From: an uncultured Spirochaetales bacterium
GTDB taxonomy: Bacteria; Spirochaetota; Spirochaetia; CAYLLE01
DNA length: 62,673 nucleotides
Direction: 5' to 3'
NCBI GenBank assembly: GCA_964384485.1
Contig: CAYLLE010000006.1
Location: 1 to 62,673 of the forward strand
The position numbers and the translations under genes are program-made. Below are positions 1 through 62,673 of this stretch, piece by piece. Every line of letters starts with the position of its first letter. Within the stretch, counting starts at the first letter, position 1. The notes under the pieces are model-generated. The model made no database searches. It was not told the DNA's origin and was given only the letters and a program-made list of their open reading frames with translations.

Positions 1-73
1 CGATCTAAATTTATATATTATATGAAATTATGGCCTTTTCTTAGTCACAGAAGGAGTTGACCGGGATTTGCTG
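1..73 (+). mobile_element. MITE-like hairpin element, subfamily A, left end cut by window edge
   Basis: Highly similar to 11936-12008; ends in GTTGACCGGGATTTGCTG. Confidence 0.85.
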
Positions 74-450
74 GTGACGATTATATCTCTGGCCATGGGT
101 TCTTCGGCCGGCGCTGGTCAGACCCTGAACGCGGATATGCAGTCGGAATACTTTAAAAGACTCTACTTAAGCCCCGTACCCCGCTGGACCCTTGCGGCGG
201 CTCCGATCCTTGCGGATACACTTTCTTCTATTATATTTACAATGATACTGATCGTTATCGGCGCGGTATTCGGTGTTACTTTCCAGTTCGGGATTATTTC
301 AGTTCTGGGGGTTCTGCTTCTGTCCTTCTTGTGGTCTCTTACGTTATGCGGGTTCTCGGCCGGTATAATGGTCAGAACCGGGCAGTATCAGAGTGCTTCG
401 ATTGTGACTAATGCTGTCTTCCCCCTCCTGTTTCTGAGCACCACCTTCAG
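74..450 (+). pseudogene. Fragment of ABC-2 type exporter permease
   Basis: Hydrophobic ABC-2-like stretch (YFKRLYLSPVPRWTL...FPLLFLST) begins at the element end with no N-terminus. After about 450 the frame runs antisense into the GH4 gene end. Confidence 0.6.
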
Positions 451-474
451 ATATTTCTGCACCCAATGCTGTAA

Positions 475-1872
475 TTATTCAAACCACTCCGCCGGCAGCG
501 CGTCCCGTTCAGCTTCCAATAACTCTTCCATTATCTTCTCGGCGTCCTCGATGTTGTTCACAATCGGGTCGGTGAGCATTGCCCGCAGGAGGAGCTGCCG
601 GTCACATGCTGCCGCGGCCTGTACGGTCAGTTCATGGGTGTCCAAAACCTGGCGCTGCTGGGCCAGTATACCCAGGGGCATCGGTCCGAAGGGCAGGGGA
701 CTCGGGCCTCCCATGTCCAGATGACACCGCAGTTCGAGATACGCGTCGTCCGCCATGTTTGTCACGGCGCCGGCGTTGGGAGTGTTCACGGTAAATGTTT
801 TTCCCAAACCGCCCCACATCGATTCGATGATGTCCGTGGCGTGGTCGCTCTTCCCCTCGGACATAAACTGATCCATCCCCAGCTCACCCGAAGCGTACCG
901 TTCCGTTTCGGCCCACCGGGCATCCATTTTTTTCTGCCGTTCTCCGGCGTCAAAAAGGCGGAGAGGTTCGGGATCGCAGGGCGTCACACCGTATCCTTGA
1001 AAATAGGGGACGTATTCTTTTGTATGGCCGATGCGGTCCGGAAACGCTCCGAAGATATCCATAAGTTTTAGGGCGTATGAGTAATTATACGATGATTTGG
1101 ACGTGCTGTTGGAATCGGTGTGTCCATCGGTACCGCTGTGTTCCGCGGTCTCTTCCGCGGCCCGTTCCGCCGTTAGCTCCCGCCATTTAGGAAGGTAGTC
1201 TACGTCGTCGTACCGTAATACAGTCATCCAGGTAAAATGGTTCACCCCGGCAACACGTAAATCGAGTTTTGCTTCAATTTCCGGCGGAACCGTTTCGGCA
1301 TCTCTGCCGAGAATGCCGATGTTTTTTAAAACACGAAGCCGGCTATGGGGCTCATGGGGGCCGTCACAGATCGCGAAACTTCTGATATTGCTGTGCCGCA
1401 TTAACGCGATTCCCAGGACCGATGTGGGATTTACGAAGTTTATCATCCACGCGTCGGGTGCCAGTTCTTCCGTATCCCGGGCCATGCTCAGGACATGGGG
1501 AATTTCCCGAAGCGCCCGGAATATGCCTCCCGGACCGATGGTGTCGGAAGAACACATCCGCACCCCGTATTTCGCGGAGATTTCGGTATCTATACCCCGA
1601 AAATGGGCGTTCCGGTCGCTGAAGGTCAAGACTACAAAATCCGCGTCCGGTAGAACATCCCTCCGGTTTACCGATGCCTGAATTTTCACGTTAGCTCCGG
1701 TCTCCGAAACGGCCCGGTTTGCCAGTTTTGTTATTGTTTTTAAAACGGCCGGGTTTGTATCGACTAACGCGAGTGTTCCGTTTCTTAGGACCGGACTATT
1801 TACCATATTCCATATTACCGGCCGGGCGAAAAAAAAGCTGCCGGCCCCGATTACCACGATTTTCGGTTTCAT
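475..1872 (-). CDS. Glycoside hydrolase family 4 (alpha-galactosidase/glucosidase-like)
   Basis: IGAGS NAD-binding start, DTIGPGGIFRALR, INFVNP, AGVNHFTW; start MKPKIVVIG with GAGGTG SD. Confidence 0.9.
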   Translation of the reverse strand: MKPKIVVIGAGSFFFARPVIWNMVNSPVLRNGTLALVDTNPAVLKTITKLANRAVSETGANVKIQASVNRRDVLPDADFVVLTFSDRNAHFRGIDTEISAKYGVRMCSSDTIGPGGIFRALREIPHVLSMARDTEELAPDAWMINFVNPTSVLGIALMRHSNIRSFAICDGPHEPHSRLRVLKNIGILGRDAETVPPEIEAKLDLRVAGVNHFTWMTVLRYDDVDYLPKWRELTAERAAEETAEHSGTDGHTDSNSTSKSSYNYSYALKLMDIFGAFPDRIGHTKEYVPYFQGYGVTPCDPEPLRLFDAGERQKKMDARWAETERYASGELGMDQFMSEGKSDHATDIIESMWGGLGKTFTVNTPNAGAVTNMADDAYLELRCHLDMGGPSPLPFGPMPLGILAQQRQVLDTHELTVQAAAACDRQLLLRAMLTDPIVNNIEDAEKIMEELLEAERDALPAEWFE

Positions 1873-1956
1873 TACGCACCTCTCTTCTATGTACTTTATA
1901 CACATCTGGTCGGGAATTCTATGGAATATTCGGGCAAAAACCTGTAAAATATTATC

Positions 1957-2760
1957 ATGATGGATGATCCGGCAGATTTTTCCGACCCGCCCGTGATGGT
2001 CCGGACGTCCGGACATATCTTCGGGAATCCCCGGCATTCAACTCCGGGAACCAAGCTTGATGATTATATGCTGACTGTTTTTATCGGAGGCAGGGGTTAC
2101 TATAAACGGCGGGCCGGGACGGTAAACATCCGGCCGCCGGTTATCGGCATCGTTCCGCCCCGGGACGAGGGACTGATTTTTTCCGACACGGAGGATCCGT
2201 ACGATCATTATTACTGCCGCTTTACCGGGAACTACGGCAAGCTGCTGGCAGAAGAGATACTCCGGCGAAGGGGAAAGCGTTTTTTTGCTGATGAGTGTGC
2301 CTTAGAGGCCGCGGACTTAATTAGAAAAACCGGAAAATGTTACCGTCGGAGTCTGCCTCCTGTTATTGGAATTGAGGAAGTGTGTCTCCTGCGGATACTT
2401 GTAATGCTCCGTGGTGAAAGCTCTCTTTCTGAACAGCGGGAATTTAGCGCGGAAGCACTGTCGGTTTTTCTGGAAGAACGGGTCGACCGGAAAACGGATA
2501 TCGCAAAAACTGCCGACTTTTTTTCGATGTCCCCTTCAACACTCTGCAGACGGGTTAAAGCCGCGACCGGCAGTTCGGTTCAGAAGATTCATGAACGGAT
2601 TAAGATGGAGTGGGCCATGTCGCTGCTCTCTTTAGGCGGTCTTCGGGTCGGAGAAGCGGCGGATCGGCTGGGGTATTCGGATCCGTTCTACTTTTCCCGG
2701 GTCTTTTCAAAACACACCGGGATGAGCCCGAAACAATGGCAGCTTAAAAACTGCCGGTGA
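1957..2760 (+). CDS. AraC family transcriptional regulator
   Basis: C-terminal LGYSDPFYFSRVFSKHTGMSP; divergent from GH4. Confidence 0.92.
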   Translation: MMDDPADFSDPPVMVRTSGHIFGNPRHSTPGTKLDDYMLTVFIGGRGYYKRRAGTVNIRPPVIGIVPPRDEGLIFSDTEDPYDHYYCRFTGNYGKLLAEEILRRRGKRFFADECALEAADLIRKTGKCYRRSLPPVIGIEEVCLLRILVMLRGESSLSEQREFSAEALSVFLEERVDRKTDIAKTADFFSMSPSTLCRRVKAATGSSVQKIHERIKMEWAMSLLSLGGLRVGEAADRLGYSDPFYFSRVFSKHTGMSPKQWQLKNCR

Positions 2761-4159
2761 TACTGTCACGGATACCTGGATCAAGCCAGGAAACATTACT
2801 CGGCGGTTTGTGACGCACGAATGTATCTACTTGATTGATTGTGAGAGGGTTTAGAACGTATGTTGGGGCTGGTAATTTTTTTGCCAAGTCGAAATAGTAA
2901 TCTATTGCCGAGGTAAGGTCGAAGGGGATTTTCTCCGGCTGAGTGCCGACAAAGTTCGGGCTTACCTCCCGGGCCCAATTATCCTGCCGGGGGATACCGG
3001 GGGCGTCCACATGGTTCGAAAACACGTGGAGCAGTACGTTCCGGAAATTCCGGGTACTCACATACCGGGACGCGTTCCGGAGGGAGTTTTCTCCGTTGAA
3101 TACCATCCAGTACGGCACAGTGGCAGTTCTCAATACATCCCGAATTTCGAAAGGCGCGTAATCCTGAACCAGAAGTGTATCAGCCTTTACCCCCTGTTCC
3201 TGATACCACCACCGGATCAGATCGGAGACAAACGGGCTCGCGTCTTCTTCTCCCTGAAAAACGAGCCGCCGTAGTCCGAAATTTTCCTGCCGGGCGAACT
3301 TCTCCGTGTCAGTTCTAAGCCTGGGATCGAAGCCCCATTCCGCTTCGATGATATCGCCGGTAATTTCAGGCAGATGGAACCGGCGGAACGGAGATTTCTG
3401 TTCAGTCAGGAATTTCCGTATCCTTTCGCTTCCGCGCAGATATTCATCCACAGTGGTACCGCCCACTCCCCCGACCTGATAGCTTAACCGGTCGCCCGTT
3501 TTTACTCCCGGCCACTTTCGGCCGCATTCGAAGAGGATCAGGCTTCCGCCCGGTTCAAGGTTTCTTCGAATAAAATCCCGGTAGGCTTGGGGAAGCTGCA
3601 TATGCTTTACCCGGAAATAGGCCATATGCCGGCTCATATGCCGGTCGTTTGCGGGATCGCACATCTGGGCTAGGGACACTCCGGGGTTCGCGTCAAGCAG
3701 GGGCTGTCCGTATTCCGCCCCGAAGGCGGGATCTCCGGTAAACACGTCAGGCGGCTTCAATTCCCGGCGGCAGAGGGTGAGAAAAGTCTGGGGCAGCCAG
3801 GGGATTCCCATAGCCGCGGCCATCATGACAGCGGCACCGTTTGCGGAACCCACGGCAATGGCCGGGTATTTACCTTCGGGATAATTGCTGACTACTTCGG
3901 CGGCCACCGCTTCGGCGTCCACCTTTCTCAGGTTCTTCGGTTTCATCCCTTCCCGGTTTCCCAGCACCCGCACAAGCTGCCCCCGGGCGTGTTCGGGCAT
4001 ACCGTTTAACAATCTCGCTATTGGTAGAATTCCCCACCGCATCATCCATTTGGGAAAGGGAAACATTTTAGCGGAATCCTCAGCCATTAAATAGTGTGAC
4101 AGCGCGAGCATCATGAAAGTCGATGCGTCATATGTGGCGTATTGTTTACTTACTCTCAC
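2744..4159 (-). CDS. Hypothetical protein (471 aa) downstream of GH31
   Basis: Long ORF 17 bp after the GH31 stop; AIAVGSANGA motif; function not recognised. Confidence 0.8.
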   Translation of the reverse strand: MRVSKQYATYDASTFMMLALSHYLMAEDSAKMFPFPKWMMRWGILPIARLLNGMPEHARGQLVRVLGNREGMKPKNLRKVDAEAVAAEVVSNYPEGKYPAIAVGSANGAAVMMAAAMGIPWLPQTFLTLCRRELKPPDVFTGDPAFGAEYGQPLLDANPGVSLAQMCDPANDRHMSRHMAYFRVKHMQLPQAYRDFIRRNLEPGGSLILFECGRKWPGVKTGDRLSYQVGGVGGTTVDEYLRGSERIRKFLTEQKSPFRRFHLPEITGDIIEAEWGFDPRLRTDTEKFARQENFGLRRLVFQGEEDASPFVSDLIRWWYQEQGVKADTLLVQDYAPFEIRDVLRTATVPYWMVFNGENSLRNASRYVSTRNFRNVLLHVFSNHVDAPGIPRQDNWAREVSPNFVGTQPEKIPFDLTSAIDYYFDLAKKLPAPTYVLNPLTINQVDTFVRHKPPSNVSWLDPGIRDSITGSF

Positions 4160-4176
4160 GGTTATTTTTTCCTGTG

Positions 4177-6738
4177 TTATATCTTGAGTTCGAAATTATC
4201 TCCGGCTTCTATAAGTATTGAGTTTTCGATAGATGCCGTGCCGTCAGAGACATCCGAAATCTTAAATCCTGAACCCTCCGCTTTCTTAGGATCGCGGTTC
4301 ATCCCAAAAAACTTGATGAGCCATTTACGAGACACCGCTCTATATTCACCGCTTTCGATTTCTCTCCTTAGTACAAGAGCTTCTGATTCCCTTCTGCATG
4401 TAAAGCGGGAGAGGGTGTGTTTGTCCTTCTGGTGAGCCTCCGGTGTTACACCGTCATCCTCATACAGCCGGCTCGACATGTCTTCATCTCCAGAATATAC
4501 CTCCAAGGTCACCGTGTCGACAATTTTTTCTCCCGTGTACTGCTGTACCGGCCATCGGGGAATGACCGATCCGGCACGTACAAACAGGGGCAGATGATCC
4601 AGGGGCGCGTCAGCGGTGATCTTTTTAGGACCGGACTGTGATTCGCGGGTCCAGAAATCATACCATGTGCCTTTCGGCAGATACACCTCTCTGCTCTCGG
4701 CCCCTTTCCGGACGACCGGCGCCGCCAAAAGGGAATCCCCGCAGAGAAACTGATCATCAAGATTGTACGTTTCCGGATCCTCCGGGTAGTCGAAAAACAA
4801 GGGACGCATCATTGGAGTTCCGTCCGCGGCGGCCTGACGCATGGCAGTATACAGTACCGGAAGGAGGGTGTACCGCAGTTCAAGATATTTCCGGCTGATA
4901 TCTTCCACTTCTTTTCCGAAGGTCCATGGCTCCTGATCGGGAGCACCGAACCAGGTATGGACCCGGTAGAACGGCATCAGCACTCCGGCTTCCATCCACC
5001 GGGCAAAAAGTTCGGGAGTGCATGTGCCGCTGAATCCGCCGATATCCGGACCGGTTACCGGAATTCCGGATATCCCCAGGTTCAGACAAATCTGGATACT
5101 CAAAAGCAGGTGATCCCAGGTACTCCCGTTATCGCCGGTCCAGTGGGTCGCGTACCGCTGAACTCCGGCCCAACCGGAACGGGTCATGAGCAGAGTCCGT
5201 TTATCCGGCAAGAGGGAATCGAGTCCTTCTCTGCTTGCCCGGACCATGAGCATTCCGTAGAGATTCCGGATTTCGGAGTGATCCGTCAATCCGTAATCAC
5301 CGTGGTGGATTACCTCGTCGGGAATAAAGTTCGTCCTTCCGGGACGGTTCGTGATGATTGCGGCTTCGTTCATGTCGTTCCAGAACGCGTCCACACCGTC
5401 TTCGATCAGGATACGGTAGAGTTTTCCCCACCAGTCCCGGACCCGCGCGGAAGAGAAGTCCGGGAACAGGCACTTTCCGGGCCACACCGGGCCGGTGTAG
5501 GCTTTTCCATCGGGATACTTTATAAACATGTCCTCCCGCGTCCCTTCACGGAATATTTCATATTTTTTATCCGCCTTTAGACCCGGATCCAGAATGGTGA
5601 GTACTTTGAATCCCTGGTTCTGTAGTCTCCTGATCATTTTCGGCGGATCGGGGAACCGTTTCCGGTTCCAGGTGAAGCACCGGTAGCCGTCCATGTAATG
5701 GATGTCTATATGGATGCCGTCGCAGGGCAGACGTCTCCGGCGGAATTCTTCGGCGACTCTGTCCACCCGGGCTTCCGGGTAGTAACTCCACCGGCACTGG
5801 TGAAACCCCAGTGCCCACAGAGGAAGCAGTTTTATCCGTCCGGTGAGCTCGGTATACCGGTTGAGTATTTCTTTCGGTTTTCCCGCCATCAGGTAGAGGC
5901 AGAATCCGCCGCCTTGGGTTTTATAGGAAACCTTCCCGGGGGATGCCCGGCCCAGGTCGAACCAGGAATGGTATGAGTTGTCGAAAAACAATCCCAGGCT
6001 TCCCGCTCCGGATAAGGAGGTGATGAACGGAACACTCAGGTAAATAGGATCATCACCCCGGCTGTATCCCGCGGGGTCGGTGTTGAGCAGTTCATACTGT
6101 TTCCCCGCAAGATTGAGCTTTTCTGCCTTTTCACCCAGCCCGTAGAACGCCGTTTCTTCGGCGAACCTGCCTTCCCAAAACCAGGAGGCTCCGCTCTCCT
6201 GATTCCGGACGGATGAACGGCTCAACAGGGAACCGGTTTCCCCGGAAATGGCCGCGGAAAAAGTAAACGGGTTCAGATTGATGGTGATGGAAAGGATATC
6301 CGTGGTAATCTCCACCGTCTTTTCGTCCTGACGAACCTGGAGATCCCCGCCGTTCCACTGCTCGGGCGGTTTTTCCACACTGTAGGACCGGCGTTCAGGG
6401 AACAACCCGTCACGGGAAGCCTGAATCCGGATAAGACCGGCATGAAGAGCGGAAAATCTTACCGCTTTGTCCGGAAGCTGAAAGATCACCGCGTCCCTGT
6501 TCCGTATGATTCCACGCACCGCCCCCGGAGATTCAAACTCTCCCGAAGGAGGGGGCGGTCCAAGAATCGGCCTGCGTGCCCCGGTGAGCACGGTCTTCCA
6601 GAACCGGAAGCCTTTCAGTCCCGGCTGGGTGGATCTAACGGTTCGGTATGACCGCAGGTATGGATACAAAAATCCGCGGATTATCATGTCGGGCGGGACA
6701 TTTTCGATAAGTCTCCTTAGAGCGGAAATACTGATCAT
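4177..6738 (-). CDS. Glycoside hydrolase family 31 alpha-glucosidase
   Basis: GFHQCRWSY, DIHYMDGY, FWNDMNE nucleophile motif, WTGDN, GPDIGGF; AAGGAG SD. Confidence 0.95.
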   Translation of the reverse strand: MISISALRRLIENVPPDMIIRGFLYPYLRSYRTVRSTQPGLKGFRFWKTVLTGARRPILGPPPPSGEFESPGAVRGIIRNRDAVIFQLPDKAVRFSALHAGLIRIQASRDGLFPERRSYSVEKPPEQWNGGDLQVRQDEKTVEITTDILSITINLNPFTFSAAISGETGSLLSRSSVRNQESGASWFWEGRFAEETAFYGLGEKAEKLNLAGKQYELLNTDPAGYSRGDDPIYLSVPFITSLSGAGSLGLFFDNSYHSWFDLGRASPGKVSYKTQGGGFCLYLMAGKPKEILNRYTELTGRIKLLPLWALGFHQCRWSYYPEARVDRVAEEFRRRRLPCDGIHIDIHYMDGYRCFTWNRKRFPDPPKMIRRLQNQGFKVLTILDPGLKADKKYEIFREGTREDMFIKYPDGKAYTGPVWPGKCLFPDFSSARVRDWWGKLYRILIEDGVDAFWNDMNEAAIITNRPGRTNFIPDEVIHHGDYGLTDHSEIRNLYGMLMVRASREGLDSLLPDKRTLLMTRSGWAGVQRYATHWTGDNGSTWDHLLLSIQICLNLGISGIPVTGPDIGGFSGTCTPELFARWMEAGVLMPFYRVHTWFGAPDQEPWTFGKEVEDISRKYLELRYTLLPVLYTAMRQAAADGTPMMRPLFFDYPEDPETYNLDDQFLCGDSLLAAPVVRKGAESREVYLPKGTWYDFWTRESQSGPKKITADAPLDHLPLFVRAGSVIPRWPVQQYTGEKIVDTVTLEVYSGDEDMSSRLYEDDGVTPEAHQKDKHTLSRFTCRRESEALVLRREIESGEYRAVSRKWLIKFFGMNRDPKKAEGSGFKISDVSDGTASIENSILIEAGDNFELKI

Positions 6739-6810
6739 AAATGGAGTTCTCCTTTTGTTATGATGGAGAATTTAATAAATACCCGGAGTTTCTTCAATTC
6801 ATCGATGCCA

Positions 6811-6879
6811 TTACAGATACCGCAGGAACCACTCCGCTATAAGCGGAAGCTGTATATCTTTGAGAGTCCTTCTGCACAT
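6811..6879 (-). CDS. Candidate 22-aa small protein MCRRTLKDIQLPLIAEWFLRYL
   Basis: AGGAGGAGG SD 7 nt before ATG; below the ORF-track length cutoff. Confidence 0.4.
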   Translation of the reverse strand: MCRRTLKDIQLPLIAEWFLRYL

Positions 6880-7086
6880 ATGGTTTCCTCCTCCTACTGT
6901 TACCATGCTGCTGGTGTTTCTTATTCCGGTATTCGGTATGTATGTCGGATGCGAAGCTCCGGCTTCGGCAAACGGAAACTATCCTGTTCATCAAGGAAAC
7001 CGGAAAATCGGATATCATATGACCAATGCTGAGGGTCGGGATTACGATGGCGCGGTGGAGACTGCCTTGCATACCGTGCGTACGTA

Positions 7087-7115
7087 TTGCCTCTCCGGAA
7101 AATTTTCGGTACGAT
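7087..7115 (+). promoter_or_regulatory. Sigma70-type promoter, probably leaderless
   Basis: TTGCCT-17 nt-TACGAT, then 6 nt to ATG 7122; no SD. Confidence 0.6.
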
Positions 7116-7121
7116 TTTACG

Positions 7122-8663
7122 ATGAAAACCGTAAAAAGATATCTGCCCCATTTCACCGTTTTTCTCAGTGCCATGGGTATAATGATCGTGGAACTTGTGG
7201 CCAGCCGGATTATCTCAAAATACTTCGGAAACTCCCTCTATACCTGGACCGGCGTCATCGGGGTCGTCCTGGGCGGTATCAGTCTGGGAAACTACATCGG
7301 CGGTAAGCTTTCGGACCGGTACGATCCGGAAAAACTTATTTCAGTGCTGCTTCTGGTTTCATCCTTTTTAGTTTTTCTTATTCTGCTGCTGGACATGATG
7401 CTTGAGCATTCGGTTTTCGCGGCCGGTATCGGCGGGATAAACGCCGCGTTAATTTTCCGTTCCGTAACATTGATGGTGATTCTTTTCTTTCTTCCCGCGA
7501 CATCTCTTGGGATGATTTCTCCGGCCATGGCCAAGCTGGCACTTCTTAAGAGTGATGTAATCGGCGGAACGGTGGGATCCATTTGGGCAGTCTCGTCGGC
7601 GGGAAGCATCGTTGGAACCTTTCTATCGGGATATCTGCTGATCCCGTTTTTCGGAGTACGGACCATAATCTTTTCGGTAGCATTAGTTATCGCCGTTCTG
7701 TCGTTTATCGGCAAATGGAAAAAAATTGTCCCGATGATCTACATCCCGGTTATCGTTCTGGTCTTCTTTCTGTTTATCCACCCCGCCGAAACACCCCTGC
7801 CGGAGAATACGGTACTCCTGTTTCAGGATGATACCCCTTACAGTCATGTCCGGGTGTTGGATAAAGTTAATGATGATAAAGCTAAAGAGCGGGTGCTGAT
7901 TATGGACGGGCTGGTGCATAACCGGCATCAGCCGGGAGACCCGGATACGCTCCTCTATGACTACGAGAAAATATTCCGGTCCCTTACGGCGGAGTTCGCG
8001 GAAGGATCCGGGGATCTCCGGGTCCTGACCATCGGCGGCGGCGCCATGACTTTTCCGGATTATCTCAGAAGGCACTACAATCCCAGGGTCAATCAGGTTG
8101 TGGAGATCGACGGAGACGTTGTGGAGATTGCCCGGGAATATTTCAACATCAATTCCGAGAAAATGGAAATCATCATCAGCGACGGCCGGGGGTTCATACG
8201 ATCACTGCCTGAAGGGACCGAATACGATATCATATACCTGGACGCGTTTAATTCCTTCTCGATCCCCGCCCATCTTACAACCGCGGACTTCCTTGTCGAG
8301 ACAGAAGCTCACCTGAATACTTCCGGAATCATCCTGTCCAACACCATAGATGTATTCGGGATCGGTCATTTCCTGAATGCTTATCTGCAGACAGTGGAAG
8401 CAGTGTTTCCGAACCGCGCGGTATACGTTCCGATGGACTTCCGGCGGGATTCCCGCACCACATTCGTAATAGCCGCCGCGTCAGAACCGGTATCCTTCCC
8501 GGACACCCTGCGGGACCGGTACGGTTCGGTTACGGCATACAGGCTGGAAGAGGGGCTGCTGTCCGAGCTTAAAGAGCGGGAGGGGGAAATGGTCCTCAGG
8601 GACGATTATGCTCCGGTAGAAAGTCTGATGGGTCCGGTTTTTCTTGCCAGCGTGGGCAAGTGA
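7122..8663 (+). CDS. Fused membrane (MFS-like) / spermidine synthase-like SAM-dependent protein
   Basis: N-terminal TM helices (ELVASRII..GNSLYTW); C-terminal IGGGA, VEIDG, DGRGF, YLDAF. Confidence 0.88.
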   Translation: MKTVKRYLPHFTVFLSAMGIMIVELVASRIISKYFGNSLYTWTGVIGVVLGGISLGNYIGGKLSDRYDPEKLISVLLLVSSFLVFLILLLDMMLEHSVFAAGIGGINAALIFRSVTLMVILFFLPATSLGMISPAMAKLALLKSDVIGGTVGSIWAVSSAGSIVGTFLSGYLLIPFFGVRTIIFSVALVIAVLSFIGKWKKIVPMIYIPVIVLVFFLFIHPAETPLPENTVLLFQDDTPYSHVRVLDKVNDDKAKERVLIMDGLVHNRHQPGDPDTLLYDYEKIFRSLTAEFAEGSGDLRVLTIGGGAMTFPDYLRRHYNPRVNQVVEIDGDVVEIAREYFNINSEKMEIIISDGRGFIRSLPEGTEYDIIYLDAFNSFSIPAHLTTADFLVETEAHLNTSGIILSNTIDVFGIGHFLNAYLQTVEAVFPNRAVYVPMDFRRDSRTTFVIAAASEPVSFPDTLRDRYGSVTAYRLEEGLLSELKEREGEMVLRDDYAPVESLMGPVFLASVGK

Positions 8664-8666
8664 AAC

Positions 8667-9740
8667 TTACTTCCAGGCAGCGACCCGTTTTAGCACGGCT
8701 TCGGCGGTTTCTCTCGAATCTATACCGCTGATTGAACTGAGCCAGATTCCCTGGGGGCGGAAATTCTCAAACAGGACCGGGAGTTCATCAATCTCTATAT
8801 GAACTACCTGCACCGATTTTCCTGCTTCCCGGATCTTTTTGTATATCGGGATCCATTTTGTGAATCCTTCGTTTCCCGCTCCCGGAACCCACTGGATTGC
8901 GTCCAGTTCAGGAATTGCCAGTAAATCATCCAAATGCCGAAGTGCTCCCGGACCGTCCAGATGATAGATGGACCGGTCGTAGAACCGGCATTCTTCTCTG
9001 ATCCCTTCCAAAAAGAATTCCCGGAACATATCCGTACTAACCATACAGGAAAAATCATTCGAAGGCACATACGCTTTACCGGAATGGATAAGCGGCAGCC
9101 AGGTGGTGGACGGCATTCCCGCCGACGCTAGAATCTCGTAAAAGAAGCTGAATACCCGGAAAAAATCGCGGTACGATTCGGCAAGTTTTGTTTTTACCTC
9201 CTCCGGATGATCGATCAGGTCCATTGCCAGCACTTCCGGGTCCCTGAGCGCGGCTAAATGGTCTCCCCCGGGATGGAAATCGGTGTATCCAACAATAAAC
9301 CTGTCTTTACCCAATTTTAGCAGATTCCGGGTGAACTTTACGGTTTTTTTGAAGAGGGGATGATCCATATCAAGCACCGCCTTCGAGCTGTCTTTTTCCC
9401 AATCAATAATACACGGTTCGGACCAGGTGGTGGTTTCCCCGAACCCGTAAGGGCAGCCGCACCAGGCGCTGAAAATTTCCGGACCCAGGTTCGGAAACGC
9501 TATCGGCAGAGCATCACCCAAATATTCAAAGTTTGCCAATTCCCGGGACTGCTGTTCGGCTCTAAAATCAACATCCAGCCATCTCGATTCATGATCGGGA
9601 TATACCCTATCCGGAACTGGTTCCTGCTTTTCCTTCGGAAGGGTGATGTTTACCGGGGCCCGGTCTATGATTTCCCCGTGCCAAAAAGCTTCAAATCGTT
9701 TTTCCGTGACTTCATAGTCAGGTTTCAGTTCATATGCCAT
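8667..9740 (-). CDS. Uroporphyrinogen decarboxylase-like TIM-barrel protein
   Basis: NDFSCMVS, IYHLDGPGA, IQWVPGAG motifs. Confidence 0.75.
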   Translation of the reverse strand: MAYELKPDYEVTEKRFEAFWHGEIIDRAPVNITLPKEKQEPVPDRVYPDHESRWLDVDFRAEQQSRELANFEYLGDALPIAFPNLGPEIFSAWCGCPYGFGETTTWSEPCIIDWEKDSSKAVLDMDHPLFKKTVKFTRNLLKLGKDRFIVGYTDFHPGGDHLAALRDPEVLAMDLIDHPEEVKTKLAESYRDFFRVFSFFYEILASAGMPSTTWLPLIHSGKAYVPSNDFSCMVSTDMFREFFLEGIREECRFYDRSIYHLDGPGALRHLDDLLAIPELDAIQWVPGAGNEGFTKWIPIYKKIREAGKSVQVVHIEIDELPVLFENFRPQGIWLSSISGIDSRETAEAVLKRVAAWK

Positions 9741-9787
9741 ACAAACAGGTATACTATATCGAAGGGATGCTCTCAAGATGGCGGGAG

Positions 9788-11752
9788 CTATTCAGCATTA
9801 ATAAATCCCTGCATTTCGGTATCGCTTTCCATGGTATAGGTGTATAGCTGTTCCGGATTCAGGCTGCTGAAATCTTTCAGGGTAACGGTACGGTATGTAT
9901 TAATTTCGGTATGATACCCGTTATAGGTGGTTTGATAAAAACTGAGCTTCTTTAGCGGAGTAATTCCCATCGACATTAATCGGGCGGCGCCTTTTTGCAC
10001 AAGGGAAAGTTTATACTCCAGATCATCCTTGCCAGAAATACTCCATACCCCTAAGTATATCGGATTTTCCGGATTTTTTATGTCTCCGGAAAATTCTCCC
10101 CTCAGAAGTTTTTCCCGGTCTCCCCCCAGATACGGAACAAAATCCATATGCTCGGCCAGTTTCCGGTCGGTAGCAATAAACTCTCCCGTTGCCGGATCCA
10201 GGGTAAAAATAACGGTTACATCCATTGCAAGTCCGTAGCTTCCGAGTAGGGTCCCCAAAAACATCTGGGGATTCGAATAACGGGAAAGATACTGCCGGCT
10301 GCGTTTGATCTTCTGCAGAATATTTAGGAGGCGGAAACGTATTTTTTCGTTGTCAATCCTTTTGCTCTCAATGGTTTCCCGAAGACTTCGGAAGGTCAGG
10401 GAACCATGGAGATAGGAGAGGATGGTACGGTAGATTTCCCTTAAATTGTTATGGGTACTGAACTTCAGAATCAGTTCGTAACTGAAAAGTTCCATTTTCC
10501 GCATCCGCCAAATAAACCGGACTACCTCGGAACGGTCGGTGAAGAGGGAAGGTTTCGGCGGTTCAGCAGTCCGGAGTATCTCCGCGAATTTCGCTTCCAT
10601 AAGGGAGTCCCGGTCTACTTCGGTTTTCTGTGATTTGGGAATGGAAATGGTCCACTGCGTATATTCGCCCGGGGTGCTCCGGATAATGATGTTTTTTTCA
10701 CCGAAAGCGGAGAATATCTGTTTGGTTCCGATTCCCGAGCCGTCGTTCTGTTTCGTTGTATTCCCGACAAAGGCGGGTATCCCTTTGCTGTCCCGCTTGA
10801 GCCGGTCACCGGTTATGCCGATTCCGTTGTCCCGGATCCCCAGAATAATCCGCTCATCCTGTTCGTCCAGGGAGATGCTGATTTCACCCGTTCTTCCGGC
10901 TTCCTTAATCGCGTCCAGGGAATTAGCCAACAGATTGATAAGCGCTCTTCCTACTTCCACGTAATTCGCCATCACCTCTGTTGTGCTGTTCCGGAAGGCA
11001 AGATTAATCCTGCACGGTATTTTCGATGCCCGGATGAATGGAATGAGCCGCTCCAGTATAAGCTCCTGAATATCTATTTCGTGAATATATTCCAGAGTGT
11101 CCCGGTATGCGTTCAGCATATTGATAAGCGCGGTGGTTTCACGGTTAATATCTTCGATAACTTTTTTATAATTATCCGTAGACAGCATATTCACCATGTC
11201 AAAAATCAATTTCGCGTTCTTAGCCGCGTCATGTCGAATTTTACCTAATTCTTCCCGGCCTTCCCTGCATCCGGTATTCTTTTCTTCCGCTGTTTTTTTT
11301 ATGTTACCCGCGGAAGCGGACATATAGTAAAAAATTAGTTTCCGATAGGCGATGGGGTTTCCGGGAGAAAAACCGGCCTTTCGAAAAAACGTGATGGAAT
11401 CGATCTGTTTATCCCATACATACAGGTATACCAGAGCATCTTCCGGTAATTGTCTGCTGAGTACGTCCAAAAACGCCGAACCGATACCTTTTCCCCGGGA
11501 AAAGGGGCTGGTGCTTTGCCGGTAGATATGATACTTCATCAGTTCCGGATTCGAATAGAGAAGCATGTACCCTAAAAGCTCTCCCTCCTCCTCCCAGACG
11601 CAGCTGAGATTGTAGTCCTTTTCCAGCGCGGCGTCTGCGATATACGGAGAGGGGATAATGAAGGTATCGATATTAAGAAGAGGAGATTTTCCGATCCGCT
11701 CCTCATCTTCCCAAGTCAAGTTGCGGATAAAAGGGTAGGTTTCCGAAAGCAT
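9788..11752 (-). CDS. GNAT acetyltransferase-histidine kinase fusion with unknown C-terminal domain
   Basis: GNAT motif A SRGKGIGS and FFRKAGF; H-box RHD, N-box NLLANSLDA, DNGIGI, GSGIG. Start moved to 11752 because the ORF-track start lies in a MITE. Confidence 0.8.
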   Translation of the reverse strand: MLSETYPFIRNLTWEDEERIGKSPLLNIDTFIIPSPYIADAALEKDYNLSCVWEEEGELLGYMLLYSNPELMKYHIYRQSTSPFSRGKGIGSAFLDVLSRQLPEDALVYLYVWDKQIDSITFFRKAGFSPGNPIAYRKLIFYYMSASAGNIKKTAEEKNTGCREGREELGKIRHDAAKNAKLIFDMVNMLSTDNYKKVIEDINRETTALINMLNAYRDTLEYIHEIDIQELILERLIPFIRASKIPCRINLAFRNSTTEVMANYVEVGRALINLLANSLDAIKEAGRTGEISISLDEQDERIILGIRDNGIGITGDRLKRDSKGIPAFVGNTTKQNDGSGIGTKQIFSAFGEKNIIIRSTPGEYTQWTISIPKSQKTEVDRDSLMEAKFAEILRTAEPPKPSLFTDRSEVVRFIWRMRKMELFSYELILKFSTHNNLREIYRTILSYLHGSLTFRSLRETIESKRIDNEKIRFRLLNILQKIKRSRQYLSRYSNPQMFLGTLLGSYGLAMDVTVIFTLDPATGEFIATDRKLAEHMDFVPYLGGDREKLLRGEFSGDIKNPENPIYLGVWSISGKDDLEYKLSLVQKGAARLMSMGITPLKKLSFYQTTYNGYHTEINTYRTVTLKDFSSLNPEQLYTYTMESDTEMQGFINAE

Positions 11753-11805
11753 GAGATCAGTATATCCCGCATCACCATGATTGCGAAAGGGATGTCTCTC
11801 CATCT

Positions 11806-11895
11806 CAGCAATTCTCGGTGACCACATTCGCATTAAAATTTATAATTTGTTTTATTACAAGCAATTACATAAATCGGGATCACCGAGAATTGCCG
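11806..11895 (-). mobile_element. MITE-like hairpin element, subfamily B (90 bp)
   Basis: Arms CAGCAATTCTCGGTGA / TCACCGAGAATTGCCG; reverse complement closely matches 31495-31584. Confidence 0.88.
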
Positions 11896-11916
11896 TTTTT
11901 CCGCGAAAAAAATATG

Positions 11917-12008
11917 CGGCAATTCCCGGTCAACCCGATCTAAATTTATATATTATATTAAATTATGGCCGCTTCTCAATCACAATAGGAGTTGACCGGG
12001 ATTTGCTG
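11917..12008 (+). mobile_element. MITE-like hairpin element, subfamily A (92 bp)
   Basis: Arms CGGCAATTCCCGGTCAAC / GTTGACCGGGATTTGCTG; together with the B copy it is flanked by direct repeat TCTCCATCT (11797-11805, 12009-12017). Confidence 0.88.
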
Positions 12009-12030
12009 TCTCCATCTTTAATACCACACA

Positions 12031-12050
12031 AGGAGTTGACCGGGAATTAC
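12031..12050 (+). repeat. Remnant right arm of subfamily A element overlapping a promoter -35
   Basis: AGGAGTTGACCGGGAATTAC; TTGACC-18 nt-TAAAGT-6 nt-ATG 12072. Confidence 0.65.
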
Positions 12051-12071
12051 AGTATCCTTTAAAGTACTTCC

Positions 12072-16423
<4,352 letters not shown>

Positions 16424-16509
16424 TTTGCTGAAATTAAAGTAGTATTCTGAAAGGCAGCTTGCAAGAAAAATAGCAAAATTATTATATAAGGCAAATTGGC
16501 ATCAATGTT

Positions 16510-17961
16510 ATGGAATTAAAAAAGAATTCTCCGGTCGGGAGTAAAACGGAACTGGATTTGAGAAAGGAGATTGAAGACTTCTATCTCCCGAAACAGCTGG
16601 TTAACGCTATTTATCAGACCGGGGGAATTCCCCAGGATTCTATGGAAGCAAACATTGGTATCGGTTTCATAGATGTGGCGGATTACACATTCCTGTCTAA
16701 ATTCTTAAGCCCGAAAGAAAATCAGGCAGTCCTTAACGGTCTTTATACCGCGTTCAATTCTGTATTGAGAAGGCACGGCGGATATCTCAACAAGATCGAA
16801 GGGGACAGCCTGATGTTCCACTACGGCGGAATAACCGATCCGAATATAAAAGGTCTGGACGACCAGGAGACCCTCAGGTATATCGCCAAGGAGCTGTTCT
16901 ATACATGCGTCGAGATGCAGCGGGTCTGCGCGCTATTCAATCAGGCAAATGATAAGTTTCTGCAGGAAGGAGCCGATGAAAATGCCAGGGCTACACTGAA
17001 AAAGGCATTCGACATAATAAGCACCTTAAGGAATAATTTCGAATTGTCCAACGCGTTTAATGCCCTATTCCAGATCCGCATCAGGATCGGAGCCAACGTG
17101 GGACTTGTTACTGTGGGAAATTTCGGACCGGAAGGAGCACGGCAGTGGGATATTATCGGTTTCCCCGTCATCGAAGCGAAACGGATGGAATCCACCGCGC
17201 CGGTGGGGGGATTACGGATATCAGAAAAGTTTTACAAACTGCTCGAAGAGACCGGAGTCGCCGATGCTTACTATCACCGGTTTAGGAGAGAAGCGCAAGC
17301 TCTATTCGGATATTATCAGCATATAACCAAAGAGGAGCTATATAATTTCAGTAAAGTTTATCTTAAAGACAAGAACAATGTGGAGTTTAACACCTACAGC
17401 ATCCAGGTTAATCCCGGACTTCCCGAAACCATCATCCGGCAGATCGAATTACTGCTGAGCAAGGGTGACGCGGGGGCAGACAAGATCCTGGAACTGCTAC
17501 AGTACTATCGGGGAAACAGATACATAATCCAGGCCGTGGAGGATCTTTTCAAACGTCTGGGACTTCAGATTCGGAAAGAGCATCTTATGGAAATTATGTA
17601 TCCCGCAAAATACCGCTCCCTTTTGGATACCTACGGCGGTGATAAAGAAAAACTGACCGTACAGATAGATTCTGAATACACCTTTTTTGATCTCTTAAAG
17701 CGGCTCGGGAAATACCAGGACATCGTAAAGAAAGTAAAGCACAGTGAGCCGGAAAAACCGGAATTTTCCACCTACGAAAAATGTATGCGGGAAGAGGAAA
17801 CCAATTTCAAACAACAGTTTGACCGGTACAAAAAAGCAGTCATCGCGCGGACTTATTTCTACAACGTGGTTTTCCCGCTGGTGTTCAAGAGTATCCGCGC
17901 CAGTATCATGGAGTATCAATACCGGCGCAGCGAAGAAGTTGCTGAATTAGAGGCGATTTAA
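16510..17961 (+). CDS. Class III adenylate/guanylate cyclase domain protein
   Basis: GFIDVADYT, NKIEGDSLM, IRIGANVG, GNFG, WDIIG..AKRME. Confidence 0.87.
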   Translation: MELKKNSPVGSKTELDLRKEIEDFYLPKQLVNAIYQTGGIPQDSMEANIGIGFIDVADYTFLSKFLSPKENQAVLNGLYTAFNSVLRRHGGYLNKIEGDSLMFHYGGITDPNIKGLDDQETLRYIAKELFYTCVEMQRVCALFNQANDKFLQEGADENARATLKKAFDIISTLRNNFELSNAFNALFQIRIRIGANVGLVTVGNFGPEGARQWDIIGFPVIEAKRMESTAPVGGLRISEKFYKLLEETGVADAYYHRFRREAQALFGYYQHITKEELYNFSKVYLKDKNNVEFNTYSIQVNPGLPETIIRQIELLLSKGDAGADKILELLQYYRGNRYIIQAVEDLFKRLGLQIRKEHLMEIMYPAKYRSLLDTYGGDKEKLTVQIDSEYTFFDLLKRLGKYQDIVKKVKHSEPEKPEFSTYEKCMREEETNFKQQFDRYKKAVIARTYFYNVVFPLVFKSIRASIMEYQYRRSEEVAELEAI

Positions 17962-17964
17962 TCA

Positions 17965-19830
17965 TCAGCCGGCCGTTTCCATCCAATCCTGATACAGCTT
18001 GTCCAAGGCCCTGTCGTTTTTCATCAGCTTCGATTCAAGTTTTTTTGCTTCCCTTATGTTTCCGGCGGCAAAATACCGGGTAATCCTTTTTTCAATTTCC
18101 GCCTTTTCACTTTCCAGAGCCTGAATCTTGACCTCTATTGCCTCCTCCTGCCGGGTCTGCATTTTTCTGAATTTATCCCTCCTTACCGTTTGAGTTGTTC
18201 CAGGCTTTTTTATCAGGAGCGGATTCCGTTCGCCTATAAAAGAAGAAAAATCTCCCGAATGCTTTTTGACACACCTGTCTTCAATATAGAAAACCGTATC
18301 GGCAATACGTTCGAGAAAATACCGGTCGTGGGACACGGTCAATACGGTCCCGTCGAAATCATCCAGCCCTTCCTCCACCGCTTCCTTGGCCTGAATATCA
18401 AGGTGGTTTGTAGGTTCATCCAGTATGAGGAAATTGGCGCCCAGGAAAAGGGTCCGTGCCAGCTGCAGCCGGTTCAGTTCTCCTCCGGAAAGAACTGCCA
18501 CCGGTTTGTCCAAGTCATCCCATGTGAAAAGAAACTTCGACAGCAAATAGTTAATCCGGCTTTTTGTTGATGTTTTCAATTTCAAAAAAGCATCCAGCAC
18601 CGTATCTTCTCCGGAAAATACTTCCTGATTCTGGGCACAATAACCGATCCTCATGCTCGGACCCACCTGAATCACCGGGTGATCCCAATGACCCAGATTC
18701 ACGATATCTTTAAGGAGTGTTGTTTTCCCTGACCCGTTTTCTCCGATAAGGGCAGCCCGTTCTCCCACATTCAGCTGTAGACCGGTTTCCCGGAACAGTT
18801 CCTTGCCGGGAAATGATTTGCTGTATTTTTTTATCCTGAGCGCTATATCGGCGCCCGAATCATTCCCGGCAAAGGATATCCGCATTTTTTCCGCCGGCCG
18901 TGCCGGAGCCTCCACCGCGTTTTCTCTGGCTTTGCTCAGCTGACTCCTCCGCGCCCTTAGCCGTTTCCCCCAGGAGGGGTCCGCGATCCGGGAAGCGATC
19001 TCTTCAAACTTTTTCACCAGATTTTCCAGACGCTCCAGCTTTTTTTGTTCCGCCGAATACTGTTGGGCCTGGGCTAAAGCGTTGGTGAGTTTTGCGACCC
19101 GGTATCCGGAGTAGTTTCCGGTGTACCGGGTTATTTTACCGGCTTCCAGCTCGAACACGGTCTTGACGGTTTTATCTAGGAGATACCGGTTATGAGACAC
19201 GATGAGCACGGCTCCCTTAAACGCATTCAGAAACGCTTCAAGCCACGCAAGACCGGTAAAATCCAGATGGTTTCCCGGTTCATCCAGAAGCAGAAGTTCC
19301 GGTTTAGACATAAGTGCCCTCCCGATAGCCAAGGTGTTTTTTTCTCCTCCGGAAAGGGACCCGACCTTCTGGTCTATTTCTATTTCCAGTCCTAATTGAC
19401 CCAGGATCCGGGAAGTCCGGCTTCTGACACTGTCTCCGTCCCAGGAATCGTACACGTCCCGGATCCGCTGATAATCCTGTAAAGCCTGTTCCATCGCCGT
19501 ATCATCGGCTTCAGCCAGCCTCTCTTCCGATCTCCGGAGTTCCTTTTCTATCGGAAGAAAATCGGAGATTAGAATGTCTTCCGCTGTTGCTGTTTCTTCG
19601 TATTGATGGTACTGCGGGACATAGGCTGTCCGTATGTTTCCGGTCTGGATTACCGACCCTTTATCCGGTTCATCGATCCCCGCGGCTATTTTAAGCAGCG
19701 TTGTTTTTCCTGTTCCATTTGCTCCGATCAGACCCGCCTTTTCCCCTGGGTTAAGCTCAAGGGTGACGTTTTTAAACAGATCTCCTGACCCGTAGGATTT
19801 CGTAATATTCTGTAAAGTTATTAAAGCCAT
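17965..19830 (-). CDS. ABC-F family ATPase (possible ribosome protection or translation factor)
   Basis: Two ABC domains (GANGTGKT, LSGGE, LDEP; GENGSGKT, LDEPTNHLD), no TM segment, C-terminal coiled coil; AGGAGG SD. Confidence 0.93.
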   Translation of the reverse strand: MALITLQNITKSYGSGDLFKNVTLELNPGEKAGLIGANGTGKTTLLKIAAGIDEPDKGSVIQTGNIRTAYVPQYHQYEETATAEDILISDFLPIEKELRRSEERLAEADDTAMEQALQDYQRIRDVYDSWDGDSVRSRTSRILGQLGLEIEIDQKVGSLSGGEKNTLAIGRALMSKPELLLLDEPGNHLDFTGLAWLEAFLNAFKGAVLIVSHNRYLLDKTVKTVFELEAGKITRYTGNYSGYRVAKLTNALAQAQQYSAEQKKLERLENLVKKFEEIASRIADPSWGKRLRARRSQLSKARENAVEAPARPAEKMRISFAGNDSGADIALRIKKYSKSFPGKELFRETGLQLNVGERAALIGENGSGKTTLLKDIVNLGHWDHPVIQVGPSMRIGYCAQNQEVFSGEDTVLDAFLKLKTSTKSRINYLLSKFLFTWDDLDKPVAVLSGGELNRLQLARTLFLGANFLILDEPTNHLDIQAKEAVEEGLDDFDGTVLTVSHDRYFLERIADTVFYIEDRCVKKHSGDFSSFIGERNPLLIKKPGTTQTVRRDKFRKMQTRQEEAIEVKIQALESEKAEIEKRITRYFAAGNIREAKKLESKLMKNDRALDKLYQDWMETAG

Positions 19831-19849
19831 TTCTCTCTCCTCCTGAAAT

Positions 19850-19913
19850 AAAAAAAACCGCGGAATTCTCAAACTCCGCGGCAAAAAAAAGCCGCGGAGC
19901 TGTGCCCCGCGGC
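19850..19913 (-). terminator. Two tandem intrinsic terminators in the ABC-F 5' leader (attenuator)
   Basis: Minus strand reads GCCGCGGGGC-ACA-GCTCCGCGGC-T8, then CCGCGGAGTT-TGAG-AATTCCGCGG-T8. Confidence 0.8.
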
Positions 19914-19921
19914 GTTATATG

Positions 19922-19951
19922 CTATAAGATTCGCATTAAGCCAAGCGCCAA
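19922..19951 (-). promoter_or_regulatory. Putative leader uORF (TTG start, MALGLMRIL)
   Basis: GAAAGGTG SD-like sequence just upstream; stop lies 8 nt before terminator 1. Confidence 0.45.
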
Positions 19952-20102
19952 GGCACACCTTTCCCGTGAGTAGAAGAATTTCCTGTTGACTTTCTGAGGA
20001 TGTTGAATCCGAATATTAGGCGCTTTCCCTGTATCATAGGTAAGAAATAGCATGTTTAAATTGCTTTTGTCAATTCATTGTCCTAAATTTCTGCAGGGAT
20101 AG

Positions 20103-20192
20103 CGGCAATTTCCGGGGATTCCGATGTAAAGATATGTCCTTCATGGTGAGTTTTGTTTTTTTTAGTGCGTTGGTAATCCCCGGAAATTGTTT
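20103..20192 (+). mobile_element. MITE-like hairpin element, divergent subfamily C (90 bp)
   Basis: Arms CGGCAATTTCCGGGGATT / AATCCCCGGAAATTGTTT; CCGATGTAAA follows the left arm as in the other copies; right end decayed. Confidence 0.75.
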
Positions 20193-20195
20193 TTG

Positions 20196-20774
20196 TCAAT
20201 CCCGTAGTTTGAATACTTCGGACGGGGTATGCCGGGTTCCTTCGGGGGACAGTTCACTTTGAAAGAGGATCACCGTATCAGCGGTAAAGTTGAGATTCAC
20301 GTCCCATCCGCTGTCCCGGACCGCCTTGCCTCCATCTCTCAGCCTGGAATAGGGAATGTTTTTCCTGCCGTAAGCCAGGGTTATATGCCCCCGGAAAGGG
20401 CGATCATCAATTTCGATGCCGAAGGCGGTCAGTACCGGTATCAAATCATCGTGCAGGGAAACAAGTTCCGTGTCCGGTGATGCCGCCCCGGTCCAGAGCA
20501 CTTTAGGTTTTCGAAACGACGGGAAAGCACCGGTTCCCTGAATCAGCAGATTGAATTTGCGGTGTCCCGAGGTGACAGCCTGAATGTTTTGTTTTAGTTC
20601 AGGGATTTTTTTTGCATCAATATTACCCAGAAAATGAATGGTCAGGTGCATGTTATCCGGATGCAGCAGTCTGAATACATCGGAATAATGATCAGATATT
20701 TTATCCTGCAGCTTTTTGAGCGCATCTTTAATTTTTTCCGGGAGGGGTACAGCTATAAAGAGTCGCTTTGTCAT
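20196..20774 (-). CDS. thpR: RNA 2',3'-cyclic phosphodiesterase (2H family)
   Basis: RLFIAV start; HLT and HIT 2H motifs; GAFP...KVLW. Confidence 0.92.
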   Translation of the reverse strand: MTKRLFIAVPLPEKIKDALKKLQDKISDHYSDVFRLLHPDNMHLTIHFLGNIDAKKIPELKQNIQAVTSGHRKFNLLIQGTGAFPSFRKPKVLWTGAASPDTELVSLHDDLIPVLTAFGIEIDDRPFRGHITLAYGRKNIPYSRLRDGGKAVRDSGWDVNLNFTADTVILFQSELSPEGTRHTPSEVFKLRD

Positions 20775-20838
20775 AAAGAAAATGTACCAAAATCCGCGGT
20801 TTTCCTCTATAATAATTTCGGATAAGGAGTACTTCATT

Positions 20839-21768
20839 ATGTTTACCATGAATAACGAACTTCAGAATCATCTTGCCGGGATGCTTGATGAAACAAGGCG
20901 GGATGTTCCGGATATGGAAATGTCCGGAGAGATCCATTGGATTGATGTACCGGGAGGTAAAATCCGGGCGATTAAACTTGCCCCTAAAAATCCTTCATCG
21001 AAACGGCCGTTAGTCTTTGTGTCGGGGTGGGGTACCCGACCGGATGAATTTAGAGATTTTTACCAGGTGATTCATGGAGAAACGGTTTGTTATTACGTTG
21101 AGACCCGGGAAAAGAACTCGAGTTGTATGGAACGGAACGCTTCGTTTACTTTAGCTGATAAAGCGGGTGATGTCCGGAACGCGATTGATTATTTCGGACT
21201 CGCCGGAACGGATTATTTACTTTTCGGTACATGCTGGGGAGCCACGGTCATCACCCGCGGTCTGATGGACGGTCTGTTTTCCGACGCGGCGGTAATCCTG
21301 TTCGATCCCATGCACGCGCTGTGGGCTTCGCGGTGGATTATGCATTGGATAGCACCGATTACACCGATATTTCTCCTCCGGATGGTCCGGCCTGTGGTTA
21401 AGAGGATCGCTTTACGGGGGATGAACGAAGAGGTACAGCGGGCCCGGACGGAAGCATTCATCGATAACGCGGAACTCTGGAAGTGGAAAAAAGCAGCTAT
21501 GCAGACCATCGATTTTGAGATGTTCGGAAATTTATCCGGTATAGCCCGGCCGGTTTTTGTTGTAAACGGCACCTCCGATAAGATACACGAACCGGAGCAT
21601 TATCCCAAAATTGCGGCTGAGCTGCCTGACAGCACCTTTTTTTATATGGGAACCGACGAATCTAACCGGGAACGGCTGATGGGTATCATTTGCCGGGAAT
21701 TCGCGAAGGTGACAGGAAAAACGGCGGTACCGGAAACCATAGCTCCTTTTGAAAAAAAAATTGACTGA
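20839..21768 (+). CDS. Alpha/beta hydrolase fold protein
   Basis: LVFVSGWG, GTCWG elbow, NGTSDKIH; AAGGAG SD. Confidence 0.8.
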   Translation: MFTMNNELQNHLAGMLDETRRDVPDMEMSGEIHWIDVPGGKIRAIKLAPKNPSSKRPLVFVSGWGTRPDEFRDFYQVIHGETVCYYVETREKNSSCMERNASFTLADKAGDVRNAIDYFGLAGTDYLLFGTCWGATVITRGLMDGLFSDAAVILFDPMHALWASRWIMHWIAPITPIFLLRMVRPVVKRIALRGMNEEVQRARTEAFIDNAELWKWKKAAMQTIDFEMFGNLSGIARPVFVVNGTSDKIHEPEHYPKIAAELPDSTFFYMGTDESNRERLMGIICREFAKVTGKTAVPETIAPFEKKID

Positions 21769-21840
21769 TCCCTGGAATTTTGATGTAAAATCCATAGAAT
21801 TTGCATTGAGCCTATTTTTAATCAAATAGAGGAGCAATAC

Positions 21841-22332
21841 ATGAGTGATACCGAAATTGCGCTTAATCAATATTTAACTTTTACCCTGGATGAAGAACAG
21901 TATGCCCTGAAAGTCTCACGGGTAAGAGAAGTACTTGAGTTTACCACTGTTACTAAAGTGCCGAAAACCCAGGAATTTATGCGGGGAGTCATCAATCTCC
22001 GGGGGAATGTGGTTCCCGTAGTAGATCTCAGGTTGAAATTTGATTTGCCCGAGACCAGGAAAACTGTTGATACTTCCATAATCGTGATGGAAATAATGAT
22101 GCAGGATGAGATGATTACGTTAGGAGTTCTTGCCGATTCCGTCCAGGAGGTTATTGACCTGCAGGAAGATTCAATCGAGCCGCCCCCCAAAATCGGGAAC
22201 CGGATTAATGCCGAATTTATCGAGGGGATAGGGAAACAGAACGACCATTTCATCATCATACTCAACATAGATAAAATTTTTTCTTATGAAGAACTATCAG
22301 CGGTAAACACAAGGAGCGAAGAGAATGAGTAA
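21841..22332 (+). CDS. cheW: Chemotaxis protein CheW
   Basis: QYLTFTL, GVINLRGNVVPVVDLR. Confidence 0.96.
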   Translation: MSDTEIALNQYLTFTLDEEQYALKVSRVREVLEFTTVTKVPKTQEFMRGVINLRGNVVPVVDLRLKFDLPETRKTVDTSIIVMEIMMQDEMITLGVLADSVQEVIDLQEDSIEPPPKIGNRINAEFIEGIGKQNDHFIIILNIDKIFSYEELSAVNTRSEENE

Positions 22333-22690
22333 AAAGGTACTGGTCGTTGACGATTCCGCCGCCATTCGCCAAAGTATTTCCTTTATCATCGAACAGGCGG
22401 GTTATTCCGTTGTTCAGGGAGAAAACGGACAGGATGGTGTATCTAAGCTGGAGGGTGACCAGTTTGATTTAGTTATCACCGATGTGAATATGCCGGTTAT
22501 GGACGGAATCGAGTTTGTCCGGCAGATACGGAAACACGATGACTACCGGTTCACTCCCGTGGTTGTATTAACCACGGAATCTCAGGAATCAAAAATGAAA
22601 GAAGGGAAGGAGGCCGGGGCAACCGGCTGGATTGTTAAACCTTTTGACGCCGAAAAACTGATGAGCGTAGTTAAAAAACTGATCGGGTAA
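22325..22690 (+). CDS. cheY: CheY-like single-domain response regulator
   Basis: VVDDS, TDVNMP, LTTES, GWIVKPF. Confidence 0.9.
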   Translation: MSKKVLVVDDSAAIRQSISFIIEQAGYSVVQGENGQDGVSKLEGDQFDLVITDVNMPVMDGIEFVRQIRKHDDYRFTPVVVLTTESQESKMKEGKEAGATGWIVKPFDAEKLMSVVKKLIG

Positions 22691-23870
22691 ACCGCCTGAT
22701 TCCCGACACTGCCGTCTGGAGCCCGAAAGAAAGCGCATCTTCATCTATATCAAAATCGGCGCTGTGATGAGAGGCGGTCAGTCCTTTACTGTCATTCCGG
22801 GAACCAATAAGAAAAAAACAGCCCGGTGCCTTTTCCAGATAATAAGCGAAATCCTCACTGCCCATGGTCCGGTAGTCGGTAATAATATTTCTGTCCGGAA
22901 ATATTTCTTTTACCGTCTGCCGGAGAATTGCTGTTGTTTCAGGATCGTTCACCAGAGCCGGGTAACCGTCCCAGAATGAGAGACCGCATCCGCACCGGAA
23001 TGTTGATGCTATCCCTTCACTGATTTCCCGGATTCTCTCCTTCGCGAATTCCCGCGTTTCCTTGTCAAAGCAGCGGATGGTGCCCTGGATCTCGGCTTTT
23101 CCGGGTATGATGTTATACGCGCTCCCCCCGTGGATCTGTCCTAAAGACAAAACAAAGGGAGTCAGCGGATTTATTTCACGGGAGGGAATTTCCTGCAGAG
23201 CCAGGGCGATCCGGGCCGCGCAGGAGATTGTATCGGTTGTTTTATGAGGAAGTGCGCCGTGGCCGCCTGATCCGGTTACGGTGACAGTGAACTCATCGGT
23301 TGACGCGAACACGGGACCGGGAGATACGGCGATCCTTCCGACCGGGAAATCCTGCCATACGTGCATTCCCAGTACGGTATCCGGGACCGGAGAATCCAGG
23401 GCTCCCTCTTCGATCATTCGTTCGGCCCCGCCGGGGGCTGCCTCTTCTGAAGGCTGAAACACGAAAAGCACGCTTCCCCGGAGATTCTTCCGGTTCTGGT
23501 TAACGATCTTTGCCGCTCCTAACGCCACGGCCATGTGGGCGTCGTGTCCGCAGGCGTGGGAAATCCCCGCGTTCCGGGAGCGGAAATCCAGGTGCGGGTT
23601 GTTCTCCTGTACCGGCAGCGCATCCATATCGGCACGGTACATGACCGTCGGTCCTTCGCCGGAACCTTCAACCAGCGCCGTAAGCCCTGTTTCCGCGTAC
23701 CCCCTCTTTACTTTGATACCAAGGTTCTGCAAGTACTCGGCTATTTTGCTGGATGTTTTCACTTCCCGGAAGGCGGTTTCGGGATTCTGATGAAAATGCC
23801 GTCTTAATCTGATAATTTCATCAGCGCTCGCGCGGACTTCTTCGGAAATTTTTATATCTGCTGTTCCCAT
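22671..23870 (-). CDS. M20D family amidohydrolase
   Basis: RADMDALP, HACGHDAH, FQPSEE, GGHGA, SEDFAYY. Confidence 0.94.
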   Translation of the reverse strand: MGTADIKISEEVRASADEIIRLRRHFHQNPETAFREVKTSSKIAEYLQNLGIKVKRGYAETGLTALVEGSGEGPTVMYRADMDALPVQENNPHLDFRSRNAGISHACGHDAHMAVALGAAKIVNQNRKNLRGSVLFVFQPSEEAAPGGAERMIEEGALDSPVPDTVLGMHVWQDFPVGRIAVSPGPVFASTDEFTVTVTGSGGHGALPHKTTDTISCAARIALALQEIPSREINPLTPFVLSLGQIHGGSAYNIIPGKAEIQGTIRCFDKETREFAKERIREISEGIASTFRCGCGLSFWDGYPALVNDPETTAILRQTVKEIFPDRNIITDYRTMGSEDFAYYLEKAPGCFFLIGSRNDSKGLTASHHSADFDIDEDALSFGLQTAVSGIRRFTRSVF

Positions 23871-23879
23871 ACTATAGCC

Positions 23880-25001
23880 CTAAAATGCCATCCTTTTCCA
23901 GCCTTTGGTATTTTCATCCCTCGGTGGAAGCCCTAAGAGTTCTCTCCCCAAATCGGCATAATAACGGTAGTTTTCCAGGGGGGTGCCGTTTGGAATTCGG
24001 TGATCAATACCGAACACCATTCCCCCGGTCTGCATGGCGGGCTGCATTTTGTATTCAAGTTCCTGCTTTATCATATTTTTATCCTGTCTGAGCACATGCT
24101 TATCGATTCCTCCAAGCATTATCATGCGGTTTCCGTACTGCTTCCGAAGGTTGACGATATCCATGCCGGCGGCAGGTTCCATGGGATAAATCGCGTTAAT
24201 TCCGCATTCAAGGAAAGGCTCAATAACCGCATTTACATTACCGTCTGAATCCATTTGAAAAATCCTTGTTCCCCGAGAAGATGCAAGGTCCCAGACCGAT
24301 TTAAAGTAGGGTTTAATAAATTCTCTAATCTGCTCAGGTCCGACCAGAGGTCCCGATTTCCCCGCTAGATCTTCATGGACCGATATTTGATCGATTTCGA
24401 GCTGCCTCGTTATCCGGTCCAAAACGCGGAGGCTTGTCTCCCGGGCGGTCCCCAGAATGTCCCGCATCAGTTCCGGGTTAAGATAGTATGAGGTGCAGGC
24501 TTCCTCCTCTCCCATAAGCTGCCGGGGGAGGTCGAATCCTCCGGGAATGGATGCTGTAACCAGGTATCCTTCCTGCTTAAGGGCTTTTGCCTTTTCAACC
24601 TGATCCCAGTTGATCCGCTCTTCCCGGTAAGTATAAAAATCTTTTATCCGGTACCAGCTTTCCATGTCTTTGACGGGAAAATCGAGGGGTAACGGAATAG
24701 TCGCTGATTTTTTTATCAGTTTCATGGTTCTGCCGAGTTCATCCCGTTTTATAATATATTCCGGAGTCTCTTCCAGGGTTTCAGGAGTATATCCGCCGAA
24801 TAAACCGGTTTTTCCTCCGGCATCCGCGCGGTCTACATAATCCCAGTCAAATGCTGTCAGGTCCAGTTCTTCCGGGGCGGCTCCCTGGGCTTTCCATTCA
24901 TCTTCCAGACCAACCAGCGGGCCGAACAACTCCACAAACATCTGCCTGTCCGTAGTTTTAAAGGTAAGTAAATCAAGGTATTGTTCACGGCTGAACCGCA
25001 T
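23880..25001 (-). CDS. Uroporphyrinogen decarboxylase family protein
   Basis: EDLAGKSGPL, DSDGN, PMEPAAGMD, GGIDK, DHRIP. Confidence 0.85.
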   Translation of the reverse strand: MRFSREQYLDLLTFKTTDRQMFVELFGPLVGLEDEWKAQGAAPEELDLTAFDWDYVDRADAGGKTGLFGGYTPETLEETPEYIIKRDELGRTMKLIKKSATIPLPLDFPVKDMESWYRIKDFYTYREERINWDQVEKAKALKQEGYLVTASIPGGFDLPRQLMGEEEACTSYYLNPELMRDILGTARETSLRVLDRITRQLEIDQISVHEDLAGKSGPLVGPEQIREFIKPYFKSVWDLASSRGTRIFQMDSDGNVNAVIEPFLECGINAIYPMEPAAGMDIVNLRKQYGNRMIMLGGIDKHVLRQDKNMIKQELEYKMQPAMQTGGMVFGIDHRIPNGTPLENYRYYADLGRELLGLPPRDENTKGWKRMAF

Positions 25002-25088
25002 TCCGTATCCTCCTTAAAGGTATAATCCTACTATGTATGGGGCTGTCTGGCTATAGCATGAGGGCAGTCTCTATGGTATAAAAAAACT

Positions 25089-26123
25089 ATGGTGTATCCT
25101 GATTTTATAGAGAATGAAGAACAATTGGACGATCTGATGTCCGAACCGGGAGACCGGCTTGTGAGCATGATGGAAAAACTTCGGGGAGATATTCTGATTT
25201 TAGGAGCTTCCGGCAAGATGGGAGTACAGCTGGCCATGATGGCTAAAAAGGCTTCCCACCGGTCCGGAACCGGTAAACGGATAACCGGTGTTTCCAGGTT
25301 TACCGATCCGAACGCCAGAGAAAAACTGGAACGTTTCGGTATTTCCACGGTTAAATGCGACCTTCTGGATCAGCAAGAACTGGGGAGACTCCCGGATGTT
25401 GAAAACATTATTTTTATGGCGGGGCGGAAGTTCGGCACTACAGGTTCCGAGGAGCTGACCTGGGCGGTTAACGGCATTACACCGGCTTTCGTTTGTGAAC
25501 GTTACAGGAAATCAAAAATTGTTGCATACTCCACCGGCTGTGTATATCCTTTTGTGGACATCTCATCAGGAGGTTCCCTGGAGAGTGATCCTCCCGGGCC
25601 GGTAGGGGAATACGCCCAGACCACTCTGGCCCGGGAACGGGTTTTTCAGTATTACGCCAAAAAATTTTCAATACCCGTGTGTCTGTTCCGGCTGAACTAT
25701 TCCATTGATCTGCGGTACGGGGTACTTTTCGATATCTGTTCCAGAGTTTTCAGGGAGGAACCGGTTGATGTAACAACCGGCGCGGTTAATGTAATTTGGC
25801 AGGGTGACGCGGTGGAACGGTCTCTGCTCTGTCTTGATCACTGCGGAGTTCCTTCGCGACCCCTGAATGTTACCGGTCCGGAGACGGTTTCTGTCCGTTA
25901 CTTAGCTGAAACTTTCGCGGCCATCCTCGGTAAAACCGTCCGGCTCCGGGGAGAAGAGAGCAGGTTCTGTGCCCTTAGTAACGCCTCCCGGTCTTTTGAA
26001 TTGTTCGGGTATCCTAAGGTTTCCCTCAACAGGATGATCCGCTGGACGGCCCATTGGGTCCGTCACGGAATGCCCTCCTTGGGTAAACCGACCCATTTTG
26101 ATGAACGAAAAGGGGAGTTTTAA
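25089..26123 (+). CDS. NAD-dependent epimerase/dehydratase
   Basis: LGASGKMG, AGRKFG, STGCVY, RLNYSIDLRYG. Confidence 0.9.
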   Translation: MVYPDFIENEEQLDDLMSEPGDRLVSMMEKLRGDILILGASGKMGVQLAMMAKKASHRSGTGKRITGVSRFTDPNAREKLERFGISTVKCDLLDQQELGRLPDVENIIFMAGRKFGTTGSEELTWAVNGITPAFVCERYRKSKIVAYSTGCVYPFVDISSGGSLESDPPGPVGEYAQTTLARERVFQYYAKKFSIPVCLFRLNYSIDLRYGVLFDICSRVFREEPVDVTTGAVNVIWQGDAVERSLLCLDHCGVPSRPLNVTGPETVSVRYLAETFAAILGKTVRLRGEESRFCALSNASRSFELFGYPKVSLNRMIRWTAHWVRHGMPSLGKPTHFDERKGEF

Positions 26124-26124
26124 G

Positions 26125-27213
26125 ATGACAGTGCGTACTATCGGAGATATACCCGACAAAATTCTTGATCATCTCAGGAAGGGGATGGTTATCCCCGCCT
26201 CCCCCTTGGCTCTTCATGAGGACCGTTCCTTTGACCGGGAACATCAGTGCGCCCTAATGAGATATTATACGGCGGCCGGGGCGGGGGGAATCGCTGTGGG
26301 GGTCCACTCCACCCAGTTCGAGATCCGGGAACCCCGGTACAATCTGTTCAAACCGGTATTAGCCGAATGTTCCAAATTTATCGACAGCGCTCCCGGGGGC
26401 GGCGATATTTTAAAAATCGCCGGGGTTTGCGGAAAAACATCTCAGGCGGTACAGGAAGCAGAGTACGCCCGTGATACGGGATACCATGCCGGTCTTCTCA
26501 GCCTTTCGGCGTTCCCCGAAGCACCGGATGATGAGATGATTGAGCACTGCCGCAGGATTGCGGATATTTTCCCCATTTTCGGATTTTATCTCCAGCCCGC
26601 GGTAGGAGGAAGGATCCTCAGCCGGAATTTCTGGAACAGATTCGCCCGCATCGGTAATGTGCTGGGTGTCAAAGCGGCGCCGTTCAACCGGTATTACACC
26701 CTGGAGGTGATTCAGGGAATTGCTTCAGCAGATCCGGAGGGAAGGATAGCTCTGTATACCGGAAACGACGACAATATTTTGGTTGATCTCCTTACCCGGT
26801 TTCCCGTAAAAACGGAGGGTTCGGCCGATGTCCGCGGATTTGCGGGCGGTCTCTTAGGACACTGGAGCGTGTGGACCAAACGGGCTGTAGAGCTCATCGA
26901 TTTGGTACACCGGATTCGCGGAGGAAGTGAAGAAAATATCCAGGAGATTCTTACCCTGGCCGCGGCAGTAACCGACAGCAATATGGCTTTTTTTGATGCT
27001 CCGAACAGTTATGCGGGTGTACTTCCCGGGATCCATGAGGTCCTCAGGCGGCAGGGGCTGATGAAGGGGATATGGTGTCTGAATCCGGATGAGACCTTGT
27101 CTACCGGTCAAAAAGAAGAAATTGACCGGGTTTACGCGGCTTATCCGTATCTGAACGACGACGATTTTGTGGCACGGAACCTAAATGTTTGGCTCACAAA
27201 TATTCCAAAATAA
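26125..27213 (+). CDS. Dihydrodipicolinate synthase (DapA)-like aldolase
   Basis: AVGVHSTQF, FYLQPAVGG, KAAPF, YTGNDD. Confidence 0.88.
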   Translation: MTVRTIGDIPDKILDHLRKGMVIPASPLALHEDRSFDREHQCALMRYYTAAGAGGIAVGVHSTQFEIREPRYNLFKPVLAECSKFIDSAPGGGDILKIAGVCGKTSQAVQEAEYARDTGYHAGLLSLSAFPEAPDDEMIEHCRRIADIFPIFGFYLQPAVGGRILSRNFWNRFARIGNVLGVKAAPFNRYYTLEVIQGIASADPEGRIALYTGNDDNILVDLLTRFPVKTEGSADVRGFAGGLLGHWSVWTKRAVELIDLVHRIRGGSEENIQEILTLAAAVTDSNMAFFDAPNSYAGVLPGIHEVLRRQGLMKGIWCLNPDETLSTGQKEEIDRVYAAYPYLNDDDFVARNLNVWLTNIPK

Positions 27214-27215
27214 AC

Positions 27216-27245
27216 TTGACAAAAAAGGTAATGTTTGGTTATACT
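27216..27245 (+). promoter_or_regulatory. Near-consensus sigma70 promoter
   Basis: TTGACA-18 nt-TATACT. Confidence 0.7.
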
Positions 27246-27251
27246 ATAGTT

Positions 27252-27334
27252 GTAGCGAGTCAAACGATTCCTTCAATCCTCCATCATTTTTTGCCTCTTT
27301 TTGGGGCCGCCTTACCGGCGGCCCTTTCTTTTTT
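27252..27334 (+). ncRNA. Candidate ~80-nt small RNA
   Basis: Lies between the promoter and a strong terminator, no SD-led ORF, pyrimidine-rich with TCCTCC. Confidence 0.5.
27304..27334 (+). terminator. Intrinsic terminator
   Basis: GGGCCGCC-TTACC-GGCGGCCC followed by TTTCTTTTTT. Confidence 0.85.
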
Positions 27335-27423
27335 GGGTCAACTCCTAATGTGATCACTGGAAATTACTCTTCCGGTTCTTCCGGCTATGGACATTTCCCC
27401 GTCTTAGGGGATAAACTTTTCCT

Positions 27424-27903
27424 ATGACTACCTTCTTCTTCCTTGCCGCGGTACTCTCCGAACTCCTGCCCTCTTCCGTAACGTATTACGTTGACCTGTT
27501 TGAAAACTCATCTCTTACCCACAGCTACCGGGTAGAAACGGAAGAAAACCAGCTTTGGGAGTTCCGCGAACTGTTCCCCGACGGTTCCGAAGATTTTTCG
27601 TTTATTGTCGAACAGAGTGATTACGTCGGGCATATTTATACAATTATCCAGGGCAGCGGAAGCAAATCTTATTCGGTAAATCTTCAGGATGTTTTGGCGG
27701 AGTATGTACCCATTGCCGAGGAGCATTCACAGCGCATTAGCGTGAGGGATGATATCATCAATTCTGATGAAAGTTTCGACATGCCGGAAGGCGAAGATGT
27801 TGGTTACACGATCAATATTAATTCCAGGCAGGGAGTCCTCTTTTTAGGGGTACCTGAAGCTGGGGTACTTTTGGTTGTCCGGTCCCTGGCGGTTTTGGAA
27901 TAA
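27424..27903 (+). CDS. Hypothetical acidic protein with hydrophobic N-terminus
   Basis: 159-aa ORF; TAAACT -10 box 6 nt before ATG. Confidence 0.65.
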   Translation: MTTFFFLAAVLSELLPSSVTYYVDLFENSSLTHSYRVETEENQLWEFRELFPDGSEDFSFIVEQSDYVGHIYTIIQGSGSKSYSVNLQDVLAEYVPIAEEHSQRISVRDDIINSDESFDMPEGEDVGYTININSRQGVLFLGVPEAGVLLVVRSLAVLE

Positions 27904-28134
27904 ATCCCCTCCCCGGAGATCTTTCTCCCGGACGGAAATAGCCGGGCAATGCCCCGCGTAATTTAGAAGACGCCGTATATCTCGATAATATCATAATGCC
28001 GATATACGCAATTATTTACATTAAAAAAAATTATAAGTCTTAATACGATTTTTGCCGCCGGTAATCGCTCTCTTCAAGGTTGATCAGTTGATACGAATAA
28101 GCTATTTTGAAGATAACCCATGAGGAGGAATAAA

Positions 28135-29397
28135 ATGAAAACAAAGGCTATAAGATTATACGGAAAAAAAGATCTCCGGCTGGATGAATTTGACCTTCCG
28201 GAAATTGCCGAGGACGAAATCCTTGCCCATATAATATCGGACAGTATATGTATGTCTTCGTACAAAGCAGCTCTGCAGGGGCCGGACCACAAAAGGGTTC
28301 CCGCGGATGTCGCGGAAAACCCGGTAATGGTGGGCCACGAGTTCTGCGGAGAAATTATTGAAGTGGGAAAACGGTGGAAAGACAGCTTTAAGGAGGGACA
28401 GCGTTTCTCGATACAGCCTGCGCTAAATTATAAGGGAAGCTTGTATGCTCCCGGATATTCTTATCCACATATCGGGGGGGCTGCCACCTATATCGTAATT
28501 CCGAAAGAAGTAATGGAGATGGGCTGTCTTTTGGATTATCAAGGGGACGCGTTTTTTTACGGCTCTCTGGCTGAACCGATGTCATGTATAGTCGGAGCGT
28601 TCCACGCGGCATACCATACTCAGACCGGTAAATATGTCCATGACATGGATATTAAGGAAGGCGGCTCAATGGCGATTCTGGCAGGTGTCGGTCCCATGGG
28701 TCTCGGAGCTATCGATTATGCTATCCACCGGAAACGGAAACCTTCTGTACTGACCGTGACAGATATCGATCAAAACAGGCTGGACCGGGCAGCTTCTATT
28801 TATACCGTAGAAGCCGCGGCGGAGCAGGGGGTAACTCTTCGGTATGTGAACACGAAGGAACTGGATAATCCTGAGGAAACTCTGATCTCCTATACAGACG
28901 GGGATGGTTATGATGATGTTTTTGTTTTTGCTCCGGTCAAGCCGGTGGTCGAACAGGGGGATCGGATACTGGGCAGGGACGGGTGTCTCAATTTTTTCGC
29001 AGGTCCTACCGATCCGTCCTTTTCCGCGAATTTCAATTTTTACAACGTACATTACCTTTCCCATCATATCGTAGGAACAAGCGGCGGAAATACCGATGAC
29101 ATGGTCGAATCGCTGGCAATGATGGCAAACGGTACAATTAACCCGTCGGCCATGATCACCCATATCGGTGGGTTGGGAAGTGTTGTGGACACCGTACTTG
29201 ATCTGCCGAATATCCCGGGCGGGAAAAAGCTGATTTACACAAACATCGATCTGCCTTTAACCGCGATTGCCGATTTCTCCGCGCTCGGAGATAAAGACCC
29301 GATGTTCAAAACTCTTTCCGAGATCGTAGACCGGAACAACGGACTGTGGTGTCGGGAAGCTGAAGAATATCTTCTCGAAAACAACCGGGCTATATGA
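28135..29397 (+). CDS. Zn-dependent MDR dehydrogenase, L-sorbose-1-phosphate reductase-like
   Basis: SDSICMSSYK, GHEFCG, LAEPMSC, GVGPMG, GTSGGNTDDM; GAGGAGG SD. Confidence 0.88.
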   Translation: MKTKAIRLYGKKDLRLDEFDLPEIAEDEILAHIISDSICMSSYKAALQGPDHKRVPADVAENPVMVGHEFCGEIIEVGKRWKDSFKEGQRFSIQPALNYKGSLYAPGYSYPHIGGAATYIVIPKEVMEMGCLLDYQGDAFFYGSLAEPMSCIVGAFHAAYHTQTGKYVHDMDIKEGGSMAILAGVGPMGLGAIDYAIHRKRKPSVLTVTDIDQNRLDRAASIYTVEAAAEQGVTLRYVNTKELDNPEETLISYTDGDGYDDVFVFAPVKPVVEQGDRILGRDGCLNFFAGPTDPSFSANFNFYNVHYLSHHIVGTSGGNTDDMVESLAMMANGTINPSAMITHIGGLGSVVDTVLDLPNIPGGKKLIYTNIDLPLTAIADFSALGDKDPMFKTLSEIVDRNNGLWCREAEEYLLENNRAI

Positions 29398-30848
29398 CCG
29401 ATATAAATCAGGCAGCTTTTACCGGAAAGGCAGAATCCTTTTTTAAAGCGAATTATTTTTTTCCCCGGGATAAAGATACAATTGAAGCCCGGTACCGTAA
29501 ACTCTATCGGGAGTTCCTGCTTTATTTCGGCGCCGGTCCTCTCCGGGCTGCCCGGGCGCCGGGAAGGGTGAATCTACTCGGAGAGCATACCGATTACAAC
29601 AACGCTCCGGTACTCCCCATGGCGATCGACCGAGATATCGCGGCTCTCTACAGGCCGCGAAGAGATAACCGGATTGTCATACGGAACGCTGATAAGGATT
29701 ATGGAGAGCGCTCTTTTAACGCCGGATCAGACATTCCGCCGTATCCTACCGGTGACTGGGGGAACTATCCGAAGGCGGCAGTTTCCGGCCTTGCCGAGAC
29801 CTTCCCCCGGAATACGTTTACCGGTTTCGATATGGTCATGCACGGTACCCTGCCGGCTGCGGGAGGTTTGAGTTCCTCGTCAGCCCTGGTAGTGCTTTCC
29901 GGACTTATATTCAATTCAATCAACGGGATAAACGTTTCAAAGCTTGAGCTGGCAGATCTGATGGCTGCCGCGGAGCGGTACGTGGGGACCCAGGGGGGAG
30001 GAATGGACCAGGCCGCCTCCCTGCTCGGTGAGACCGGAGCGGGTCTTAAGATCGATTTCAATCCGCTCAAAACCCGTACGGTCCCGTTACCGCCGGGTTA
30101 CTCAATTATTATCGCCCATAGCACGGTGTCAGCTCCAAAGACGGAATCGGTAATGGACAGCTATAACAGCAGAGCGGCTTCCTGCAGGATGGCGGCGCAC
30201 ATCATAAGGCACCGTCTGAAGGAACTGGGAAAGGAAACAGGAACAATACAGCTCATAGGCGATCTTAAAAAAGATAATACCGGTATGTCCGACGAAGAAA
30301 TACTGGAAATGTCCATTGATGTCTTAGGCGGAAAAAATTGGACCGTTGATCAAACGGCTGGGTACCTCGGCATTTCTCCCTCCGAAGCACAGAAACGGTA
30401 CCTTAAAAGACGGGACGGCAGCTTCATGAATGAACCGGCCTCCGGGTTTCCCCTGGCCGACCGGTTTCTCCACGTTTTCGGTGAGTGGAAACGGGTCGAG
30501 CAGGCGGCGGCGGTCCTGGACGCGGGTGACGGACCGGAATTCGGCCGGCTGATGAATCAAAGCCACGCTTCCTGCCGGGACCTATTCGAAATCAGCTGCC
30601 CCGAGCTTGACGCGCTCACGGCTATTGCCGTGGATTCAGGAGCCGCGGGCTCACGTTTAAGCGGTGCCGGATTCGGCGGCTGTACCGTAAGTCTTGTGGA
30701 GTCGGCACGCGTCGCCGAATTCGTTGCCTCTCTGGAAAAGAAATATTACCGGGAATATCTCGGTTTCCGGGATGATCTTTCCGGATATCTTTTTCCCGTA
30801 AAAGCCGCGGGAGGAGCAGAAACCGCTTCCATTTATAAAAATGAGTGA
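29394..30848 (+). CDS. galK: Galactokinase (GHMP kinase), long form
   Basis: APGRVNLLGEHTDYN, GLSSSSA, GGMDQ, GSRLSGAGFGGC. Confidence 0.88.
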   Translation: MTDINQAAFTGKAESFFKANYFFPRDKDTIEARYRKLYREFLLYFGAGPLRAARAPGRVNLLGEHTDYNNAPVLPMAIDRDIAALYRPRRDNRIVIRNADKDYGERSFNAGSDIPPYPTGDWGNYPKAAVSGLAETFPRNTFTGFDMVMHGTLPAAGGLSSSSALVVLSGLIFNSINGINVSKLELADLMAAAERYVGTQGGGMDQAASLLGETGAGLKIDFNPLKTRTVPLPPGYSIIIAHSTVSAPKTESVMDSYNSRAASCRMAAHIIRHRLKELGKETGTIQLIGDLKKDNTGMSDEEILEMSIDVLGGKNWTVDQTAGYLGISPSEAQKRYLKRRDGSFMNEPASGFPLADRFLHVFGEWKRVEQAAAVLDAGDGPEFGRLMNQSHASCRDLFEISCPELDALTAIAVDSGAAGSRLSGAGFGGCTVSLVESARVAEFVASLEKKYYREYLGFRDDLSGYLFPVKAAGGAETASIYKNE

Positions 30849-30906
30849 CACATAAGTGAAAAAATGGTGTTTCATTACACAGAATAAGAGTAATGGAGGC
30901 ACCTGT

Positions 30907-31443
30907 ATGAAAAAGGTTGTCATTGTTTTAACTATTTTACTAATGTTTCCCGCCGGGATGATTTTTGCTTACGGCGGAGGCGGTACCTTTGTGGGCGAAT
31001 ATATAGACGGTTTTTCCTGGGATACAAGCGAAATCGGTTTTTCCGGTGTCCGCTACCGGGGGGGATACGGCTATGGAGTTACCGACGCAGGACACCGGGT
31101 CGGCGGATTTGCCTTGGGTCTGCATGATTATACAGAAAACAGGAAGCTGGGCGGATTCGGCGGAATCATTACCGGACAGCAGCTCAGGCTCGGTTTTCTT
31201 ACCGGCAGCATCAATCTTTGGCTTGGTGTGGGAGGTTTGAGTTCCCGGGAAAGTGAGGCTATATATCTTGCCTATTTCGGTGAAGGTACTTTTGAACTGG
31301 GAATAAAAATATTCTCCTGGCTGCAGTTCTCAGGTTTCGCCGGGTGGCAGGTTCTCGGAAATTTGTTCAACTTTGAACCGTGCAATCCTGCAGACCCGTT
31401 TCAGCCGGTGGCCGGATTCCGGGTAACGTGGGGCAAGTTTTAG
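30907..31443 (+). CDS. Secreted/outer-membrane beta-strand protein
   Basis: Signal peptide MKKVVIVL...IFA, Gly/aromatic-rich strands, terminal Phe. Confidence 0.75.
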   Translation: MKKVVIVLTILLMFPAGMIFAYGGGGTFVGEYIDGFSWDTSEIGFSGVRYRGGYGYGVTDAGHRVGGFALGLHDYTENRKLGGFGGIITGQQLRLGFLTGSINLWLGVGGLSSRESEAIYLAYFGEGTFELGIKIFSWLQFSGFAGWQVLGNLFNFEPCNPADPFQPVAGFRVTWGKF

Positions 31444-31454
31444 TTCTCACGGGT

Positions 31455-31480
31455 TTGGGTCCCTTGCCGGGACCCAATTT
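31455..31480 (+). terminator. Terminator-like hairpin
   Basis: TTGGGTCCC-TTGCC-GGGACCCAA-TTT after the stop codon. Confidence 0.65.
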
Positions 31481-31494
31481 ATCTTCTTCACCTC

Positions 31495-31584
31495 CGGCAA
31501 TTTCCGGTGATGCAGATTTATGTAATTGCTTGTAATAAAATAATTTATAAATTTTAACGCGAATGTTGTCACCGTGAATTGCTG
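31495..31584 (+). mobile_element. MITE-like hairpin element, subfamily B, with 9-bp target-site duplication
   Basis: CGGCAATTTCCGGTGA...TCACCGTGAATTGCTG flanked by CTTCACCTC at 31486-31494 and 31585-31593. Confidence 0.92.
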
Positions 31585-31593
31585 CTTCACCTC

Positions 31594-31622
31594 TTGAACA
31601 CTCAACTCCCATATCTTACACT
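31594..31622 (+). promoter_or_regulatory. Sigma70 promoter for the EAL response regulator
   Basis: TTGAAC-17 nt-TACACT; AGGAGG SD downstream. Confidence 0.55.
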
Positions 31623-31644
31623 TTATACAGGCAGGAGGATTTGA

Positions 31645-33303
31645 GTGAACAGTGCCGGAAAAAACCCTGTTATCCTGGTAGCGGATGACAACGATCTTAA
31701 TAGAAAAATCGTAAAGGCGAATTTTAGAGATAAAAATTATGAAATTATAGAAGCGGTGAACGGGCAGGAGGCTATCGATCAGACCTTTAAGCATGAGCCT
31801 GACCTGATTCTGATGGATATCATGATGCCCGGAATTGACGGACTTCAGGCAATCAAGAAAATTAAAAGCCACCGGAAAACCGGAAGGATACCGGTGATCG
31901 CATTGACCGCGCTGAATGACCGGGAAGACCGTATTAAGGCGTTTGAATGCGGGGCTATGGATTTTATTACCAAACCTTTTGACCGGTTTGAGCTGATCGC
32001 CATCGTCAGTTCTTATCTGAAATTTTCACTGATTAATAAGAAATATATCCTTTCCACGGTGAACCCCCGTACCGAACTTCCGAACAGGGCGGCTTTCAGG
32101 GAACGGATGACCGAACAGGCCGGCGGACTGCTGTACCTGGTAAAATTGGACGATATCGATACGATTACCCGGTTTTACGGAGAAGAAATCGGCGCGGCAA
32201 TTGAACGGTCCTTTGCCGGATTTCTGCAGAGTCATCTCCCGGATAAATTCCGGCAGAACGGTATCTTGTATCACTTTGGTCAGGGAACATTCGGTTTTTT
32301 ATTTACCGAAGATGATGTTGAAGGATATAAGGCTGAACTTATACAGATGGACGATCATCTTCATCAGAAGATCGACGACTTCAGAGATGAGATCTCCGAG
32401 GGAGAATATGATATCGATTTTACCGCCAGCGTGACGGCTTACAGGGATAATATGCTTGAAACAGCTGAGCTTGTGATGGAGCAGGCTATAAAACAGAAAG
32501 TCAGAATACTTTTTACCCATGAGGTGGCGGACGAAATATCTGATGAAATAAAGCAGAACATCTACTGGTTAAGAGAGATCCGGGAAGCGGTGAACGACGG
32601 TAGAATAATCCCTTTCTTCCAGCCCATCGTTGACAATTCCACCGGAAAGATAGTGAAATATGAAGCCCTGGTAAGAATGATGGGACGGGACGGTACCATC
32701 CATTCACCGGGGGCTTTCCTTGTCATCGCGAAAAACTCGAAATACTATCCCGACATCACCAAGGCTGTTATATCGCAGGCGGTAGAAGTCTTCAGGGAAC
32801 GGGAAGAAGCAGTATCTGTGAATATTTCCGTCCTGGATATGGAAAATCCCGATATAAGAGAGTTTATATGCGGCTGTCTTGAAAAAAACCCTGAAATCCA
32901 GGGAAGATTGATCATCGAGATGGTGGAACAGGAAGGGGTCACCCACGGTTCGGCCGTGGTTGATTTCATAAAAGAGGTAAAGCAGTACGGAGTCAAGATT
33001 GCTATTGATGATTTCGGCAGCGGCTACTCCAATTTCCGCCGGATTGTGGATTTAAAGGCCGACTACGTAAAAATAGACGGAAGTCTGATACGGAATGTGC
33101 CGGGTGATAAAGATACCTGTATGGTGGTAGAGATTATAAAAGAGCTGGCTGTTAAATCAAATATGGAAGTAATTGCTGAATTCGTGGAAGGAAAAGAGGT
33201 AAAGGAATATCTAACCTCCATTGGGGTGGAGTATTCCCAAGGGTATTATATTGGACAGCCCATTAACCTGATCAATACCGGAAAATATGCCGAAATTTCC
33301 TGA
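31645..33303 (+). CDS. REC-degenerate GGDEF-EAL c-di-GMP phosphodiesterase
   Basis: REC (ADDN, MDIMMP, TKPF); GQGTF in place of GGDEF; YEALVR and IDDFGSGYS. Confidence 0.92.
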   Translation: MNSAGKNPVILVADDNDLNRKIVKANFRDKNYEIIEAVNGQEAIDQTFKHEPDLILMDIMMPGIDGLQAIKKIKSHRKTGRIPVIALTALNDREDRIKAFECGAMDFITKPFDRFELIAIVSSYLKFSLINKKYILSTVNPRTELPNRAAFRERMTEQAGGLLYLVKLDDIDTITRFYGEEIGAAIERSFAGFLQSHLPDKFRQNGILYHFGQGTFGFLFTEDDVEGYKAELIQMDDHLHQKIDDFRDEISEGEYDIDFTASVTAYRDNMLETAELVMEQAIKQKVRILFTHEVADEISDEIKQNIYWLREIREAVNDGRIIPFFQPIVDNSTGKIVKYEALVRMMGRDGTIHSPGAFLVIAKNSKYYPDITKAVISQAVEVFREREEAVSVNISVLDMENPDIREFICGCLEKNPEIQGRLIIEMVEQEGVTHGSAVVDFIKEVKQYGVKIAIDDFGSGYSNFRRIVDLKADYVKIDGSLIRNVPGDKDTCMVVEIIKELAVKSNMEVIAEFVEGKEVKEYLTSIGVEYSQGYYIGQPINLINTGKYAEIS

Positions 33304-34306
33304 TTTACGGATTGCTGTTATAGGAGCCGGAAGTACCGGCGGTGTATTGGCTGGACTGCTGAAAAAAAAGGGATATGATGTTACTCTGGTTACCGGAAAA
33401 GCCGAGTCTACCGGTATACTCCTGATGCAGGGTATAACTCTCAAAGAGGGCACCGTTAAAGAAAGAATTCCCGTTCCGGCGGTTACCCATCCTAGTGAAC
33501 TTAACAGATCGCCCGACATAGTTTTTCTCTGTGTTAAAGGATACGATATCGCGGAGGCGGCAGAGTCATTTTCCCCGATTATTCAAAACGGTACATGTAT
33601 TGTAGTCTTTCAACCGGTAATTTATGAAGAAGCGTTAAAAAATGCTGTTACCGACGGGAAACTCGTATCAGGGGTAATCGGATGGAGCGCCGCAAAAGAT
33701 AAACGGTTTACATACACGAAAACGTCCCGAGGCGGTTTTATTCTGGGACCAATGCGGAATGCCCTTATGCCTGTTATTACGGCGGTTGGAGACATCTTAT
33801 CCGAGACCGGTGAAAATTACGTTATTGATAACCGAATCGAAAGCATAAAGTGGGGGAAACTCATCATCGATTCCGTTCTAAATGCTTTCGGGCTGATCCT
33901 CGGCTGCACATTCGGAGAATTTCTGTCGGAGCGGGAAATCCGGCTCAAGGCAATCGAGGTAATGGGTCAGACGGCGGATACTGTCCGTTCACTGGGTAAA
34001 GAACCTGCAGGATTCGGTACAGTAAGATTCGGACCGGTTAAAATAGACCGTAATACCGTGGAGAACCTGGATTGTCATATCATGCTCCGGAACTACGGAG
34101 CGGCCCACAAGAACAGGATATCAACGGATCTGCAGTCATTAAACCGGGGTGATACCATCGAGACGGCAGGTATTCTTATATTTATTATCGGGCAGTCTGA
34201 AAAAGCCGGAATATCTGTCCCCGGATTAAAAAAACTTTATTCCGTTCATCAGGATATCGCTTCAGGAAAGATGATGCCGTCTCTGCGGAATATTCATAAA
34301 ATCTGA
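33287..34306 (+). CDS. panE: Ketopantoate reductase family protein
   Basis: IGAGSTGG, LCVKGYD, KWGKLI, STDLQSLNRG. Confidence 0.75.
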   Translation: MPKFPDLRIAVIGAGSTGGVLAGLLKKKGYDVTLVTGKAESTGILLMQGITLKEGTVKERIPVPAVTHPSELNRSPDIVFLCVKGYDIAEAAESFSPIIQNGTCIVVFQPVIYEEALKNAVTDGKLVSGVIGWSAAKDKRFTYTKTSRGGFILGPMRNALMPVITAVGDILSETGENYVIDNRIESIKWGKLIIDSVLNAFGLILGCTFGEFLSEREIRLKAIEVMGQTADTVRSLGKEPAGFGTVRFGPVKIDRNTVENLDCHIMLRNYGAAHKNRISTDLQSLNRGDTIETAGILIFIIGQSEKAGISVPGLKKLYSVHQDIASGKMMPSLRNIHKI

Positions 34307-34354
34307 ATTGTTTCTTCCTGGTAAAAAAAAATTATGCTATAGTGTTAAGATAGC

Positions 34355-35173
34355 ATGAGCGAGTATCTCGTTGTAGAAAAATCCGATTTCCCTGTTACGA
34401 CTTCGAGTTTAATAGAAGCATTCCGTGCCCTTGGAGTCCAGCCGGGGATGAACCTTATTGTCCATTCCTCTCTTTCCGCGCTTGGATGGGTTTGCGGAGG
34501 ACCAGTAGCTGTAATTACGGCTCTGGAGGAAGTCCTCCGGGTATACGGAACTTTGGTTATGCCTACACACTCCGGAAATCTAACGGATCCCAGCGGCTGG
34601 TCCCATCCGGCAGTTCCAAAGGAATGGTGGGATACGATCAGGGAAGAGATGCCGCCGTATGATCCCGATCTTACCCCGACCAGGGGTATGGGAATTATCC
34701 CGGAGACCTTTCGGAAACAGGCCGATGCGGTGCGGAGCAGTCACCCCACCGTTTCTTTTGCTGCCTGGGGAGAAAAAGCCATAGAAATCACCGGTGATCA
34801 CTCCCTGGACAATTCCCTGGGAGAAAATTCACCCCTCGGTAGAATGTATAAGCTGGATGGATGGGTTTTGCTTTTAGGGGTTGGTTTCGGCAGTAATACT
34901 GCGTTTCATTTATCTGAATACCGGTGTGAGTATCCCAAACGGGAAGTAATCCCGTGTTCATCACCTGTCACTGTGGAAGGTCACCGCCGCTGGAAGCGGT
35001 ATGAAGATATAAATTATGATGCCGGAGATTTCGGTAAATTGGGAAAAACTTTTCTCAGAGATTATAAACAGGCCATAAAACAGGGTAAAATCGGAAGGGC
35101 AAAGTGTTTCTTGTTTCCATTCCGAACCTGTGTCGACTACGGAGTTACCTGGATGGCGAGAAAGAGACGGTAA
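34355..35173 (+). CDS. AAC(3)/YokD family N-acetyltransferase
   Basis: IVHSSLSALGWVCGG, LVMPTH, RSSHP, NTAFHLSE. Confidence 0.92.
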   Translation: MSEYLVVEKSDFPVTTSSLIEAFRALGVQPGMNLIVHSSLSALGWVCGGPVAVITALEEVLRVYGTLVMPTHSGNLTDPSGWSHPAVPKEWWDTIREEMPPYDPDLTPTRGMGIIPETFRKQADAVRSSHPTVSFAAWGEKAIEITGDHSLDNSLGENSPLGRMYKLDGWVLLLGVGFGSNTAFHLSEYRCEYPKREVIPCSSPVTVEGHRRWKRYEDINYDAGDFGKLGKTFLRDYKQAIKQGKIGRAKCFLFPFRTCVDYGVTWMARKRR

Positions 35174-37710
35174 TGGGATATAAAAGCAGGATTTTTATTA
35201 TATTCGGATCTGTCTTTCTTTTTGTTTCTTTTTTTCTGCTCCTTTTTTCTCTGTTGCACCTTCAGGGTGTTAAGAAGCTGTTGAAGGAGCACCTTATTGC
35301 TCAGGGTAACCTCGCGGCTGATCATTACCGGTTAACATCCCGGCTTCCCGGAGACTATCCTTTTATCAGGGAGAGTCAGGGGTTTTTCATCTTTACAAGA
35401 AGAACGGGAAATATCGCTTTAGCGCGTAATGTCAACTATACGGAAACTCCCGGAGTTTTCACCAATACACTGACCTTCCCCGACGGTAATGAACAGGACT
35501 GCCTTGTCTACTTAAATCAGATAGAAGACGGAGATGTCTATCTTGGATCTTACATATCTTTAAAGAAAATCCGGAACCTTTATTTCCGGTATTTCGGTAT
35601 CTTTTCCGGGATGTTCTTTGCTGTTTTGGCCCTTTCAGGATCAGTATTCATCCGGCGCGGGAGGTTCGGTATTCCTCTGCCGGTATGGAGGATGGAAGAT
35701 AATGAGATTTCCGTCTCCGGTTCTCCGGCCTCGGATGATGAAATAGAAGGAGATGAAACAGCCTGGTGGCTGGAACGGGAGATACGCGAACATAAGCGGG
35801 ATGTGGAACGGCTCAAGGAAACCCAACAGACCCTGCGGACCCTTATCGGAAATCTTCCCGGAATCATATACCGTTCACTGGACGCGGAGAAAAAAAATCT
35901 TCTCTATATAAGTTCCGGCGTAAGAGAGTTGGCCGGATATGATCCGGATGAGCTTATCTATATAAAAAAGGTGATGTGGAAAAACCGGATTCCCCGGGAA
36001 GAATGGGACCTAATTCAAGATGAAATTGCCGAAGCCGTTCAGAATAAACGGAAGTTCCGGATTGATTACACCTATGTTTCCAAGGAAGGCGCCAGGAAAA
36101 AGTTCCTGGAACACGGTCAGCCTGTGTACAATCATGACGGCAGGCTGCGCTATATCGAAGGATTTATTTTCGATATTACCGCTCAGAAGAAGATAGAAGA
36201 AGCACTCCTCGAGAGCAACAAGAACCTGGCTACTACACTGACCAGTATCGGTGATGGAGTGGTGGTTACCGATGAGAACGGCATAATTGGAAAAATTAAT
36301 CCGGCAGCTGAAGAAATTGCGGGAATTAACAGCAGGGATGTTCTCGGAAGGCCTTTCAATGAAGTATTCTCGTTTCTCCTGTTAGGAGGCGGAATACCCT
36401 GTGATCCTGTGGTGGAAGTTCAGCAGAGCAGAGCCATATATGAGGAGGAAGGGTATATTCTGCTTACTACCCGGAGAGGTAAGAAGCGCTATGTCTCCTT
36501 AACCGCGGCTCCGATCCGGGGAAGCAGCGGAATTGTCATTGTGGTAAAAGACCAGACATTCCGTTACCAGATAGAATCCGCCCTTCAGGCCAGTAACGAA
36601 CGGTTTAAAACTCTTTTTGAATTCGCTCCCGACGGATTGGCTCTGGTAGATTACCAGAGCGGAAGATACCTTGAAGGCAACAGGAAGCTGCTGTCCCTTT
36701 TCGGAGTTACCCGGGAAGAGCTCTCGGACTGTACGGTCGGTGATTTTTCGGTGCCGCCCCCGGGGGTCAAGAAAAACAGTCTGGTCCGGCAGATATTGAA
36801 CATACTGGATTCGGTGGATATGCAGGAGGAAGTCCTTTTAGGTGAATGGATGATCCGGAGCAGACACGGTGAAAAAATTGAATGTGAAGCCAGGGTAGTG
36901 AAGTTCCTCGAAGGCAGCCGGACTTTTCTAAGGTTCAGTCTGCTCGACATAAGGGAAAGAAAGAAAGCCCAAAGGGATGAAAAGCTCAAAGAAGAAAAGC
37001 TGCTGCAGGCGGACAAACTTGCCTCCCTCGGCCAGTTAGCCGCGGGAATTGCTCATGAAATCTCGCAGCCTCTCTCGGGGATTAGCATGACGGCCGAATA
37101 CCTTATCTACAATCCGGATGAACCGGAAGAGAAAGATCAGATGAAGGACCGGATGTACACGATCCTCCGGTATATCGACAGAATAAGATCGATAATCTCC
37201 CACGTCAGAATGTTTTCCCGGGAGCAGTCAGCCGCGCCGCATACGGTGTTTTCAGCCAATGAAGCGGTAACCAATTCCCATTCCCTGGTCAATAATCAGT
37301 ACCGGAAATTCGGAATAACGATTGAAATGGATCTGGATATGGAACTGCCGCCCATTGTCGGTAATGTTTACCGTCTGGAGCAGGTTATTATCAACCTGAT
37401 TTCAAACGCAAAAGATGCCATCGAAGAGTCGGGCAGGGAAAGCGGGAAGCTTATCGCGGTACGGACTTATCATGATACTAAATGGGTGTATATAGACATC
37501 CGCGATAACGGTGTCGGGATCCCTCCCGAAGTAATGGAGAAAATTTTTGATCCCTTCTACACCACAAAAGGCGTTCAGGAAGGTACCGGCTTAGGACTCT
37601 CTATTGTACAGGGGATTCTGAGAGAGATGAATGGCGATCTCTCTATCGAAAGTGTTCCCGGTGAATATACTCTTATGAGACTGAAGTTCCCGGCCCAGCC
37701 GAGGAAATAG
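35173..37710 (+). CDS. Membrane multi-PAS sensor histidine kinase
   Basis: Two TM helices, three PAS domains, AHEISQP H-box, NAKDA, DNGVG, GTGLGL; TAATG overlap with AAC(3). Confidence 0.92.
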   Translation: MGYKSRIFIIFGSVFLFVSFFLLLFSLLHLQGVKKLLKEHLIAQGNLAADHYRLTSRLPGDYPFIRESQGFFIFTRRTGNIALARNVNYTETPGVFTNTLTFPDGNEQDCLVYLNQIEDGDVYLGSYISLKKIRNLYFRYFGIFSGMFFAVLALSGSVFIRRGRFGIPLPVWRMEDNEISVSGSPASDDEIEGDETAWWLEREIREHKRDVERLKETQQTLRTLIGNLPGIIYRSLDAEKKNLLYISSGVRELAGYDPDELIYIKKVMWKNRIPREEWDLIQDEIAEAVQNKRKFRIDYTYVSKEGARKKFLEHGQPVYNHDGRLRYIEGFIFDITAQKKIEEALLESNKNLATTLTSIGDGVVVTDENGIIGKINPAAEEIAGINSRDVLGRPFNEVFSFLLLGGGIPCDPVVEVQQSRAIYEEEGYILLTTRRGKKRYVSLTAAPIRGSSGIVIVVKDQTFRYQIESALQASNERFKTLFEFAPDGLALVDYQSGRYLEGNRKLLSLFGVTREELSDCTVGDFSVPPPGVKKNSLVRQILNILDSVDMQEEVLLGEWMIRSRHGEKIECEARVVKFLEGSRTFLRFSLLDIRERKKAQRDEKLKEEKLLQADKLASLGQLAAGIAHEISQPLSGISMTAEYLIYNPDEPEEKDQMKDRMYTILRYIDRIRSIISHVRMFSREQSAAPHTVFSANEAVTNSHSLVNNQYRKFGITIEMDLDMELPPIVGNVYRLEQVIINLISNAKDAIEESGRESGKLIAVRTYHDTKWVYIDIRDNGVGIPPEVMEKIFDPFYTTKGVQEGTGLGLSIVQGILREMNGDLSIESVPGEYTLMRLKFPAQPRK

Positions 37711-37722
37711 CGAAACCCGGTA

Positions 37723-38211
37723 TCAGGATTTATTGGCGATTTTATTACTTACACCGAAAAAATCTGCAATGGATTTAACATGGGTTGCGATAAAAACGAT
37801 AGCGTACAGGGTAACGGCCCCTCCTAAAATGATTCCCATCGTTATCTCGACAGATCCGCCCAACGCCTCCTTAAGCCATTTGAAAGCGCTGCTGAATTGG
37901 AAAAGCATAATGCTTCCCAATATAATAAATCCTGCTCCTATCCAGTTAAAAAGGGGCATTGAGTGCTCCTTTACCGGTACAATTTGCTCATCTTCCTGGA
38001 TTTTTAAAATACTTTCCATAATTTCGTTGTGAAGTTCGGGCATGGATTGGTGTTTTTGGTCAAGGTACTGGAGATTCTCAATTGCGGAATTTATTTCTCC
38101 GTGTATTAGAGCACAATCGGAACAGAACATGATATGATCAAGCAGTCCTTGCGGGATTCTGGTGTTCGGATCCGCCTCCATCATTATTTTTATTGCTTTT
38201 TTACAATCCAT
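37723..38211 (-). CDS. ZAS-type membrane anti-sigma factor
   Basis: HIMFCSDC (HxxxCxxC), two C-terminal TM helices, directly after the ECF sigma. Confidence 0.75.
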   Translation of the reverse strand: MDCKKAIKIMMEADPNTRIPQGLLDHIMFCSDCALIHGEINSAIENLQYLDQKHQSMPELHNEIMESILKIQEDEQIVPVKEHSMPLFNWIGAGFIILGSIMLFQFSSAFKWLKEALGGSVEITMGIILGGAVTLYAIVFIATHVKSIADFFGVSNKIANKS

Positions 38212-38212
38212 A

Positions 38213-38803
38213 CTACCTCCGGTCTTCATTCTCTAAAGACTTTCTCAAAATCTTCTTACCCCGCAGGATATGAGATTTAACTGTGTTAAGAGGAATCCCG
38301 GTGATGTCCGAGATTGCCCCGTAGGTGAAACCAAAATAAAAAGAAAATTCGATGCAAAGAGCATACCGTTTCGGTAATTTTTGCAATGCCTGTTCTAACC
38401 TGCCGGTCAATTCCTTATGTTCTTCCTCTTGTTCCGGCCGCATCAGGGCTCCGGAATCCCGCTTGGAATATTGGTCACCCGGCTGTTCATAACCCGTAAA
38501 CTCCGAGGTTTTCTGCTGCTTTCGCTTGGCTGAAATCATGTCTATACCATAATTATAGGCTATTTTTATCAGCCATGTTGAAAAACTGGATCTTTTTTTA
38601 AAAGCGCCGATTCCGCGGAATGCTTTGATAAACACCTCCTGTGTAAAATCCTGGGCATCTTCCTGATTATGGAAAAACTTCATCCCTAAGCTGTATACTC
38701 TGCTGCTGTGTCTTTCCACGAGGATACGGAAACATTCGGGGTCACCCCGTTTTACCCGGTCTACGATTTCCCGGTCTTTCGGCTCTTGAAAATTCACGTC
38801 CAT
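38213..38803 (-). CDS. ECF RNA polymerase sigma factor
   Basis: DAQDFTQEVFIKA, FSTWLIKIA, IPLNTVKSHILRG. Confidence 0.93.
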   Translation of the reverse strand: MDVNFQEPKDREIVDRVKRGDPECFRILVERHSSRVYSLGMKFFHNQEDAQDFTQEVFIKAFRGIGAFKKRSSFSTWLIKIAYNYGIDMISAKRKQQKTSEFTGYEQPGDQYSKRDSGALMRPEQEEEHKELTGRLEQALQKLPKRYALCIEFSFYFGFTYGAISDITGIPLNTVKSHILRGKKILRKSLENEDRR

Positions 38804-38806
38804 TAT

Positions 38807-39145
38807 TTATGAAGAAAATTTTCTTCTAATAATGAAAAAACAGATAAAGCTGATACCGATGGCCAGAGGTATCAGTCCACCGAGGATATCATAGCCGGTA
38901 CTGCCGACTGCCAGAAAAAAAACAAAAAGAACAAATCCTATCCCCAAGGTAAGAAGACCTGCCAATAAACTGAAGGTATCTAAATCGAATGTACTGGTAG
39001 GCTCAATACCTTTCTGTATCATGTACACCTTCTGTTTGTAATTCCAAAGAAGATAAAAAAAAATAACTATACTTCCCATGACAATTCCGACAATGGGAAT
39101 AACCGTAACCAAAACCTGGGCAGCCGCGCTGGGAACCGAGTTCAT
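38807..39145 (-). CDS. Small 3-TM membrane protein upstream of ECF sigma (DUF6249-like)
   Basis: Three hydrophobic helices, GLIPLAIG; GAAGGAGG SD. Confidence 0.75.
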   Translation of the reverse strand: MNSVPSAAAQVLVTVIPIVGIVMGSIVIFFYLLWNYKQKVYMIQKGIEPTSTFDLDTFSLLAGLLTLGIGFVLFVFFLAVGSTGYDILGGLIPLAIGISFICFFIIRRKFSS

Positions 39146-39156
39146 ACGACCTCCTT

Positions 39157-40764
39157 CTATGTATTTTTCAGATCCACCTGATTGATCATACCACGGTATT
39201 TCCCTTTTTCATAGAAAGCCGCCGGCTGCCGCTCCGATTCCGGCAGGGATACAGCAGTCTTCTGGGTGATGGTGAAAAAATGAAATCCCTGAACTGCCAA
39301 GGTTACTATCCTTACAATATTCTTCCGGTCAATTCTGAGTGCCCGTTTTAGAAACCGAAGGTATTCCCTTCCGTGTCTGGAAAATGTCTGCCTAAAAAGT
39401 GAACGGAAGAACCCGGTAATTTCCCGCCATTTTATTCCGTTGTTAAATCCCTGGCTGCACTGCAAAAGACCTTTCTGCCGTCCTTCCCGGTACCGCTTGA
39501 TAACTTCAAGGCAGCGGTCGAAATATGTTTGGGGTCGGTAAACTTCTGTAAGCACCCTCCTGTATCCCTGAAGAAGAACCTCTTTCGGCATTTTTGTTTT
39601 AAAGTTCAATTCAACCTGATGAGTGTTGTTTCCGTTGCTTTTTGAGAGGATTCTTCCTTCCTTTTCCAGCCGGTTGTAAAGCCGGGTATGAGGCAGGGCC
39701 ATGAGCAGACCGATCATGGCGGTCGGGATAGCAAGTTCTTTTATAAACTCAATTTGCTGGTCAAAAATCGATTCATCATCGGAATCAAAACCGATAATAA
39801 AACCGCCGGTAACTTCTATGCCCCGTTCCTGTATTTTCCGGACGCTTTCACTAACACTCCGCTTCATATTCTGTACTTTGCCTGTCTCCGAAAGGGAGCT
39901 GTCATTGGGCGTTTCGATCCCTACGAAGGTCATGTAGAATTGGGCCTTTGCCATTAGATCGAGCAGTTCATCGTCATCGGCTAAATCAATACTGGTTTCT
40001 GTGCAGAACTTGAACGGATAGCCGTGCTGTTCCTGCCACTGGATTATCGCATTAAGCAGTTCCTTCACTTTACGCTTATTGCCGATAAAATTGTCATCCA
40101 CAATAAAAACAGCCCCTTTAAAACCCACGGCAAGGGCGCTGTCCATTTCGGCGGTAAACTGTTCCGGCGTTTTCGTCCTCGGTTTATGACCAAAGAGGTG
40201 AACAATGTCGCAGAACTCGCAGTTGAAGGGACATCCCCGGGAATACTGAAGAGGCAGCGTATCGTAGTACTGTAATTTCATCAGATCAAAACGGGGAACC
40301 GGGCTTTTGGTAATGTCCGGTTTCTCCGTGCTGGAATAAACCTGCTCTGCCGTTCCTTCTTCCCATGCTTCTATAAACCGGGGAATTGTTATTTCACCTT
40401 CGTTCAGAACGAAATAATCGGCTCCCGTTATTTCGTCCCGGGAAGAGGTAGCGTACGGTCCCCCGACTGCTACTTCTTTTTGCAGCTGTCTGCACCGGTC
40501 AATAACACACTGCATCGACTCTTTTTGGACAGTCATAGCGGAGAGCATTACCAGGTCTGCTTCCAGAATATCTTTATCATTCAATTTTTCGACGTTCATA
40601 TCGATTAACGTGCACTTATAATGTTCCGGGAGCATCGCGGCTACTGTAGCAAGACCGAGCGGGGGCATTAAGGCTTTTTTCCCGACAAAGGAAAGGGCGC
40701 TTTTAAAGGACCAGTAAGTTTCCGGAAACTCCGGGTACACGAGAAGAATATTTTTTTGTTGCAT
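39157..40764 (-). CDS. B12-binding radical SAM protein (DUF4070-type C-terminus)
   Basis: PPLGLATVAA, SRGCPFNCEFC, VDDNFIG, GFIIGFD. Confidence 0.93.
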   Translation of the reverse strand: MQQKNILLVYPEFPETYWSFKSALSFVGKKALMPPLGLATVAAMLPEHYKCTLIDMNVEKLNDKDILEADLVMLSAMTVQKESMQCVIDRCRQLQKEVAVGGPYATSSRDEITGADYFVLNEGEITIPRFIEAWEEGTAEQVYSSTEKPDITKSPVPRFDLMKLQYYDTLPLQYSRGCPFNCEFCDIVHLFGHKPRTKTPEQFTAEMDSALAVGFKGAVFIVDDNFIGNKRKVKELLNAIIQWQEQHGYPFKFCTETSIDLADDDELLDLMAKAQFYMTFVGIETPNDSSLSETGKVQNMKRSVSESVRKIQERGIEVTGGFIIGFDSDDESIFDQQIEFIKELAIPTAMIGLLMALPHTRLYNRLEKEGRILSKSNGNNTHQVELNFKTKMPKEVLLQGYRRVLTEVYRPQTYFDRCLEVIKRYREGRQKGLLQCSQGFNNGIKWREITGFFRSLFRQTFSRHGREYLRFLKRALRIDRKNIVRIVTLAVQGFHFFTITQKTAVSLPESERQPAAFYEKGKYRGMINQVDLKNT

Positions 40765-40869
40765 AAGGGACTCCTGCCGCGGTCACGAGGGTACCGCTGT
40801 TTATTACTTTCCTACTTAGACGGCGGACCGATGAAAAGGTTGCAGGATTCCCGAAAAAAACTGTTTTTT

Positions 40870-42285
40870 TTATTTCAGCTTCATTTCTATACGGCATTCA
40901 GGCGTGAGCCGGGAATACGGTATAAATGCATCTGTCTCCCCGCCGTTTACGGTAAATTTGACGATCTTCGTTCCGCTTCCTTCTGTTGAAACAGATATCT
41001 GTTTGCCCCTTACGGTAATTCCGGAAAGATGGAGATTCCCCGCCCAATCCGGGAGACGCGGTTTGAAATGGATCCCTCTCCTGTCCGGCTGCAGTCCCAG
41101 AACAGACAAGAGAATCAAACCGATGTAGCCGGTAGCGCACCAGGATTGACGGCCGCATGATTTCCACCGGGTGTACTCCTGTTCACCCGCATACCGTTCC
41201 CCTGTTTCCGGATGGTAGAGTTCCAGGAACTGTTCGTCCTTGCTTGCGTGTTCCGACAGGATCCGGAATTCCCTGGAGAGATGGTCCATTCCTCCAACAG
41301 ACGCGGCGGCCATGGCCCACGTCGCCTGGGCATGTGGCCACACCGTTCCGGAATGCCGTCCGTAGGTGCCGGCTGATTCATCCCGGTACCGGGGAAAGGA
41401 CGGCCAGACGCAGGGAATACCATGTTGTGAAATGTAGGTGTTTTTTAGCACCAGGGGTATCCGTTCTTCCGGCACGGCTTTTGTTAACAGGGCAAAAGCG
41501 TGACCGAGACACTCCTGATAATCGCAGAAATCATCCCCTTCCGATAAATACCCATACCGGTTATGGGTGTTCGACCAGAACCGGCCGTTGATGCTATTGA
41601 AGAGGGATTGTGCCATCCGCGGCCAATGTTCGTCCGGATTCCGATCCAATTCTTCCTCCATCTCCCGGATAACGGTGTATGCCCCGAAATAGAGACAGTT
41701 TGTGGAGAGAGATTTCATCGGTATCCCTATTCCGTCCGGGTGTCGCCTGTTCGGATTAGCAGCCGGCCAATCCAGGATGCACGGAGATCCCCCTGTTTGG
41801 GCGTACCTGTCAGGATAGGCTGATATACCGTCCCCCAGCAATGCCGGTCCGCGGAATAATCCCGAGTCCGGATCGTACTCTTCCTTTTCCCGGAGCCGCA
41901 GGGTATTGGCGGCAGCTTCCCTGGCGACGGTTAAAAACTGTCTGTTACCGGTTAAACAATAATGACGCCAAGCCCCGGAGACCCAGATAACCGCGTCCCA
42001 ATACTGACCGCCGACAATAGGTCCCTCCGGCCCGGAAACCAGTGCCGAAAGGAGAGTTGCTTCCGTGATGTCCGGCATGTATCCGGAAAGACCGAAAAAT
42101 GCGTGGTACGAGGCGTCCCTGGTCCAGGGCCGGTCGTAATCAAGCCCGGCTAAAAGGACGGGAGCTGTTCTTTCTTCGGGAACTTGTATTTTCCACGGCT
42201 GTATGTTGGTGACGATATCTCCTAACGCTATCCGGAAAGCCCGCGCGATTATTTCATTTTCCGTTTGAAGATATGGCAGTTTCAT
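40870..42285 (-). CDS. (alpha/alpha)6 glycoside hydrolase (GH63/GH65-like)
   Basis: WTRDASY, HSGTVWPH, FLELYHP, QSWCATG; coupled to melA. Confidence 0.75.
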   Translation of the reverse strand: MKLPYLQTENEIIARAFRIALGDIVTNIQPWKIQVPEERTAPVLLAGLDYDRPWTRDASYHAFFGLSGYMPDITEATLLSALVSGPEGPIVGGQYWDAVIWVSGAWRHYCLTGNRQFLTVAREAAANTLRLREKEEYDPDSGLFRGPALLGDGISAYPDRYAQTGGSPCILDWPAANPNRRHPDGIGIPMKSLSTNCLYFGAYTVIREMEEELDRNPDEHWPRMAQSLFNSINGRFWSNTHNRYGYLSEGDDFCDYQECLGHAFALLTKAVPEERIPLVLKNTYISQHGIPCVWPSFPRYRDESAGTYGRHSGTVWPHAQATWAMAAASVGGMDHLSREFRILSEHASKDEQFLELYHPETGERYAGEQEYTRWKSCGRQSWCATGYIGLILLSVLGLQPDRRGIHFKPRLPDWAGNLHLSGITVRGKQISVSTEGSGTKIVKFTVNGGETDAFIPYSRLTPECRIEMKLK

Positions 42286-43610
42286 TAAAGCTCCGTAGTT
42301 TTAAACTGGGGGAGATGTTCAGCGTTCTTCCTGAACATTGCCTGGGTCATTTCCTTGATTTCCGCCAGACTTAATACCGCGGAGGCAAGGGGATCCATGC
42401 AGATCGCGTGAAATGTTTTTCTCGGATCACCTTCCACTGCGGACTGTACGGCGAGCTCTTCGCACCGCGCGCTGGTGTTGTTAATGATAGCTAAATGATC
42501 GGGGAGGGCGCCGACGTGGATCGCCTCTATGCCCCGGGGGGATGCTAAGACCGGAACTTCTACACAGCAGCCTTCGGGCAGGTTGTCGATGAGACCGAAA
42601 TTTCTGACATTTCCGTTGAACTTGTACATCGCCCCGTCTCCGAAAACGGCGTTAAAGATGGAGGCGGCATATTCGTGTCCCCGATCAAGATCTATTTCAT
42701 CTTCTTTGAGCCACTCTTCTATGGTTTTCTTCCATGTTTCTTCCCGTTTCAGGTACCGGTTCAGGATATATCCGTAGTGTCCCGGGTTCCAGCCGGTACC
42801 GCTGGTACAGTATTTTTCTATGAGATCGGGGCGTTTCCGGTACCAGGCCACGTACTCAGAATTGTGTCCTGAGCTTTCGGTTACGTAGTAATCCAGATGA
42901 AGAAACATATCGTTCCGGACCTGTTCTTCATTATAAATTTCAGGATCTTCCATGGCTTTTCGGATTAATGGATAGGCATCTTCTCCGTCCCAGAGATACT
43001 GAAGATACCATGCCTGATGGTTTATTCCGGCGCAGGTATAGGTGATTTCATTTTCAGGAGCGCCGATCCATTTTGCAAGCATTGATGCTGTTCCCTGGAC
43101 GCTGTGACAAAGTCCGGTGAAGTTCAAATCGGTTTCTCCCTGGACTCCCCGGCAGAGCATTGCCATGGGGTTGGTGTAGTTCAGAATCACAGCATTTGGA
43201 CAGAGCCGTTTTATATCCCGGGCGATATCAAGCATCACCGGCATGGTCCGCAAGGTTCTGAAAATACCGGCCGGACCTCGGGTGTCGCCCACATTGATGT
43301 CTATGCCGTATTCCTTCGGTATTTCGATATCGTACCGCCAGACCCGCACACCTCCGGCCAGAATAGTTATGCAGACGCCGTCCGCTCCATTCAGGGCTTC
43401 CGCCCGGTCGGTGGTTGCGGTGATCTTGGCCGGATAATTTCCCGCGGCTGTTATTTTGCGGCACGCCTGCTCAATCGCGGCGAGACGCTCGGTGTCTATA
43501 TCCATCAATGCTATTTCCGTGTCAGATAATTCAGGGAAGGTTAAAATATCCCGCACCAGTTTCCGAGTGAACCCGAAACTGCCTGCTCCGATAAATGCTA
43601 TTTTTTTCAT
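42285..43610 (-). CDS. melA: GH4 alpha-galactosidase
   Basis: [43 protein letters not shown]. Confidence 0.9.
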
Positions 43611-43684
43611 GATTATACTCCGGATAATTTTTGGACTATTCTACGGTAAAGACGGTTCAGTTACAACCTCAATAATCCCTGTCC

Positions 43685-43771
43685 CGGCAATTCCCGGTCA
43701 GCCAGATTTAAATTTATATACGTAATTAGGGCCACTTCTAAATTAAAAAAAGCGTTGACCGGGAATTGCTG
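43685..43771 (+). mobile_element. MITE-like hairpin element, subfamily A variant (87 bp)
   Basis: CGGCAATTCCCGGTCAGC...GTTGACCGGGAATTGCTG; interior alignable to 11917-12008; no clear 9-bp TSD. Confidence 0.87.
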
Positions 43772-43794
43772 TCCTAAATTTTTTATGGTATCAT
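43766..43794 (+). promoter_or_regulatory. Hybrid promoter with -35 from the element end
   Basis: TTGCTG (element end)-17 nt-TATCAT, with TG extension. Confidence 0.5.
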
Positions 43795-43820
43795 TCCCGG
43801 AATCTAAATGGAGGCTTGGG

Positions 43821-45197
43821 ATGCGTAAACAAAAAGACAGACCGAATATTATACTGATGAACTGTGATGATTTGGGTTACGGCGATATCGGCTGTTATGG
43901 TTCCCGGATGAACCGGACTCCCCATTTAGACCGTATCGGAGAGGAAGGGGTCATTTTTACCGATTTCTATATGGCCGCGCCGATATGCTCTCCCTCCCGG
44001 GGAGCCATGATGACCGGATGCTATCCCCGGAGGATCGGTTTTGATCTTTTTGACGGAAAAGGCGTTTTGTTTCCCGGTCAGGGCTGCGGACTTAATCCCG
44101 AAGAGAAAACAGTAGCCTCAATCCTGAAGGAGCAGGGATACGCAACAAAACTGGTGGGTAAGTGGCACTGCGGTGATCAGCCGGAATTCCTGCCTACAAG
44201 GCACGGATTTGATTCCTATTACGGACTGCCCTACAGTAATGATATGGGGGTCCAAAAGGGTCTTGAGCATCTGAAGAATCCGCCGCTTCCCCTGCTAAGA
44301 GATGAAGAAGTAATACAGCAGCAGCCGGACCAGAGCTCACTTACCGAGCGGTATGTGGAGGAGTCGCTCCGGTTTATCCGGAAAAATAAAGACCGGCCGT
44401 TTTTTCTCTATTTTGCCCACATGTACGTCCATCTTCCCATTTTTGTTCCCAGTAATTTCCTTGCGGCTTCGCAAAACGGTCCTTATGGAGGGGCAGTGGA
44501 ACATGTGGATTGGAGCGCCGGGATGCTGATGCATGAGCTTAACCGGCTGGGAATAGATAAAAACACCTTGTTTGTTTTTACTTCCGATAACGGTTCAAAG
44601 GCGGAGAACGGCGGAAGCAACGATCCCCTGAGAGGCACAAAAGGGACAACCTGGGAAGGGGGTATGCGGCTCCCGTGTATCATGAGGTGGCCCGGAGTCA
44701 TCGCCCCGGGACAAAAAAACAGTGAGCTCGTAACTTCCATGGATTTCCTTCCCACGTTTGCGGCTGCCGCCGGCGGAGATGCGCCGGATGACCGGATAAT
44801 TGACGGGAAAAATATCATGGATTTGATGAGGGGAGATCAAGGCGTATCTTCACCTCACTCGGTATTTTTCTTTTATTCCCGGGATTGTTTAGAGGCAGTT
44901 AGATCGGGATCCTGGAAACTTTTTGTTTCCAGGAACCGTGAATCTGTCCTGGAACTGTATAATTTAGAAGATGATATAGGCGAGACGACGGATGTTTCCG
45001 ATGCAAATCCGGAAAAAGTAAAGGAGCTCCTCGGGTTGTGTGACCGTATCCGTGCCGATATAGGGGACGGGGTAACCGGAACATCGGGAGAAAACCGCCG
45101 TCCCTTAGGCCGGGTATCGGATCCAAAGACCCTGACCGAATATGATCCTGAGCATCCCTATATGGTGGCCATGTACGATACCGAAGCGTGCGGTTAA
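43821..45197 (+). CDS. Arylsulfatase (Cys-type, formylglycine-dependent)
   Basis: DDLGYGD, CSPSR, GKWH, SDNG, WEGGMR; no signal peptide. Confidence 0.95.
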   Translation: MRKQKDRPNIILMNCDDLGYGDIGCYGSRMNRTPHLDRIGEEGVIFTDFYMAAPICSPSRGAMMTGCYPRRIGFDLFDGKGVLFPGQGCGLNPEEKTVASILKEQGYATKLVGKWHCGDQPEFLPTRHGFDSYYGLPYSNDMGVQKGLEHLKNPPLPLLRDEEVIQQQPDQSSLTERYVEESLRFIRKNKDRPFFLYFAHMYVHLPIFVPSNFLAASQNGPYGGAVEHVDWSAGMLMHELNRLGIDKNTLFVFTSDNGSKAENGGSNDPLRGTKGTTWEGGMRLPCIMRWPGVIAPGQKNSELVTSMDFLPTFAAAAGGDAPDDRIIDGKNIMDLMRGDQGVSSPHSVFFFYSRDCLEAVRSGSWKLFVSRNRESVLELYNLEDDIGETTDVSDANPEKVKELLGLCDRIRADIGDGVTGTSGENRRPLGRVSDPKTLTEYDPEHPYMVAMYDTEACG

Positions 45198-45198
45198 T

Positions 45199-46368
45199 CT
45201 ATGTTTTCCCTTTCCAGGGGATCTCTCTGTTCATTTCAAAGATACGGTCGGCTTCGTGCCGGTTAATTCGCCCGATGTTTCCGGCAAAAAGCTTCTGCAA
45301 AAGGGGATTCAGAAAATAGTGAAAACTTGAGCCGGCAACGGCTTGAAACCCCCGCCTCAGTTTATGGGGACTCCCCGCCCCGGGATCGAACTGCCGGATA
45401 CCGTGTTTTATGGCCCATTCGATGGGTGAGTAATAACAGAGATTAAAATGCAGATCCCGGTAATATATCCGGGTTCCCCAGTAACGACCCCACATGGTTC
45501 CGTTTTTCACGACAAGGAATGACATAGCGGCCGGATCAGGATCTCCGGGTTCGAACGCGGCAGCTAGCAGAAGCCGGGGTAGAAAGGCTTCCGAAAATCC
45601 GGTGAAGAACCGGCCGGTAAGGTATTTGGCGGCCCAAATCCCGAACTGGTCATTTGTTTTTTCGTAATATCGATACATTACCGGAAAATAAGAAGCCGGT
45701 ATCTCCGGACCACAGAGGAGCTGAATCTGTAAATCCTGCTCATCCATACTGCGCCGTTCCCTGCGGATATTTCTCCGCTGGTTTTTATTGAACTCCGCCA
45801 GATACTCCGAAAAATCGCCGTATTCCCTGTTCTCCCAGAGATAGCTCTGATGGAGCCATTCCAGATACCGTTCCTTAGGAAGTGAATCAGCCCACAGCGG
45901 ATCGGTATAAAGGAAGTGAATCCCCTTTATATCATGAACGGCGCAGAACTCCTCTATAATCTGCAGCATGAAAATTGTTGTGTCCTTTTGGTTTAATCCG
46001 GATGATACGAGAAACCGGTATTTACCCGAGGGAGTAGCGGGGATTGTACCCGTCATCTTGGGGTAGTACTCCGAGCCGAATTGCCCGGCAGCCTCGGCCC
46101 ACCCCCAATCCCAGATAAACTCTCCGGTGCTGTCTCCTTTTATGTAGAGCGGGGCCGCGGCGGTTATACTATTTCCGGACCATAGGGTGAGGTGGAACGG
46201 GAGCCACCCCTGCTCGGGGGAAACGCTTCCCGATTTTTCAAGCTGATTTAGCCAGCCCCATTCCAGAAAAGGCGAGGTATTTTTATCGACCAGGGAATTC
46301 CATTCTTCTTCCCGGACTTCCCCGATGTTCTGAAGCCAGCGGAGAGACAGATTACTCAGATCTTCCAT
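45199..46368 (-). CDS. FemAB-like GNAT protein (DUF482-type)
   Basis: GEFIWDWGWA, YYPK, GRYWG, LHFNLCYY, HKLRRGF. Confidence 0.9.
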   Translation of the reverse strand: MEDLSNLSLRWLQNIGEVREEEWNSLVDKNTSPFLEWGWLNQLEKSGSVSPEQGWLPFHLTLWSGNSITAAAPLYIKGDSTGEFIWDWGWAEAAGQFGSEYYPKMTGTIPATPSGKYRFLVSSGLNQKDTTIFMLQIIEEFCAVHDIKGIHFLYTDPLWADSLPKERYLEWLHQSYLWENREYGDFSEYLAEFNKNQRRNIRRERRSMDEQDLQIQLLCGPEIPASYFPVMYRYYEKTNDQFGIWAAKYLTGRFFTGFSEAFLPRLLLAAAFEPGDPDPAAMSFLVVKNGTMWGRYWGTRIYYRDLHFNLCYYSPIEWAIKHGIRQFDPGAGSPHKLRRGFQAVAGSSFHYFLNPLLQKLFAGNIGRINRHEADRIFEMNREIPWKGKT

Positions 46369-46870
46369 GCCCCTCCGGAGAGTCCTTTTCCGCCATTAAA
46401 AAAAGCAGGTCCGAAAGCCGGTTCAAATAAACGGAATAAATGTCTCCGGTTGACTGCTGCTCCATCCGGAAATACTTTAAAATCGAACGTTCAGCTCTCC
46501 GGCAGATACTGCGGGCGAAGTGAAAATGAGCCGACCGGGGATTGTCTCCGGGAAAAACGAATTCCGTTACCGGCGGAACGGATTCCTCAAGTTTCTTTAA
46601 TTCCGTCTCGATCCGGTTTATCTGTCCCCTCCCAAAGGTGAGTGTCCCGCCGGCTAACGCGCCCGACAGGAGTGAAAGTTCTTTTTGTATCTGAAGGATA
46701 CCGTGGTTTTCTTCAGGAACCGCGTAAAGACGGCACAGGCCTAAAGCGGCGGTTAATTCATCCAAATCGCCTAAAGCGTCGAATACCGGATGAATTTTCT
46801 CCTGCCGACCTCCCTTGAGCAGATCTGTAGTCCCGTCATCGCCCCGCTTAGTGGTGATGCTTGATTTCAT
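46352..46870 (-). CDS. pduO: ATP:cob(I)alamin adenosyltransferase (PduO-type)
   Basis: TKRGDDGTT, GDLDEL, ARSICRRAER, YLNRLSD. Confidence 0.92.
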   Translation of the reverse strand: MKSSITTKRGDDGTTDLLKGGRQEKIHPVFDALGDLDELTAALGLCRLYAVPEENHGILQIQKELSLLSGALAGGTLTFGRGQINRIETELKKLEESVPPVTEFVFPGDNPRSAHFHFARSICRRAERSILKYFRMEQQSTGDIYSVYLNRLSDLLFLMAEKDSPEGHGRSE

Positions 46871-46885
46871 ATAAAATAAGGAAAA

Positions 46886-47596
46886 TTATTTTTGCTTCCG
46901 CCGGTTCTTCGGGATTGATATGGTATGAGTAGTACCTCCGGCTGAATCAATTTTCCAGCCTCCTTTCAGTTCCATGGAAATGATCGTATTTACTAAATCA
47001 TGCCCTACCGCGGCTTTTTGAGTACCGTCTGGATCAATACCGCGTCCGTTATCTGAAATAACGATGGTATATCCATCTTTTTCGACGGATAGCGCAGCCT
47101 TCACATCTCCCTTCTCTCCATTGGAAAACGCATGCTCGAAAGCATTCATTAACAGCTCGTTTACGGCAAGCAGAAGAAGTACCGCGTCTGAACTGCTGAC
47201 TTCGGTTTCTGATTCCGGGATATGGATTGTCATCCGGTGGGGAGCCGCGAGATTTTCTTTGATGGTCTCTAAGAAGCTCAACAGATAATGTTCAAGACTG
47301 ATCTGTCCCATCAGGTCGATCTGTCCGAGTATGCTCTGGGTATGCACAATCGTTTGAATTCTGCCCATGCTGCTTTCTATTATTTCCTGAACCTCCGGGT
47401 TCTGAGCAGCCGCGCTTTTCATCTGGAGTATGCTGTTTAAAAGCTGCAGGTTGTTGTTCACTCTATGGCGAAACTCCTTTAAAAGCAGTTTAGTACGGTC
47501 GAGTTCTTCCCGGAGTTCGGCTTCCTTAAGCCGGCTTTTTTCCAGCTTACCCAATAAAGAAGACGCTGCATCTGTTTCATTATTATCTTGTATCAT
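46886..47596 (-). CDS. HisKA_2-type histidine kinase without a sensor domain
   Basis: EFRHRVNNNLQ, NELLMNAFEHAF, DNGRG; start uncertain. Confidence 0.85.
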   Translation of the reverse strand: MIQDNNETDAASSLLGKLEKSRLKEAELREELDRTKLLLKEFRHRVNNNLQLLNSILQMKSAAAQNPEVQEIIESSMGRIQTIVHTQSILGQIDLMGQISLEHYLLSFLETIKENLAAPHRMTIHIPESETEVSSSDAVLLLLAVNELLMNAFEHAFSNGEKGDVKAALSVEKDGYTIVISDNGRGIDPDGTQKAAVGHDLVNTIISMELKGGWKIDSAGGTTHTISIPKNRRKQK

Positions 47597-47752
47597 CTTA
47601 TCCGGCTCCCTGGCTGCTACAGCATTATTTCTATCGTAAATTTTCAAAAAATGGACTCCCTTCTCTGTTAATCGCATGTGGAAGATACTCAATTATATCA
47701 GAAGAGTCATCTTTTTATTACCCAAATAATCAACTTTTACGGAAATTTTACC

Positions 47753-49213
47753 CTAAAACGGCCCGAAGTTAACCGCCACGGCTATACCGATGAATCCGAT
47801 GCTGATTGCGAAAATCAAAGCCTGAAGCGGTATCGACCACTTGACCCATTTCGGATAACTGACAACGGTTAATCCCAGGGCAATAATAAGTATGGCGTTG
47901 GACGGATAAAGCATATTGCTGAATCCGTCACCCATATCAAATGCCAGGACCGAAGTCTGCCGCGTGATTCCCACCAGATCGGCCAAAGGAACCAGGATAG
48001 GCATCATAAGAAATGCTTTCGCTGACGCGGACCCGATAAAAAAGTTCATTATCAGGGTAAGGAGATATATCAAAAGGGCCGCGGAGAAGGGTGACGCGCC
48101 GCCGATTATGGTGCCGGCTCGGTACAGGATGGTATCGGTTATCATCCCCTGGTCAACAATATGTTTCACGCTCATACTCATCATAATCAGAATGACTCCC
48201 GGCAGCATATTAATGGTTCCCCGGGAAAATGCTTTTAAAACTCCTTTACCGCCCATTTTCGCGAGGAGACCTGATCCTATGCCTCCGATGAGGAATAGCA
48301 GAGCCATGACGGGGAAGGCAGCATCCGACAGGGCCGGGATCTGCGAGGTGACCAGGACAAACACGATCGCGGCGCCCATACAGGCTCCGAACCATGTAAG
48401 CGCCCGTTTCATATACTTGGGCAGTCCCTCATCAACCTGAGCAGTATGGGTGCTGCGGGCCAGAGATTCTTTAACCGGAATATCTTCCCGGTAGACCGGA
48501 GAAGATTCCGGTTTCCGCTCTATCTTTTTGGCGTACCTTCTGACGTATAAATATACCAGGAAAAAGATAACAGTAAAAAAGATCAGTCTTAACCATGCCC
48601 CGGAAAACAGGGGAAGTTCAGCAATTGTCTGGGCGACGCCGATGGTGAAAGGATTTGTTACGGCAGCGGAAAAACCGAATGCTAAAGGGAGGAGACTCAT
48701 GCCGAGTCCGGTCATGGAGTCCCATCCCATGGCGTGGGCTAAAGGTACAATGAGCACCACCAGGGGAATGAGGGTTTCGTAGATTCCCAGAAAAGCGGCA
48801 AGAAACATGAAAAAGAATATCAGGATTCCCATCAAAAGATATTTCCGGGTGCCGAATTTTCTTACCATCAGATTCAGCAGGGATTCAATGACCCCGCCTA
48901 ATTCCAGAATAGTAAAAGAGCCGCCGACGAATATCAGAAACAGAATTATCGTAATAACCGGCAGATTTCCTTCAGAATAAAGTACCTCCACCGGCGCCGT
49001 GAACCACCGCCATACCGGATATTCCGGAGGCTGTCTGAACTCAAAGGATCCCGGGACAACCTGTTCACGGCCGTTGACTGAAACCCGTTCGAACTCTCCC
49101 GGCTGTACAACCTTGGTTAAGATACCGGAAACGATCATCAGTCCAAGAATAATAAAAAATGCGAGCAGGAAGGCTTTCTTTCCTATCTTAAGCGAAGCTG
49201 TTCTTTCTTTCAT
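47753..49213 (-). CDS. YfcC/DcuC-like membrane transporter
   Basis: Many TM helices, NPFTIGVAQ, LPLFSG, GDGFSN; GAGGAG SD. Confidence 0.88.
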   Translation of the reverse strand: MKERTASLKIGKKAFLLAFFIILGLMIVSGILTKVVQPGEFERVSVNGREQVVPGSFEFRQPPEYPVWRWFTAPVEVLYSEGNLPVITIILFLIFVGGSFTILELGGVIESLLNLMVRKFGTRKYLLMGILIFFFMFLAAFLGIYETLIPLVVLIVPLAHAMGWDSMTGLGMSLLPLAFGFSAAVTNPFTIGVAQTIAELPLFSGAWLRLIFFTVIFFLVYLYVRRYAKKIERKPESSPVYREDIPVKESLARSTHTAQVDEGLPKYMKRALTWFGACMGAAIVFVLVTSQIPALSDAAFPVMALLFLIGGIGSGLLAKMGGKGVLKAFSRGTINMLPGVILIMMSMSVKHIVDQGMITDTILYRAGTIIGGASPFSAALLIYLLTLIMNFFIGSASAKAFLMMPILVPLADLVGITRQTSVLAFDMGDGFSNMLYPSNAILIIALGLTVVSYPKWVKWSIPLQALIFAISIGFIGIAVAVNFGPF

Positions 49214-49226
49214 GCTGCGGACTCCT

Positions 49227-50588
49227 CTATGCCCATTTCTGGGAACGCTTAATAAATTCTTCGAAAAACCGTATTGTAAGCTGGTAATTTTCCATCGAGA
49301 GGCGTTCACCCGCTCCATGGATACGGTCCAGTTCTTCCTGATTCAGCTTCATCGGGGAAACCCGGTAAACCGCATCGGATATCTCCGCGTAGTACTTCGA
49401 ATCAGTGGTTCCCGTCATCAGAAATGGAGCGGTGATGCACTCCGGAACCAGCTCCTTTAAAAGGACAGCGGTTTGCCTGAATATCTCGCTGTCCCCCGGC
49501 GACACCGGCACCTGTATTTCTTCACCCTCAAACTCCGGTTCAATTGTGATTCCGGGAATACCGGCGCAGATCTTTCGGAACTGCCGCGCCGTTTCTGCTG
49601 CTGAATCTCCCGGAAGCAGGCGTACATTGATAACCGCTTCCGCGTTTTGGGGTAGAACATTGGCCGCGTTGCTCGCTTTGGCCATAGTAGCCGCGGCGGT
49701 TGTTCTGATCAGTGCATTTGTGGCGGGATATTTCGCCAATGCCTTTAAAATGAAGGATCGAAAGATCGACGGATTGCTGAGCAGGAATTTCCGGATGCCT
49801 TTCATTCCCGCGGCGGCTGATTTGAGAAATTCCTTAACCGGAAGAATGAGTTTCGGAGGCAGCGGATTCCCTTCTATTAAGGTGATCGCGCGGGCCAGAT
49901 TACCAAGCGCGGTATGCTTCGGAGGCATTGCCGAATGTCCGCCTCCGGACACCGCCTTTATCCGGTAGTTAACGAATGCCTTTTCAGCGACGCTGATAAG
50001 AGCGAGAGGCTGCGTCACCCCCTGGAGCATGTTTTCCGCAATAAGGCTTCCCTCATCTAAAACCGCGGCGAACTTCACCCCCTGGTTTCGGAGAAATTCA
50101 GCCATGGCACCGGCTCCATATGTTCCGGTTGTTTCCTCATCCCCGCCGAAGGCGAAATAGATATCCCGCTCCGGTCTGAATCCCTGCTCCAGGAGCGCGG
50201 TTGCGCCCTCCATTATGCCCAGGAGATTGTTTTTGTCATCCTGGGCACCCCGCCCCCAAACGTATGTTCCGTCAAAATGACCGGAAAAGGGCGGATGGTC
50301 CCATTTAGATTCGTCGGCAGGATCAACCTCCACAACATCATAATGGGCGGCCAGGAGCAGAGGTTTTTTTTCCGAACCGGTGCCCTTCCACCGGTAAATT
50401 ACGCCGAAATCGTTCCGGTAAATCCTTCCAATATTACCGTGAAATGCCGGATATGATTCTTCGAGGAATTCCAGGAATTTTCTGTGGATAGAACGATCGA
50501 TTTTATCGTAGTTCCTGCAGCTTACCGTTGGTATTGTAATTCCGCGGCTGAACCTGTTTATGATTTCATTTTTCAAGATAAACTCCAT
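49227..50588 (-). CDS. M20 peptidase (carboxypeptidase S/PM20D1-like)
   Basis: AHYDVV, WGRGAQDDK, GGDEE, DEG, GGHSA, TDS, IHG. Confidence 0.92.
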   Translation of the reverse strand: MEFILKNEIINRFSRGITIPTVSCRNYDKIDRSIHRKFLEFLEESYPAFHGNIGRIYRNDFGVIYRWKGTGSEKKPLLLAAHYDVVEVDPADESKWDHPPFSGHFDGTYVWGRGAQDDKNNLLGIMEGATALLEQGFRPERDIYFAFGGDEETTGTYGAGAMAEFLRNQGVKFAAVLDEGSLIAENMLQGVTQPLALISVAEKAFVNYRIKAVSGGGHSAMPPKHTALGNLARAITLIEGNPLPPKLILPVKEFLKSAAAGMKGIRKFLLSNPSIFRSFILKALAKYPATNALIRTTAAATMAKASNAANVLPQNAEAVINVRLLPGDSAAETARQFRKICAGIPGITIEPEFEGEEIQVPVSPGDSEIFRQTAVLLKELVPECITAPFLMTGTTDSKYYAEISDAVYRVSPMKLNQEELDRIHGAGERLSMENYQLTIRFFEEFIKRSQKWA

Positions 50589-50747
50589 TGCTTCGTGTCT
50601 CCTGCAAAAGCGGCTATGTCCGCCGAACCGGTTACTACGGTATCGGCCTTATATTGCTTCATAATGGAACCTCCGGAAATTTTCCAGGGAATTGCTTTCG
50701 GCAGTATATAATGTATATACTTATGAAAGCAATTGGAGGTTACCAAA

Positions 50748-51875
50748 ATGCGGATATTGGAACATAAAGTTATTTTCCGGGAAGGTTATCCCGGATGGCC
50801 GAGTATCGCCCGGACAAAAGAGGGGGAGCTATTAATCGTATTCAGCGGATTCAGGGAAGAACATGTCTGCCCCTACGGGAAGACTGTGCTTATCCGTTCC
50901 CGGGATTCGGGTGAGACCTGGGGAGAGCCTGAGATCATTACCGATACACCCCTGGATGACCGGGATGCCGGAATACTTGTCTGTTCCAACGGGACCATTG
51001 TCGTCAGCTGGTTTACGCTTTGCCGTGCCCGGAATTCGGTACTATCCGCCGGGCATTACAGCCGGGAAATCAAGGAACGTTGGGCCAGGGATATCCAGGC
51101 AATTCCGCCTGAAGAAATTGATAAATGGACAGAACCGGGCAAAATTGAGCCGGAGTATGGTAAACGGGGTCATTTTATCCGCCGTTCTGAAGACGGCGGG
51201 AAAACATGGGAATCTCCCATTTCTGTAGTGCCCTCGTCACCCCACGGACCGATTGAACTTTCCGACAGGCGACTCCTGTATTTCGGGAACAAGGGATACG
51301 AGCGCGAAGGAAAAACCTCCTCCTTAGCGGCTGCGGAATCGAGAGACTGGGGGAAAACCTGGAAAGTAATCGGGGGAACAACCATGTTTACCGGTCCGGA
51401 TAATTCTGAATCGGGAGCGGTCTCGTACATGGGCGAACCTCATGCCGTGGAATATGAACCCGGTAAAATACTTGTTCTGCTGCGCCATCAGAGTCTGGTG
51501 TACACTCCCGGGGAGACGGAACAGTATAAGATGTGGAAAACAGTATCGGAGGACGGGGGCCGTACGTGGAGTGAACCGGAGAAAACGCCCCTCTTAGGGT
51601 ATCCCCCCCATCTGCTTAAACTTTCCGACGGCAGAATTCTGGCAACTTACGGCTACCGTTTTCCGCCCTACGGAGAACGGGCTTGCCTCTCCTCAGACGG
51701 AGGCCGTACCTGGGATACGGAAAACGAAATAATTTTAAGAGACGATTCACCCGATGATGATTTAGGGTATCCCGCCTCATTGGAGCTTCCCGGCGGGCAA
51801 ATCCTTACGGTGTATTATCAGCGCGAAAACCCTTCACAGAAACCGTGCCTGCAGTTAACCAGGTGGGAACTGTGA
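50748..51875 (+). CDS. Sialidase-like BNR/Asp-box beta-propeller
   Basis: Repeated SxDxGxTW Asp boxes, DDRD, DLGYP. Confidence 0.88.
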   Translation: MRILEHKVIFREGYPGWPSIARTKEGELLIVFSGFREEHVCPYGKTVLIRSRDSGETWGEPEIITDTPLDDRDAGILVCSNGTIVVSWFTLCRARNSVLSAGHYSREIKERWARDIQAIPPEEIDKWTEPGKIEPEYGKRGHFIRRSEDGGKTWESPISVVPSSPHGPIELSDRRLLYFGNKGYEREGKTSSLAAAESRDWGKTWKVIGGTTMFTGPDNSESGAVSYMGEPHAVEYEPGKILVLLRHQSLVYTPGETEQYKMWKTVSEDGGRTWSEPEKTPLLGYPPHLLKLSDGRILATYGYRFPPYGERACLSSDGGRTWDTENEIILRDDSPDDDLGYPASLELPGGQILTVYYQRENPSQKPCLQLTRWEL

Positions 51876-53470
51876 GGCTTCTAGTAGTCGATGATGAAAT
51901 TGAAATTCGGGAGGGAATCCGGGAAGCCATTCCCTGGGGAGAGTACGGGATCGAAGAATGTATTGCCTCGCGGAATGCTTCCTCCGCTCTTCAGATAATC
52001 AATGAATACAAACCTGACATCATTATCCTGGATATAATGATGGAAGGTATGGACGGACTTGAATTTCTGGAAGTAATAAGAAATCATTTCCCTAATATAC
52101 AAGTTATACTTATAAGCGGATACGATGAGTTTACCTACGCGCAGCGTGCGGTTTCTCTTCATGCTTTCAGATATCTTTTGAAACCGCTGGACGATTCGGA
52201 TCTAATTAATGCAGTAACTGATGCGCGAGATGAAATAAATAAAAGACTCAATAATATTAAAAACAGTAAAGAGCTGAATGACATACTGTCTGTAAGTAAA
52301 CCATTACTTCAGGAGCAGTTTTTTCATCTTATATTGGAAAACCAGCTCCGCGAAGAAGAGGAAATAACACGATATGGAGCCGCTCTTGGAATAGATTTGA
52401 GCAGTTCTGTAGTTACCGGTATCTTCCTTTTGCCGGACCTGCCGAAGGAGGAGACCAGTGAAAGCTATGGAGATTTTTCTCTCTATACTGCAGTCATTAA
52501 AAATTATCTTCAGGAAAATTATACAGCCATGGGTTTTTATTCTTTTTTTTATCATGAGCTTTTAGGACTACTATCGCTAAAAAAAACCGGGGTAGACCTG
52601 AGTAAAACGCTTATCAATATAAAAAACTGGATTAACAATGAACTTAAGATAGGAGTAACCATCGGTATTGGCGGTTCACGCGGAAAATTAGAATCAGCCA
52701 GGCGATCATTCCACGAAGCAAAACAGTGCCTTAATGCTATACCGATTACCGGTCCAAATAAAATTATCTATTATAAAAATCTGTCTTTTTCACATAAAAG
52801 GGATACAAGTTTTAGACAGGAGTTAGAGTTTCGCGAGGAGCGGCTTATACAAGATCTCCTTAACGGTGTTTTCCCGAATGTTGATGTGCTTTCTGGAGAA
52901 CTATCTTCGTTATTTTCTGAATATCTTATTTTAGAAAATGATGGAGGTTTCAACAGGCTTCTTTCTGATTTGCTTCTTTTTCTTGTAAAAATAGTGGTAA
53001 ACCTTGGGTTAAAGCTTGATAGTAAAGGGACTGATCTGGAGAGGGCATCTCTTGAAATATTAGATGTACAGTCTGTCGCCGAATTAGATGATTTTCTAAG
53101 CCGTTTTCTTACTCGAATCATTAAAGAAATGGAATGCCGTCGGGAAAGACATAATTCTTTTTTAATCGAGAGCGCACTCGCTGTGATCGGAAAAAACCGG
53201 TATAAGGACATCAGCTTGTCTTGGGTCGCTGGAGAGCTGAATGTTCATCCGGTGTATCTTAGTAAAATATTTAAAGAAGAGATGAACATATGTTTTATTG
53301 ACTATGTGATCTCTGTTAAGGTTAAAGAAGCCAAACGTATGCTAAAGGAAACAAATCTTAAGATATATGAAATTGCGGGGGAACTTGGTTATATGGATGT
53401 TGATCATTTCACATCTCTCTTCAAAAAACAAGTTGGTATTTCTCCTAGCCAGTACCGCCGAATCGGATAA
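51872..53470 (+). CDS. YesN-like REC-AraC response regulator
   Basis: VVDDE, LDIMM, ISGYDEF, LLKP; C-terminal AraC HTH; GTGA overlap with upstream stop. Confidence 0.92.
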   Translation: MRLLVVDDEIEIREGIREAIPWGEYGIEECIASRNASSALQIINEYKPDIIILDIMMEGMDGLEFLEVIRNHFPNIQVILISGYDEFTYAQRAVSLHAFRYLLKPLDDSDLINAVTDARDEINKRLNNIKNSKELNDILSVSKPLLQEQFFHLILENQLREEEEITRYGAALGIDLSSSVVTGIFLLPDLPKEETSESYGDFSLYTAVIKNYLQENYTAMGFYSFFYHELLGLLSLKKTGVDLSKTLINIKNWINNELKIGVTIGIGGSRGKLESARRSFHEAKQCLNAIPITGPNKIIYYKNLSFSHKRDTSFRQELEFREERLIQDLLNGVFPNVDVLSGELSSLFSEYLILENDGGFNRLLSDLLLFLVKIVVNLGLKLDSKGTDLERASLEILDVQSVAELDDFLSRFLTRIIKEMECRRERHNSFLIESALAVIGKNRYKDISLSWVAGELNVHPVYLSKIFKEEMNICFIDYVISVKVKEAKRMLKETNLKIYEIAGELGYMDVDHFTSLFKKQVGISPSQYRRIG

Positions 53471-55250
53471 GATCCAGGGTTTTACTGTAATTAGGTTTTT
53501 CTCGCCATTCAGAGGGTATTCTGACAATTACCGTAGTTCCCATGCCTGCTCGGCTTTCAATTTCAATTCCATATGCGGTACCGTAGAATAGAGAAATTCT
53601 TTTCTGAACATTTGATAATCCGGAATCTGAAGACGTGCTTGTTAAATGAAGACTTCTCAATAAGAGATCCAGTTTTTCCTGATCCATACCTTTGCCCGTA
53701 TCTTTGATCTTAAAAATAATGATTCCGCCTTCTTCCACGGCTGTAATAAATATATCGCCGTCTCCGTCATGTATACCGTGAATTACTGCATTCTCAACTA
53801 TTGGCTGTATAATTAAATTTAAAATTTTCTTGTCATTTAAATCTTCAGAGATATCAATATGGAAAGTAAACCGACCGGAAAACCGGTGAGATTGAATGGC
53901 AAGGTAGCTTGTTATTCCAATGACCGCCTCTTTTACTGTTATGCACTCTTTGCCATTGTTGAAGACTGAGCGGTACAGATTGGATAAATCACGAACAATA
54001 CCGGATATTTCATCTACCCCGTTCCTTTTAGCAATCCAATTAATGGAGTCCAATGTGTTATATAAAAAATGGGGGTTGATCTGTGACTGCAGGAACTTCA
54101 ACTCCATTTCGGAGTGTAATGTTTTCTCCATGAATAGATCTTGAATCAGTTTTTTTGTGCGCCGCACCATACGGTTAAAACTCTCGAATAAATATCTGAA
54201 CTCATCACTTCCACCATTTCTCGGTGTATATACTTCGGGAGCAGAGGTATTGAAGTTTCCCCTCTCAACCCGTTCCATAAATGAGACTAAGAGCATGATT
54301 GGCTTATTTACACCGGATAAAATAATCCGGGATATCAGGAGGATTATTAGAGTTGATATACCAATAATTGAGCCGGCAAAGACTTTAAGAAACAACCTCT
54401 GTTCTCTGAGAAGTTCCCTAACCGGAATGAGCGCTAAAAGATTAAATTTATTTTCCGTATTCTCCGAACATATCATTAAGTAATCGGGTAAATATATATC
54501 CGTTATCTCTCTTTGAAGATGTTTGCTTTCCGACGTTATAGTGGTGAACAATTTATTTAATTCATTCTTGCGTTGTGAAGATATGATATTTCCCACGCGG
54601 TCTGTTAAGAAAAGATGAGTACCAGAATATGTTTTAATCCTGCTGATGATACTGTAGATGGAACTTTCAGAAAAGTTTATGCTTAGATAAACCTTTACCG
54701 GTATATCCCGGTTTATAATATCAAGCCTGCTCATCAGCGAAATATAATTCTTGTCACTCAAGTTACTGTCATGAAAGTGTCCGACCCAACGGTATGCTTC
54801 TTCTAAATTTTCTACCAAAGGAATCCAGTTGTTTTTCGGGAAATATCCTTGTGTAAATATATCCGGATCAGAGGTAAGCATGAGCGTTTTGCGGGGTATA
54901 TATAGATATATTGAATCAATTTTAGAGTTCAGTTCCGCCTGATACATTAGTTCAAGGGCAAAAGCATTAATTCTTTTTACATTTTCATAGGACTTTTGAT
55001 TATCCTGGTTTAGTTCTTTTGTTATACCGAGTAGTTCTTCGTTGGTGGATAGCAGTTGGGTTAATTCTTTTACCTGTTCAAACAGAAATGAAATATAGTA
55101 GTTGGTAAGATCAATTCCGTTCTGGATGGAATCGATAGTTTTAGATGTGATTATTCCAAATGTTATGCTGTATCCGACTATTGTACAGATAATAAAGAAA
55201 AGAAGAAGACTGAGGATAGGAATAATTAATCTGTTTTTTAGACTATGCAG
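53445..55250 (-). CDS. YesM-like sensor histidine kinase, probable non-canonical (CTG) start
   Basis: QSQINPHFLYNTL, QPIVENA, DTGKG. The frame stays open 101 codons upstream of ATG 54947 and includes the first TM helix. Confidence 0.85.
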   Translation of the reverse strand: MHSLKNRLIIPILSLLLFFIICTIVGYSITFGIITSKTIDSIQNGIDLTNYYISFLFEQVKELTQLLSTNEELLGITKELNQDNQKSYENVKRINAFALELMYQAELNSKIDSIYLYIPRKTLMLTSDPDIFTQGYFPKNNWIPLVENLEEAYRWVGHFHDSNLSDKNYISLMSRLDIINRDIPVKVYLSINFSESSIYSIISRIKTYSGTHLFLTDRVGNIISSQRKNELNKLFTTITSESKHLQREITDIYLPDYLMICSENTENKFNLLALIPVRELLREQRLFLKVFAGSIIGISTLIILLISRIILSGVNKPIMLLVSFMERVERGNFNTSAPEVYTPRNGGSDEFRYLFESFNRMVRRTKKLIQDLFMEKTLHSEMELKFLQSQINPHFLYNTLDSINWIAKRNGVDEISGIVRDLSNLYRSVFNNGKECITVKEAVIGITSYLAIQSHRFSGRFTFHIDISEDLNDKKILNLIIQPIVENAVIHGIHDGDGDIFITAVEEGGIIIFKIKDTGKGMDQEKLDLLLRSLHLTSTSSDSGLSNVQKRISLFYGTAYGIEIESRAGMGTTVIVRIPSEWREKPNYSKTLDLIRFGGTG

Positions 55251-55260
55251 CCGCGTGCTA

Positions 55261-56145
55261 CTACCCCTTAATTGACCCTATAAGTATACCTCTGGCGAAA
55301 TATTTTTGTAAATAGGGATAAACAATTATGACTGGTATCATAGAGAGAATAATGATCGCAGATGAGACTCCCTCAATATTCAAGTTCTGAGTATCCATTG
55401 CGCCTCCTGCCATCTGTTCAAACTGGTGCACCATTTCACGCTTAACTACGATCATTTCATTCAGCTTAACGGGAAAGGTGTATTTTTCCGGGGAATTTAT
55501 GAAAATTACTGCATGGAAAAACATATTCCAATATCCGACTCCGGTGAATAGGGCGATCGCTGCCAATACTGGTTTTGAAAGAGGGATAATGATTCGTGAG
55601 AAGATTATGAATTCGTTTGCTCCGTCCATCCTGGCCGATTCAGGCAGACTTGAAGGGATAGACCAGTAATAATTCCGTATGAGGATCATATTCCAGCCGT
55701 TAACAAATGACATCAGAATGAGACCGTTTATCTTGTCAATTAACCCTACAGCTTTTACGACAAGGTAAAGCGGTACCAATCCTCCGGAAAACATCATGGT
55801 GATTACAATCATGTAAATAAAAATCCGGTTACCCGGAAGATCACGTTTTGATAGTGTGTACGCTCCCATAGCGTTAAATGTCAACGCCACTAATGTACCT
55901 ACTGTCGTTATATAGATCGAGTTTAAAAAGGGTCGGTATATACCTTTATCACTAACCACAATTTTATAGTAAAACAATGATATTTTCCGAGGTATGAGAG
56001 AAAGTTCCAGCTCTCCACGGGGACCAATATCAAATGATTGTTTTAAAACAATGATGACCGGGAGTAATATCATCAATGTAAAAAGTCCAAATAAAGTAAT
56101 ATTAATAATGTTGAATATTTTCTCCCCTCTGCTTAATGCTATCAT
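55261..56145 (-). CDS. Carbohydrate ABC transporter permease
   Basis: MFSGGLVP, ESARMDGA EAA loop, YPYLQKYF. Confidence 0.95.
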   Translation of the reverse strand: MIALSRGEKIFNIINITLFGLFTLMILLPVIIVLKQSFDIGPRGELELSLIPRKISLFYYKIVVSDKGIYRPFLNSIYITTVGTLVALTFNAMGAYTLSKRDLPGNRIFIYMIVITMMFSGGLVPLYLVVKAVGLIDKINGLILMSFVNGWNMILIRNYYWSIPSSLPESARMDGANEFIIFSRIIIPLSKPVLAAIALFTGVGYWNMFFHAVIFINSPEKYTFPVKLNEMIVVKREMVHQFEQMAGGAMDTQNLNIEGVSSAIIILSMIPVIIVYPYLQKYFARGILIGSIKG

Positions 56146-56157
56146 TGTTGCCTCCCG

Positions 56158-57108
56158 TTATAGAATTCCCCGTTTATCTTCCGTAAGCTTTTTGCTCAAG
56201 ATATTGGCAAATAATACCATTACCAAACTGATCGTTGATTTAAAAAGACCTACTGCAGTCGCATATGGGAATTTTGCTTGAACCACTCCTAAGTTGTAAA
56301 CATAGGTATCAATAACCTCCGCGGAGGATTGGATCATGGGGTTCTTCAGTACATATATCGGTTCAAACAAAGTTAAGACATGGGTAAAAGAAAGAACAAA
56401 AACTACGAGGATTATCGGTTTGATAGATGGTAGGGTTATATATATTGCTTGTTTCAGACGTCCGGCACCGTCAATAACGGCTGATTCATAGAGTTCGGGA
56501 TTAACTCCGGCTAAAGCCGCAAGATATATAATGGCGGAATATCCAATATCCTTCCAACCCCGGAGAAAAGTGAATAAAAATGGAAAGAGTTTAGATTTTG
56601 ACATAAAAAAGATTGGTTCTCCACCGAAAAATTTTATCACTTCGTTGACATATCCTGTGGTGGGGGAAAGGATAGATATCCATATTCCAGCAATCACTAC
56701 CCAGGAAATGAAGTGGGGAAGGGTTGAAATTGTCTGAACCGTTTTCTTGTATTTTCGAATCCGGATTTCATTCAGGAGAAGGGCTAAGATGATGGGGGCG
56801 GGGAATAGAAATATATATCTTAACAGGACAAAAAACCATGTATTTATAAATGACTTCCAAAAAAAAGGCAGCCTGAAAATGAATTTGAAATTCTCAAAGC
56901 CGACCCATCCTTTAAATCCGCTGACACGGTAATCGGCAAAAGCTATAAGGATACCTACGATAGGAAGATAATGAAAAATGATATAGTAAATAATCGGCAC
57001 GGCAATCATGCCGTAGAGAATAAAATAATCCAGTTTGTAATAGATCTTATTTTTTGTTTTTTTTAATGAGGGAACATTCATTTTCTTAATTTCTTTTGCT
57101 GCTTTCAT
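56158..57108 (-). CDS. Carbohydrate ABC transporter permease (LplB-like)
   Basis: LPHFISWVV, LYESAVIDGA; start uncertain. Confidence 0.93.
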   Translation of the reverse strand: MKAAKEIKKMNVPSLKKTKNKIYYKLDYFILYGMIAVPIIYYIIFHYLPIVGILIAFADYRVSGFKGWVGFENFKFIFRLPFFWKSFINTWFFVLLRYIFLFPAPIILALLLNEIRIRKYKKTVQTISTLPHFISWVVIAGIWISILSPTTGYVNEVIKFFGGEPIFFMSKSKLFPFLFTFLRGWKDIGYSAIIYLAALAGVNPELYESAVIDGAGRLKQAIYITLPSIKPIILVVFVLSFTHVLTLFEPIYVLKNPMIQSSAEVIDTYVYNLGVVQAKFPYATAVGLFKSTISLVMVLFANILSKKLTEDKRGIL

Positions 57109-57147
57109 TGATTTACCATATTCCCGATGTTGATAATCAAAAGGGAA

Positions 57148-57171
57148 GCGCCCGGATCTTCTTCCGGGCGC
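57148..57171 (-). terminator. Intercistronic hairpin after the binding-protein gene
   Basis: GCGCCCGGA-6 nt-TCCGGGCGC, followed by TTCCCTTTT on the minus strand. Confidence 0.65.
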
Positions 57172-57186
57172 CATACTTTTTAATAC

Positions 57187-58752
57187 TTAATAAGTATAGA
57201 AAGCGTCATGGTCCAAGCCTACAGCTTCGTTTGCTTCGATAAGAATATTTTGCGCTCCCAAAGCTTTGACCTGTCTCCGGTATGTGTCAACACATTCCTG
57301 AGGGGTTATCTCTCCCAATGTTACCTTTGCTATAAGTTCTTCAAATATTTTCCGGATGTCGCTTATGATGTTCGTATACGTAGGAGAAATTGCTACATCA
57401 AATTTTCCAGGACATTCATAAACAATTCCTGTTTGCTTGGCCCTTGCTATTATCTCGTTATGCTCTTTTGCAAGGGTTAAGCTTTCCTCCATTTCCTGCT
57501 CAGTACCTTCGGTTATGATTGGATAATCTTGCTCTTCCCAGTTCGGATGTCGAGAAAAGATCCCGGGTGTGGTGTAAGGGTTCTCTGTATCCGGATCTTT
57601 GAGTCGAACAACAGTACCAGCATCCAACTTGAATGTTTTTCCTTCTATACCGTGTGCTCCCCAGAGAAATCTGCGGTCATCACCGTAAAATGTGGTTACA
57701 AAATCATTCACCATTTTTTTCGGATTTTCTGTTGATGAGAGAAGTGACCAGGGTGATCCACCGGTTACAGCATGATTAATGTTTTTCTGCCGATTGCCTT
57801 TTATGCCCATTATGAGACCGACTTCACCGTCTGGAACATTCTTTTGGAGTTCCGTGGTACCGGCGCCCAGTCCCCAGCTAAGCCAGTAGAATGTTGAACC
57901 GTACTTTCCAGACCAGAATTTTTCCCGCATTGTGCTTCCCTTGTTAGTAAAAACTTCCGGATCTAGAATCCCGTCTCGGTATATCATGCTCATATATTCC
58001 AGGGCTTCGAGCATTTCCGGTTTCAGCATGCTATCTACCCACTGATCTTGGTTGGGATCCCAAACTATGGGATCAGCACCGAAGTTATTAAGACGGGCAT
58101 CAAATGTTTGAAATATATCCTGCAGATTCCAGGTTCCGGCGGATACCATTCCATATGTATCATCCTTACCGTTTCCGTCGGGATCCTCCTGGACAAACGC
58201 CTTCATCACCGCAGTTAACTGATCGATGGTTTCCGGTTGGTTCATGTTCAGCGTTTCGAGCCAATCCTTACGAATGACCCTTGCGAACGCAGATCCCTGC
58301 CATCCGTTTGGTATGGCGTAGGTAATACCATCGTACTGAAAGAGTGCCTTGAAATAATCAGGAAGAGCTTTCCATGTAGCATTATCTTTAAGATATTCAT
58401 CCAAGGGTTCAATCGTACCGTCATCAATAGCTTTAAGAACATCACCTGGTGTGAAAAGAGATACCAGTCCTGTTAATTCACCGGATGTGATCATTAAGTT
58501 TACCTTTTCCATGTAGTTGTTTCGGGGCAGCGCATTTACTTTAAGGTTAACTCCAAACTCATCGTAGAAGCTGTCGATGAATTCTTCTTTTAAATCCGGA
58601 TCGTCCGATGAATCACCAAAATAAAAAACCTTAGTAAGTTCAATGAAAGGTTCGTCACCTTCCTCACTGGTAGCTGTTTCCGATTCACCTTTTGCCCATA
58701 TCCAGGCAACAGCCAGAAGCAGCATTAATAGTAAAAGACTTAGCTTTTTCAT
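57187..58752 (-). CDS. Sugar ABC transporter extracellular solute-binding protein
   Basis: Signal peptide ending WAKGESE, IRKDWLETL, DPDGNGKDDTYG; AGGAGG SD. Confidence 0.93.
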   Translation of the reverse strand: MKKLSLLLLMLLLAVAWIWAKGESETATSEEGDEPFIELTKVFYFGDSSDDPDLKEEFIDSFYDEFGVNLKVNALPRNNYMEKVNLMITSGELTGLVSLFTPGDVLKAIDDGTIEPLDEYLKDNATWKALPDYFKALFQYDGITYAIPNGWQGSAFARVIRKDWLETLNMNQPETIDQLTAVMKAFVQEDPDGNGKDDTYGMVSAGTWNLQDIFQTFDARLNNFGADPIVWDPNQDQWVDSMLKPEMLEALEYMSMIYRDGILDPEVFTNKGSTMREKFWSGKYGSTFYWLSWGLGAGTTELQKNVPDGEVGLIMGIKGNRQKNINHAVTGGSPWSLLSSTENPKKMVNDFVTTFYGDDRRFLWGAHGIEGKTFKLDAGTVVRLKDPDTENPYTTPGIFSRHPNWEEQDYPIITEGTEQEMEESLTLAKEHNEIIARAKQTGIVYECPGKFDVAISPTYTNIISDIRKIFEELIAKVTLGEITPQECVDTYRRQVKALGAQNILIEANEAVGLDHDAFYTY

Positions 58753-58954
58753 TAAAGACCTCCTTAATCTAATGTATTAGCTAATTTCTTCCTTATGGTA
58801 ATATTGATAACTGAGAATGCAAGGGGGATTTATTTAAGGAATTACCGGATTTTTTTTAAATTAAATGACCCATTTTATTTCTTTTTGTTTCTAAACAGCG
58901 CCGGAAGGCTCCGCGTGGACAGCTGTTTCTGCTCATTGTATACTTAGTATAGTC

Positions 58955-59608
58955 ATGAATAAACCTTTTGTAACGGTCTCCTACGCCCAGACGATCGACG
59001 GCAGAACGGCAACCCTGACCGAGGAATCTCAATGGATTTCCGGTGAAGCTTCTCTTAATTTGGCTCATACCCTCAGGAGAGATAACGATGCCGTCGCCGT
59101 AGGAATCGGCACAGTATTAGCTGATAACCCGCTGCTCACCTGCCGGATAACCGATCCTCCAAGTAGTCCTCTCCGGGTAATCTATGACAGCGAATTGCGG
59201 ATTCCCCTGGATTCCGAGCTTATCTCCACGGCAGGGGAATATCCCCTGTGTGTCATCACCAAGGAAAAATATGATCCGGAAAAAGCTTCTGTCCTTACAA
59301 GATTCGGTGCAAAACTGATACCGGTAAAAAAAAGGGGAAAAGGACTATCAGTCACGGATAGTCTCGATGCCCTGGTTTCCCAAGGGGTGCGGAGTGTATA
59401 TGTGGAGGGCGGTGCCGGTTTGATTACCTCTTTTCTGAAAGAAAGGCTTGTGGACCGGATGATCATTGTCACCGCTCCGATTATCCTGGGAAAGGGGATG
59501 GAAGGAATCGGTGATCTGGGTATACGGAGCCTTAAGGAAGCGGTCCGACCCCGGAGGGTAAGAACCCGCATGATCGGAGATGACATGGTTTGGGATCTGG
59601 AGCTTTAA
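58955..59608 (+). CDS. RibD C-terminal (pyrimidine reductase) domain protein
   Basis: YAQTIDG, VGIGTVLADNP, VEGGA. Confidence 0.92.
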   Translation: MNKPFVTVSYAQTIDGRTATLTEESQWISGEASLNLAHTLRRDNDAVAVGIGTVLADNPLLTCRITDPPSSPLRVIYDSELRIPLDSELISTAGEYPLCVITKEKYDPEKASVLTRFGAKLIPVKKRGKGLSVTDSLDALVSQGVRSVYVEGGAGLITSFLKERLVDRMIIVTAPIILGKGMEGIGDLGIRSLKEAVRPRRVRTRMIGDDMVWDLEL

Positions 59609-60715
59609 ATGGCCGGTGACTGCGGCAGGTGTCTGTATTTTACCGGTAAGAACAGCGTTGAGATCCGGCAGGAGCATCTTACGCGGAAGCCCGGTCAGCT
59701 CCTGGTGGAGTCGCTCTATATGGGGATCAGTTCGGGGACGGAGATGCTTTTTTACCGGGGAGAAATATCCGAAGGCACTGTTTTAGATGAATCCCTATCC
59801 GCTTTACAAGGCGGACTTGAGTATCCGGTCAAATACGGCTACATCAATGTGGGAACAGAAGAGACGGGACGGAATGTTTTTGCCTTTTTTCCGCACCAGG
59901 ACCGGTTTTACATCGATCCGGACGAAGTAATACCGCTTCCTCCGGATATGACCCTGGAAGAGGGTGTTTTTATTCCCACCATGGAAACCGCTCTGGCAAT
60001 TCATCAGTCCCTGAATGCCGAACCCGGCGCTTCCGGGGAGGTAATATGGCCGGATATATCCACCGGCTGATGATCAGTTTTCTGAGTGAGAACGGCGCCG
60101 GCCCGGAGAAATTCATCAAGTCCCGGGTGACCGTATGGGAATCCCCCGAAGCCTTCCGGTACATCCGGAAGCGTTACGGAAACGGAAAAAATGTAACCTG
60201 CGTACACGGAGCTGTCGGCAGCCGGAGCGGAAAAGCTTTCCTCTACAAAGACCCGGGAAACCCGACTCTCTCAACCGTATCTGTATCCTGGATAAACCGG
60301 ATGAAGACGAAACCGTCCTTCCGGAACGTCTCATGGAGAGAGAAAGAAGAAGTTCCGATGATGACCCTGGATACGCTCATCGCTCATTGGGAAATACGGC
60401 ATTCCCGAATTCTGTAAAATCGATACCGAAGGAACGGAAGACCAGGTATTGGAAGGGTGTTCCCGTCCCCTTCCGGCCCTGTCATTTGAATATCTGCCGA
60501 TGGAAAAAGAAACGGCTATCCGGTGTCTCCGTCATCTGGAACATATCGGCCGGTACCGGTACAATGTTTCGGTCCGGGAAACGATGCGTTTCCGGTGGGG
60601 GGATTGGACCGGCGGGGATGAAATCCTCGGGTTCTTAAACGGCTTGTCTGAGAATGCCCCGTCAGGAGATGTGTACGCCGTGAGACAAGGAGAGAAGGAT
60701 GAAACAGAAAATTAA
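59609..60715 (+). pseudogene. Chimeric pseudogene: Zn-dehydrogenase N-terminus + QueD/PTPS-like C-terminus + FkbM methyltransferase C-terminus
   Basis: ISSGTE/YGY/FFPHQ, then VTVWESPEA, then FCKIDTEG/LSFEY; frameshifts near 60044 and at 60374-60387. Confidence 0.8.
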
Positions 60716-61727
60716 AACAGCAATTCTGGGTTACGGCCGGAGCGGCAGTACCATGCACGCCGGTGCCATCGAAAACATCGGTGATTTTGAGATGACCGCG
60801 GTCTGCGACATTGACCCGGAACGGCAGAAGCAGGCGGTGGAAAGATTCGGCTGCAGGATTTACAGCGATTATAAGGAAATGCTTTCCCGGGAAGAGCTTG
60901 ATATCGTGTGTGTGGTAACCAGGAGCGATCAGCACTGCGACATGACCTGTGACTGTCTGGAAGCCGGGACAGATGTCCTTGTAACCAAGCCCTGGGCGGT
61001 GAACGCCGGGGAAGGGGAGCGGATGCGGAAGGCTGAAGAAAAAAGCGGAAGGCGGATCTTCCCGTGGCTTCCTGCCCGGTGGGGGTCCGACCTAAAGCGG
61101 CTTCGGGAACTCCTTGAGCAGGGCGCAATCGGCAATCCTTTTATGATCAGGAGAACCGTAGTCAGTTTCGGTGTCCGTGATGATTGGCAGACGGAGAAGA
61201 AATACGGCGGCGGATATATCCTCAACTGGGGTCCGCACATTCTGGATCCCCCGATACTGCTTGCCGGCAGCCCGGCCGCCCAAGTCTACGGCAAAACCGG
61301 AAAGGTCAATAACCCCGGAGACGGAGAAGATTTTTTCTTTGCCCTGATTACCTGTAAAAACGGGATGATTATCACCGCTGAATTCGCGGTATCTTCGGAA
61401 GATCTGCCAAACTGGGTGGTAATGGGTGACCGGGGAACTATCGTGGTACGGGGAAAAGAGATAACCATTCATAAACAGACACCGAGCCGTCCCTCGGATC
61501 CGACAAAGTACACCGATATGCAGGCGGAAAAGGAATCCATTGAAACTGAAACACTTACTCCGGATACCTACGGAGATGCTGAAGCCGTGTATCGGGAAAT
61601 CGCCGCCGCCTTTCAGAACGGCACTCCTTTCGCGGTAACATCGGAAGACGCATTGGAATTGTCCCGGGTGTTTGACGGCATAAAAGACGCGGCCGAAACG
61701 GGCAAGGCTATAAAGCTAATCACTTAA
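60699..61727 (+). CDS. Gfo/Idh/MocA family oxidoreductase
   Basis: ILGYGRSG, VCDID, VTKP, GGYILNWGPH. Confidence 0.92.
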   Translation: MKQKIKTAILGYGRSGSTMHAGAIENIGDFEMTAVCDIDPERQKQAVERFGCRIYSDYKEMLSREELDIVCVVTRSDQHCDMTCDCLEAGTDVLVTKPWAVNAGEGERMRKAEEKSGRRIFPWLPARWGSDLKRLRELLEQGAIGNPFMIRRTVVSFGVRDDWQTEKKYGGGYILNWGPHILDPPILLAGSPAAQVYGKTGKVNNPGDGEDFFFALITCKNGMIITAEFAVSSEDLPNWVVMGDRGTIVVRGKEITIHKQTPSRPSDPTKYTDMQAEKESIETETLTPDTYGDAEAVYREIAAAFQNGTPFAVTSEDALELSRVFDGIKDAAETGKAIKLIT

Positions 61728-61735
61728 GCAATTTT

Positions 61736-61830
61736 GACTGTTGCGAAAATTGTTGTTTCAGTGAAAAATTGAACATAAATCCTTACAAGAAAACGGTTTT
61801 TAAGGACCAACAACAATTTTCGCAACAGTC
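61736..61830. mobile_element. Second MITE-like element (95 bp, perfect 22-bp terminal inverted repeats)
   Basis: GACTGTTGCGAAAATTGTTGTT (61736-61757) and its exact reverse complement (61809-61830), between convergent genes. Confidence 0.7.
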
Positions 61831-61839
61831 CTTATTAAC

Positions 61840-62550
61840 TCAGACCCTGGTGTCCGGGATTCGGGATTTTTCCAGCTCCCGGATAACCCGGGGATAATTT
61901 TCCAACGCTTTCCTGCCGGACCTGTTCAGGCGGTACATACCTCTGCCGGTCCGGTCAAACCATCCGTAAAAATTCCTGGCTAGGATGGGCTGTGTCTTTT
62001 CCGAACAACCTTTAGCTCTAAGGTCCTTCGGACTTGAGGGACCGGATTCCTTTAGGAAGAACGCCACTTTTATTGCCTGCTGCTTGTAGGATGTTAACCG
62101 TTCCTCAGTGACCGGTATTCCTCCCCGGGTAAACTCCCCGTATCGGCCGTCAATTTCCCGGATAATGGCATGCCGTTTCCGGTGCATTCTCCGGACTGTA
62201 TGCTCCGCGGGATGAAGAAGAACCTCTACCTTCGTCTTGGTTTTCATAAACCTGACCAGGATCAGCCCTGTCTCAAGCTTTCTCAAGAGTTTTACCACCC
62301 CTTTCTGGTTCGGGATAGAACGTTTTCCCGGAGGGACCGGCACCGCGGCGTATACCGATTCGGTAATTTCCTTCCGGTCCGCGATCTGGACGAGCAGGGA
62401 GACGCTCATTCGGGTTTTTAGTTCGATCAGGATCAGTTCGTTATTCCGTCTGGCGGCGATGTCGCAGTTTTTTACTTCCCCGCTAACCGAGTATCCCTGA
62501 TGTTCTAAATACGTTTTCAGCGGGTGGTAAAGGTCTGCTTCTTTTATCAT
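61840..62550 (-). CDS. DUF2161-like putative PD-(D/E)XK protein
   Basis: EADLYHPLK, GEVKNCD, IELK, TSYKQQA, NFYGWF; TTGTTT-17-TAGAAT lies 7 nt before ATG. Confidence 0.85.
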   Translation of the reverse strand: MIKEADLYHPLKTYLEHQGYSVSGEVKNCDIAARRNNELILIELKTRMSVSLLVQIADRKEITESVYAAVPVPPGKRSIPNQKGVVKLLRKLETGLILVRFMKTKTKVEVLLHPAEHTVRRMHRKRHAIIREIDGRYGEFTRGGIPVTEERLTSYKQQAIKVAFFLKESGPSSPKDLRAKGCSEKTQPILARNFYGWFDRTGRGMYRLNRSGRKALENYPRVIRELEKSRIPDTRV

Positions 62551-62673
62551 CCTGTCTATTCTAAGAAAGTCTTCCGAATGAAACAAGTGACCGGTTTTCA
62601 TTCGTTCAGAAAATTATTATTCTAAATATACATTACCGGCGGAGCAGGAGGAATCATTGTCCATATATAAAGT

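Follow-up and report, generated by a model that had tools for sequence, protein, structure and literature searches.

Between two divergent genes of an uncultured Spirochaetales bacterium lies a pair of short inverted-repeat units, placed back to back around a 21-bp spacer and enclosed by one 9-bp target duplication. This arrangement raises the question of whether two elements joined here as a miniature composite transposon with a passenger, as a preliminary description of this DNA proposed, or whether the pair is itself an established mobile unit. The locus was analyzed within the window (the whole 62,673-nt stretch), the genome it comes from (G000), a second genome of the same genus (G001), further genomes of the class and contigs of public sequencing runs. 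Most likely, the 203-bp unit represents the complete version of an abundant, non-coding repeat family with four inverted repeats (IRs): a MITE that an ISNCY-type DDE transposase would mobilize in trans, that would give rise to solo units and hybrids by deletion, and that at this locus landed in an older relic.

Anatomy of the 203-bp element

When coordinates were re-derived from the sequence, the B/spacer/A anatomy and the flanking TCTCCATCT copies of the preliminary description proved exact (Table 1), as did the placement between divergent genes, whose products carry GNAT and HATPase_c domains and a PPDK_N domain, respectively. The outer termini of both halves read CAGCAA inward and the inner termini CGGCAA, and each half has its own IR pair, with GGTGATC in B and GGTCAAC in A. 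The outer repeats Bo and Ao are complementary at 15/20 positions and the inner ends over 22/26 bp. Bo carries a TCTC variant, for which Bi has a matching, compensating change. Across 53 copies of two species, the spacer equals the IRs in conservation (column mean 0.95), and the unit folds into two long hairpins (z = -5.5), with zero Rfam families matched at gathering level. No significant resemblance links the interior of A to that of B, whichever way round the two are compared (72/1000 and 298/1000 shuffles), a result that neither shows nor excludes a sister origin of the halves. A dif-like reading of the AT-rich core was dropped by eye; the matching XerC arm is absent.

Table 1. Features of the locus, other family copies in the window and insertions into half A elsewhere. 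Promoters are predicted from consensus matches only.
Feature	Position	Strand	Remark
Four-IR MITE, 203 bp, full-length family form	11806..12008	+	
Half B, 90 nt	11806-11895	-	read as the reverse complement
Half A, 92 nt	11917-12008	+	
Left copy of 9-bp target duplication TCTCCATCT	11797..11805	+	missing in empty allele
Right copy of 9-bp target duplication TCTCCATCT	12009..12017	+	
Bo, outer IR of half B	11806..11825	+	CAG end
Bi, inner IR of half B	11876..11895	-	CGG end
Spacer, 21 bp, TTTTTCCGCGAAAAAAATATG	11896..11916	none	
Ai, inner IR of half A	11917..11936	+	CGG end
Ao, outer IR of half A	11989..12008	-	CAG end; holds outward-facing TTGACC hexamer
Degenerate relic of older A end, 35 bp	12018..12052	+	44 bp including TCTCCATCT; missing in empty allele
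GNAT + HATPase_c gene, 654 aa	9788..11752	-	
PPDK_N (PEP-synthetase-like) gene, 872 aa	12072..14690	+	
TTGCGA, predicted native -35 of PPDK-like gene	11781..11786	+	
Predicted hybrid promoter	12036..12065	+	relic -35 TTGACC, 18 nt, native -10 TAAAGT
Predicted GNAT-kinase promoter	11759..11787	-	TTCGCA-17-TATACT, intact
Predicted inward sigma-70 promoter	11952..11979	-	TTGAGA-16-TATAAT, 11/12 match
Solo B	31495..31584	+	intact CGG inner end; exact 9-bp duplication CTTCACCTC
Degenerate solo A	43685..43771	+	78% to A; no clear duplication
Half A cut by contig start	1..73	+	flank matches B end on contig C233
Insertions of the IS with CAT(A/C)GCTGTCCAAAA ends in the centre of half A	G000 C53:21551, C21:38696, C219:36; L026:2583 (G001 C44)		

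Insertion into an older relic

In contigs of four public runs, position 11796 is joined straight to 12053, the shorter side of the joint measuring 246 letters in X8, 179 in X9, 43 in X12 and 36 in X10. This empty allele, found in four of the eight runs (from four coded studies, some possibly of one campaign), holds neither B nor A, neither TCTCCATCT nor the relic. Run X1 carries the filled allele, and runs X4, X6 and X7 do not cover the site. Because the empty allele lacks both halves, an insertion of B followed by one of A does not apply, and the earlier proposal that the 203 bp inserted as one unit through the outer ends of B and A holds. The architecture, two short units on either side of a spacer and each bounded by IRs, is in line with this, as is the joint inheritance of B-end and A-end variants: the variant at position 9 of the B end goes with the A haplotype of the copy (24/27 vs 15/46; the copies are kin, and the p-value overstates the linkage).

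The preliminary description had predicted an empty allele with a single TCTCCATCT, whereas the empty alleles found carry none. Since TCTCCATCT and the relic are both missing from them, the 203-bp copy entered an earlier insertion of its own family. The relic, overlooked earlier, directly follows the right duplication, and the left TCTCCATCT copy is likely part of it too, being absent from the empty allele. An intermediate allele with the relic alone was not seen among the run contigs. At the orthologous site, G001 carries no element and is too diverged (69%) and rearranged to reveal a duplication; a short PPDK-like 5' remnant follows its GNAT-kinase gene (L013:4370-4440, G001 C6), other genes replacing the rest.

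The course of events would thus begin with an older A-type insertion that split the PPDK-like promoter, continue with its decay to 44 bp, predicted to supply a replacement -35, and end with the landing of a 203-bp copy in this remnant. In the empty allele, TTGCGA stands 17 nt from TAAAGT (12060-12065), itself 6 nt before the PPDK-like start codon; in the filled allele it is 256 bp further away, and the predicted hybrid promoter ends at that same distance from the start. The predicted GNAT-kinase promoter has a G001 equivalent (TTGCAA-17-TATACT), and the predicted inward promoter faces the GNAT-kinase gene, with the spacer and B in between. Genome-wide, the outer ends show no excess of downstream -10 boxes or hybrid promoters (11/193 vs controls 8-22). 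Contig depth in the runs was not taken as copy number or expression, and contigs of X8 and X9, which are RNA libraries, cannot show transcription.

In each of the divergent genes, a -10 match lies about 6 nt ahead of the start codon (11759-11787 and 12060-12072), and their transcripts are possibly leaderless; their -35 hexamers overlap back to back at 11781-11787. An in-frame ATG inside half B (11753-11833, minus strand) lengthens the GNAT-kinase frame by 27 codons, from 654 to 681 aa; this start is likely an annotation trap, because the G001 orthologue has 654 aa.

A high-copy family in two genomes of one genus

The preliminary description treated the doublet as a local event. A search for the doublet or its spacer elsewhere, however, found it at dozens of sites, so that it is no one-off. 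BLAST with the 203 bp gave 47 full-length matches in G000, and an end-based catalogue lists 46 intact doublets with the same 21-bp spacer; the closest copies are C50:4367-4569 (98.5%) and C8:42773-42974 (97.5%). An 8-10-bp target duplication with at most one mismatch accompanies 31 of the 46 (9 bp in 25 of these), the other 15 having no clean duplication; the duplication at 11797/12009 is therefore not due to chance. About 41 further doublets are split across contig ends: when the 454 free ends were compared, an Ao and a Bo end from different contigs had identical 9-10-bp flanks in 41 pairs, where chance would give roughly 0.4 9-mer pairs. Three of these pairs repeat 97-bp hybrids, and the few that involve internal copies may be rearrangements or misjoins.

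The family comprises 330 loci in G000, and because 154 of the 472 contig ends of the assembly fall in it, it accounts for much of the assembly's fragmentation. Scorable copies lie mostly outside long open frames (55/60 vs 251/1000 random sites). The inner ends are CGG in 79/83 Ai and 67/76 Bi, and the outer ends CAG in 176/195 Ao and 135/178 Bo. Highly degenerate B-like units of the same family occupy positions 20103-20192 and 27996-28069 of the window. Elsewhere in G000, a doublet is followed by an extra A half (C132:5803-6096). At 61736-61830 of the window, the arms of a perfect 22-bp inverted repeat enclose 51 bp of AT-rich sequence (GACTGTTGCGAAAATTGTTGTT); together they may form an unrelated MITE.

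At four places (Table 1), the AT-rich centre of half A is interrupted by a different insertion sequence (IS), presumably IS4-like, with CAT(A/C)GCTGTCCAAAA ends; one of these places (L026) holds a broken DDE_Tnp_1 transposase. The same junction is a loose end in runs X6 and X7, and two further such ends (G000 C182, L028) lie elsewhere than in the centre of half A. It is possible that this second IS targets the MITE.

In G001, 64 loci were examined as a sample, best matches first; they comprise nine doublets, 13 A units, 15 B units, two hybrids, three other paired forms and 22 unpaired ends, the latter being truncated relics. An older, diverged A lineage with a GGTCAATACC end (L182, L190, L202, L214 and L215) occurs there both in a 201-bp doublet and solo. 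The old copies at L190, L203, L207 and L215 are bordered by similar sequence (AATCGAAT), which may reflect a target preference or another repeat. Among 401 class-level genomes, end-motif counts are high only in G000 and G001; those of G359 (35), G205 (8) and G305 (7) proved to be IS ends or relics. The pattern of a two-IR unit matched zero loci in viral contigs, zero in metagenome contigs and 12 in genome contigs, all of one assembly (G041, whose coordinates are identical to those of G001, was counted once with it). Most of the 51 single-end metagenome matches are due to chance. Two other short elements, L126:356-550 (G164) and L122:318-465 (G305), have the same CAGCAATTCCCGGTGA end and no inner IRs, and are possibly independent MITEs of the same IS group.

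Solo halves and hybrids as probable derived forms

Both outer IRs are repeated in the same direction within the element, which opens three routes of loss that would all preserve the old duplication: a solo A would result from deletion between Bo and Ai, a solo B from one between Bi and Ao, and a 97-bp hybrid from one at the shared AAATTTATA. G000 contains 30 solo A (four of them contig-edge fragments; 23 with a duplication), 15 solo B (5 with a duplication) and 12 Bo-Ao hybrids (9 with a duplication), the solo halves measuring 90-92 bp. On an A-half tree of 55 doublet and 31 solo rows, built from about 70 columns without the inner 20 bp, solo A copies are scattered among the doublets, with 15 changes of label, of which well-supported branches force 7, and a single solo A clade is rejected (p-AU 1.1e-9 with about 70 columns); a single solo B clade is not rejected on a tree of about 70 columns (p-AU 0.06). 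The deepest A lineage (L182, L214) includes both forms. Additionally, 4 of 10 solo A copies in G001 start with a B-type CAG..T9 end, and all 12 solo A copies of the youngest G000 haplotype start with CAG..C9, like the B end of that haplotype. By these sequence patterns, solo halves and hybrids look like repeated deletion products of the doublet, and A and B, described earlier as different subfamilies, behave as the halves of a single element. The mixing of solos with doublets on the tree could also stem from gene conversion among copies, and identical solo A copies could reflect a burst of solo transposition instead of repeated deletions. Contig breaks at crossover points were dropped as a sign of in-place deletion; breaks also occur at ordinary variant positions.

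Speaking against deletion as the only route, three solo B copies keep a CCG inner end together with exact duplications (G000 C6:31495 and C9:8701; L192), which suggests that the inner CGG ends occasionally act as transposition ends.

A likely mobilizer among ISNCY-annotated insertion sequences

A single-end metagenome scan recovered two complete elements, L060 (1759 bp) and L070 (1684 bp), with CAGCAATTCCCGGT ends and an ORF of about 440 aa that has sub-threshold matches to DDE_Tnp_1 and DDE_Tnp_1_assoc and no NCBIfam match. Of its plasmid homologues, 3/17 are annotated ISNCY, and the Nostoc homologue WP_234711115.1 has the CAGCAATTC motif just upstream of the transposase. Homologues occur in 30 of the 401 class genomes; complete CAG-ended elements were delimited at 15 of 40 transposase loci, seven with 9-10-bp duplications (at most one mismatch). 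Thus, ISs with CAGCAATTC ends exist in other genomes, where they measure 1.4-2.1 kb, make 9-bp duplications and encode an ISNCY-annotated DDE transposase. From the common ends and duplication length, we infer that the partner transposase of the MITE is of this ISNCY type; it would act in trans on the two outer CAG ends. That different ends work together, to which the preliminary description drew attention, is unremarkable, since the related ISs have only about 9-16 terminal bases in common between their own ends and across members. The complete CAG-ended ISs delimited at the 40 loci all lack an inner copy of the IR with fewer than 5 mismatches in 16, and the inner IR pair appears peculiar to the 203-bp MITE.

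No intact partner transposase was found in G000 with PF01609, PF13808, a protein search and tblastn with the L060 transposase, and all that was detected in G001 is a C-terminal remnant of 58 aa, which lacks a clear family end. The two assemblies are 88.7% and 94% complete, and incomplete assemblies often lack multicopy ISs. The DDE_Tnp_1 matches examined in G001 belong to another IS, with CATAGCTGTCC ends, and its PF13808 matches are unrelated fragments. Internal homology identified no parent IS, the matches to fetched IS loci being terminal ones of 14-21 nt. The subgroup of the CAGCAATTC-ended ISs may be ISMae2, for which no description of the ends was found in the literature searched.

Origin of the doublet and alternative explanations

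The preliminary description had the composite form at this locus with a chance passenger, two MITEs of different subfamilies joining at or shortly before insertion, and held that such pairs mobilize genes. One outer duplication does surround both halves, and both also occur solo with duplications of their own; the same spacer nevertheless recurs in 53 copies of two species, as a fixed part of a high-copy family. Moreover, no same-contig pair with a matching duplication spans more than 223 bp (searched up to 30 kb, within the limits of the fragmented G000 assembly), no distant exact pair exists among the 454 free ends, and none of the 64 G001 loci forms a gene-enclosing pair, the unpaired ends there being relics. 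Joining at this site is accordingly very unlikely. In place of variable passenger DNA or genes, there is one fixed 21-bp spacer, and, of the two units that a composite would mobilize independently, solos with duplications exist, most of them apparently deletion-derived, the three solo B with an inner end aside. A composite origin of the family founder is a possible reading of these data. In this scenario, two independent MITEs of about 90 bp from sister ISs once landed in inverted orientation, 21 bp apart; they then moved as a composite, CGG arose at the inner ends by drift, and the pair took the role of master element. This account, to which we give slightly less than an even chance, is compatible with trans mobilization of a four-IR MITE and differs from it on origin only. 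It draws on the separate IR pair of each half, on the autonomous relatives, whose lack of inner IRs argues that these were acquired, on the complementarity of the inner ends, on the solo B copies with an intact CCG inner end and exact duplication (vs CGG at only 3/195 Ao ends), and on a tandem pair present today: at G000 C93:1-265, two family copies stand 8 bp of target duplication apart as a present-day dimer, and the tandem joint 12008->11806 recurs in run X6. Against it, no ancestral solo lineage was found outside doublet diversity, and a fold-back duplication or a captured end-to-end junction would yield the same four IRs; the comparison of the interiors weighs neither way. An extended version is unlikely, in our judgment: that a two-MITE composite with a 21-bp passenger was born once, became the master element of its family in the genus, still with four usable ends, and regenerates mobile monomers, and that inward-facing end pairs could carry host genes. 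If true, it would be a miniature natural record of the full life cycle of a composite transposon.

The hairpins could instead mark a REPIN/BIME-like or structured-RNA repeat, kept for its structure and moved by an HUH (RAYT) enzyme. Compensated Bo-Bi cells do exceed permutations (10, of 5 types, vs 2.1 and 1.6), yet they reduce to about four events beside 76 uncompensated cells, with 6/10 from one three-copy clade. The pattern fits occasional template switching between IR arms better than selection on structure; the arms of each half would sometimes copy each other, by a process known elsewhere (PMC8604942, PMC7202029). With 9-bp duplications, no PF01797 match in the incomplete assemblies of G000 and G001 and no Rfam family, such a repeat is highly improbable. 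Equally improbable is the notion that solos and hybrids are chimeras that arose in the library or in the assembly of a repeat-rich metagenome: 154 of the 330 family loci touch a contig end and some contigs break exactly at crossover points, but G001 has both forms too, contigs of public runs contain hybrid joints or loose ends, and many solos and hybrids lie mid-contig with exact duplications. The preferred explanation remains that of a four-IR MITE moved in trans.

Comparison with known systems

The element is 203 bp long and non-coding, with terminal IRs, a fixed-length duplication, dispersed copies and both filled and empty alleles, and autonomous relatives with the same ends and duplication occur in other genomes, not in G000. 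It thus has the testable features of a MITE and, judging from its ends, is likely mobilized in trans by an ISNCY transposase; it is an ordinary mini-transposon of odd build and no unique composite with genes aboard. This adds a MITE family and its likely partner to the poorly classified IS group ISNCY, and a unit that amplifies whole and sheds its halves is an architecture for which no description was found: no bacterial MITE with a four-IR, unit-amplified build emerged from the literature searched, most subscription journals lying outside its scope. The locus is also a candidate case of promoter remodelling, the decayed end being the predicted source of the -35 for a split promoter. A new mechanism is not required for any of these findings.

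Similar to the ISNCY-annotated ISs (L141, L148, L150, L151, L159 and the Nostoc element), the MITE has the CAGCAATTC terminal motif and a 9-10-bp duplication, and the closest members (L060, L070, L100) have up to about 16-21 terminal nt in common with it; unlike the MITE, they are 1.4-2.1 kb long, encode a transposase of about 440 aa, have single IRs and are intact in neither G000 nor G001. REPINs and BIMEs are doublets of palindromic units that form hairpins in intergenic DNA, as this element does; in contrast to them, no Y1/RAYT transposase was found with it in the two genomes, and it has DDE-type duplications and ends. REPINs and BIMEs are not known to make DDE-type 9-bp duplications.

Among prokaryotic MITEs, Correia, ERIC, RUP and MITEAba12 are short, non-coding, IR-bounded and intergenic (PMC3184786; PMC10969869), and the 203-bp element also resembles them in its target duplication, high copy number, hairpins, promoter-like hexamers and internally deleted forms. 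It differs from them by a second, near-perfect inner IR pair, head to head around a fixed spacer, so that either half is a MITE-like unit itself. Spirochaete genomes are reported to be MITE-rich (PMC11602168), and the catalogue of that report may already list the family. In MITE-bounded composites, namely TIME-COMP (PMC13367494) and integron mobilization units (PMC3184786), two small IR-bounded units likewise flank DNA that is moved in trans as one; these consist of two copies of one MITE with variable cargo genes, whereas the halves of the present unit differ, the cargo is a fixed 21-bp spacer and the whole has been amplified to dozens of copies. Plant MITE multimers, whose nested forms arose by independent insertions (PMC5172404), offer a parallel in that a MITE adjoins or lies inside another, as the copy at this locus sits in an older relic of its family; compared with the multimers described there, the doublet itself is the amplifying unit here.
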